Of a stretch of 64,000 bases of DNA, positions 1 through 64,000 are shown in pieces (position 1 is the stretch's first letter; the number at the start of each line of letters is the position of its first letter). Where the stretch lies: assembly GCF_000150275.1 (NCBI RefSeq), contig NW_002060949.1, forward strand, positions 2,105,836-2,169,835, in the 5' to 3' direction. The notes beneath the pieces are model-generated. The model was not told where the DNA came from and did no database searches. It saw only the letters and a program-made list of their open reading frames with translations. The position numbers and the translations under genes were made by a program. The DNA comes from Trichoplax adhaerens (Eukaryota > Animalia > Placozoa).

Positions 1-48
1 CAGCAATTACTTTAATAAATGATTTATAATTCTATTTGACTTTTGAAG

Positions 49-1960
49 AACCTATGCGTAAGTATGGGCCTTACCTTCCAAAAGTGACTATCATCTCGCC
101 AACGTGTGTTAAACGTCATCAATTTCATTCCAACTTAATTCGAATGTTTCAACATCAAAGATACGGTGGAGAGAAAGAGCTCCTAATTTATGATGGTGCT
201 TGCAAATCTAAATCATCAGATGATAAATCAGTCAAATCGAAAGTAGTACTAAAAGCAATGGAAGAGGACAGTAGAATCAGATATTATTATGAGCCCTTAA
301 AAATCAAAAAGGGCGAGGATCATGTAAAACTTGGTAGCAAAAGGAATTGGATGATTGCTAATAGCACCGGAGAAATTATCGTCCATTTCGACGATGACGA
401 TTACTACGGTCCTAATTATTTGCAACATATGATAACAACGATGATAATGCGTAAAGCCGTGATGATCAAGTTAATAGGTAATATGATAGATCAAGACAAC
501 AAATTCCAATTCTATTTTAACACAATATTTGGGTTATAACATGCTTGCTGTAGCACATTGATACATGATAGATTTAGTTCAACATGTTTTTATAAACCTC
601 CGATCTGAATGCTTCAATTGAAACAATTTTAGCCTGGTTTATTTATGGTGAGCAATATCAAGATGGCAGACGTACAGAATCATTCGCCTACTATGATTAT
701 ACTGTCAGCCAATCGAAAGGCTGGGGCTGGAATCTTGTTTATAGAAAGGAATTATTAGGTAATTTAAATAAAATCGAAAGCTTAAGCATTCATTCCTATG
801 TAAGGTTCTACGTTCTTTAGATATTGGGATAGCTATACGTATTTGATCAGCACAACGACTCGATTCCACAGTGATTATTCCATATTACTATTTGGTGTTA
901 ACGTGTTAACCCTGTAACATTATTACGTTAAGCCACCTGTCTTTGTATTCATGTTACTAATGTGAAATTTTGGTGAGCCTTTCATTCGAAAATGACATTA
1001 AGTATCACTCTCTTTACAGATCAGGTGAAATTTAGAGACGCCGATTTCATGGAAGAAGATCACTTCGTCAATACAATCTTCACGAACGGAAACAAGTAAT
1101 CTACAACACTTGCTAATTATGCGTTACACTACTATTTGTTATATCGAATATTTAGTAGCGTATTTTTATACGAGCTTTAAGATATCTTTTCCATTTCATA
1201 ATAATAATAACAATCATGTAGCTTTAGAAACTTAAAAATTGATAATTTTTACGGTAAATGTTCGCTTTGGCTTATAGCTTAGATTTGTCCTGGATTAACA
1301 TTATCCAACACATGATAGTAATTGTCAGCCATTTTTAATATTCATCTAGAGTACACTTTATGCAAGATAAAAATTTCTTAGCCATGAAGGTAAGCAATGA
1401 TTTAGTTACCCAATTTTTATTATCCAATCTGAAAATAACTACCTAAATATTTACGTAGGAAAAGTATCTGTTAAACTTTGCGCGATAGGAAAATTATCAT
1501 TCAGTTTAATTTAATGCTTTATTTCATAACACTAATACTTTTAGATGGCGACACAAATTTACACGTTGGTCTCTTCATTTGATAATGTATAATTTTGTAA
1601 TGATAGTTTGTTACAGGATCGCTTGTAAGATCTACTGGGATGCCGTTATGCAAGACGTCAGGTAGCGACTATAAAATTTGTGATCGTTATGAATTACCAA
1701 GATGGCTCGCGGAAAAAAGTAAGTTGAAATTGACTTGTCAATAGTGTAAGATACTACACTAAATAAACCTTAACCATATTATAACGAGCATGAGTATAAA
1801 CTTTAAACCGTCTCTATTCCTTTAAAATAGGATACTTTTAGTTGTATTAAGGCTAATGTAATAGCTTCAATCCACAAATTAAATCATGCCATTTAAATTA
1901 ATTCATTTAGGCTTTGGATCACAAATTAAGGACTGGATTAAAATGGTCAACACAAGATAG
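49..1960 (+). CDS. Family-2 (GT-A fold) glycosyltransferase, multi-exon, probably 5'-truncated by the window edge
   Basis: Exons ~49-477, 633-758, 1020-1095, 1350-1389, 1607-1718 and 1911-1960 join in frame through GT-AG introns, ending ...WIKMVNTR-TAG. GT2 motifs: KVTIISPT, ELLIYD, LGSKRN..STGEIIVHFDDDDYY (DxD). Confidence 0.8.
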
Positions 1961-4070
1961 CCAGTTTTATTTTTTATAATAAAATTTTGCAAGCCAATCT
2001 ACTTATCATACTACCTTAGGACAAGACTTTACTGGTCGTCTGTATGAATATAGATTAGCTATATTACATAGTTAAATGAAAAGATATTTCATTGTAAATA
2101 TATACTGTAATACAAAAGTGTCATTAAAATTGAAGTATTTTTCTAATAAGAGGTTGACTTATCTTATCCGTAGCTTTCCTATATTAGTAACAGGCAGTTT
2201 TGTTGCAATAGGACTGTCATGATCAAAATCAGAGTGATTATTTGCCATAGTAATTTTTATTTGACTGGCGGGTTAACAAGTATGACCTAGACCAGTACCA
2301 ATAGATATCCCATACTTAGTATTCAATGTAATACGAGTACAGCCCTAATAGTCCATGCTTTTAACTAGTTAGGTCTATAATCATACACAAAAGATCTTCA
2401 AGCGCTATGCACAGCATTTCAATTTATCTCTTCGCGATATCCTTCATAGTGGAGATATTCAAATGAAAACGTCCTAGAAATAATCGATCAGAAGAACATT
2501 AGCGAAATTTTACGTAAATCTTATTCTCAATCGTATCTTCAATGCTGTTATTGAGATCAAATATTTGTCGGTGTACAGCATTAGAATAGGGTTTTTATTA
2601 CCCAACTAGATTCCTCAGAACTAGTGAATTAACCCTAGTTAAGATAGGTAGCTCCAGAATTAGCAAATTTTCTTAATGATCCGGCAAATGTTAAGATAAT
2701 CGTAGAAATTAACTAATACGTGAGAATTCTATTATTATGGAATACAAATTTGCCATTAATATTTAACTTTCAGCTTATATATGTACGTGTATAAGCAAAT
2801 GTAATACAATTAAGCTATACGAATTGTCATGTAGTATACACGAAAATGCAGGGAAGTAGACATAATTCAAAGTGATACTTTAGTGATTGCCAAAATCAAA
2901 ACCTATAAGTTAGAATTAATTTCTTTGCACGATCTTTTTTCATTTATAGTTTGTTCCATACTACTGTACTGTATGTCTATCCAAAACATCCAGTTATAAA
3001 ACCCCCACGTCCGATATTGCAAGACTATCACGATGGAAATGGTTCTCGTTTCACAAAATACTGTTGTCTGCGTCGTTGCTAAACTAATGATTGTTGCTTA
3101 ATGAATCTTTTTGCTCTATTTCCGATAAGGTACATCTCTGTGGCGATGATGTCGTTATAGTCGATATTGCTATGTGTAATTGAGAAAAAAAATGATTGAA
3201 ATGAATCTTTTAACAAGGATATTCATATTTACGCTACTTGGTAGCTTAAAGTCTTGTCAGACAATTGTGAAAGTAATCCTGTCCTTGCTATTTTATGATG
3301 TGAGTTTGCGTAATACTATAGCAAGCAAAGATATTTCCTAAAGTTAATCATTTAACGTGCTAACATGCGGATGCATTGAATACCCTTTCACAAAGATGTT
3401 ACTATCTACGTGGTTAGCTTAAGATGCTTAGCATAATCCTTGAAATACCCATATTTTCGTTATTTATTAGCTATCATATTTTCGTATTTAAGTTTACAAG
3501 ACCATGCTAATTGGAATGCTTATTCTTTCGCAGAGATACTCTGTCTATTAAATGATTGACATGCAATTCTAGAAAGAGAACTATTTCAGTTACCTTCTTG
3601 ACAGATTGTTATTTTACACTATTACTATATCTAACAGCGATGACCGCATAGTTGATGTTATCATGCTAATTACTTTAGAAATCGATGCCTTCCATAAATA
3701 CTAATGGTCCTGGCTACACAATCATTAGCGTAAAGGCTCTGGCGAAATCATGGAAAATGGTCATGATTTGCCATTTAACTTGATATGGCTTAGCGCCATA
3801 TCAAGTTCAGATGTTCTCTCAAATCGATGTTATATTAGTACTCAAAAGCAACTGAAAATAATCTTTAACAATGGAAATTCTGACATTGCCTGATTTATCG
3901 ACATCATTTTGTTTGTTTTATACGATACCAGTTGTCTAGAAAAAGAAATGGCTAAAATATCAGGAAAAATGGAAAAATGATGATTTAAAATCTATTTGTT
4001 TCTTTCGCATCACCGTGGAAATACCACAGTACTCGATTCCTCCGTCTTCTTTGGGCTGACCTTACTTGAT

Positions 4071-4860
4071 ATTAGACCTAGTCAGAATATTTTTTCACTC
4101 CATTCCAGCCCTCGAAAAGAATTGAAGTGATTGTCTTTTTATGAAAATGCTGTTGTCTGCGTCGTTATTTATAATAATTTCTCGGAAAAGCGCACATTTT
4201 ACCATTTATAGGCTTTGAAAAAAAATTGATTTAGTCGCAAAAAAATAAGCAACAGACTGCTATTCTCATACCGTAACATGCTAATCGAGAATTTAGCTAG
4301 AATAAAATGCAATAATAATTATGATATCGAATTAGATCTAGTCCAGAGTATTTTTTTCTTTCCATTACAGCCCTCGAAAAGAATTAAAATGATTATCCCT
4401 ATAAGAAGATGCTGCCGTCAGCGTGATTATTTATAGTAACATATCGACAGAATTACGGGAAAGCCAATATTTTACCATTTTTAGACTTTGAAAAATGTTT
4501 ATTTACTGTTATTGGCTGAAATAAGCCACAGACTGCTGTTCTTATAACGTAACATGCTAATCAAGGATTTAGCTCAGAATAAAATAAAATAGCAATGATA
4601 CTGTATTATATCTAGTTAGAGTATTCTTTTTACCCCATTACTACAGCACTCGAAAAGAATTGAAATGATTTGTCTTTTCATGAAGATACTGCCTTCTGTG
4701 TCGTTATTTACAGTAATTTCTTAACATAATTACGGGAAAGCCAATACTTTGTTATTTTTAGGCTTTGAAAAAGGTTTATTTAGTCACAAAGAAATAAACA
4801 ACAGACTGCTACTCTCATACCGTAACATGTTAATCAAGGATTTAGCTCAAAATAGAATAA
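4071..4860. repeat. Three diverged tandem copies of a ~260-275 bp unit
   Basis: Blocks attag..tctagt, ctcgaaaagaatt, cagactgct and cgtaacatg(c/t)taatc recur in units starting near 4071, 4331 and 4605. Confidence 0.9.
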
Positions 4861-6044
4861 TATTGACAATGATAGAATCAAAAGTTGCAAAAAGAATAAT
4901 GATTAACTTCGATTGTTATAGGGTAGGTGTTAAATACTTAAAAAAAGGATAAAAAAAATTTTTCAACGAGCTGCCGGATTATGCAATAGTTTAAAGTGCT
5001 TGTACACTGTATACTAAAGACCAGCCTTTTATTCGTGACTTCTTTCAATTAAAATCAGATGAACAGTAAATATCTAATGGCACGGCCAATGTCGAAATCC
5101 ATATACAAAGAATAACAGTCTTGATAAATGAGCCACTTCGCCATTCTATCTGGTTGAAAATATCGTCTACTAGCATATCCACAGTAAATATCGAACAGCA
5201 TGTTTGCTACTATGAAGAGAAATGTTACCGCATAACATACGCGTAGATGTATATTCTGAATTTACTCCCTTTGTCTACCTGAAAGACATATTTGCCATAG
5301 CATTTATTGCTTGTAGCTCTAGTAAAACAAGCATAAAATAAGTTATGCTGATTCTCCTCCTCATTCGGAAAATTTCATCGCTATCCAAGACACTATCGTA
5401 GGTATCTACAACCTGCTTTGAAGTAAGCGTAAATAGACATTATTCTATGCTTTAGTAGGTCTCTTCCTTACTAGTCTATTTTATGAAATGATCAAGCTTT
5501 CCGTTAATGAAAAATCCGTCCAAATACCTCGTTGTCAACACAGCAAGATTTTAGCTTAGAGACGTAATCATTGAATCACTGGAGATCTTTGTCACAAGAG
5601 CAATTTGCAGTGTTAAATCGTTGGTATAGCCTATACGTGTGCGCTATAGTGACTAAAATTGCAGAAGGAAGTAATAGTTATCTAGATCTTCTTTTGGAAA
5701 TGATATAAGTACTGCAGAATATTTTTAGTTTTAATGGCTACAAACATGGGTGAAAATAAATCAATTTAAAATCAATAGAGTACAGACCTGATTCATATTC
5801 ACCTTGAAATTATTTCTGATGAATAAGTCATTAGAATAGATGCTGAACTCTTTGCAAGTTTGTAAATATTCCAAGGTTCATTTTATCTCGCATAACATTT
5901 ATGAGGACAGCGGTCAATGTTAACCATTCTGTAACCGCATCAGTGGTTACTATTATGGCTAGAGAGAGTAACCCGTCTGGATTAGTAAATCACAACTTAA
6001 TATCGTCTGTACTATCGCTTTCTTTACTATTTAAATTCTCGAAG

Positions 6045-7545
6045 ACCATAGAAACGAGGTCACAATCATTGAAATAGTTCCAGTTGTATCCTTAAATTAC
6101 TTAAAAAAATGACTCTCAATGCTATTTCGAATTGCATTTAATTGGCACATGGTAAACCAGATTAGATTTCTTGCTCTAATCGCATCCTATTCAGTTAATA
6201 CGAAAAATATCCTCAGAGTACTATAATAATTGCAAATCGTATTTGCCTTATACAGAAATGGATGAGGTTACTATCATTGAGCAACCACAATTGCATCCTT
6301 AAAATTACTTTAAAAATATTTTACACGGAATCCTATTCAACTCACATTTATCTTGCCATAAAAATAAACGAGATTACAAATCTTTCTTCCACTCTATCCC
6401 TTTAAGGTTAGTAATTTCTTTTAAAAATTTATACAGAATCTTATTTTATATCGTAATTATCTTTACATAAAAATAAACGAGATTGTTATCATTGAAACGG
6501 TTCTATTTGTGTCCTTAACGACTAGTAACTACTTTCAAAAATGATACAGAATCCTATTTCAAGTTCTATTCCTCTCAGCAGGAAAAATAAACGAGATTAC
6601 ATTCATTAAAACAACTTCATTTATGTCCTTAATGGTTAGTAACTACTTTCAATATTGGTACAGAATCCTATTTCAAGCTCTGTTTCTCTTGGCACGAAAA
6701 TAAACTAGATTACATTCATTGGAACGGTTCCATTTATATCCTTAACAGCTAGTTACTACTTTTAAAAATGATATAGAATCCAATTTCAAGTTATACGAGT
6801 ATTTCTCTTGGCACGAAAAATAAACGAGACTACAATCATTGAAATGGCTCTATTTGTGCCCTTAATTAACAGTCAACAACTATCGTACTTTAAAAAAGAT
6901 GATACAGAACTTTATTTTAAAGCTATATTTATCTTGGTGCAAAATAAACGAGGTTTCAATGTTTATTCTAACGGTGCCTTTATAGCCTAAAATTCCTTAA
7001 AAATGCCACAGAATCCTACCTCAAGTTATATTTATCTTGGTGTAAAAATAAACGAAGCTTCAATTTTTATTCCAATCGTATCCCTGGTAGTCTACAATTC
7101 CTCGAAAATGGCATAGAATCCTATTTCAAGTTCTATTTGCTCTGCTACAAAAATAAAGGAGATTATAAATTCTTCCTTCACTAGTATCCTTTACCGGCCA
7201 TTCACTTCTAAAAAAATTATTATCAGAATCTCCTTTCTTTAAGCAATTATAGCCTTTACATAAAAGAAACCAGATTGTAATCATTGAAACGGCTCCATTT
7301 GTGCCTTTAACAGCTAATAACTACCGTAGCTTAAAAAGATACAAAAGTCTATTTCAAATTACATTTGTCTTGGCATAAATAAATAAATAAACGAGGTTAT
7401 AATCTCTACTCTAATTTTATTCTTTTATAGCTCATAACTCCAGCAAAAGAAAATTGTAAAGCCTTATTTTAAGTTGTATTAGCCTTAGCACAGAAATTAA
7501 TAGGATTACAACCCCTGAAATGGTTGCAACTGTATCCATTACTAT
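6045..7545. repeat. Degenerate tandem array, ~14 units of ~102-124 bp
   Basis: Anchor aaaataaacgag(a/g)ttac near 6052, 6154, 6260, 6366, 6475, 6589, 6702, 6822, 6946, 7050, 7155, 7267, 7390 and 7500. A second anchor, cagaatcctatttcaagtt, occurs in most units. Confidence 0.9.
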
Positions 7546-7719
7546 CAAGAATCCATTTATTACAGGATCATATCTTAATAGATGGATGGTATTACAATAA
7601 TATTCATATTAGCCCTATTCATGTGCTCGTCGGAGACAAAAAAAACAGAAATTATATTCTATCAATGGAGCTGATAGATTGATTCAATTGCTTTAGATTG
7701 AAAATAAATTCATCGCATA

Positions 7720-8100
7720 GTCCATTCTATCCTATTTTGCCAACATGTTCGATATTGCCATTGATCCAATGAATAGATCACGTAACCCATTTTATTCCTA
7801 TTTTGCCGACACTACATTTGTAATATCTCTGTTAATACAAATGAATTAGGTTGTACCTATCACCCATTCTAGGTGCCTATTTTGATATCCTATCTGAAAT
7901 CTCGATTTAAATCGACTAGAAATGGGTATAAAATTCGAATTTACAAGGCTATGAAATATCTTTTTATGATATGAAATGAACCAATCCTAGGACTTATTCT
8001 ATCTTACCAGCCCATCCAATATCACCATTGATACCAATGAACGATTACATAACCCCATTTGGTCCTTATTTAGCTAAGTTATTGAATAACTTCATTGATG
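7720..8100. repeat. Highly degenerate ~70-80 bp tandem repeat
   Basis: Recurrent ccattc/ccattt..cctattttg and ccattgat(a)ccaatgaa blocks. Confidence 0.55.
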
Positions 8101-8784
8101 CATGACAGATAGAAATTAACAATCATATTATTTATTTCAACCAAGTTGAACAGTAGAAAAGTACTAGCAATGAAACTTTCAAAACAGTAGAAATCATCAA
8201 AAATCCATGGCTTAACTCATTTTCATTTTCAGGTAAAAGACAATCTTATTCATAATCAAATAAAGATGTTATCCCCATTTATTGGGTAAGAAAAGTAGAA
8301 TGTGAATAATACCAAATGTGAATGAAATTAAATCAAATTGAACAATACATCAGCAGCAGATTTAGTGAATAGGAATCATCAGCAAACAAAACCTACTACC
8401 GGGTGTTGACAAATAAACGTGTATAAAAAGGTTTCTACTAAATAGTGGAAAGAACCGATCACGTGCATGATAGGAGAAGATCAAGTTTAGATATTGGACT
8501 AAAGAAGATCAATTTACATAGGGAATAACATTGGAAATATTATGGGTTAAATGGGAAGTAATCAATTGAACCCAGCTGTTACACTAGCTGTATATTCAAG
8601 AGTACAAATTATAGAGAAATTTTTAATGCTATTTATATCATAATAAACACCTCGCATCGCCAATTGATTCATGTCAAAAAGTTGCATCAAGGCTGGAAAG
8701 GCAGAGTGAGAATAAGGTTATCATCAAGAAAGAAATATTATCTCAAGACGGCTAAGAAAAAGAACAAAATTAAAATCTCTCACC

Positions 8785-9081
8785 ATGTCTAAGAAAGAAT
8801 TACAAAAATCTCAAGCGCAAGTCAAACAAGTGATGGATATTATGCAAAAAAATGTGGATAAAGCTATCGAAAGAGAAGAGAAAATTAGTGTATTAAATGA
8901 AAGAGCCGATAGCCTTTATAGCCATGCATCTGAATTTGAAACCAATGCCGCTCAACTTAAAAATAAGTACTGGTGGAAAAATTTCAAAATGTGGATCATT
9001 TTGATCGTTACCATTATCTTAATCGTAGTGGCTATCGTAGTTTGGATTGTACTTTCACATGTTAAAAAATCCAAACCATGA
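8785..9081 (+). CDS. Synaptobrevin/VAMP1-3-like R-SNARE, intronless CDS
   Basis: 98 aa. NVDKAIEREEKISVLNERADSL..ASEFETNAAQLKNKYWWKN aligns with the VAMP2 SNARE motif (zero-layer R, juxtamembrane YWWKN) and is followed by a C-terminal TM helix. Good start context (caccATG). Confidence 0.95.
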   Translation: MSKKELQKSQAQVKQVMDIMQKNVDKAIEREEKISVLNERADSLYSHASEFETNAAQLKNKYWWKNFKMWIILIVTIILIVVAIVVWIVLSHVKKSKP

Positions 9082-9936
9082 CACTCGTCGACAACACCAT
9101 CCAATATAACCACGTAAGAAGAGTTCAGTCCACCACTCATCTATCATATTATATTACAAAAATTGGACCATTTCGAGCGTCTAATGAAGCGTTGTAATTC
9201 TGCCATCCGTTCGTAAAATTATATTACCCTGTTAGAGAATTGTTGTTGGATTTTAGCATTTATAAACAGAAATTTACTTTAGGCAATATCTATCGATAGC
9301 GATATATTAACAAAGGTAAAATCAGTGCTCAAAAACACCATTTGCATACATCACCTTACATTCAATCTTATACCATAGTGGTCTACAACTATTGGATAGA
9401 ACAATGATTGGTGTTTAGTTTCATTAGATCAAATGATTTTCAATACTCTATATGCACAACCTTAATGATAGGCGTCGACTAGTTCATATTATAATAACCT
9501 ATGAAAAATTACTTGATATTCATTTACTAAGGCTACTTTCTATAAAACTGCAGTATATTTACTTGTCAATTTTGTCCAAACTTAAATACGAATGAATCTA
9601 TCACATCTAGGCTATCTTAGTACAGTAGTCCTTGCTAGAAGGTAAATACTGTAAAATATCTCTAATCGCAATTGCTGGATTCATTAAAATAATATATTCA
9701 AATTCTATTGTAAAGAAATCAACCTAAAGAAATAACTCCCTAAGCTAGAAGCTTGAATCATGCCGAAATATATTAAAATCAACTACTATAGAAATATTTG
9801 ATCAAAGTTAAAATGGTGTAAAAAATGAAAGATTCAGTTATAAAAATTGTTTATTTCTTAATTTTCAATGCCTGAAATGATATCAACTTTTCCAAAATGT
9901 GTTACAATATCATTTAACAATTCTTGACATATTATT

Positions 9937-12900
9937 TTATCGTGTTAACTGTAACTGACTTAGACACGAACGTTTCCTATTTGTCATATGAATACTAATA
10001 ATATCGGCATATAACGGTCTTCTTAATAAACTATAAGCAGTCGTTAGCAAGTGCAGAGCAAAATTATTGAATTCTTCACCCCTACAAAACAAATCAATTC
10101 CAAGCTCAAGTCCCATACCATAATCGCATTCATCGTTTGCAAATTGTACGTAAGTGATGAGTTCTTCTAACGGTTCTAGAAATTTCAGTCTTTGAGCCGT
10201 GTTCTTGCATTTTTCAATATTAGTTAATATTTTACCAAGGGCTGCATTAGTAACATTCAGGGGCCTATATCCAATATCTAATTTCTTATCTACTGGAACC
10301 ACAATACCAAGCGTATGAAATGTATTAGCGACAACATATTTCTTCCTTTCCTTTACGCTTTTACTATTAACGCTTAAGTCGAAATGATATCTTGCAGCCC
10401 ACTCTTGCAATTTGCTGGCTAGTTCATTTATTTCTTTCTTTGCCGCTTTACGATTCAGTTGATTGTCAATATAGGTTCTGTCATAAGCAAAATGATATTG
10501 TAATTATAGTATCAATATAACTTTAAATGATATTACGACATCCTACATCTGATTTATTGATTGGATAACTCAAGCTTATTTCTATAGTCAATATTTACAG
10601 ACGAGAATAGGTAGCATTTGCAAATTAAGTGAAATTAAAAATTTCCACATCACGTCCAAATATTCATCTGATAAACTACTCACTTGACTGCAGCGAAAAG
10701 GTTAGTACCCATACATTTAAGTTCACACGAATTGCCTCCAGTATTGCTTGCGACTAAATCTGGCAATTTATCTGGATCATCCCTGAAGTTATACGTTAAA
10801 AAAGCATACGCAGTTTAGAATAAATCATGAAGTGGTTACATGATACATTCGTTATACTTTCAACAATGATAATCGTTTGTTCCCCAGCAACTTTAAAGCT
10901 ATACTAATTGAGAATGATTTATTCGGAAGTAAAAGTTAATAATATACTGTACAGTTAACTGCCCCACAATGCATGGTTTAATGATAAGAGACGATATTAC
11001 ATTAAATTTCTTGAAATTTAAAATTCGAGAATTAACGTCCAATGCAGTTAAAGTTATAGTAGACATAACTATCATATAGCATTGGCTTCGAGCCGGCCGC
11101 TTACTCGATTTATCAACAGACAGGTCTACCGACTGGTCTTACTAGTCTCTGGTAAAAGGGCAAGAAGTACCTACATAATAACTTAGACTAGTAAGAGGTC
11201 ACAAGTTCCATGGCTACTTAATGAATCAATGATCATTTCCTGGGTAATACAACCACCGTAAAACAACCCTACTTAGGCTACAAATTCTTTGCTTCAATAT
11301 CATAACATATTTATCAGAATTTCATATGTAAAATAGTAATCGAACCTTTTTCAGGTCTAACCAGCACTTTATTTCTAAATACATATCATGTAAGCTTACT
11401 ATCCTACCACTACTTTTTGGTGTGTTCTAATTAACCCAAAAGGCAAATATGCAATTCATAATATATATAGGTAATTGTTCACAGGTATGCTACCACCATT
11501 ATTACTACTGTACTATCTAAATGAGCGAGTACAGGCTACCTACTACATCTTCCACAATACTACAGCATCGCGACAGGCACTAATTACTAATTTATATAAA
11601 TTTCAAATATATTTAAGCATGCAAGCCAAAATTGTCATGTAAGAGTAAAACAGCTCCTAAAGCTGAGCCTATAATATAAGGGGTCAGTTTATTTCTCGCC
11701 GGTTAAAACATTTGAATCAAGATCTAATAATGTAATCAAAGCATGCACATATCAAATAAAATCGATAGCACACAGTACCTATAATAGCCAAAATGATACG
11801 AACTTTCATCTTCTCTGGCTAGCAAAGTCATCATTTCGGGGGGATCGTAATAAAATCTCCAGTGTAAATAATAGGAAGTTATCGATGATTCATCTCTATC
11901 ATCAAATTGACCAGCTAAAACGTCGAAAGCTCCAACCAGTTTTAACTGTAGGGTATCCATTAAAGCATCTATAAAATCATTTATTTAACGGAGCAAAACA
12001 AGCAAAGTATGCTAAGAATCGCATATCATAGAGAAAGTACTGTAAGAAGTACGCTTTCTCACGGTCATATCAGCAATGTAAAGCGCTATAACTTTTGAGA
12101 AGTTAAAAGTCAAGGTATAGCTGTACCTGATGGAGCTGTAGGATTTACTTCTTGGCAAAATTCATAGAACCTAAAGAAATCGTCTGGCATAGTAACACCG
12201 AATTTTGCTTTCATGAATTCAATCCGTTTGCTGTAATCGATCTCAGAATCATGCTCCTTGCTTTTTTTATTAGACGGCACACTGTCCTGGAATTCTTCTT
12301 CAGCATTTTTTCTTTTCCCTGATCAGAATTCAATTAAGTTTAGCTCTGATTGTATCGAACATATAATTTGGTATGACATAGCTTGGAATTTACAGTCGAT
12401 ATAATCAGAGAAATACTATTATCAACAGTCATCCAAATGAGAATTACTTTTGTCATGTATAGTAACGATCGTTGCTGTTCATATCGTATGGTACATTTAT
12501 GAGTGTGCAATAGATATAATCTACAGTTATATACCGAATAAGAATTGCTTTTATCTTATATCATAATAATAATACAGTATAGTCATTGCTGTTCATATCC
12601 TACAATTACGAGTTTGCAGCAAGTGTAATTCGATAAATGGATCTTGTACAATCACCGAACGAGAGCTATCTTTATCATGCAGCTTAAAATCTGCATTATG
12701 TAATCGTTGGTGCAATTTCGAATTCTAGAGAAGGTAGATAATTTATTACAATACCCAACTTATTGCACTTATATTCTAGCAAATATTTCACGATTTAAAA
12801 ATTAATCATGCCTTCACGAATACATAATTTGGGTAGAGGTGAAATAACGTTAGGAGAATACTTTGTAAATAGTACCTGAAGATTCCACATTCGATGCCGT

Positions 12901-13465
12901 TGGCTGTTTCTAGAAAGTCATAATAACATAGATATGTTTAAAAGTTATTAGTCATCATCATATGGCTCTATCAAAATGGAGCAACATCCAATCTTATGAG
13001 GATTTAAACCGCGCACAGCAATAATAATATTTCCTTGCAAACATGGAAACGATTGACGTGGCTGTTCTGATACCCCTACTTGGGAAATCTCCTCGATTCT
13101 GGTTAACTTCCAGAAATAATAAGGTATTAAACTATACCAGGTGATCTCATAATGTATTAAGCTACTGCAAAGCGGACAGAATTGAACCATGGAATTACCC
13201 AGTCAATTTAATTGAATAACTAGAACATGCCTTGATTAATTATCATTATGTGAAAGGCATTATATCGTAATTCTAGCAATTGAAACTATTTCAACTTGTG
13301 CAATCTTGCAGCTACGATCTCACCAAGATCTCTACAATATCCAGAAACTATTTTCAAATTAAAATTACAGCAGTGCTTCTACTCTATCGATTTCAAATTC
13401 GTAAGACAAAATGGCTACACTGCAATGTGTTTACTATTTACCTTTACAAGCTTTCTTGGCGCCAT
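9937..13465 (-). CDS. HPF1: Histone PARylation factor 1 (C4orf27 family)
   Basis: Exons 13465-13442 (MAPRKLVK), 12909-12876, 12318-12127, 11968-11779, 10782-10684 and 10477-9937 join in frame. Motifs MPDDFFRFYEFC, LKLVGAFDVLAG, LHWRFYYDPPE, GYRPL and QFANDECDYGMGLELGIDLF (catalytic Glu retained). Confidence 0.93.
12440..12680. repeat. Short diverged direct repeat (~118 bp period) in an HPF1 intron
   Basis: ttgctgttcatatc..tac..ttt/attacgagt.tgca occurs near 12472 and 12586. Confidence 0.55.
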
Positions 13466-15640
13466 TTTTCAAGCTGATCCTGCAAGTGAAGCTTTAAAGC
13501 TTCACTTGTACTGTGTGATACGGAACTGCAAGCTACAGTACATGGTATTGCAGATTTACAGTATTAACTACAGTACTGGTACCGGTAATGTATCCTGATG
13601 CTAAAGTATTGTCCCGGTCCGGTCGTTTGAAGGAAAGGAAAACAAGTAGTGCAACTGCAACATTATAGCTACAGGTTGCGGTAAAACAAAAATTATTTAT
13701 CCCTGGCTGTAGGTTTTCATTTGCCGTTTCTAAACGAATTGAATTCTAAGGAGCATGTTCCATATGATCCCGTTATCGTCTCGACCAATAGTTATACAAC
13801 GCAGTAATGCAGCTGTACTGTACTGTGCTCGCAACTAAGTTTTAATATTTGTACTCGTATGCCCTTATGGACTACGACGTAACTTTGAATCAAGTTATAA
13901 TACAGTAATAGTACTGCAGGAGGATCACATACCAGAGCTTAATAGAGGTGCTTATTCCATGCAACATTGCTGGTATTACGGTACTGCAAAAGCTAGTTAG
14001 TTAAATAAATGAAATGATACTGCTATAATTTCCATCATAAAATTAACAGAGATTTTGATGATTGTAGTCGTTATTAATAATTTATTCATCTTACAATATA
14101 ATGATATTTCAATTGTAACGATGGCACAGTATAGCTGGATAGTAACTGTAAGTACATAATATAATTAATTTTAGCAAATATTGTTCTCTATCTTTAATCC
14201 TGCAAAAAAAATATTGCCATCAACTTTCAACGCAAACGTGTACAGATATGGTTTACTCATTAATTACTTCCATAACATACAGATACAATTGCTGCAGCTC
14301 ATAATTGTTTTCACCACAAAGCAAAACACCCATTTAATTTAGCATGGTGATTTTTGCAATCACTCTTAGAAAGTACCTTAGTAACATAATAAAGTGAAAC
14401 GTTGTAATTACAGTATTAACTGAATATGCAAGTGTCATAATATGCGCCATCTTGTATAGCTACCAGTATTAGCATATGTAAATACAGATATATAATAGAC
14501 CTTAACAGAATCGTATTTGTGCCGATAGTGTGCAGGATTAGATCAATACATACACACGATGCTTATCTACTTAATCGTGTAGGTTGTCATTTACATAATC
14601 AATCCGTAATGATCAATTATTAAATCATAACAAGGTAAATTGTTGCTTCACTTAATCAGTTTCTACCATATTTTGCTGTAATATGACCAATTGACCTTTC
14701 ATTTTACATCGAAACTTATACGTACATTAAATAATACATTATTTGATCCAAGTAAAGTAACGTGAAAAGACATTACATTAAATCTCTGAATTGCACTTTA
14801 CCTATTAGATATAAGTAACAGTTATAATTTAACAGATGACTAAAAAACCCCTGCTATAAGATTTCTACATATCTCAATAGTAATCATATTAGTCTGATCT
14901 CGCAACTCTTACATTTGACATCGAAGTTGCACCATAGTTCAGAATTTGATGACATACGTACATATATCTTTATACAGAAAACCACAAAAACATTTTAATA
15001 TTAACGCCCGCTAAATTCAATAGGTTCTAGATAAATCTTACCTTACAAATTTACAAAAAATCCTAAATATACTGCTATATACAAACACCTAAAGCCAAAA
15101 TACTTTAGAGTGGCTTCACAGGTCTTACTAACTTATGGAATATCAAGTTCATAGGTGAATAGAAAAGTGCTATAATTTACAGTACAATTGTTGATAATTT
15201 CTTAAAGTCAATTAAGAAATCCATCAAATTGCTGAATATACAAGGTTACATTATGCAGCGGTGGATTTTCATCAAAATCCTCAATGTTAGCCAATAATTT
15301 TCGAGCAGTCGATCAACCCTTTGCAAATATCCTATGTTTATCCATTTTAAAATTTTAATCACGAAAGCAACCCATGGTCAATCATTTTGCTCCCAATCAT
15401 AAATCAATCCAAATTAGACCAATCCTACCAAGGAAATTTACCGTCCAAGATAATGTAAAGATAATATAAACATACCAGTTATATATAGGTAACAATTAAT
15501 CCGGTCCCATTGCTTGTGCTTTATATGCGTATATATTTGAAGATATTTAAGTGGGGTTTTGTTGAAAAGTTTATAAACTAAAGACGCTCTCCACGACTTG
15601 CTATTACCATGCTGGTATAATATTAATCTTTTGTACTTTG

Positions 15641-18600
15641 TTAGACCTGGGTGGCTACCGATTGGCTAGATACCATCGAGAACCTTGAGCCCACCAAGTG
15701 TTGCCTTGATGAGTATGACTAATTCAATATCAAAGGAAGATTTATTAATTCTCAAATGTATAGTATAATAGGAGTCTTGCGATAGGTAACAGTAGCAGAA
15801 ACTTTCATTTATTTATTTCATACTTACAAAGTTGCCATTGGATATCGCAAGAGAAACAGGTCGACTGTTATTTACTGGTCGCTGCATTAAGAAATTATAA
15901 AAATTTATAAGGCCACTGCAACACTAGATTTGCTTTACTATGCGTATGCAATGTAAAGATAATATGGAATGATATCGTTAGTATACTCACTTTTGAGATA
16001 TCTTCTGTGGTTTCATTGATCATTGCCCTATTCGTCATCGATTGGATATCGAATTCGTCAAAAGTTTTTTTACTAAAATTTAAAATACAAGAAAATAGTC
16101 AATGCAAGTAATCGATAACAAAGCAATAAGCTAAAAAAGAATCGGGGTATATTACATAATCATAAAGGGTCTTACTTTTTTCCATGTCTTCGTCTAACAA
16201 TATACCCTATTATAATAATAATAATCAAGAATCCAATCGCACAACCAGCTGCAACTCCAATTGTCATGGCTTCGCCAGTAGATGCAGATGTAATAACTGT
16301 ACAGTTATTTCCACCATACCCGACCGAGCAACTATTAAATAAAAATTAAGCAACTATAAGTAGATGTAAACTCAGAAAGTCTAATAATTTTAAGCTAAGC
16401 AAAGGCTTAAACAATCTTACCTGCAATATGGTACACCGTTAGTTGAATTTATTAAACAGGAACCATAACCACAATCGATCGATTTACAATTATAACTTTG
16501 AGCTAAATGAAATATATCATATTTGCAAATACGTTAATTTTTATTGTAATAAATACGGAAAAAAATGAAAAAACGAAATCAATTTGTTTTATCATTTAAC
16601 AATCAATGTTAATCTTACTTGGAAGTAATACACATCCAGTCCCATCAGAATCTAATTGCCAACCATCTTTGCAAAGACAAGTACGTTTGTAATCACCGGT
16701 TTTAACGCAAATTTGACTGCAACCACCTTTATTCAGGTGACAGGCATCATAATCTATACAGATTACGCATGAGCTCAGTTAACTATCTAGCAATCATTAC
16801 AACATCTTTTGATTGTCATTCGTGTACAATACTTACGTCTTGGTTGCCTTTGCAATTGGAATGTTGTAATCCCCATAGGTGCATATAAGTCAGACAATAG
16901 CACACTTCTGTTTGCTCCGGTAAGTTTATTCGCTGTTTCGACAGTCTTACTTTCCCAATCAGTCCAATAAACGGAATTTTCGAATACAGTAATAGAAAAT
17001 GGATGTGGTATACCCTTAGAGAGAATAACTCTTCTGCCTGAACCATCTAAGTTAGCACTTTCGATATGATGATGTTTACCATCTACCCAGTACATTTTAC
17101 GTTGAGGGTAATCAATGGTAAGACCATTAGGCCATTCAACGTTCGTACTAACTAAGATTTGACGCTGCGTACCATCTAGTTTCGCTCGTTCAATTTTAGC
17201 GCTTGAGCCCCAATCCGTAAAATAAATGTAACTATAAAAAATTAATACAATATTATAAATTTATTATGATGTTAATCTACACAGAAGATATTAAAAAAAA
17301 AATCAATTTTCATCATTTAATTTTAAGATATCGTTGTTTACCCATCGACTGGATCGACCGCCAAGCCTCTTGGATCAGCTATGTTACTAATAATGGTTTT
17401 CACATATCGACCATCTAAATCACTCATTTTAATTGCATCCAATCCAGTATCAGTCCAGTAGATAGTATCATGTATCCAATCAACAGCGACACACTCAGGT
17501 GATAAAACACCATCGCTAATTATATACTTATTTTTACCAGCTACAGTACCATTGCTATGAAGAGTTACTCGACCAATTTTTTCCGAAACAATATCCGTCC
17601 AAAACAGTAATCGCTTTCTTACGTGGACATCAATACCAATAGCTCCTTTTAAACCCTTCATCACGTCATTATATCTTGATCCTTTGATAGTGAATCTATG
17701 AATATCTCGACGATTTGCAAAAAATAGCACTGGTTCTGGACCTAATGCTTTGCAGGATTTAAAGTCAGCATCTAATCTATAGCCGTCTGCACAAGTGCAT
17801 TTATAACTTCCTTTTGTATTCTCGCACATCTGACTACAAGGATTGGAAATATTACATTCGTTAATATCAAGGCACGTTCTGCCATCAGTATCCAAGGTAT
17901 AACCAGGGTTACATGCACAGTAATAACCAACTTTGGTATTCACACAATTTTGCGAGCAATGTCCGTTGTATTCACTACATTCGTTAATATCTAAAAAGTA
18001 GTATCCAAAATTAGAGTTCAATTTCATCTCGCAAAATTCATAGTAGATACATAATATAATTTTTTACTCATCATTAAGATCAAGCAATATAAGTTTAGTA
18101 CTTACTACAAGTTGCCGGTTCATCGGATTTATCTTCACAATCGAATTTTCCATTACATACTAATTTCATTGAAATGCAAGATTTATTCGTATGGCATGTA
18201 AATTGACTAGAATTACATGTCAAGTTTGGCGGAGTTGGAGTAGTACAATTTTGCTCATCTCGAGAGTTAGCACAATCACTTATACCATCACACACATTGT
18301 GCGCATCTATACAAATGTGCGCACTACAACGAAATTGGCCAGATTTACAAGTCGTCTTATTGCAACCTAATTCATCGGAGCCATCTGTACAATCGGTTGA
18401 TCCATCGCACCTCCATTCGGACTTGATACACTCCCAGTTCTTACATTGAAATTCACCGGCTCTACAAGTATGCTTCGGGCGACTAGTCGAACAATTTTTT
18501 TCATCGCTTCCGTCGGTACAATCACGTTCACCATCGCACAGCCATGATTTTTTGATGCAATCACCAGAAGAGCATTGAAACAACTCGGGACCGCATGTCT

Positions 18601-21600
18601 TATTTGCTATATAATGAAGTAATTTTATAACACTCAGTAAGTTATAAAAGTATTCTTCATTAACATGAATTTAATTTAACTAAAAACTTACGACAATTCC
18701 ATTCATCAGAATTATCACCGCAATCGTTATCGTTATCACATCGCCATGCGCTGTTAATACAATGTGAATTATTACAGGTAAATTGTTGAGGAGAGCAAGT
18801 TGCGACCTTGGCTATAAATTTAAGAAAGTACATACATTAAATTCGAATAAGAATATTTTTAATTTCACTTTAAGCCTACAAGTTATAGATAATAAACGGG
18901 TTATGACATTGTTATTAGCGCTGTGCTGTCAAATTATATAAAATTTATTAGATTACATTTAAAAAGGCGTTTTACAATAGATACTTACTGCAATTGCGTT
19001 CATCAGCTGAGTTACCACAATCATCTACTTGATCGCATACATAGTCACGTTTAATACAAACTCCATTACCGCAAGAAAATTCATCAGGAGTGCAAGTTTT
19101 GGTTACTACAAGTTAAAAATGTTGTAAACTTTAAATTCCTACTTTGTAATAAGTAGTTCTATCAAAATAATTCTATAAGCCATAATCTCTATAACTTATT
19201 CATAAATAATTAAAGCATTTATAATAGTAATCAACATATTTTTTTTAACTTACGACAGTGAGAGCCTTCATCGGAGCCGTCAATACAATCATTTTGGCCA
19301 TCGCATACCCATGAGGTAGTTATGCATTTTCCATCATTACATGTAAATTCATTGTTTGGATGACAGGTAACTTGAGCTAAAATTATAATTATAGTCGTAT
19401 AAGCTTAGTAACATAATATTGCATATACCTCAATGCAAAATTTTAAATATTTAATTAATTCATAATCAAAAACGTAAATGTTACGATCATTGTCATTGAC
19501 GCGTCTAGGATAAGTAAACGCTTGCAATACAACGGTTTCAATAAAGTATGAAAGAAATCTACATTTTTCACACGATATGGTATTCGTGAACAGTAAACAT
19601 CAAATCGTGATAACTACTATACCAATTATAATTATTGACGTTGTTGCACCTCAAAAAGATTTTTTTTACTATATGCAACACCCGAGACACTATTCATATA
19701 TGCTAAACAACGATTATGTAGACGTCCTTTCAACTTTTAAACGTTTAAAATTCTCCGAAAATTTGTGTTTTAACTCAGGTAAAATTATGCCATCTATTTT
19801 TGTATTATCTATAGAAATATTCGGTGTTACCTCCGACAAAACTATTCGTAGAACCAATGTAATCAGCAAATCTGGGTCAGTTGTGCAAGTAAAATATCAG
19901 AAATAACATCTTGTAGTAATTCATTGGAACAAGTAAATGCAGAAGTCGATATCTTCCTTTTCTCATCGTTAATTGTTATGCTTGCTAACTGGTGAGATAA
20001 ATTGCTTCACCAATTCCAACAATTTTATTGTATTAGCAGATGTGAAAATCTTTCAATGCAAACATAATTTGAGAATTTTATCATCCTAATTCTCACGTTG
20101 TACACTATTAAGGTCTGTCCTCAACACCTATTGTTGCAGATAAAGGGATCCTGGATTACTTCTGCAAGTTAATTCTAATTATGCTGTGAAATTAACCTCA
20201 AATTCCCACAACAGCATGTAAAAAATACACGCATAGAATAATTTTCTCTAGTTCTCATGCTGAAATTCTTATTTCCTAAATTTTTAAGTCTTTGCATTTC
20301 CGTATGTCTAAATGCGATTATCCAATAAATCTCATCCATCTCCAAATTCTCATCCTACTGTACTATATGCATCTACAGTTAATTAAAAAGTTCCCTAGTA
20401 TGAAGTACTGTACAGAATGGTAACTATCTATCAATGCTAAGTGTACTTTTTATCTCACCGTTTGTAGGCCTATACAGTACATCAAAAGTTGCCAATCAAA
20501 GTCAACTAGTTAGTTAATTAAAACAACAACCGGAACCGTCTAGAGTCATACCGTCTCAGTACAGTACTGTAAATCGATTAATATTTTTACAAAATCACCT
20601 ACTGTACATTATTAAGCTCTAGAAAGTGATTGGTTCCCGAATGTCAGGCCATTCACTATCCAATACAATAATATCGTATTAATGGTAATCAAAGCTAAAC
20701 TTATGCAACGTGATCAAGGCTAAAATGCGATGGATACTTACTTATCTGTGTACGGTACAGTACTCTAATTAATCTGATAATGGTTAATGGGAATGTAAGA
20801 AAATTTCAAAGGAGAAAGTAAATTTATAAAAATTGGCAGAGGTAACAATTATAGTTCCTTTTAAAGATTAGTATAGCCCCATTCCCATCACCCTTGAATA
20901 ACGATCGCGACGTTAACATTACAGTACAATATGATGACAACTGTGTCTCGTCTCCAGTGGTGTCTCTTTTATCACAGTAGTCTATGTCATCACGTTATAA
21001 TTTACAACAACCACGGATATTGATCTATTGTGAAAATATCTGAATGGAGTCCTCTATTTTTACCTGTTCTCTGCTTGGCTGGTTGATGTCTTAAGCATGA
21101 ACAAATTTTGAAATGATAACAAAAGCATCATAAAGTAGACATGGACTCTTAGTGAAGAATCATTTCAGTAGTCAACATACGTTTCTACAATACCAGGCAT
21201 TCTTTTCAAATTGAAAAAACAAACAAAGCTTCATTGCATTGTTGTTCAATGTTCTCATGGTGTGCCTTTGCAACGTATACAGAATTAAGGAAGAGAAACT
21301 AGGAGCGTCCATTTGTTTTATTTGTAAACTTTCCCCATGAACGTTTGTATGAATGTAAAGTATGAACTGCGATGTTAACGGTCTTAAACGGCCCATTTCA
21401 TATTATTATTTATTATTGAGTGAAGATATTCAACCAATCAATCTTACTTTTGTATTGATGATAAACGCTATTTAAAATTAGTGTCCATCCGATATTTACT
21501 GTTAGTATCACTGACTGTACTATATTACATGGAGAATTTGCATCACTTTCGAACATTTTTAAACTTTTGAAATTGAAGTTCCGTATGAAACGAATGTCAA

Positions 21601-24600
21601 TTACTACTATATTGTCACTTTTATAAATCTATTCTGTACTGTGCGCTTGACATCCTGAAAATTTCTATCATTGTCTTATACTATCTAACTGTAAATAATT
21701 GGCAATGTACAGTAGTTCAAAGAAACGACTAAAAACATTCTTTTTTAAAGACAACAACCGTTTTCAAGTGCTTGACTCACCACGACTACATTCTTAACAC
21801 GAAAGCAAATACAATTGAAATTTCTACAATTATCATCCAGCTATCTTTACCCCCAGACAAATACTATCCAAATGGAAATTATTTACTGTCAATAAATTTC
21901 CGTATTCATCATTTTGAAAAAACCTTAATACAGTATCAAGCAACATTGGAACAATACAATATTTACTTTTAAAAAGCGCCAAGCAATGGGAAAATTGATT
22001 GTGACTACTGAACTGCATATACAGAGGGAAAATGAGCGACTACTGGAAATGGGGCCAGGATGTAAACGCTTACTACAAGAGTGCTTTTACCAGTGATCGC
22101 ATGATGTTCAAAGTGTTTGCAAAGAAGCAACATGACTACTTCCACGCGACTTCAAATAATATCCATACAATGTTTAGGGACGTAGCACGTTGTATAACCT
22201 GATTTCAAGTTAGAATTGTTCGAAAACAGTGCTCCACTGTGTCAAGTTTTACTTTCTAAGGTATAGGTGATCTGTTATTTTTTTTTTACAGTAGCTATTC
22301 TTCTGGTCTGTCATAAACTAGAATGACAATCAATAGAAAATAACCATAGCGGTCCCATTCTCTAGAAATGGATTGCCAGTCCAATTTCAACATGAGTGAA
22401 ATTTCTATACTAGACTCTTAGTGGACGCGTGATGCAGCCAGTAGAATTCACTGCTGATAGAGTGAAAAAGTTCACTTTGAAGGTTGTAAAAAATATCGAT
22501 TCAAAAAATAGCTAAAATCAGTATGGCGGCATTAATCAGTACATGTAATGTATAAGACTATTGGATAGCTTTCTACTATCGGTCCTATCGATCCTCCACT
22601 TGTACTGTATTTTTTCTTCCTTGATATCAAAACATACAACAACCGCCAAAAATATCGATCAAAGAAACTTTAATTAATGGCCGTTAACTTCATGAAATGA
22701 TTAGGCTCCTCCCGGCCTGGAGATCATTTTCTATTCATAAACTGATTTTATACAAATTAGTATGTAAAACGACTTTGCAATACGTGTGGTAGTAAACGTA
22801 CGGGACTAGTAGTAAGACAACGTTGTAGTAAAGACACGCGGTCAATGGATTACGTGAGTCAGAAGGTGGTAATGTGGTGTACCCATACAGCAATCTTACT
22901 GCAATAATAATAATATCGGTATCAAGCATGTGATGTGTACATAGGAATTGTGAAACTACAATATTCCACAACAGTGGCATACGCTGCCGCTGCCGCCGTC
23001 GGCGTTTGATGTTTCCAAGAATGTAAATTTGAAATACTGAAAGCATTCCAAAAAGGCAGATGGACACTCTCAGTATGGTACAGTGATGGAGGTAGAAATA
23101 CGTCCAGAATAATGAATAAAAATAATCAATAAAATCAAATAAATGCCCAATTGAAAGCACTGATAGCATTCCGAATTCATATTTCTACCCCCATCATCTT
23201 CAATGTCAATGATTCATTAAAAGCAAAAGTAAAATTGGTTGAATTATATACAGTAGTACGACCAATAGTAAATACTTGTTAGCTGCAAGAAAATAGCAGC
23301 TACCAGTAGCAATCAATACTATCATAACTTCTTTTTAAAAATTCAGCTTTCTTACCACAATTTGTTTCATCTGAATTATCCTTACAATCGTCTGTACCGT
23401 CACAGCGCCAGTCGATTGGAATACATCTTCCGTTTCCACAAGCAAATTGCTTGGCCAAATTGCAAAATTGAGCTATAAACGATTAAAAATAATTTTTAAC
23501 ATCAGTTGGTTATTAAACTTCCAACTACAATTCACCAAATTCAATTTTTTAAATCTTCCAGTCACATGGTTTACAACCATAAACAAACATATATTGCTCT
23601 ACCAAAAAGCTCCAACTAAATTAAGACGATCACTCCAAATTAAAATATTCAACCACATGATCAATTACAATCAACGTGACTTAAGTATTTATTCATTTAC
23701 ATTCTTATTAGACTATCATTATAGTAGTATGCGTTAAAAATAAGTTGTAAGTTTTACGCGTGCTACATCATACCACTAAATCTTCAATGCACCCTTCAAG
23801 AATAGGAATTATCTCTAAACTGGACTATATTTAACGACATAAACAAATCTAACTCATCCATGGAGTGAAAGCCAGCTACTAACTACAGTAACTGCTTTCA
23901 ACTCTGAAAAGCGAAATCTTATTCATTTGATTACGACTTGAGCTCGCTTAAGCTAGAAAAGATCAGATCACACTAAAAAATGGAATGACACAATCCAATG
24001 ATCAATATCAGCTAGGCATAGGTCCTAAGAGTAATTTGTGTTAGCATAGCATATCGCGAATCCAGGTGTCAAAGTACCATGCAGTTTACAGTGTTTGTTA
24101 CGCTGTATATACAATTGAAATGGATCAAAAGTCAGAATTGAATTTCAACTTCAATAAATGAATTTCATGACACCGTTGAAAAATTGATATATCTTAGTCA
24201 ATTTAATTGCCAAGAAACTCCTACAATATGAACTACCAACGGATAGAAAACAGTTCTTAACAATAGCTTGGTATTCAATCCCAATACACAGTCATATGTG
24301 ATCGGAATAAGAGTGGAAGAACTGCTCAAGCCAAAGCTGATGTGAAAGTTGTTATGAATGATGAGTGAAAAGTGGAATAGGGGATAAAACACATCATTTT
24401 AGACTCTCTCCTTCATTTGCCAGGCAATATTATTGTGTTTTCTTTTCCTTATGTATAGCTTTCAAATGCTGACATCTGATGGAAAATGTTACATTATACA
24501 CAAACTTTATAGTCTATTTTTTAGCCTTTACAAAGGCCATTTTTTTCAATCATGTCCGTGATATAATCGTATAAGCAATGTGTATGAAAGCACGCAATGG

Positions 24601-24762
24601 AGACGTTGTATACAAATGAGAAAATGAAGAATTTTGCAAATTTCATTGAAATGCTGGCATAAAATCAAGAAACTTACGAGATTGAGTAGCCGCTTGAATA
24701 GTCGATGGATAAAAGTAGCAGCATAGTATGAAGCACAGGCAAGAAATAACTCGATTAGCCAT
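15641..24762 (-). CDS. LDL-receptor family protein, VLDLR-like: signal peptide, 8 LA repeats, EGF-EGF, YWTD beta-propeller, EGF-EGF, TM, cytoplasmic tail
   Basis: 14 exons with consistent phases: 24762-24678 ([24 protein letters not shown]), 23472-23356, 19376-19254, 19105-18989, 18811-18692 (one LA each), 18606-18106 (4 LA), 17990-17342, 17231-16837 (FWTD/YWTD/YFTD/YWVD/YWTD), 16753-16619, 16502-16421, 16331-16176 (TM), 16072-15991, 15881-15828 and 15718-15641 (ends SQSVATQV*). Confidence 0.9.
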
Positions 24763-27700
24763 GTTGAAAGGTCGAAAATTTTTCCAAGTGAGAAAGTGAA
24801 AAAAAAAGCTTGCTTATATTGGATCCAAGAACGCGTAGCGATATCAACAAAGAAAAATTTGTACGCGTCTGTAGAATTGAATTCTAAATATGGCTTGGTA
24901 CCAGGGGAGGAAAAAAATGTCAATAGTAAGAGGACGCAAGATGTGGCGAGACTGGATGGAATTTCAGTTGAATAGTTAAGACAAAAATGGAATAAGTGGA
25001 AATTTTTGCATCACTTTGAGGACCAAATTGACTAATGGCGGACTTGAAAGTCGGAGACGCCAATACAATATTTACTAACAGTAAATCCAAATCGCAGTGA
25101 GCTTCAACTTGAATTTGAATACGTTGTGTTTTTAATTTCAACGGTCTACAGTACTGTCACAATTATGCTGATTGATCTCAATGAATTGCTGAATAGTATC
25201 ATCATATCAAATTTGCTAGACGTTATATAGAGAGAGGAGACAGAAACCCTTGGCAACCCTAATGCTTTTAGAAATAGAAATTGAATGACAATACAAAAAG
25301 AATGTCAGATATTCATCATGGAGTAACTGGTCATCTATTCATAGCCCATCGCATTGTTGAGCTTGTGTCATACGACTCTTTGAGAGCAACGCCCCTTCAT
25401 CTATTAAGTTAATTTACTACTCGTATTATAGAAACGCGCCACTTCCAAAATACAGTAGTAAGAATCGGTCTCTTTCAGCAATCATTCATTGTGTCAACGT
25501 CATTATGAATATTATATTATTATTATTGTTATTATTATGATGATTCTTCACAGTAAGTTGGTTGTATTTAGAAAGACATACAGGAACAGTAAGGTGCGGT
25601 TGAAATAGACGACGAGATTTCTGGAAATTTTTGTTGATTTTTTACAGTGCACGGTATTCTACCGTGTACATCAACTGAAAGGACTGTACGACTCGGACTG
25701 TAGATCATCACCTGATTTGACCATTATCGCGTCTATGACGTTGAATGATACAAACTTGATCTGCCAATTGGATTATTATCTTTCTCAACGCCGTAAAATA
25801 GCTCCATTTTCTCATTCTATCAATCTATCGATGGCATGATGATAATATTAGAATGACATACGAAGAATGCATGACCACTTTGTCAACTTATCCAAAGTGA
25901 TGCCACCTATCAACGATCAAAGTAAAATGGACAGACTGTACTTTACTGTTGATCATGATCAACATGACTAGTATAGGAATAAGCCAACCTAATTTTCACT
26001 TCATTTCATCTATTTTGATCACTACTTGATCCTATCGAGCACGACTGAAAGTCCCTTGCCAATACAGGACATCGTGTTAAACAAGTATGTAGCATTGCCA
26101 ACGTCTTCTACTATCGACAAATAACATTGATGGTAAAGTAATACTACTACACTTGCGCTAAAGAATGATCGTAATCATGCTGTAAATTGTACAAATCATA
26201 CCAAAATTAGGGGTTACGGTTCGGGAAGGCACCAAGTCATGATGAACGATGACGCATTTAGCTTTACCGTAACTGACAAGATTACAGTTGTCATATGTTA
26301 CATCCTCGCATTTTGATAAACTACTGTAACAAGCAGTTAAAAATATTACAGACTATGATTTTATACAGAGACTGTATGTAATATCATGAGCAGAAAGTCA
26401 ACAACATTTGTAAATCATTGGAGCAGCAAGCACTCTTTACTACAAGAAATGCACACGTGTAAACATTTACAATCAAGCATCCATCGTTTATACTGCCTGG
26501 CCTTCCAGATGTGCTAGTGTAAACAACTCGTGGTTGTGCTGTACAAGAAAGCAACGCCGGTTGTTCGCATACCGTACAGTGTACAGTACAACATACTGTA
26601 CACTGTGTACAGTACAGTATGCCTGGAAGAAGCATTCCAATCAAACAATAGCCAGATGAATGGACTACCAACTTAGAGTAACGTTTTATCAAGTTGGGAA
26701 AGCGCCATATGAGATTCAAATATTAATCCTTTAATGCAATTACTTTAATTACCGATAATTCTATCTAATAATAATGAAACTTGTACGATTTATCGTAAAT
26801 TTTAAAATCTTATAATGTACTACTAAATGATAATTCTGCACTATATAATATAATTGAATTTATTACTTAACGGCATGACGTTATGAACGTAAGGATTACT
26901 GGTAAGCTAAATTCGATGATTCATGACTCATAACTTTAACATTTAGTATCACTTGCTGTACAATACTGCAAGATTTCAATGTAACCATTCATTTTCAGTC
27001 AGCCAGCCTCTCTTATAAAATAACCCTTTAAACTGTCAAAAAAGTGTAATTAAAGATAATTACGCTTATACAAGGTTTGACCTCAACCTAGTCTACTACT
27101 ATTATATTGCTACTGTCGTATTCTACGCCAATATATGCGTACACACAATTTGCGACATAAAGAGCTCTCTCTATCCACGATCAGAATGCAATGATTTCTA
27201 ATACAAAATGATAACGATGCCTATATACTGTACATATCAATCAATCAATATTCTCTCATAAGCCGAGAAAGGCAGTGCTTAATGTCATTACGCAAGATAT
27301 GCTGTAGAAAGCCTGAAAGGTTCAAGTTCAGTCCTACGGTAGTAAACCTACTACAAAATTAAATTGAATTAATGACGTGTTTAATTAATTAATAACATAG
27401 GCAGTAAAAGTGGGCTGTGCAAATTGCATATTTCGTATTTCATACTAACTATTAGTAATAATTGGCTCTCAGCGTGTTTCCAAATCACGCCAGAACTATA
27501 GTATAGTACCTGAATTACGCTTCTAGCGCCCTGCCATCAACTGTCTGCATCATAGTAGGCCATAATACTGTACATTAATTTAATGTACAATACAGGATAG
27601 TATCAAATCATTAAATGCTGAGCCTTCAATTCTGTGGAATTTTAATACTATGTATTGCCGATGCACGTGTACAGTACCGTAGCTTGAACCTACGAACATA

Positions 27701-30700
27701 TGAACAATGAAGGGTGCTAATAATATCGTGGATCATTTATTGCATATTAATATGAAAAATCATTTGCTAAGCATCAACTAGATATAGTTTGTGCAAAATG
27801 AACGCGTTAAATATATTATCCACTGTTGTAACATTAGCTATAAGACAACTTATATAGAGAGTCTTCCCCAGCAGATCCCTACCTGAAAACCGCGACAATC
27901 AATAGACAATTTTGATGTATGCGTGTGCAGGCTGCTTTAGTTTATTTCTCTATTCCTGCAATACCTTAAAATATATATATATACACGCACGCTCTTTTCT
28001 TGTATTCAATGTATCGACTCTACTCAATAGCGATGCTAGTAGATACCGTATGACAACTAAATTATTGCTTGCTGTACTTCATATCTACTTGTACCTGTAT
28101 CCTGATGAACTATGCTTAGCCATCGCATACATTGAAAAAATAACAGAAGTAATAGCTAACTCAATAAGTATTATTACATCAGGCCTATACTTATAATCAG
28201 ACGCATCTCACAATTCAACAACGTAAAACATTACAAAACCGTGATATGTAAATAATCTTCGGTCTCCTAAGCAATAGATAGCCATTTATTCTTAGTATCG
28301 TAAGATAGAAGTAAGTAGTCATTTTTTATAAGATTTTTTTTAATTTCCCGCTTTTACTAGAATTTCAAAGCTGTAACGTATGTACACGTAACAGTAGTTT
28401 ATAGTGTTATATTTAATTATAGCTTAACTGTCGCACAATTATATTAATAAATGACGTACCTATTAATGATTATAATTTAATTATTAGCCAGCTAGCTTAT
28501 AGCTAGACCAATTTTTGGAATAGGATCTATGATACGCAAAGAACCTATTAAATGATTCCGCTTTCTTTAATTGCATTGAGATTGGAGTTAGATTGATTAT
28601 TTTTTATTATTTAATACATGATTAGCAGATACCATTCCTTTATACTATACTAATGGGTACAGAGTTTACCTAATTCCATATGCTAATAGCTATCCAGTTT
28701 TACTATCCTCTATCAATTTTACTATCGTATAGTAAAGGCATAAATAGAATATCAGCTATAAAGTGTAAAATTAGCCAATTAAGTCTTGCGTAAATTACGG
28801 TATGGCTATCATCAGCATACGTACCCGCACCAATAGAACACTACTCGTATTTCGCAGAGCTATTAAATTATTTATCATAAACAATAAAATAAAGTACTCG
28901 TAGATGTATCTTTAGATACGCTCAATTCAATATTGATATGACATTACACAGAATATATTGTTATAATAGTCATAAAGGATTTGTAGCTCAAATATATCTC
29001 TATATAAAGTATTGCAAGTTATCATTTCATTGGTATAAAGATTTAATAACGTGAAGATCATCCGCTAGATACATTATCATAACAGACTAGAAATGGAATG
29101 AATTCATTTTTAATCTCGCGCATCACACTCTAATACACAATGTTATGCACAATATTAATGTTCTCGAGTGGCAATTTATATATGATACCTGTATATAGGT
29201 TAGTTCTAGGGGATCCTAGCCATCAGTTACGAGAATAATCAAGATAGCACTAATAAACATGCTTTAGTACACTTTCAGTTTTAGCAGTTAGTAAATGACA
29301 CTCATCTTATTAGATATCTTTCTATTGCGTATAGCAATACTTTATTATGTAATCAATAAAAATTCGATTGTTAGTTTATTTTTATTTACGTATAGTCTCT
29401 ACTATTATAAGCTAATTTGCACTAGCTTTAACAAGAGGTACTTACTAGACGTACATTAATAAGTCAAAACCATAAAAATATTTAATAATTATCATTAGCA
29501 TAGTACAATCGAATGAATGTGTCCGATGCAATATACTGATAGTTTTACTGTCACAGCTAGTTGCAGAGATAGGATTTATTGTTTATTGTTGTTGTCATTT
29601 TGCCTGTGCTCGGAGAATCGCCGAAAATTTATTGTTTTTATTGCGGACTATGTCGAATTCAATTCTCCTCTTTAAATTCACTGTTTTTAGTAACTAGTAT
29701 CAGTTTAATTCGTTCAATGGCTATTGTGTTTCATGTTAAGCCTTAATAGCGATATATGTACAGTTCATTCAGTATATCCCTTATGATCCTATTGTAATCT
29801 GTCTTTTACAAGTCAAAAGCATTTATAATGCGCTTAACTTTCAAACAACTAAATTTAACCAAATAATAACTATTTACTAATACACTTCATCTCCTCTTAT
29901 TCGTAATTAACCATTATCGTAGATAAAGAAAACGATTTTATATGCGGTCAAGTAAATACAATCAATATAAATTGACGTCATTCCTACTGGACATATTATG
30001 ATCATGTACAGATGTAGTCATAGATTAAGATTTACTGATATTCACATCATTGCCAATCCATAATAGTCTGTAAGAGTCCATTTCTTGTTGTTTTACTAGC
30101 TAATCCAGTATGTCTCGTATAGAATGGTTAAAAAATGATAACGCTATAAGACCTTAAAGATAGTTTGTAATCTGTAAATTTATACCGTATCAGTCTCGTA
30201 GCAAATCAGAGTCAACATAACGTAGAACAATTATCTGTCGCTTTAAAAACGTTAAAAGTTATATTATCCTTGCGTTATAATATATTCTATAATCTAAACC
30301 GGATAAGAACACAACAGGATGTTGATTAAAATTTGTCAACAAAGAACTTTAGGTACCGTAACTATCGTACAGCTAACGCTATCAAAAACTACCGCAATGC
30401 CCGTCACAATTTAGTCGCCAATGTTAACATGCAACAATAATATCCTAGCAATGTCTTGGTTGTAAACTTGTACTAGTAAACATCTTTTAACAATAAAATT
30501 TCTATAACATGGTGCAGTTGTCATCAATAATCATTACAGCCGTTACTATTAAACCTGTATTGATTTATGTTTAGCTCTATATACTATTGATTTATTTCGC
30601 CTTATTGAATACACTCTCACTACACACCCATCTGTGATTGTCATCGAAAACAAAAGCCTATTATGAGAAAGGAAAGCCATGTCTATCAAGCTATATTTAC

Positions 30701-33700
30701 AACCAATTTCAATAATTTAAAATAATAATAATAACAGTTGCTAACGTAAAATGGCTACCAAGATTCTAAAAATAGTATCGCGTTAAAGTTTTCCTTGTGC
30801 TTAGTTAGCGTCCCCTTAAATTATGAATCAATACTGTACTATTCGTAACTAAAATTGACTACAGTAAATAGCAAACCTAATTAATATCAAATTCCAATAT
30901 TACTTACCCGACTAAAGTAGTCGTTATGATAGGATAGTAAAGTTAACTTATAAATGTCTACCGTTATATAATTAAAAGATGAAATTAAAAAGTCCAAGCA
31001 AATACAAATGTAAATCTAATCATTTCTCAATTTTTTATCCAACGAACAAGTACGATGCACCTGCTGCCACAATAGCGGCAATCAAATAAGTAGTAGGTAA
31101 TAAGGGTAACTCAACAAAGTAAGCACTATCCCGAAAAATAGAGTGTTATTTAATAAATAATTTACTCGACACGTTATCCATCATCCATTTGAAACAGAAA
31201 TTGACGATTTTCTTGTAAATTCAAAGTTTCTACTGTTCAAAGTTGACAACAAACCAGTATTAGTATAAAGACAACGGAAGTTAGACAATAAATTCTAATC
31301 CAATTTTGATGCATTCATAAAACGGCCATTTATTGCGTATAAAGACGATTTATATTAACATCCACAGATGTGCATTACTATATTGAATTAGAAAAGAAAT
31401 TCCAGCTGTTAACGATGATCAGGCGATGTTAATTGACAATAGCCCATTGATCAGATGTTTTAATTTAAAGCCTGGATGTAGCAAGGCTCCATGAAGAGTA
31501 ACATACGAAAAGTATGTTTTGAAACAGCGAATCATTCTTTTATCGTTATTAATTGCCTACTTCTTATTAGCTTTAATAATGATAAATTGTAGTGCAGAGT
31601 ATCAAAGATGATTTTTACATCACGGTGAATGATCGCTAAAATACAACAGAAACTTTATGCTATCGAAATAACTAACGATAGGGATCATTAATCTGCTACG
31701 GATAATTAAGTATCTATCACCAAATTTCACTAAAAATAGTGCTACTGTATAAACATCCCTTTCGTGTTCTATGGTGAAATATACAATCCCTTTATTAATA
31801 TCTACTATGGTACAGTATATTTATCCTATACGAATAAATAACCATGATCGATGTATTTGCTTCGTACTGATAATGGACTTAAAGATCTTCCTGACCTCTT
31901 TAATCTAATATCTATTTTCAATAAGTTATTTATTTTGAAATATAAATAGATACATACAAAATAAGATATTAAATACTATCAGAATATTGCATGATAGCGT
32001 TCTATCACACCAGTATAAATAATAGTAAAACTAGGTAAAAATATGAACGGAATTATAATATTTATTATCTGATTATATATTTTCAAAATTATACTATTTA
32101 GTCGAAAGATTGCATTTTGTTGACATTAAAAATGTTCTTTTATCGATTATGATATCGCAGTATTCAGTTCTAAAATAAATTATATGAATTTGCTATGTCA
32201 GCAAACCTAAGAATGTTAGATTATTGATTAGCGTCATATCTACAGAAAAGAAGCCTATTAAAATGGAATTCTTTACTGACAATCAAATCTATTAATCGAT
32301 GACTCCAATATACATGCTATACTCTGTGTAAAGGAAATAGGGATTTGAAACATCTTTTCGTTAATCCATTTAATGATCCATTTTTTAAGTATTTCATGGT
32401 CACAATACTTCAATATTATTCACCTAGAGTGCCATATTAATTTTTCATTTATAGTATTGTACAATAGTTCGAGACAATGAACTAAACAGAAATTTGGCTT
32501 AGTAATCAACGAATAAGTAAATTTGATAATCAAATTTGTAGCATTTTGACCTGTTACGTATCATAGATTTAGATAATGGTGTAAACTTATCTTTCATCGC
32601 ACGCTATTAGGATAAAGTATCATACTACAGATACAGTGGTGATCACCTCTTTCACGTTTGATTTAACAATTGTATAAAATTATATATACGCTGGAAATGC
32701 ATATATGCGAGTAATTATACTGCGTTAAAGGCTCCTTGTAGTGCATAAGTTCTTAACCCTATTACTTATTAAGACATATAGTACATTTTTAGTTCTACAC
32801 TGCATACTATAATTGTATTTCCTAACACATAGCCAGTGTAATTAGCTCAAATCATTACCTATTGTCGTATGAGTTGATTCAAGTACAGTACCACAAACTA
32901 CCCTTCTGAATTATATACCATATTAAATGATCAATATTTCATTGACTTGAGAATACACTTATATTGTATTTATTTCTAGACAGGATACGGTAGTTATTTG
33001 GCTGTAATAACACAACAATGAATGAAATATGGCAATAAATGTTGATCATATGAAACCTAAGTATGGCACTGTACTAGCAATAAGTCTTGATAGTATTTCT
33101 TAGGTACAGCATAATTTAGGGTAACATTATATAATATAACACATTGTAATGATAAAAAATTTAATCTTTGATAATATACATTAACGCCTGATTATTAATT
33201 ATTGAATGCCATTTATTATAACTATAGGCGTTGTCGCATATCAATTATTATAATCCTGTCATATTACTTTTATTGCTGGAATAGACTTCAATTTTAATGT
33301 TTACTAAACTAAATTACTTCTGGGGCAATCTAATCATATTCTTTAGAGTTGGTACAATCTGTCAGCTAGTAAAGTTCGGGTTTAGTCTTATTTGATAATA
33401 ACAATAATCATGGTGTGACTCATGTGGTGAGATTATGATACCACCCGATAAAGTCAATATAATTAGAAGTCTTTTACATCTGATCAAGTTTATGTGAATT
33501 ACTGCACAGATAGTTCCTTAATAAGTAAAACAAGTCATTACATATAAGAAAGAAGAGGGCGAGGCTGTGACGTAGTATTGCATAATGATAAGTCCATTAT
33601 AGATGCGAACAGTAGGATGCGCATTAATTCGAGACTTGATGATTATGCCACCGCTTAACAACTTTTAAAAATTGCATGGCATTTTAGCAGTGTATCATTG

Positions 33701-36700
33701 TTATAGGAAAGAGTTTGTGAAGATTAATAGTCGTGGTCACTGATTACTTCTAGAATAGTCAAAGAGTATTCTTAGGCGTGTATGAAACCTCTCTGTTATG
33801 AATGTTAGGCATATGAGTAAGCCTAATTTAACAGTTACTCGGAAAAGAGTTAATTCCTTCATTATAACTTTTCACCGGTGCTATAAATTTTATAAATTAA
33901 AAGTTCAATGTAGGATATAGCGTTCAGCTAGGAGAGACATCGCAAGTTCAATAAACTAAATATCGGAATAATGTCATAATCCATACACTAATTATTATTA
34001 TCATCTCAGATAAATTACTTTATATAAAAATTATATAGCTTCTGTTGGTAGATTTAAATTTGACAACCCCTACTATTACTCATCGGGGCGGCACACCTTC
34101 TTTTCTCTTCATATCTAGCTAGCTACAGTACTATGTACGCTAGGAAGGTCAGGGTTATAAGCCATCATGGCATGATAGGTAGCTCGCGTTGATGGGATGT
34201 TCAAACATCAGAAAGGAAATTAATTACTGCAAACTCCGTCCCTCAAAACACTTAAGTAAGCGATGACTTCCGCAGTCTCATCAATAAACTTAGAATTATA
34301 AGATATAATAAAGCAGCGACGATGATAATACTTAAAAGCTGTTTCACACTATAAAAAATTTTTAATATTGACATATAATTTGTGAAACTTTTCAATCAAA
34401 ATAACTTTAATTTAACCATAACTACGGATTTAAAATCAACATGGTGAAATCTGGCGTCATGTTGTGTTGAAAAATTATAGGTATGGGCAACTTTAATTAA
34501 TGTGCGCATCTTGTACTACAATAGATAATCCTTAATTGCAGATTATGTCGATCATATGGAATAATATCTTTACTTGTCCGTTTATTTCGTAACTATTTCT
34601 AGTAAGCACAAACACTACATAGTACACGAGTGTTTAGATATAGTAATAAATTTTCAGTTTACGTTTAGAGCGTTTATCATCTTGTGATATGTAGTATGCC
34701 ATTCGTAATAACAAAATTTTAGTCTCCTCTACTCCGCCTACAGTGTATGAGTTCAATAGGTCACCAACCAAGATACTCAATCAAAACTAATAGTGGATAG
34801 TACAAGGTCTATCATCGATATACAAGATATAAGAAATAAGGTATCACTTCCTTGCTGTTGATTTCCAGTTAGGTCATATAATGAAAAAAGTTACGAACTA
34901 CAAACATCGGGCCAAAATAATAACTGAAAAAATACAATAGAAAATGGTAGTTTTTAAACATCATAGAAGTTTCACATGTCATGCATATTTTTCGTAATTC
35001 AGATGCAAATGAAATATTAATATCAAAGCAGTTGAGTAAATTAGTCTAGTTATTTAATAAAGGACAAAATCTATCAATTATGCTATTGAAAATACATAAT
35101 GACAACAGCAATAGAGTTATGCAACTAATTTAAATTATTGGCATCATTCCCTAATATCTTAGCTTAGCTCTAAGAGTTTTAATTCTCCTTTGAAAAGCTT
35201 TCAAATTAATACTTGTATCGATATTTATCTATATCTACTTATATTTCTTAATAATTCTGCTATACATGCTAATTGGCAATCTAGTATACTTCAAGCACGC
35301 ATTTTTGTTGTTGGATACAGAATAAAGTCGTTAGGTTCGAGACTGGTACTGCCGTATGATATGTTGTCGGCTTATTCCGTGGCTAAGTAAACAAACGATG
35401 TTCTAAAAGCGGCTCCTCCCTAATATTTACTCGCATAAATGTCAGTCATAGTCTTATAACCTTGTGATAGGAAATAGTTTAAATAAACGGCAGCCCATAG
35501 CAAATATAACATAGTCATTTAGCAGTGACCGGAGCATCTAACGATACCTTCAAAAACGCCCATGAAAGGATAAAACGCGTAGTTCTAGGTTTTTCACTCG
35601 TCTTATTTCACTGTACAGGTGTGGTAAAATCAATGCAATTATCCATCACATTTTTGTAAGAGTATCACCGTAGCCTTTCTGAAGAATAACGTATATTATC
35701 GATTTGAATGTATCAAATATATGAAATTTTAACTTTGAATGTTGTAAAAATATTATTGAAACATTCTTTAAGAGAACGCTCATTCTGATTGCATTATTCA
35801 TATTTAAATCCTGTCAATCATGTGCACAGGTAGATATCATTGAGCAAACACAACCATTATTTTTCATTTCGTTTCCGTCTTGCTATTCCACATAGAATGT
35901 GGGCTGAAGTTGCAGTATAATTTCTGCAATTAATTAATTTAATAATTTGCAAAATTTAGCTTGTCGATAAACACTTCCATCTGATCTACTACTATCCACA
36001 ATAAATAAAAATCGTTTTAAAATAGCTCAGCACATGCATAAAAAATAAAACATATGCTAATGTAAACAAGATTAATAACTGGCATACTTTTATTCTAAAG
36101 TACAGGTATGTTGGGAATCAAAACAGTAATGTGTTACTTCTATACGCCGCCTACTCTACTATTTAGTTCTCATAACAAAGAATCGTAGACGAAACCGCTA
36201 TGCTATTTTACTTCAATTTGCTATACGAGAAACTATGCAGAATTAATTAATGATCATTCTCGATGAGTCATGAAAGTTAAATATATAAATTTATATAGAT
36301 TAATACTAACTTTACGATCTACAGTATCATGCTGAATAATAGGATAAATTAGTAAATTATTTCATTAATTTAATAAATCGACAATGCAGTTAAACCCAGC
36401 TATAATTGCTATCTTCATTTTGCAAGCTTTTAAGTGTCAAACTGCGAGCACCGATACGCCCTTAAGACTTATAAATCCTTATTACATACAAACTGGTTTA
36501 AAATTGGTTTTTATAATGCAAATTAATGTATTACTCAATTCTAGAGGTCTAAATTCAGCTAAGTAGCAAAGCTCTTTGTATGTAACTAAATTTCGTCCGT
36601 ATGTAAACGTATGAGTATACTGTTACAAGATACTATCTGATGCATTAGAAGCTATTTAAATGGATACACATTCTATCAGAGGCATAAAATATATTCTCTA

Positions 36701-39700
36701 CTCCGTGATGTGTTTATAAAGAATTTCTTGGATTAAATTTAGTAGCCCTAAGTTGTAATATTCTATTAATTAGGAGCGGTATCTAATATTTCCACACCTA
36801 TAACATTATGAATGCTTGGCGACACAATAATGTATTTCCCATTTAGATAAATACTATATGTAGAGAAGTACGATAGATTTCTATTTCATATCTCATTGAT
36901 CTGTATGCTGAATTAGACTGCTAGTTTAGTATGTAATAAAGTTAATGCCGTGTATTAAAAAGCTTAGCGAATATTATAATATAGATCAAACCAACAATCT
37001 CATATTCGATTACTTCCAGTTAAAAGTTTTCGCTGAATTGTCATAAGCAAGGACTTCCATCGTATTTCAGTTTTGAGATTAACCGGCTAAGTTGTAAAAT
37101 ATAATAGCTAGATCATTATCAACTCAAACAGTCTCGATAGCGTGGGTATCTTCTTGGGTGGCATATTAAAAAGCTCCTTTAATCTAGGCATCATAGTGAG
37201 ATTGTATAATATCCAGCTATCACTCCATGCCTTCAGTATCCATAAGTAATTGCATTATTCTGAAGTAATTTGATCTAAAGAAGAGGACTTTCTTATCATG
37301 CTAACATTACGGCACTCAACACAATCTTAACACTAACAATATTCTGGATAGCAACCGGCTGTTAGGATACATGTTGATTACTAGTATCTATAGTTGTAGC
37401 TCGAAGCTACGGATAGCCAAGTTGGCATACTAAATAAATCGTGTACGACTGTATGCAAACTTTGAAGATATCTTAATAGTATCCAATCAAGGTGTGGTCA
37501 TGACCCGTATTTTATTATTACGTTGTTAAGGAATTAACTTTTGTATATTATGTGATCTCGGGAGAAATGGTAAAGGGAGTATACGGTATGGCAACAATGA
37601 TGATTGAAGCAATTATGTGATCGCGACGACATTTGTCTTGATGAACAATTATGTCGGGAATGCCCGCAGGCTTTACCTCTTACTGTTGGCGCCGTTAATA
37701 GCGCATTATTACAACATTACAACACTACAACCGATGATGCAGATAGCAATTTAAGAGCTATGTATTTGCATTAATATATGGCCAGATGTATCCGTAACTA
37801 TAATGGGATAATACACTTTTAGCTTAAAATTAATAGGTAAATTAAGGAAGTTTTTCAAGATAGGATAAGAAATTTTCATAGCCTAAATATAGTTGTCGCA
37901 AGTTTCGGGTTTTTAAATTGGTGGGTACTACAATTTTTTACCACTATGATTTTATACTATTATTAAACGAGTAAAATAGCTAAATATAATCTTCATAATA
38001 AAAAATTTACGTAAGACTTGATGTTGTTTATAATATTTTTCATCGTGTATAATAGAATGTTTCATCTACTATATTAAACGAATGACAAGCATTACGCCTT
38101 ATATTTTTGTATAGACAAGTACAATGATCTAAAATGATTTACTTCACCTTTGTTCCGAAGTTAAGTAGTAAAAGGATGGCTATTAGTACAATATAGCACA
38201 GCTTTTAATGCTTTAAAATATATACTTGTACAAATCCTGATAAGATAGAATTTTATCCTCTTTAATGTTGGTAGTCAAGGCGAAATTCTCAGGCATAAAA
38301 CTACTCTACAGTAAATTACTTTTTGCCTATATAGATTGTCCCTCCACTATATTTGTGATACCCTCAAGGCCTTATTAATAAAGCCATATGATATTTATAT
38401 TACAACTATCATCCGTGTTACTTTATTCTTTAATATTTAAGTAGTTCAACGGCAGAAAGAATCTATCAGATAGTGGCTTTAAGAAATCTGCAATGAAGGA
38501 AGTACAGTATTTATGAAATTGCCTTAAGAAGTTAGCGATGACGTTAAAAGGCAATAATAAAATGCGTAGGACTTCAAAACATTGGCCCAAATTGCTTTAT
38601 TGACTGAAATCATAAAAGAAAACTTAAACGCTATAAATATAAAATTCGCGCCAGAAGTTGTTTACAACGTTCAAGAGGACAATTCAATAATTATGCTTCT
38701 GTTGGCGGTAGTGAATCGACGATGATGGTTAACAGAATTGATATACGGTTTATTAATATCATTGTCAGTAAAGAATGATAATGCCTAATACTCCAAATGT
38801 CTACAGATAGATCTCATTCACTATTTGAAAATATATTATTGACGATCTTCTTTTTATGTATTAGTCGCGTGATCTCTAGATTGACTAGATAGAATAGGAC
38901 GAAAATAGTTGATGATTGTCACAAGACAACAGAGGATTATCAAGGACAATAATAGCGAATTTTAGTAGTAGAACATGATGGATCAATCGTAATTCATAGT
39001 AAATTACTATAAGCACAACATCGAAACTACTCTAATTCTTTTTACTATTTTCCTACAACCAGGTGTCTACCATAATGACGATCAGGTGATATTCAACAAT
39101 AACGCAATAGTTTGAGTAGAGTAAAAAAATGGTATCTATATGAGCGCTACTTATTAGGTATAACTTATTCATGTGACCGGATACAGAGGAAATAGGAATA
39201 TAATATTAACTAAATCATCACAGCTGCAAGCTGTAATACAATATTTAATTAGTAACTTCCATGCCCGTTACATATAAACATATAAGACTAATTTATAATC
39301 ATCAATAATACCTAATAAACTAAAGTACATACTTCTTTGAAACATAGCGTCGTCATTTACCAGTATTTATCAACAAAAATCATTTTACGCTAATAATTGT
39401 AGACATTTAGTTGAATGCAAAGAATCTATTTGTATCTCACAATAATTCTACATTTATAAATTATTTCTATTAAAGTCAAATGGAGTAGTGATGCCATCGT
39501 AGGAGATATAAACAGGAAATACCTACAAAAATTCATACCAGTCATATTTCCAATTTTACAAATAAAATAAAATATATGCAAAAATGCAACAATAATGCAC
39601 TTTCATAAATTTTCTTTTTATCTTATTTATTAAATTACCGCACTTTTTCAATATCGACAGTTTAAGTACTGAAATCGCGTATTTATATAGAAATAGATTC

Positions 39701-42215
39701 TGCGGTAAATAATTCACATTAAAAAATAAAAAGATAAAAACTATTAATCGAATAATAAATAATATATTTAACAATTTTTAAATTTCATATGACGTCAATA
39801 AAAGATTAATACCACCGGAGATAGACTTGATAATCTTTTTAGTTAATAATGTTAATATACCAATTAAAATAGGCTTCTGCATTTAATGTATTCTCTCCTG
39901 TATCAATACTTAAATATAAGATGACAACCAACAATTAACCATTTGCTTAATGACATATCACTATTCTATGACTTATCCTATTCGTCATTTTATTAATATT
40001 GACGATACGTTATTACATTAAAAAATTTTGCTTTAAAAGGATGTCAATTATCACCTCTAAGAAAGTGAAAATTCGAATATATTCAGACAATGAATAAATT
40101 AATAATCAGTTTAAGGTTGTATTTAGATAGTGCTGTATTGATTAATAAGTAATAATTATGTTCTTGATAGCATGTAGAAAATAGTAATACTAAATAAACT
40201 TGGTTTTGTAACATTCTAATATATTAAATCTTACTATGAAATTGAAGCTAATCGTAAAAATTTACTATATCTGGCCACAATCGAGTAGAAAGTCCTGAAT
40301 ACAATTATGCATATAGTCCATGAAGTGCAAACCGTACTGCATGAGCTTCTATCTTAATGTGCAAACATATTGGGCTTGATCAAGCATAAGGTCTTGTAGC
40401 CAACAAATACTTAATCCAATAAGTAAATCCAGCTCTCATTGTTTCCAAATGCCGACAAACTATGTCATACGTTTAATAGAGTATTCAACTATTGTACTTA
40501 TTCCAAAATTAAAAATCTGAAATTTAAAATTAACTAGCCTCACTTATAATAAAGTATCGAATATAGGTAGAGTAGAAAAATAACTGCTGAAATCTTTAAG
40601 CAGAAGTGAAATCATAAATAGACAATATAAATCAAAGATTAAAAATTCGAGCTATTTATAAGGGAATTCTTGTAAATACACATATCCGTATATGAATTTT
40701 AGTCTATTACGAAAGCATGGCTTTTGAAAATATTAAGCGGTAAAGTATACTATTAGATTGATAAATATTTTTAAATAACAGGAACTTAACACTCCATTTT
40801 ATTAATATGCATAGATTGAATTCGTATGGACACCGCCGTTGAGACATAATTGGACTTAATATACTGAAATAAAGAGTCTGGTAAATTTTGAAGGCGAAAA
40901 CCCACAAAATTGTATAGTTATTTCATTTCACTATTTTAAACTCATAAAATACCACTGGTTTATTATGTGGGAAAAGTTCAAACGTTCAGTAAATTATCTT
41001 TGTAAATATAGATCAAATCAATGGAAGAAGTAAATCATAATATAATAGGGTAAAGTAGATTGATTATTACTATGAAGCTAGAAAGAATTTTTTATTTCTG
41101 TCTTTCAGTTCTGTTGATTCGTTTACAATAATAAGTAATAGTAAACGCACCTACATCTACTGAGGTAGTTATAACCAAGTACGGCTTTCTAGCTTCTGTT
41201 AGTATTTCTAACAGATCTATCTCTTGAATTCCTATAAATTTAACTTTATTATTCTATTGATTTCTGGATGAGTTAAATTACAACAAAAACATAAAAGATT
41301 CATTGCAAATAAAAGTAGATCATAAAATCTACTTTTAACATTCAGCGGATTATCAAATGTAAAATTGACAGACTAAATCTATTGAGGTAGAAAATTTATA
41401 TTAAAATGGAAAATAGCAAGGTCTTAGTGTGTATTAAGATTTTCATACATCTATAGTCATGATCGCTGATAGTTCAGCAATCAGTACAAGATACAAATCG
41501 TAATAAAGAATTTCAATCTGTAATTCTACATGACATAAAAAAGTATATCAATACAAGAATACAGCTGTATGACTGTCAAAGTGTTATAAAATATACTATA
41601 TTAGAGCAAAGAAGAGATACCAAAATGCAGTTGATAGTAGAATAAAAATATCGATAATACGCATATGTATATAATATGCACATGTACTAATACACTTGGA
41701 CATTTATATTCATATAAAGATGCAACATATGCAAGAATATATGTATATATATATTTATAAAAGAAAATAGATGATGATATAACATCATAAGATAATAAAA
41801 ACGAAAAGAAATATTTAATTAGATGATTATGGAAATACAGTGAACTAGTTACATGAAACATTGATTATCTACAAGCCATTTGCACCGAATGGACGATGCT
41901 ATGATACAGTTCAATACGAAAATAAATTCCTTTAGTTAGAATTATAAATTTGTAACAAATATAGTTCTATGTTATATGTATTCAAAAGGTTAATGTCAAT
42001 GCCAATATCGTAGAAGTGTTATACAAGATTGTACGATGTGATATCTGTACAACTTGTATTACAAGAATATCATAAAATAAAGTTTGCTTGGCATGAAAAT
42101 TGATAAATTTTGTCTGTCCTTCTATCTAATTAAGTAATGGCATTGATGAAGAATGTCCGAGCATGTAATGGTTATGAGGTGTTCTATTTTCTAGTTAACT
42201 TTTCACTGAAATATT

Positions 42216-45200
42216 CTATAATTTATCTATCTTCATGGTATTCATTTGCTGTGCAAGTTCTTGACGCTTAATGCTAGCTAATATAATAGCTCACTGGATA
42301 GATCATATAGCAATAACGTTGATAAAGAAAATAATAAAAAATATTGGTCACTACCAACTTAATAGCATGAATGTGTCCACTGATGTGATAAGGATAATTG
42401 ATGTTATAGTTCTTACTATTTCGATACTATTTTAGAAATCGATGGAGAAAAATGAAATCAAAAGTTGTGGCAAATATGTTATAGGAGGCACCAGTAGATT
42501 AAGGCAATGATAATGATGGCCATCCCTGCTAAGCAGCCATAATGGTATAAGTAGGAGAGTTCTAATCACCTCATCAGCGCTGTTGTAGTTAAAGCAGCGA
42601 AAGTGCGATTAGTTGCTGGCCGCTTGTTTAACGTAGAGACACGAGATGATTTTAACGGCGAGAGAATAGGCTGCGTTGACATTAGGCCAGTTACTCTAAA
42701 GTTTTAAAATAATACTTCTAGTTAGTCTACATTTGGCGCAATTTCAACATTTACTTTACGCAGTAATTATATAAAAGACTGTCAATAAATAAAGTTCATT
42801 TCAACCTTAGTGGCTGTGTTATTCCACGTGTATGGAGGGATCTTAAATCATCGTTCCTAACTCCACCGGTTGTGGCAGCACGCACATGATTTTGAGACTT
42901 CAGTCGCCGTAGTTCATCGCCTTGGGATAAGGATTGCGATAGTGATGGCGTAGCTGGAGTATATGTTCTCGATGTATTACTGGAAGAAATCCTAGCTGCA
43001 CTTCTAGTATTATAATAAGATGTAGTTGATGGTCTGAATCCATAGCTAGACGTAGTAATAGTCTAGAAATTGAATAAAAACAATATTTAAAATCAGAAAG
43101 CAATAAACAGATTGAAATTCTAGTAGATTATTACAAAATTTTAATTTACTGGTTAGTCATTACCACAGTGAAATGAAATTATTTAATTTGAGAGAGATTA
43201 GCATTTTTTAACAGGCTATATTCGAGCATATTAAAAGTCAACACATATTCTTAATCAATATTTTATAAAGTCCTAACAGGAATCAAAGAAGTGAGATGCA
43301 AATGATTGGCCTTTACAAACACTATTAACTTTTTAATATCGATACATTCAGTTGACTAGACTGGACTATCGTTTAAAGGACAAAATGAACAAATTATTGA
43401 ATGTCCTGTATTAACGTTATTATCAATTCATTGAATAACAAACTCATTAAAGTAATATTATAATAAATCCGGCAATATCTATAAATTGTATTTTAGTTGA
43501 CGTTTGAAACAAGGACTAAAATGTTGATGCTGATGATTTAATGCAAGTCAATGTTATTAATGTCTTAATTATGTGGCACTAATTGAAATGATCTTACACG
43601 GAATAGCATAAGTAAAAATTATTTGTATTAGTGATACCGAATTCACTCTATCGTAAGTTCAATGCATAAAATGTACTTGAGCAATATCGTAATTATCAGT
43701 GAGCATTGAATAAATTGAATACAAACATATTAAGGTAATATTCCATAAGAGTTAGTGATAGTGCAGAAATACATAAGAGTAAATAATAATCAGTTTACCT
43801 CTTGTTTTGTCCTTCGAGGTGTCAGCGTTTTGCTAAGAGCACTAATGCCAGATGTCGAGCTACTCTTGCTAAGACCCATGTCTAGACCACTTGTTGGAGA
43901 GGAATAAGTAAAGAGATTTTTAATATCTCTACTATCTTCGATTTTAATCGTTTCCACTCCACTTGTAAGTTTATTGATCTCTACTGGATCACCTAGAAAA
44001 ATGAAAAAATCTTATAATTAATATTTTATAGTAGTACTGGCAATATTCTTGCCTGGCACAAATATGATGATGATTTACGAGAACGGTCATGTATAGACAA
44101 ATTACAGTATTTGCTGAACTTACTTTCATGCTTTTTATTTTGTACATCAAAGACCTCTCCTTCAATCCAGAGCAAGTTTTGTTTCCTATTAGATTTAAAC
44201 AATTTGTTGTAAGTGATTTTATGTAGAATTATATCTAATTTATAGCTATCAAGTGAAACAGATTACTATTATACTTACTCTTCTAAGAAATGCTGTTGAG
44301 GTCCGATAACCGATCCTGGACGGCAAATTCTATAAGACAAAGTCAAACTTATTACATTTCTTACATTAACTATAGATTAATAGCTCTGATACGATCCTAC
44401 CTTAACCAGCCAATGGCTTCTGATGCAGTAAATCGGTAATGCTTCATCAAATAGCAACCAAGAAGTGTTCCAGTTCGCCCAAGTCCGGCTAATTTATATT
44501 AATGAATTATTATTATATTATTTAAGAGTGCTAAGATATAACGATCGCTAGCTTATCGTGATTAAGATATTTATACGTGCCTAATATCTCTAAACATTGT
44601 AAATTTAAAAAACAAAATTTTATGACTTCGATTTACCTTTGCAATGTACAGCAATAGCGCCTACATTTTTCTCACATAATCTCAAAAACTCACTATACGG
44701 AAAAATAAAATATTAAATTGAAGTCGTAATTGCTCAATTGGGTAGAAAAAATTTTTCTATTTTGATTTCTATTTTTGCTTTTAATTTTATCAATTCAGAA
44801 CCTTTGATAGCTTTTCAATTAATAGACTAGAAATCATTTTTATTTTAATGTTTGTAAACTCGGAATTTAGGGTGCATTTCAACGAGATAACGGTATTATT
44901 CTAGATCACTTAGACGTATCCATATGTAGCGCAATTTTAATTTAGTATAGGACCTATTGATTGTATCACCTTATAACTTGCCACTTTCGATCAGACTTTA
45001 TTTACAAAATCAATAGTATAGTTTATGTTGTTTTTAAAAGAATCAGTTGTTATTAGAAAGGTTAATTTATCGATGCTTTATTTGGCAGTGTTGTTATTTC
45101 GTTATAATCTGTACTTAAGACTATATCTAGAAATCCGGATGCATTTTACGTTATTTTAGCGTATTCGTTATACAGTGTCAATACAGATTTTGTAAGTTTA

Positions 45201-48200
45201 TGATTTCTGATATTAAATCTGATCAGAACCAGATTTAATGAGTACAGGTGCTGTATGCTCGTCTCTACTTGTGTCGATCTATTCATTGTGTGAATTTAGT
45301 TTGTGCTTCTTAAACTGAGTGGTCATATAATTATCATGATCATCCTAATTACTATAAGCTAAGGCTAACTTAGAGTTTATAAATTAAGATTTAAGCTAAA
45401 TTATTTTTCTTGGAATTGAAAATTGATTGTTTGTAAGCATCTCTTACTAAATATTCTCATGTTTATAAGAATAGCTCAGATTTAAATGGATTTACTAGCA
45501 CTTTTACAACTTTCAAAGCAACATATGAAGCTTAAAGCAGGATGCTTTCTATCCAATCAAATCCATTATTGTCACTACTTAATAAAAGTAATTATGTAGA
45601 AATATAGGTTTGCCTATTTATCTGTTCCTTACTTTACAATTTTATCGCTTGGAGTGCTGCCATCGGTAAAGAAAAGGTCCTTGTGATCAATACCATTATT
45701 GGTGAATCGCTTAGCATCGTATATTTTTTTGTTTAGTCGAATGACAAATGTAATATTATGCTTATGAAAGTAGGAAATGTAGGCTTCTGGGGCATGTAAT
45801 GGATAGCCTACACAGGAGTAAAAAAAATCAAAGTGAGCTATAATCTTGATTTTGGATAATTAGCTACTGTTTTATTCTTTACCATTTTCTACTGTTGTTT
45901 TATCATGAGGTCCGCTAAATGCTAAAAATTTTTCTAGCAAATAAAATAAAGTATTAGAAATTAAGATAGCTCTATCTTGTTAGATGGTAACCTTTAATTA
46001 TTTTGTATACGCGTATATAGATTGTATAGATATAAATCGAAACCCAAAATGCTAAGAAATAAATTCATAACTTTTAAAGAGTAATCTATTCTAAACATAC
46101 TTGGTATAATCCAATTAAAGTCGCCATTTTCCACTTTCTAAAATGTTAAATAATAAAATAATTTGCTTATAAGAGTATCATTGGAACTGTATCGTATTTA
46201 AAGTAAAATTTGGTGATTTTCATGATTTCTTTAATTCAGAAATTGATCATGAAGAAAATAGTCAGGAATAAATCATAAAATTTACATTTAAAAAAATTCA
46301 TTTGAATTACATCATGTTTAATAAAATAAAGTAAGAGAGGTGATTTAGTAATTTCTTTTAATTTAGAATTAATCATATACGAGGTAGTCATACACAAATC
46401 ATAAACGTTTACGTATTAGTATACTATTTGAACTATATCCTATTTAATCAAAGTATAGCAAGAGGAACAATTTATAGCATTTCTTCTAAAGTAGAATTAA
46501 TCATATACGAGATAGTCTGGTGTGGAACCAAAACTGAATTGGCTATCTATGAATTCATTGGTACTATTTGTAAAATCTTAAATAGTACTAATTGCTTGCT
46601 AAGGCATTGCAGTGATATTTGTTCAATTTGGCAGTTCTAGGAGAATATTTGATGCCTTACTTCGTAATATTCGTATTCATCAACGTCGAAAGTGTCAAAG
46701 GAAACAAAACCATTGTCCATGCCCTAGAAGAAAGGCAATATCAAATATTAAAACATGATCTTAAGATAGAGTAGACAGCAATGTATTTAATAAGACTATA
46801 AGTAAGGAGAGCGGGTAGCAATCCTATTTACTCTATTCTACTTATGATGACTTCTGCTCTAGATTCTTTTTGAGCACTTATTTCTTACCTTTTTGAGAGC
46901 TTTAAGGCAATGCAAAATGGTTAAGTTGTAAGTAGATGGCCCATAAGAAGCGTCCCTAAATTTAATTGAAAAGAATAATTAGAGATATTCAAATAAACTA
47001 ATCATGACACATGGTAAGGTCAGTAAGGATTAGAAAATCAATCCTAATAGTGGCTAGTCGTTTAAGTTTATGAAGATATTTCTTGGGGTTAGTTTACTGA
47101 AGAAAATTCGTAACATCGTTAGATAGCATGCAATGTTTTCTTTCAAACGATCAGAATAGCTATTGTGATAGATGATGTTTCCAAGTTAAGGGTTAAAATA
47201 AGTGTTATAACTAGTCCAAGCTAATTGGGTGATTTGATAACTAGGCTTAAAGTTTAAAATGATTGCCTTGCTAGCTCTGTTAGCCTCGAAAACTCTAGTT
47301 ACTAGTAAGCCTAGTTTATCAGACTACTTGTTTACTTTTGTAGAGATTTGGCTTATTATACCGATGCGGAATACGTATTTTATGCTGAAACAATTTCCCA
47401 TCGGCGACATACTTATTCGATGTGTATATCAAGTGTAATAAAAGTAAGAAGGAATTTTAAAGCTAATAAATCTTGATTCAATATCATACGGTACGTGTAG
47501 AAAGAGTGGTCTCTCAGGATATGATCAGCCCAAGAAATGTTCTATAGTTGCTATTGCTATCATTAAAAGGTTTATTTTTAGGTCTATTGTATCTCCTGGT
47601 TATGCCATCTACTAAATATGTCTTAGCATCTCAATGAAATCTTGCACTGGAAAATGCTATAGTAAATCCGGTCGAAAATGGTAGGTTGTACAAGTCGTTG
47701 TGAGCAGTAAAAGGTTATAAACAAGCAAGAAAATGAGTTCGTTATCATACTACTTAAAACTAACAATCTTACCGGAATGGTAGGAATGGAGGTTTATTAC
47801 CATTTGTTAAAATATGATAGGCATCGTCAGGTGATTTTCTTAAACCAATAACCTAAAATTGAATTAACAAATTATTCCATAGTTGAGCTTTTAAGATATA
47901 ATGGAAATGAATAATAGAAACTATGGCAATGCTAATGATTGTGAGGCACTTTGGTAGAACCAAAAAACTGGACGGCAAAGTCAATGAACGAAATTTATTT
48001 TGAAGGATTATCAGTGGATGGATAAATTGACATGATTCCATTCCTCTTCTTTGACTCTATTTCATCCATGCATGTAAGAAATTGTTTGGGATTACTGTCT
48101 ATCTGACTGCAGCAGACAGCGGATTGACTCTGGAAAGAAGAACGGTAGCGACCGAAATCGTTTCTATGAATACATAAGAGGGCTTAAAACAACGCGTTAC

Positions 48201-51200
48201 TGTATTACCAAATTACAAAATAACTTTGGTAAAGAATTCTGATGCATCCTTATTGCTTATTATTTAATTCAGTGATTATAAACTTGGAGAGTGCTATTTA
48301 GGAAGAGCTCCTTTCTCCTGTCATTGTCTTCGTAATGTGAAAGTGCAACGTTCATCATTTCTTAGGATTTTATTCAATTAGAAAGGATGATATTAGGGAA
48401 ATTTGTTTTAAGTAGCTTTATTGTGATCTCAATATCTATAAAAAGATTTCCTATAGACCCGTTTTCTAATTGGGTTATTCGAGAACCAACGTAAGAAACA
48501 CTATCCTGTTACTTTAGCGTTGATTGACTGTTATTGTGATATTTTTGACGATTTGTCTTTAAAATCTGTCGTCGGTTGGACTAGTCATAGGATTCCCTAC
48601 AGGCCCATTTTCTAATTGGATTATGTAAGAATCAACATAAGCTACAATAGATCCTGTTATTTTAGCAATGATTGACTGTAAATTGTGGTATTATTAACGA
48701 TTTCTCTTTGAGAGCTGTCGTCGATTTGACTAGTTATAAAATTCCTTGCAAACCTCTTTTTGTAATTGGATTACGCGAGAGCCACCATAAGCTACAACAT
48801 CCTATTACTTTAGCATTGATTGACTGTAAATCGTGATATTATTGACAAATTATCTTTTAAGACCTGTCCTCGATTTGACTAGTAGTAGCATTCCTTACAG
48901 AACCATTTCTAATTGGATTATACGAGGACCACCATAAGCTACAACATTCTGCTACTTTAGCATTGATTAATTGTAATCGTAATATTATTAGTGATTTCTT
49001 TTTTAAGATCTGTCGTTGATTTGACAAATGATATTACATAAAAGCACCTTAAAATTCATTGAATAGAAAATAAGTCTATTCATCCTCAAAAACTATCATG
49101 TCTTGAGGCCATTTGAATTGACCCTATTCCACTCCTTATACATTTATTGAAGTGTTAGCTCTAAGCAGTAATATTATTAATTTCTTACCCTAAACTCTAA
49201 ATTGATCCAGCCTAACCTTTATTCTATCATGAGATTGCAGCATTATATCGCTACCGACTCAATTATTGAACTGTAACTTTTTTTGTCTCAAGCTGGATAG
49301 TTACGACTCGTTTCACAGCTTTCACTGGACGGATTCAATCCATTTCTGATCCATCATTAGATTGCAAGGCTTTGAAGCCTTTTACGTTAACTGCGTTGAT
49401 TTAACGATGCGCATTAAGTAGGAACCTTGATATTATCAATTCTATGAACGTTTGGCCTTTAAACGTAAATTTGATTTTGTCCATTTTTATATCTTATCCA
49501 AGGATTTGATTTCTTCTTGACTTCCTAAACATTTTACCTCTAGCTAGCATTTGTGTAATATAAAGTGCTCATAGATCACTTAATTTCAAAAGATCATCAT
49601 TTCTACCGTAGCTTTGGAGATATAAATTAAAGGAAGTGGAAATCGGGTAGAAAAGGCTAGTTTAGGTGATGCGACGTATTAAAAAACTTCTATACTTATG
49701 TAGCATAATTAAATTAGAAAACAATGTGAAAATTCGGGTAGGATTGACTTGTGTAGGTGCTGAGAAGTATTTTAAAACTTCTTTACTTATGCCACTTAGC
49801 TCAATAAGAAGGTACTCAGATTTGAACTCTTTTCTTGTTAATTTAACAGCATAGTTTAGCCTGGTTATATTTTCAAAGCGGTGTGAAGTAGACCTACAAT
49901 CAGACGCTCGTATGAGGGAAGACAATCTTAAATGGTTTAAAACTTAGTATCTTTCGTCTAACCATAACCTCATATAGTAACGGAATCTAATGTCTAGTTG
50001 AATGCAAAATACGGTTTTGATTCCAACAAAAAGCGATATTGCCTGTCTCTGCAAGTCTTTGCAAGCTAATACAGATTCAAAGAAGTCCTTAACTAGTTTT
50101 AGTTCCATTATAAAGAATTCGCCACTTGAATTTGGTAAAGGATGATATTGCAAACTACAGCAGTTCTTCAAAAGCTATGACAAATTTTAAAAGAACTCTT
50201 AACTAGTTCTAGTTCCGTCATTAAGAATCCTCTATTTGAATTTGGTAAAAGACGATATTGTGAATTATAGCAGTTACTCAAAATCTACGATAAATTTAAA
50301 AGAATTTCTAAACTAGTTCTAGTTCTGTTACAAAGAATTCGCTATTTAAATTTAGTAAAAGACGATATTGCAAATTACAGCAGTTATTCAAAGCTATGAT
50401 AAATTTAAAAGAACTCTTAACTGGCTCTAGTTTCGTTATATAGAATCTTCTATTTGAATTTGGTAAAAAACGATATTGTAAATTACAGCAGTTCTTCAAA
50501 CGCTACAACAGATATTAAAAAGGATTTCTTAACTAGTTCTAGTTCCGTTATGAAGAATCCACTATTTGAATCGAGTAAAAATGATATCAGAAATCATTAC
50601 AGTTCTCCAGAACGACTACATATTAAAAAAAATACTTAACTAATCCTATTTCCGTGTCGAAAAATCGACTGTCTAAGATCAATTGGTGACTATGAATAGG
50701 ATACCCCATAGGTTGTCATGATAAACTTGTCTACTTTTACAAAAGTTCGTTCGATGTCATCGATTGAGTGCCGTCAAAACAGCAATAAATAAAAATTGAA
50801 CCGTGATTTTATTTTAAAGGTACAGTTCTTAAATCGTGTTTAACAAATGGTTGAAAAGGAATTTTACGCCTCTTCTTTTAAGCTCAATAGACTAAGTGTT
50901 AGCCACTAAGCTTTATCGGGACGTGGTAAAATGATTAATTGTAGTACTAGCCAATGTTGAAGCGATCTAGATGAGTAAATTATGAAACTAAACAAATGCT
51001 TGAAGATGTCTAATAATTGACATTCAATTTGAATTTTGAAGAGGGAAAACAGGGTTGAAATCATATTAATATAAACAACTATTTTAAAGTCAATATTGTA
51101 GTTGATAAAATGTTGCTAGTCATGAATTAAAGAGTGCAAATCGTGTTAGATAGATAAATAATTACTGTATTGGGTACGATGCTGAAGTAAAATTTAATTT

Positions 51201-52851
51201 GTGTCCAATTTTTTCATGTAGAAAAATGATAAAATACCAAATCAATGAAGAAAGGAGGGATTTCCAATCCGGATCAATCTGATCATGCGGTATCATGATT
51301 TAAAACAACGAGAATGAGATAGATAGCTAGCGCAATCAAGTCTTGAAACCTACCATACCGAAAATAATCTTTCGTTGACGTTTAAAATCAAAATTTTAGG
51401 CGATATAGTAAGGAATGGCAGACGGAGGATGAATCACGATTGGAATAGTCATGAATGCTTAGGGGTGATTTTAAGATCGTTACAGTCAACGGAACGGAGA
51501 AATCATCATAGACAACAACGGTATTAATATCGATTTAGAGATTAAGTCAATAGGGAAAAAATTAATAACTTGATGAAAGTGGTACAAATATCGAAGGGGC
51601 AAAAAACCAATTTTGACTCGTGTTGATTTCTTTCATGAGTCGATGAGAACAGAAGCAATGACAATCATTTAAAAATAAAGCCGATATTTGCAAACAAGGA
51701 CAAGCAAGTATACATGCATGATAGGATTGAGAAGATTTCATCCCGGATTAAAAGCTAAATCTGATATTATAGGATAATCGCATGCATTCAATAAATGAGA
51801 AGTAACTTACCGAATAAGCCGCAATTAAAAATGCAGCATTAGCACGTTTCTTGCTGTCGTAACTTGTATAATGAACAATTTTCTTCTTAGCCAGTGTTGG
51901 AGACTACAATGGTAGTAAAATCAACAAGAGACTTTACGATATAACATGATAATTTAGCCAGCATTTGAAGTTGTCAATAATTAGCTTTAGACAGGAAAAG
52001 AACTATTCAAGACTTTCAATACAAAGTAACACCAATTATACTATCCTTTAAATATCATATTTAATGATGGTAACAGCTATGATCAAGTTTCAGTCAAGAA
52101 ACCGTAGTTGCATTTTATAATTTAAGAGTAGAAAGAGTTTCCTCTATTTTATTGGCATTACCTTCAATTTCTTGTTTAGTTTGCAATAGTAGCGATATAG
52201 GACAGCCATATTGACTGGACCAAAGTCAGAATAGAAACTAAATAACGATATATCAGGATTAGAATCGGCTTAGTAGTATCAATTGAAAATGACGATATTA
52301 AGAAATGCTTTTGCTAATGGATGCTCGAAAAGATGTTGATGTACTAACATATTAAATTAGGCTAACTATATTGGATCAATAATCGAATATGAAATAGACC
52401 GGTAGTGATCGATGAAAAGTGATGTAATTAACTTAACCACAAAGTCAATGCCATCGACTTACTTTTCATATTGAAATTCATGATCGATACTAAAATAGTG
52501 GACACCAGTGGAACTACGCGGTTTAGTTCGTAGTGTAACAAAATATAACCGACCTGAAATAGGCAGACGAATAGAAGAAATAGTTAAAAAGGAGTTACAA
52601 ATAAAGAAATGATGATTCAACTTATTCATCACTAATAGCAAGAGCTTATTTTTCTTTTTTTCCATTAAACTGATTAATTCGATAAACTACAAGTTGATGA
52701 CAATAACGTAAAGTAATCTCAGCCTAGTGATCCAATGGAGCTCTTTCAAGTGATCGATGATTGCCTTATAACAATCAACTTTACATTTTTTTTTCTTTTT
52801 ACCTTTTATAAATTCACTCGCTTCGTTCAAGATTAAACTTTCACTCATCAT
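42216..52851 (-). CDS. CDC14: CDC14 dual-specificity protein phosphatase
   Basis: Exons from 52851 ([16 protein letters not shown]) encode [73 protein letters not shown], the catalytic loop IAVHCKAGLGRTG (split across exons near 44640 and 44490), [12 protein letters not shown] and [10 protein letters not shown]. The 3' end is ambiguous: TGA at 42566 or a final exon 42273-42216. Confidence 0.93.
48446..49030. repeat. Four tandem ~145-150 bp units in a CDC14 intron
   Basis: Units start near 48447, 48592, 48740 and 48890 and share ttctaattgg.tta, cataagctacaa, tttagc.ttgattgactgt and ctgtcgtcgatttgactag. Confidence 0.92.
50080..50660. repeat. Five and a partial tandem ~110 bp units in a CDC14 intron
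   Basis: ttaactagttctagttccg..aagaat..tatttgaatttggtaaaa..gatattg..aattacagcagtt.ttcaaa recurs near 50080, 50190, 50300, 50410, 50520 and 50630. Confidence 0.92.
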
Positions 52852-54597
52852 GATTAAAAGTGATGATTAAAATATCATTAATAGAACCACCTTTTAATAC
52901 GTATAAAACAATAATTGGTAGAATCGATTTGGATGTTTTTTATCCCTTTCAACTTGACGTTAGTTTCTACCAGTAAGAATTAGACCAATATTTCGCTAGA
53001 TTAATGGATCCAGAGATGAAATACAAGCTTATATAAAAGAATATAAAATAAATGATGGATGAAATAATTCAACTAATGTAGAAATCACTCTACTCAAGAA
53101 AGCGCTCCGAAAAGTAATGTCTACAACTATAATCGAAGTAAAAAAGATTAGTCTATATCGAATAGGAACAAGTGACTGTTCAAATGGATTATTCACGTCA
53201 ACATGTAGATTAAAATGTGTTGCTTATTATACCGTAACTACTTAACTTGGAGGATGGTTTTTGATGATTGTAGTCTATCTACTTGATATTGTTTGTACTC
53301 AGGTTAATTATCTATTCTATTTTCATGATGATTTAATTCACATAATATTGCAGTCATGCTGTTCTAGTTCAACCTTATCCTTGTATAGATTGACTGCATT
53401 TCTAATTTAGGTAATCAAACTTGTATCTATCTTTCAATACAATCAATACTATTCAGTAAAGAAAAATAACAAATAATCGACGATAGAATAATACAACAAC
53501 GAGGTAAAATTTGGATTTGAATTGGCTTTAACAATAATGATTAGTTTTGGTTACTAACTGACGTTGCCAACCATGTGATCGGTTGTTAACCAATAACAAT
53601 AATTATCCCTCCAGGCAAGCTAACATCTTTATTGCCATCGATGGGTTTATTTTGACATGATATTAATACTAGTAGCCGTAAGATGATGAATGGAAATCAA
53701 TAGAACATTTGCTTCAGGCCAACTACTCATGTTGTATCCAGTTGCTTGTTACAAATCAACTAATTATTATTCAATTAAAATCGCGAAAAAGTCTTCAAGT
53801 TGTTTATTTGCTTGATCAATGATTGAAATCGCCATTTTTAAACAATCGATCGTCGACCAATTTTAATTATCTTGCTAATATTAGTTCGCATATAAGCTAA
53901 TTTGGATCTTATTTTAATCCGATGATTTTAGTTAATTTGTCTTGAGCTAGATCAATTCATCATAATCAATTGTTGTAGTGGAGAGAATTAACTGTTTAGT
54001 TTATATAATGATGATACTATCGACTACTGTCCTTCATCCGTTGAATAATATTTGGAATCAAAAATGAGCTAGACGGTGCCTCAAATAGTATTGGAAGTCT
54101 TGTCATAATTTTAAAATTATATTTACGTCTATGCACACCTAGGGATACTAGCTGTACTAATGCTTATCCATAGATTATTATCCTCTCTAAAGTCAGCCTT
54201 CATTTCCTATTCTGATTCTATTATCGACTATTCATACCTGTAATTAAATTTTAAACCTTTTTGTGATTATTTTCCATTCTTTAGAAGCTGGTAATTAATT
54301 ATCAGTCTGATCGGTCATAATCACTTTACGTAAATATTATCCATCAATCCACTTGATTATTTATTTATTATCGTGAAAAGAAATATCATACATAGTTGAT
54401 AAACTGTAGTGATTTCAGCTAATTATAGCAGTACCATCAAGTAGGTAGGTAGTGCTGGAAAGTAAAATAGACAGTTACGCTTAATAAAGTAATCGTGGAA
54501 GATGCCCAGTAAGAGCTTATAACCTCATTTACTGCTTTATCGTCGAGATTGGACTGTATTAAGCTCGCACACGTATAATATTATTATAACTAAACGT

Positions 54598-54825
54598 CGT
54601 CACTAATGACTTAAGGTAGTTATTACATATAGCAGATGAAATTTAATAAAAGCGACTATGAATATTATACTATCAGATTCGTTGTGGTCTTATTAGCTTG
54701 CTGATATTATGATAGTTAAATATCGCCACTAATAACGTACGGTAGTTGTTGCATATGGTAGATGAAATTTAATACAAGTGACTATGAGTATTACATTATC
54801 AAATTTATTACGGTCTTACTAGCCC
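54598..54825. repeat. Two-copy direct repeat, ~126 bp period
   Basis: cactaat..ggtagtt.tt.catat..agatgaaatttaata.aag.gactatga..ggtctta.tagc occurs twice. Confidence 0.8.
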
Positions 54826-57061
54826 ATTTCTATGTAAGTATAATCACGAAAGTGTATTCTTGGTTACAAAGTATAAAGCCTCATTAAAGCTACTAAGGAT
54901 AAGAAATACCAATTTTATGCGATCTGCTCTGTCCGCTCTTTGCAGCATTAATGTAGTAAAATGTTAGATTAATACTTAGCACTGTGCGATTCAACTGAGA
55001 TAATACTACGTAATTATTATCTAATCTATCTACAAACCTATCTATATGTATTTGATAAAAGAAATTTGGGGTGTATCATGATAAATAACGTAGAAGTTGA
55101 TATCAAGTTAGAATTAATCAAATTCGTGATGGATCTAGCATAACTATAGCATCGCTAATTGACTCTTAATGGAAAAATTTTACGATTTGTAAGAAATTTA
55201 ATTCTTCCTAGCCCTTTGTATGCTGTGCTACAGAAAGGTGATCTCACTACTTTTATTATTGAATTTATGGAAATAAGTGGTGTTGACAGTTATTGCATAA
55301 AGGTGGTTAAGGCAAATTGTGTAAATGTAGTTATGATACATTACACATAATTATAATACGTATATCGTAAAGGCTATGCGTACTTCTATTTAGTTCTTAT
55401 TTTTGCCGATAAACTATTTTATAAGTAGCTGATTAATACTTGCAGATGGTTTCTTGCAGCTAATTTAATTCTTATCAAGCGCTATATCAGTACAGAAATG
55501 CTGCATATTTTAACCTCTGATAATGTTTGACAATCACATTAGGAGTAAATATTCTAATTTTTCCATCCAGCTCAAAGCTATGCGTTCGGAGTGGGTTATT
55601 AGATCAATGTTGATGCAACTGATTGACAGTTATCCCACTACAATATTTTAATTAGAATCGTGTTGCATTATTTTCTGCTTAATAGTTCAGCATGGTATGC
55701 TACAATAACTTAAAAATTATTCATGGCAGTATTCATAGTGTGTACAGTGGGTGCTGGTACTAAGTACGTCTCTAGACCACAAAATAACAGTTTATCATGC
55801 AGTAATCGACTCAGTCTGTTTCATTCTAGTCGCATAATTGTATTCTATGTTCCTTTTTTAGCAGTGTAACTAGCATTTGCCAACGCACAGTATAGTACAA
55901 TGAAATCGATATTATAGATAACATATTAAATTAATATTTAAATTCAACTGAATTGTCAGGAATTGCTCATTGATTCACAGAGGAGGAAAAATCTTTTAAT
56001 GAAAAGATTTCATTTAAGATAATAAACATATCCTGGTGACTAAAATAATCAATCGATCGCGGGATAGAAAAATTTAAAATATTTATCGGCATGTTTACAT
56101 TTAATTATAGTAAAAATATCCAACGTTAAATTCTAATGTAGCTTGAGATAATGCCCTTAAAATTTTCATTAACTGATGTAATCATCGACATGCAATATAT
56201 AAATAATAATAAAATACTGTAGTACAGCCTCAAAATTACATTCCTATACGATAATAAATCTACCTCATACATAGATATTTCTACTACATTTATTACGCTA
56301 AGATTAGCTAACTATTTTAGGTTTGTTTATGAGTCAGTGATAAATTATACAGTAAACTAAAAAGTGTCAATATATTACGCGAAGTCTAACGAGCGAGGGA
56401 TCGACTAGTAATTTGGAACAATTGCATCATTTATCGTATCGGCCATTAGTAATTGAATGATCTTGTATCTACGATATTTATGCCGTACAAGGTGCCGGTA
56501 TCCTCACTCAGGATTTTAATATTCGCTGATTAACTCAACTTTCGAGCATAAACTAAATTTAATAACCAATTCTCCTTATCAGTGAGTAGATCCAGCAATA
56601 GTTATTGGTGTTGAACCATATCTTTATTAGGGATTAAATACAGCGATAATCTGTTGTTAACACCATAATATTACTTTGTTATACGTGTACATGAACATGC
56701 ATATGATTTCATTACCTAATGTCAGGTATTGTAAGATACGTTATCCATATTAATAGCAGTTTAAGCAGACTACAGTGGTATGAATACCTTTTTTTAAAAC
56801 TACATTGTAGCCAGCTCTACGTAGTTGCAGTTTTTTTTTACCTCGTATTACAACTTAGAATGATATATATGGCAACTTTTATAACTACTGTAATTAGTTA
56901 ATTTGGAAGAGGAATGCTCTCATACTAAGTGTTAGATATCTAATATACCTGACTGTAAATATTAACGGCATAAATGTGTGTATATGTAACGTATACAGGG
57001 GAAAAGAGTAGAGTACAATCAAAGTGTGAGCTATATTGTCCTAGTATCGATGATATAAACT

Positions 57062-57126
57062 GTAACCATCAATTATGCATTTTGCCAACATCAAATGGAT
57101 TTCAAATGCACAACTTCATTAGCAGT
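57062..57126 (-). promoter_or_regulatory. Eukaryotic type-II SECIS element in the 3' UTR of PRXL2C-like copy 1
   Basis: Minus strand reads ATGA-agttgtgcattt-g-AAA-tccatttgatgttggc-a-aaatgcataatt-GA. This gives the AUGA/GA core, a 12-bp helix, an unpaired AAA and a cca/tgg mini-stem, about 90 nt after the stop codon. Confidence 0.9.
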
Positions 57127-57206
57127 TTAGTATTATCAGCACTTGGACATTTTAAGCTTTAGATAGCTATAACTAAGTTTTACCAGTAAATGCGGTCCTC
57201 CTTTGA

Positions 57207-60200
57207 TTAATGTTGAGTGAAATTAATGTTTGCTACGTTTGCTACAGTAAGCAATTTGTTTATCGGGGTGTGATCAAACGTTCCGATATCAGTATGGAAG
57301 TATTTCAAGATATTACCTGAAAATAGTAGAAGGCAGGAAAGTAAATATCTACTTTTCATGATTATAGAACTTTGATAATTAATTGATTTTAAAAACAAGA
57401 GTATTCTTAAAATTATGTTCGGATAATTAGAAATAATCTTCGAATAGAAAAGAGATTTATCGTATTTCAATAAATTCATAAAGCAATACTTACCAGGTCC
57501 GACTACAAGTTGTCCACCTTGCTGCGTAACTTTACCTTGAAATCTCATCGATTTGATACCTCTCCATATCGACTTGGCTAGGCCTGATAATTCAGATGAT
57601 TTGATATGTTCTGACCCTATATCAAAGATTTTTATTTTTCAATTTTATGACCCATATCGAGTTACTCAAGGGCTACTAGCTACAAATTAATTGTTTGCTT
57701 TGCAATGTCATTACTTGGTGCTGCATGTGCAAGGGTTGTTGCCATGCCTAATTTTGAATAGATGGTCCTCTGTGGATCGCAGTACATATCATGGTTATAG
57801 CCAGTTTCCTGACGAAATTTCTAGTTATTCAAAAGAAGGGCCATAACGGATTATTTAATTTGAGCGGTTTTCCAATTACAAATATGAGTTATATTTGTAG
57901 CATAGTAGGGAAATTATTTAAGAGGACGTTATTGGCTGGTCACCTTTATAAAGTTAGGCTTTCCACACCCAATTACTATAAGTCGAACGTTGGCTTCCTA
58001 TAAAATTATTCAACAGTAATGATAGTAGCATAAATTAACCTTAAGAAAAGCGTAAGACCTCTTAGAATACTTATATACACAGCAAGATTTTAATCGAAGA
58101 ATTATATTCTAGAATGCAAGAATGAGCAATTAGTTTTTGAAAATATACTCATCAGGACTCCTTCTGCATAATATTATAACCTAAGCTTCTTGCGTTGAAT
58201 TAATCGACTATGGAATCAAAACATTCGATACTCGTACACAATGATTATATTTCCGCATAGCATTTAAGGTAGTGATAAATTTAATATTAATATGATAACT
58301 GATAGCTAGGGTATTTTATCGTTTCTTTCACTGGATATTATGGTAATTTATATTTATAAATACTGAATTTTTAACAATCTTTATCATTTACTATCTTCAT
58401 TAAATTGATTTATAGCTCACTAAGAGCATAATATACATTAGTAAATTTCTGTAGATAAAAATTTTGTGGATATATAATCTTAAGAAAATATATAGAATAT
58501 TTTGATGTGAGAGCTTGCATCATTCCACCACGAACTGAGTTATCCTGTATTGGTTTTACTAACCGCTAAAGATTCTTGCGGTATTTTGGCCAAATCTATC
58601 CATAAAGTAGAAAGAAATGAAAATAAGATTTCAATATTATGATAATTACTGCACAGCGTTTGTGAATAGTTTCGACCATTATGTACGATAATAACAATTC
58701 ATGAATATTTGATATCCATAATTCTTTAATAGTAATTAAAATACTTTGATAATGATTTTTGTACAGTAAGTACTCGATATTGATTACAGCTAATTTAAAA
58801 TTTTAACGTTGTAATGATTGCCATTTTAAAAAACAAATCAAAAGAAGTTGGATAGGAAATGCCCTGTTATTATTATATAGTATATAGGATCAAAAATTAA
58901 TTAAGAGTGAAAGAAAATGTACAATAAATTATTAGCTAGATTCACACTTTAATTCATTTAATAGCATGTACGGTGTGCGCTAACTTAGAATTGTCATAGT
59001 ATCAAAATATTACTCTAATCAATAAATTAATTTATGTCACCAACAATTTAATACATCTATATATACCCTACTACAAATAAATCTGCAACAGCATATTAAA
59101 AGAGTATGCAGTAGGTTGAATTAACTCGTCCTAATTTCGGACTATATATTCATAAGAACTTATTTACAAGGTTATTTATAGGGAGTACGGAAAGGTTAGA
59201 AAAATAATTTAGTTTAGATTCGTGCTATCTCATAGATTTACCTTCGACATATTCTTTACATACGTATCAGAGGAAATGCTTTCCACGATATTTGTGTTCA
59301 TAAAGGAGTATAAATTATAAGAATTCTATCAATTTTTAGGATAGTTAAAGAATAATAACTAAACGAAAGTTTTAAATTAGCACAGTAAGATTAATCCGCT
59401 GCTTTAAAATATATAGTGTGTCGTTAATTTACATTACTTTATAGAGTAATACTAATACTAAGAATAAGGTCATTACAGGACACTGTATTAGACATTTATG
59501 TCTAGAATGTTCTGATAAATATTGATTTGATTTTTAACGCAGCTTACGTGCTTATCATATTTTGTTCTTAAAAGATGTCATATAAGGAAAGGGATGTAGT
59601 TAGTACCGTAAAATGTGATTCTATAGTGGTATAATTATAGAAGCTATCCGAAAGTGATCAAAACCGTATTTGAAATCGCAAAGAAGTCTAACTTCTACAG
59701 TAATAATTAATGTATTGCGCATAAGCCTTGTGCTTCGGTCTTACAGTTCTAAACTAGAGATTACTATACAGATACTACTGCCAGCAGAAGTTAAACTTAA
59801 TGATAAAAATTCTTGACGGATATCATCGTCACGAAGTCAGTGGATCACGAAAGTTGATAGACGAGGAACTACAAGAAAATTAAGGCTGATACAGTATTTC
59901 CAATGCAATTTACGTTCTATCGAAAGTTAATAGTGTATCCTATAACACCCCTAATCAGGCAAATATCGATAATATTATCGGTATAGAGAATAGAATTATC
60001 TTCAAACTTGGCGTATTCTTGTCTATCGTAAATAAATAGCGTATTCTACTGTACCTAATCAAGCAAATATCGATATACAGAACAGGGTTGTCTTCAGACT
60101 TGATATATTTTTGTCAAACTAAGTGAACTGGTTATGCCTTTAAGATTATAAATTTTAATTAGTATAATTGTCTCATCTGCAAGATTTGAAGCCTCAAGTG

Positions 60201-60832
60201 TTAGACTCATTGTCTATTTGCTGAAAGTAAACATCTTATCATTTTATAACTACCCTAGTTAATAATTATGATCAGCCAATGCTACAGATTATATGCTTAT
60301 TAATGGGGTAATTATTATTTTATTTTTCGGAAATTAGTGGTGTTCGCTAGACTCTATATATGATCTACGTATAGTGTATCTTTAACGGTTTAAATCACGT
60401 CTGACGTTTATTTTAGACTAGAGAGAAGTGTAGAACCAGTTTACCAGCATCGTCACTGTCTACTTTAGTAGTAAGATACTAGATAGTGTATAATGTATGA
60501 CATAAAACAGAGTGCAAAATAGTTATTTTGGATAAAATGGTATTTCGTGTTTCCTTTCAAAATTCAATTAGAGCGTATAGATAAGCAATCGTAATTTCAT
60601 ATCTTTGTATAGGATGTCTAAAGAAAGATTAAAGCAACATTTAACTATCTTAAGAGTGTAATAAACGTACACGAACGAAAACGATGATGCTTAACTGATC
60701 CCTGTAAAGATCTCCAAATTTTAGAGTAGCACCATTTTCGTCAAACACTGGTAATCCATCAATTTTGGACCATTCGAGTTGTTTCTCGTCTGTCACCTCA
60801 GCGGAAATTTGATTGGTGTCGACTCCTGCCAT
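57207..60832 (-). CDS. PRXL2C: PRXL2C/AAED1-like (SelU family, AhpC-TSA thioredoxin fold) selenoprotein, copy 1, ~207 aa, Sec at residue 58
   Basis: Exons 60832-60671, 59278-59242 (HFL-TGA-YVCKEYVE), 58595-58564, 57997-57944, 57820-57715, 57616-57494 and 57316-57207 total 624 nt with all phases compatible. Motifs IIVFVRHFLxYVCKEYVEDLAKIP, NVRLIVIGC, YCDPQRTIYSKLGM, QQGGQLVVGPGN and DHTPINKLL match the AAED1 family. Confidence 0.92.
59950..60115. repeat. Two-copy diverged direct repeat in intron 1 of PRXL2C-like copy 1
   Basis: cctaatca.gcaaatatcgata...tcttca.acttg..tatt.ttgtc near 59950 and 60054. Confidence 0.7.
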
Positions 60833-62280
60833 TGCGGAAAGGCTGAAAATAGCCACACAATTTGATTTATTAACCTTGGGTCTACTCGTATATTGGACTG
60901 CAACTAATTAACGGATCAGTAATGCTGTCAAGTTGGTCCACTAAAGCTACACTAAACTCGTTTGGGTGCAACAAGTGGGGTGCAGGTACCTAGCCGACTA
61001 CTCGTATATTATACGTGTAGCCCCTCGCTCTCTTCGCTTTATAAAATCCTATATGCGTTCAGTATGAGGTTGACAAGGGACTACTTAAAAACCAGGAAGC
61101 TGAAATTGGCTTACCCGAATAGCTATCAATAGAACACCAACTGCGGGCATTCAGTTATTAACCTATTATGAGAATACAAGCACTAGATTATGCTCATACT
61201 AGAGGATTGTGATACAGTATACACTGTACTATATTTCAAGTTGAGAGATTTAATGCAGTATGGACAAGTACGCTGGCCGTGTGGATGGACCATTGTATTT
61301 TTTCTTGGCACTGTATAAGAGATTTTTTCGGTCCTTAATTCCTTTCATAGACACCCTTATATTGGATGATTGCTAGAGGTACTGATTTCATGCTATACAA
61401 GTAATACAACGGTTTCTTAGCATTCTTGAAAGGTTGTACGTAGTAATTATTGCATACATCTAACCAATTTACAGCTAAGCGCCTGGTTGTTAAAAAATTT
61501 ACTCGTGACGTAAATCGTAAACTTACGACGAGATCGAAGGGAATAAAGTGAAAGGTTATCACTGGCTGGTGTGACTACTGTAGGACATAATCGAGGGCAC
61601 ATACTGTAATACAGATGATGGTAGGGAGGGTTTTAAATTACCTTCAGTTAAGCAATTTGTTGTACCCATAACGGGAAGAGGTAGCGTCTTTTACCTCAAT
61701 TAATCGACTGTTAGCGAGAATGCTTAGGAGTGACCAAGGCTGATTTAAAAATTGTTGTTTTCACACATGTCCAAAAACCGGTGCAGTTGGATTCACTTTT
61801 TACCGTCTAATAACTACTTACGTTTTAATCATTCTTTATTAGGAATTAAATGTAGCGACAAGCTACTGTACTTATGCAAGCTATAATGTTTTTTTGGCTT
61901 TTATGCACACATAAAACACAATTTTATTCTTATGCGCGTATATTAGATAATCAATGCAAAGCAATTGTACTAGGATTTTTCCTGACTATATTTTAGATAT
62001 ACCACGTAGTGACGTTAATATTCTGTATATCTACATTTCAGCTAGGTCTAGAATGCTACAATTCATTTTTATCATATATTACAATGTAGAAGTATACAGG
62101 TATCAAACTTTATAAACATGGAAATTAAAACACAGAAGGGTACTTCGACTAAATATTAGCGATCTACTCTATTACTGCAAACATTAGTGTCGTAAATACT
62201 ATATATTGAACGTATATGAGATGAAAAGTTGACCAAAAGCGCGAGTCATAGTGCCCAAGAATTGATAATATAAACTACAG

Positions 62281-62345
62281 TAGTCATCGGTTATACATTT
62301 TGCCAATATCAAATGGATTTCAAATGTACAACTTCATTGGTAGTT
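62281..62345 (-). promoter_or_regulatory. Eukaryotic type-II SECIS element in the 3' UTR of PRXL2C-like copy 2
   Basis: Minus strand reads ATGA-agttgtacattt-g-AAA-tccatttgatattggc-a-aaatgtataacc-GA, the same fold and position as in copy 1. Confidence 0.9.
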
Positions 62346-62426
62346 TATCATTAACAACACATGAGCGTCCGCTTTAGGCAACAATAATCAAGTGCTGTAA
62401 GAGCAGTAAACTCAGTCTTTGATCGA

Positions 62427-63755
62427 TTAATGTTTTTTAAATTCAACATTTGCTACATCGGCCATACTGAGTAATTTGTTAATTGGGGTGTGATCAAATG
62501 TACCGCCATCAATATGGAGGTATTTCAAAACATTACCTGAAATAGTAGAAAGATCCGCATCATGAACATAGCAATTTGTCAATTTTACTCTAAGATGATA
62601 CATGATCGATACTATAGCTCACAATTAAAATTACGGTGGCATAGTTACGAACAATTGTTGAAAGAATTAATACAAATTCAACCTACCAGGTCCAACTATA
62701 AGTTGTCCACCTTGCTGCTTAACATCACCTTGAGAACTCATTGATTTCATAGTTCGCCATAACGAATTTGCTAAGCCTGATGCAACAGATGATCTGACAT
62801 GTTCTGATCCTATTGTCAAGATCAATTTCTTATTCGTCTATTTTATAACCCATATCTATGCTATTAGGCTACTTAAGGTTTACTGGCTATCAATTGATGG
62901 TTCACTTTGGTATTTTATTACCTGATGCTCCAGTAGAGAGAGTTCTTATCATGCCTAGTTTGGAATAGACGGTCGTCTGTGGATCGCTGTACATATCATG
63001 CTGATAGCCAGTTACCTTACGAAAGTTCTAGTTATTGTAGAAAAAATACGTGATAGCTTATCAAATTTGAGCCGTTCGTGAACAATTTGTACAAATTGAG
63101 TTACAGTATTACAAGAGCATAAGTTTAGAGGTGTTATTGATCAATCACCTTGATGAAAGTGTGTTTGGCACATCCAATCACAGCAAGTCGAACGTTGGCT
63201 TTCTATAGTAATGATAATATAATCTTTAGAGAAGCGAAGTTTGTTGCAATGTTCATAGGTAGCACAAGGCTTTCATTGGAACAGTAGCTCATGGTATGGA
63301 TGAGGAAGAAGCAACTGTTTTACGTTCCCCACGCTGATTAGTACACACAATACCAATTTACAAGCAATCTTTCGATCAATTGGTGGATAGTATTATCAAA
63401 AACACTTTCGATCTATTTCATGATAATCTACTTGTATCATTCATTTGTGATAAATGTGTTTGTTAGTTAACTAATGACTAGGATAGTTAATCATTTTCTC
63501 TTATGCAACACTATGATGGTTTATACTTGTAAACACTAAAGTGTTGTATTCATTTAATTATTAGAATACAGGACTCGCGTAATAGACTAGAAGCAAATTT
63601 TGTACCTATCAAATATAGAATTTCAGTCGATACATAATCGTAAGAATAAATCAAAAATATTCTAATCAAGTATTTACACTCTATTGCCAATAACTGGATT
63701 ATGCAATATTAGTTTTACTAACCGCTAAAGATTCTTGCGGTATTTTAGCCAAATC
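62427..63755 (-). CDS. PRXL2C: PRXL2C/AAED1-like copy 2 (tandem paralog); last five exons only, 5' exons lie beyond the window
   Basis: Exons ~63755-63724 (DLAKIPQESLA), 63202-63149, ~63027-62922, ~62809-62687 and ~62536-62427 (GNVLKYLHIDGGTFDHTPINKLLSMADVANVEFKKH*) have the same structure as copy 1, with no frameshift seen. Confidence 0.88.
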
Positions 63756-64000
63756 TATTAATAAAAAAGAAGAAATAAAAATGTGATTTTAAATACCAAG
63801 AGAACATTGCAGTGCATTTATGAATACAGTCTTTGCAATCACGTATAATAACTGTTATTGTTGAATACGAGTGTACTGTATATGTTTCTTCGACGACGTA
63901 AAAAATACAATGATTTCTATGCAGTCATTGTTTATCATTGATGAAAATTAATTTAAAATTTAATGCTGTAAGAATTGATATTTTTTTAAAGACAAATTAA

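What the first reader, a model, noticed from the sequence alone, without database searches (positions are those of the whole stretch)
57062..60832. Hidden selenoprotein: PRXL2C/AAED1-like gene with in-frame TGA (UxxC) in a 37-nt exon plus a 3' UTR SECIS
Seen: a small exon at 59278-59242, flanked by aag|...|gtaaat, reads cat ttc ctc TGA tac gta tgt aaa gaa tat gtc gaa g. The TGA (59269-59267) sits exactly at the first Cys of the HFLCYICKEYVE redox motif of mammalian PRXL2C. The exon is needed to keep the frame between its neighbours, all downstream exons are intact, and a canonical SECIS follows the stop. Known: PRXL2A/B/C are the Cys-type relatives of the SelU selenoprotein family, and Sec forms occur in some non-mammalian lineages, so the family is not new. 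This locus is nonetheless invisible to ORF finding and likely to be mis-annotated. Inference: UGA is decoded as selenocysteine, giving a UxxC oxidoreductase.
Basis: partly seen in the sequence, partly recalled or inferred. Interest (0 to 1): 0.9.

Follow-up and report, generated by a model that had tools for sequence, protein, structure and literature searches.

The report
Known Trichoplax selenoprotein SelU2/PRXL2C gene
This is a real seven-exon gene of the placozoan Trichoplax adhaerens for a PRXL2C/AAED1-type redox protein that carries selenocysteine in place of the first active-site cysteine, but it was already catalogued in 2012, so only the faulty public gene models are left to fix.

Summary
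On the minus strand there is a seven-exon, 207-codon gene, with AG/GT at every intron. Its 37-nt exon 2 reads HFL-TGA-YVCKEYVE. The TGA falls on the first Cys of the FLCYVCKEYVED motif in PRXL2C from echinoderm, hemichordate and frog. A form-2 SECIS hairpin begins 87 nt after the stop codon.

A tandem paralogue 5 kb upstream keeps the same exons, the same TGA and the same SECIS, with one compensatory base-pair change. Between the two copies, dN/dS downstream of the TGA is 0.36.

The genome has tRNA-Sec, SepSecS, SPS and eEFSec, plus eleven deiodinase-family matches, each read through one TGA.

The genome is Trichoplax adhaerens. Jiang et al. 2012 (PMC3473315) list Ta.SelU2_a and Ta.SelU2_b on (-)scaffold_7, which is this contig, and name Trichoplax as the only Sec-bearing SelU2 (now SELENOU2/PRXL2C). 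The finding is therefore real but already known. This scan reached the same verdict for the neighbouring copy (s1-772793).

Two things are still useful. Both public protein models, TRIADDRAFT_58024 and the Trichoplax sp. H2 'AAED1', avoid the UGA and so lack the redox motif.

The parts
60671..60832 (-). Exon 1, from ATG 60832-60830; 54 codons ending ...SIIVFVR
   Evidence: Identical to the N-terminus of public models P0001 and P0002. 77% nt identity to the paralogue.
59242..59278 (-). Exon 2, 37 nt, HFL-U-YVCKEYVE; Sec codon TGA at 59269-59267; UxxC redox motif
   Evidence: It is an isolated 90%-identical island (59293-59234) between the paralogues, inside introns that otherwise do not align. 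Skipping it gives a stop in exon 3.
58564..58595 (-). Exon 3, 32 nt, (D)LAKIPQESLA
   Evidence: The LAKIP motif is invariant in the 11 of 12 aligned proteins that include this stretch.
57944..57997 (-). Exon 4, EANVRLIVIGCGKPNFIK
57715..57820 (-). Exon 5, KFRQETGYNHDMYCDPQRTIYSKLGMATTLAHAAP
   Evidence: AhpC-TSA_2, 26.4 bits for this exon alone
57494..57616 (-). Exon 6, ...QGKVTQQGGQLVVGP
57207..57316 (-). Exon 7, with stop TAA at 57209-57207
   Evidence: It matches the C-terminus of the H2 model P0001.
57058..57127 (-). Form-2 SECIS element in the 3' UTR: helix I, AUGA 57119-57116, an 11-12 bp helix II, unpaired AAA 57102-57100, a CCA/UGG mini-stem, and GA 57070-57069. The AUGA starts 87 nt after the stop and 537 nt (in mRNA) after the UGA.
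62148..64000 (-). 3' part of the tandem paralogue (the other Ta.SelU2 copy). Its SECIS is at 62347-62271 and its exons 4-7 lie within 62430-63202. Its exons 1-3, including HFL-TGA-YICKEYVE, lie beyond the window end, at window-equivalent 63723-65639 (L007 2723-4639).

Best explanation
This is one of the two tandem SelU2 (SELENOU2/PRXL2C/AAED1) selenoprotein genes of Trichoplax adhaerens, listed in 2012 as Ta.SelU2_a and Ta.SelU2_b. The spliced mRNA carries an in-frame UGA in exon 2. A form-2 SECIS in the 3' UTR, about 540 nt downstream, recruits the eukaryotic Sec-insertion machinery (SBP2, eEFSec and Sec-tRNA), so the UGA is read as selenocysteine. The product is a 207-residue thioredoxin-fold protein of the AhpC/TSA_2 type with a U-x-x-C redox centre. 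In this centre Sec is the attacking residue, and the Cys three positions later resolves it through a selenenylsulfide. Shown here: the gene structure, the homology, the position of the UGA, the SECIS structure and its conservation, purifying selection downstream of the UGA, and the presence of most of the machinery. Inferred, not shown: transcription and splicing, actual Sec insertion, and the chemistry and substrate.
For: Gene model: seven exons, all AG/GT, 624-nt frame. Family: the public model P0001 is identical to this gene outside exon 2. It scores 70.4 bits on PF13911 AhpC-TSA_2, and all its non-placozoan hits are named peroxiredoxin-like 2C or AAED1, or are their unnamed Xenopus/frog equivalents, at E 5e-42 to 1e-17, with one 120-aa fragment at 3e-8. 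The TGA aligns with the first Cys of FLCY(V/T)CKEYVED. A paralogue 5 kb upstream keeps the seven-exon structure and TGA at the same codon. dN/dS between the copies is 0.21 upstream and 0.36 downstream of the TGA, with synonymous and non-synonymous rates differing at Fisher p = 3.6e-5. Exon 2 is an isolated conserved island between the copies. SECIS: fold z = -3.4; a full-length SECIS_1 match, 25.7 bits, E 0.0022; near-identity between the copies inside a diverged 3' UTR, with a G-C to A-U compensatory change in helix II; pattern scan 3 hits against 0.09 expected. Machinery: tRNA-Sec at 78 bits with anticodon TCA, SepSecS, SPS with an in-frame TGA, eEFSec, and 11 deiodinase-family matches with one TGA each. 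Identity: TRIADDRAFT_58024 lies on a contig of 5,881,857 bases, the length of this contig. C1408 corresponds to scaffold_7, shown by the strand pattern of six deiodinase genes, + + - - - +. Jiang et al. 2012 list Ta.SelU2_a and Ta.SelU2_b on (-)scaffold_7, and these two copies are the only AhpC-TSA_2 loci on that contig.
Against: A search for ORFs truncated at the UGA in the protein collection was blank. The Rfam SECIS_1 score is below the gathering threshold, and the paralogue's SECIS got no Rfam match at all. A genome-wide SECIS_1 search did not list this site. SBP2 was not sought. The paper's figures are not held as text, so the match to Ta.SelU2_a/b rests on scaffold, strand, family and copy number, not on a sequence comparison.
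Confidence: 0.9

Rival explanations
1. The TGA is a true stop. The locus is a pseudogene or a nonsense allele, and only a 57-residue peptide is made, or the mRNA is degraded.
For: No expression data were obtained here. Both public annotations avoid the codon.
Against: Two paralogues diverged to about 68% amino-acid identity, yet both keep TGA at the same codon. Both keep all downstream exons open, with splice sites intact in copy A and collinear exon matches in copy B, and dN/dS is 0.36. Both keep a SECIS, with a compensatory change. The codon sits exactly on the catalytic Cys position.
Confidence: 0.04
2. Assembly or sequencing error: the real codon is TGC or TGT, and the protein is an ordinary Cys-type PRXL2C.
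For: All non-placozoan PRXL2C proteins found have Cys here.
Against: The same TGA occurs independently in the paralogue. A conserved SECIS would have no reason to exist after a Cys-type gene. The Trichoplax sp. H2 annotation also had to replace this exon with a false one, which suggests the H2 assembly carries a stop there too. Jiang et al. 2012 report the Sec form.
Confidence: 0.02
3. Exon 2 is skipped or replaced by another exon, as in the public models, giving a protein without the redox motif.
For: The H2 model uses a 34-nt exon of the same phase (YLTTKVDSDDA, from about 60478-60445 in intron 1). TRIADDRAFT_58024 reads exon 2 in another frame.
Against: Simple skipping puts a stop in exon 3. 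The substitute exons are not conserved between the paralogues and lie outside the conserved islands. They also remove the motif that is invariant in the family. These are typical products of gene predictors that must avoid an in-frame stop.
Confidence: 0.04

Closest known systems
Ta.SelU2_a / Ta.SelU2_b of Trichoplax adhaerens (Jiang et al. 2012, BMC Genomics 13:446, PMC3473315)
   Same: Same species, same scaffold (scaffold_7 = contig C1408), same strand, same family (SelU2 = C9orf21-like = AAED1/PRXL2C), two copies, Sec form with a SECIS.
   Different: Nothing known to differ; it is taken to be the same gene. Which copy is _a and which is _b cannot be told, because the paper's figures are not held as text.
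Vertebrate and deuterostome PRXL2C / AAED1 (SELENOU2), Cys form
   Same: 40-48% identity over 83-98% of the length among the full-length isoforms. AhpC-TSA_2 domain. The motifs VFVRxFLCYxCKEYVEDLAKIP and QQGGxLVVGPG are conserved.
   Different: These have Cys where Trichoplax has Sec, and no SECIS is expected. Trichoplax has two tandem copies and a shorter C-terminus.
SELENOU1 / PRXL2A, the Sec form in fish, birds and invertebrates
   Same: Same superfamily (SelU, Prx-like2), with Sec at the first position of the UxxC motif and a 3' UTR SECIS.
   Different: A different subfamily. The Trichoplax SelU1 gene is a separate locus on C1407 (scaffold_8). In vertebrates all Sec-encoding SELENOU genes belong to SELENOU1.
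Public models TRIADDRAFT_58024 (T. adhaerens) and 'Thioredoxin-like protein AAED1' (Trichoplax sp. H2)
   Same: They cover the same locus (H1) or its orthologue (H2). Exons 1 and 4-6 are identical in both, and in H2 exons 3 and 7 are identical too.
   Different: Both lack HFLUYVCKEYVE. The H2 model substitutes YLTTKVDSDDA. The H1 model reads exon 2 out of frame, adds a false exon and has a false C-terminus.

Membership tests
SELENOU2 / PRXL2C (AAED1) subfamily of SelU | AhpC/TSA_2 (PF13911) thioredoxin-fold domain | tested here: met
   Exon 5 alone scores 26.4 bits. Public model P0001, identical outside exon 2, scores 70.4 bits against a cut-off of 27. The joined model itself was not sent to any tool.
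SELENOU2 / PRXL2C (AAED1) subfamily of SelU | Closest relatives are PRXL2C rather than PRXL2A or PRXL2B | tested here: met
   All 25 non-placozoan hits of P0001 are PRXL2C/AAED1 by name or by their UniRef name. No tree was built against PRXL2A/B.
SELENOU2 / PRXL2C (AAED1) subfamily of SelU | Redox motif F-L-C/U-Y-x-C-K-E-Y-V-E-D-LAKIP straight after the beta-strand IIVFVR | tested here: met
   Exon 2 plus the start of exon 3 read HFL-TGA-YVCKEYVE-D-LAKIP. Amphiura has HFLCYVCKEYVEDLAKIP.
Eukaryotic selenoprotein gene | In-frame UGA at a position held by Cys in homologues | tested here: met
   the same codon in the paralogue
Eukaryotic selenoprotein gene | SECIS in the 3' UTR with an AUGA / GA quartet, a 9-13 bp helix II, unpaired AA, and helix I | tested here: met
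   SECIS_1 25.7 bits, below GA 35; 3 hits against 0.09 expected; conserved, with a compensatory pair. SECISearch3 was not available.
Eukaryotic selenoprotein gene | Genome encodes the Sec machinery (tRNA-Sec, SepSecS, SPS, eEFSec, SBP2, PSTK) | tested here: met
   tRNA-Sec, SepSecS, SPS, eEFSec. SBP2 and PSTK were not sought.
Eukaryotic selenoprotein gene | UGA-containing exon and SECIS present in mature mRNA; Sec actually inserted | not testable with these tools

The most novel reading that the evidence does not exclude
Exons 2 and 3, with about 20 nt of flanking intron, are much more alike between the two copies (90-97% nt) than the rest of the gene (72-82%). This could mark an RNA-level constraint around the UGA, such as a Sec-redefinition-type element or a splicing enhancer for the 37-nt micro-exon, or it could reflect local gene conversion. 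If it is an RNA constraint, the retention of Sec in both duplicates of the only known Sec-type PRXL2C would point to a selenium-specific chemistry that was lost elsewhere in animals.
Probability: 0.12. Interest if true: 0.35.

Novelty: already known. Interest (0 to 1): 0.15.

Why it matters
The biology is published. Trichoplax is the only reported animal with a Sec-type SELENOU2/PRXL2C, which dates the Sec-to-Cys switch of this subfamily to early animal evolution (PMC3473315). A 2026 survey still finds Sec only in SELENOU1 among vertebrates (PMC13134290). What remains is curation. Both public protein records for this locus (TRIADDRAFT_58024 and the H2 'AAED1') lack the catalytic motif, and the T. 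adhaerens record also has a wrong C-terminus. Any alignment, tree or structure built from them is therefore misleading.

Tried and rejected
1. Rfam at E <= 1 on 6 kb missed the SECIS; it appeared only in a 131-nt search.
2. The paralogue's SECIS gave no Rfam match, and a genome-wide SECIS_1 search did not list either site. Rfam SECIS_1 is therefore a weak detector here, and I relied on a pattern scan with simulated controls.
3. The bacterial selB model (TIGR00475) was inconclusive on its own. The eEFSec-specific PF21131 settled it.
4. A search with exon 1 for ORFs truncated at the UGA found nothing. The 143-aa open frame spanning exon 6, intron 6 and exon 7 found only the two public models.
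6. The third SECIS-like hit, at 15400-15359 (-), is rejected as chance: fold z = -0.9 and no SECIS_1 match.
Everything was done exon by exon or with public models, and folding of the spliced mRNA around the UGA was left out for the same reason.
Full report
**What is in the sequence**

On the minus strand of 57207-60832 there is a seven-exon gene:

| Exon | Coordinates |
|---|---|
| 1 | 60832-60671 |
| 2 | 59278-59242 |
| 3 | 58595-58564 |
| 4 | 57997-57944 |
| 5 | 57820-57715 |
| 6 | 57616-57494 |
| 7 | 57316-57207 |

Every intron begins with GT and ends with AG, and the exons add up to a 624-nt frame of 207 codons plus TAA. The exon is needed for the frame: with exon 1 joined directly to exon 3, the reading is IWPKYRKNL-stop.

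**What family it is**

Exon 5 alone nearly reaches the Pfam threshold for AhpC-TSA_2 (26.4 bits against 27).

A search with the stop-free 143-codon frame spanning exon 6, intron 6 and exon 7 returned two public models:
- TRIADDRAFT_58024 of Trichoplax adhaerens. It lies on a contig of 5,881,857 bases, which is the length of this window's contig.
- 'Thioredoxin-like protein AAED1' of Trichoplax sp. H2.

The H2 model is identical to my exons 1 and 3-7. It scores 70.4 bits on AhpC-TSA_2. Outside placozoans it finds only peroxiredoxin-like 2C / AAED1 proteins, from Amphiura, two hemichordates and many frogs, at E 5e-42 downwards.

In the alignment of these proteins, the stretch after IIVFVR is (H/N/F)F(L/Q)CY(V/T)(C/S/A)(K/I/V)EY(V/A)(E/Q)D-LAKIP. 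Amphiura has HFLCYVCKEYVED-LAKIP, which is exon 2 letter for letter, with Cys where the window has TGA.

**Both public models are wrong at this point**

- The H2 model replaces exon 2 with a 34-nt piece of intron 1 of the same phase (YLTTKVDSDDA).
- The T. adhaerens model reads exon 2 in another frame (…ESISSDTYVKNMSK), adds a false exon and ends in a false C-terminus.

**The SECIS**

Eighty-seven nt after the stop codon, and 537 nt after the UGA in the mRNA, lies a hairpin at 57127-57058. It has these parts:
- helix I of 7 bp;
- an internal loop;
- AUGA at 57119-57116;
- helix II of 11-12 bp;
- unpaired AAA at 57102-57100;
- a CCA/UGG mini-stem;
- GA at 57070-57069.

It folds as such, with z = -3.4 against shuffles.

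Rfam's SECIS_1 aligns over its full length at 25.7 bits, E 0.0022 in a 131-nt search. This is below the curated 35 bits, and the match was missed in a 6-kb search. Rfam is a weak detector here: the paralogue's element, which is nearly identical in its core, gets no match, and a genome-wide search lists neither.

I therefore wrote a simple pattern scanner. It requires ATGA, 9-13 consecutive pairs, AA just after the helix, GA, and a helix I of at least 5 bp. It gives three hits on both strands of the real window:
- one after the stop codon of this gene;
- one after the stop codon of the paralogue;
- one weak site at 15400-15359.

The mean over 100 first-order Markov simulations of the window is 0.09 hits. 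Chance does not explain a hit within 100 nt of the stop codon on the right strand, found twice.

**The paralogue as an internal control**

About 5 kb upstream, at window 62148 to window-equivalent 65647 and fetched as L007, lies a tandem copy with the same seven exons.
- Per-exon amino-acid identity is 67-100%.
- Its exon 2 reads HFL-TGA-YICKEYVE, with the same codon.
- By Nei-Gojobori counting, dN/dS is 0.21 for exon 1 and 0.36 for exons 2-7. Synonymous sites changed more often than non-synonymous ones (Fisher p = 3.6e-5). Both copies have therefore been kept as coding sequence downstream of the UGA since the duplication.
- At the DNA level, exon 2 is a 60-nt, 90%-identical island inside introns that otherwise do not align. 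The substitute exon of the H2 model lies outside every conserved block.
- The 3' UTRs are diverged and gapped except across the SECIS. There the two copies differ by one G-C to A-U compensatory pair and one G·U to G-C change in helix II, and by changes in the fourth quartet position and in helix I.

**Sec machinery and identity of the genome**

The assembly (105,631,681 bases, 1414 contigs) holds the following:

| Component | Evidence |
|---|---|
| tRNA-Sec | 78 bits, anticodon TCA |
| SepSecS | six collinear exon matches, C1407:1657848-1660407 |
| Selenophosphate synthetase | 134.8 bits, read through TGA, on C1409 |
| eEFSec | its specific fourth domain at C1414:7409278-7409521, next to a GTPase-domain match at 7411560 |
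| Deiodinase family | eleven matches, each with exactly one in-frame TGA |

SBP2 and PSTK were not sought.

The contig numbers run opposite to the JGI scaffold numbers. Four points of agreement with Table S1 of Jiang et al. 2012 support this:
- Six deiodinase matches on C1408 have strands + + - - - +, as Ta.DI_f to Ta.DI_k have on scaffold_7.
- The selenophosphate synthetase match on C1409 (+) corresponds to Ta.SPS on (+)scaffold_6.
- The strongest AhpC-TSA_2 locus, on C1407 (-), corresponds to Ta.SelU1 on (-)scaffold_8.
- The only two AhpC-TSA_2 loci on C1408 are the two copies described here, both on the minus strand.

**Comparison with what is known**

Jiang et al. 2012 list Ta.SelU2_a and Ta.SelU2_b on (-)scaffold_7. 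They define SelU2 as the C9orf21-like (AAED1) subfamily. [quoted passage not shown] Current nomenclature equates SELENOU2 with PRXL2C, and a 2026 survey finds Sec only in SELENOU1 among vertebrates.

The gene in this finding is therefore one of the two published Ta.SelU2 genes. An earlier follow-up in this scan reached the same verdict for the neighbouring copy (s1-772793). I re-derived that verdict independently from the paper's table and the contig mapping.

**Mechanism**

The following is inferred from family knowledge and not shown here. The UGA is recoded by SBP2 bound to the SECIS K-turn, together with eEFSec and Sec-tRNA. The protein is a thioredoxin-fold oxidoreductase in which Sec, at the first position of UxxC, attacks the substrate and is resolved by the Cys at +3. 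The substrate is unknown. The vertebrate SELENOU relatives have been linked to antioxidant defence, prostaglandin synthesis and regulation of glycolysis.

**Limits**

A search for ORFs truncated at the UGA was blank. The work was done exon by exon, by reference, or with public models. The paper's figures are not held as text, so the identity with Ta.SelU2_a/b rests on species, scaffold, strand, family and copy number.

**Verdict**

Novelty: already known. Interest is low, and the remaining value is correction of the public gene models.

Noticed in passing
window 59293-59234 and 58668-58455 against L007 (window-equivalent 64509-64450 and 63826-63615): Exons 2 and 3 of the two SelU2 copies are 94-97% identical at the nucleotide level, and the similarity runs about 8-15 nt into the flanking introns. 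The other exons are 72-82% identical. This could be local gene conversion or an RNA-level constraint around the UGA or the micro-exon. The numbers are too small to tell.
   Followed up: partly
window 57317-57493 (-): Intron 6 is 177 nt, a multiple of three, and has no in-frame stop. Exon 6, intron 6 and exon 7 therefore form one 143-codon open frame, and a retained intron would not break the reading frame. The paralogue's intron 6 is 153 nt and only about 60% alike, so it looks like an ordinary intron.
   Followed up: partly
window 15400-15359 (-): This is a third hit of my SECIS-like pattern (ATGA, 9-bp helix, AA, GA). Its fold is no better than shuffles (z = -0.9) and there is no SECIS_1 match. 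It is probably chance. No upstream gene was examined.
   Followed up: partly
G000:C1408:3653027-3671463, about 1.5 Mb from the window: A cluster of six deiodinase-family genes, each read through one TGA, with strands + + - - - +. It corresponds to the published Ta.DI_f to Ta.DI_k cluster.
   Followed up: partly
G000:C1413:4362937-4363113 (+): A fourth, weak AhpC-TSA_2 match (22.3 bits) on scaffold_2 that is not in the 2012 selenoprotein table. It may be a Cys-type SelU/PRXL2 relative, for example PRXL2B-like.
   Followed up: no
window 60604-60708 (+): A weak, below-threshold Rfam match to snoRNA snR66 (26.7 bits against 65, E 0.58). It overlaps the end of exon 1 on the opposite strand and is taken as chance.
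   Followed up: no
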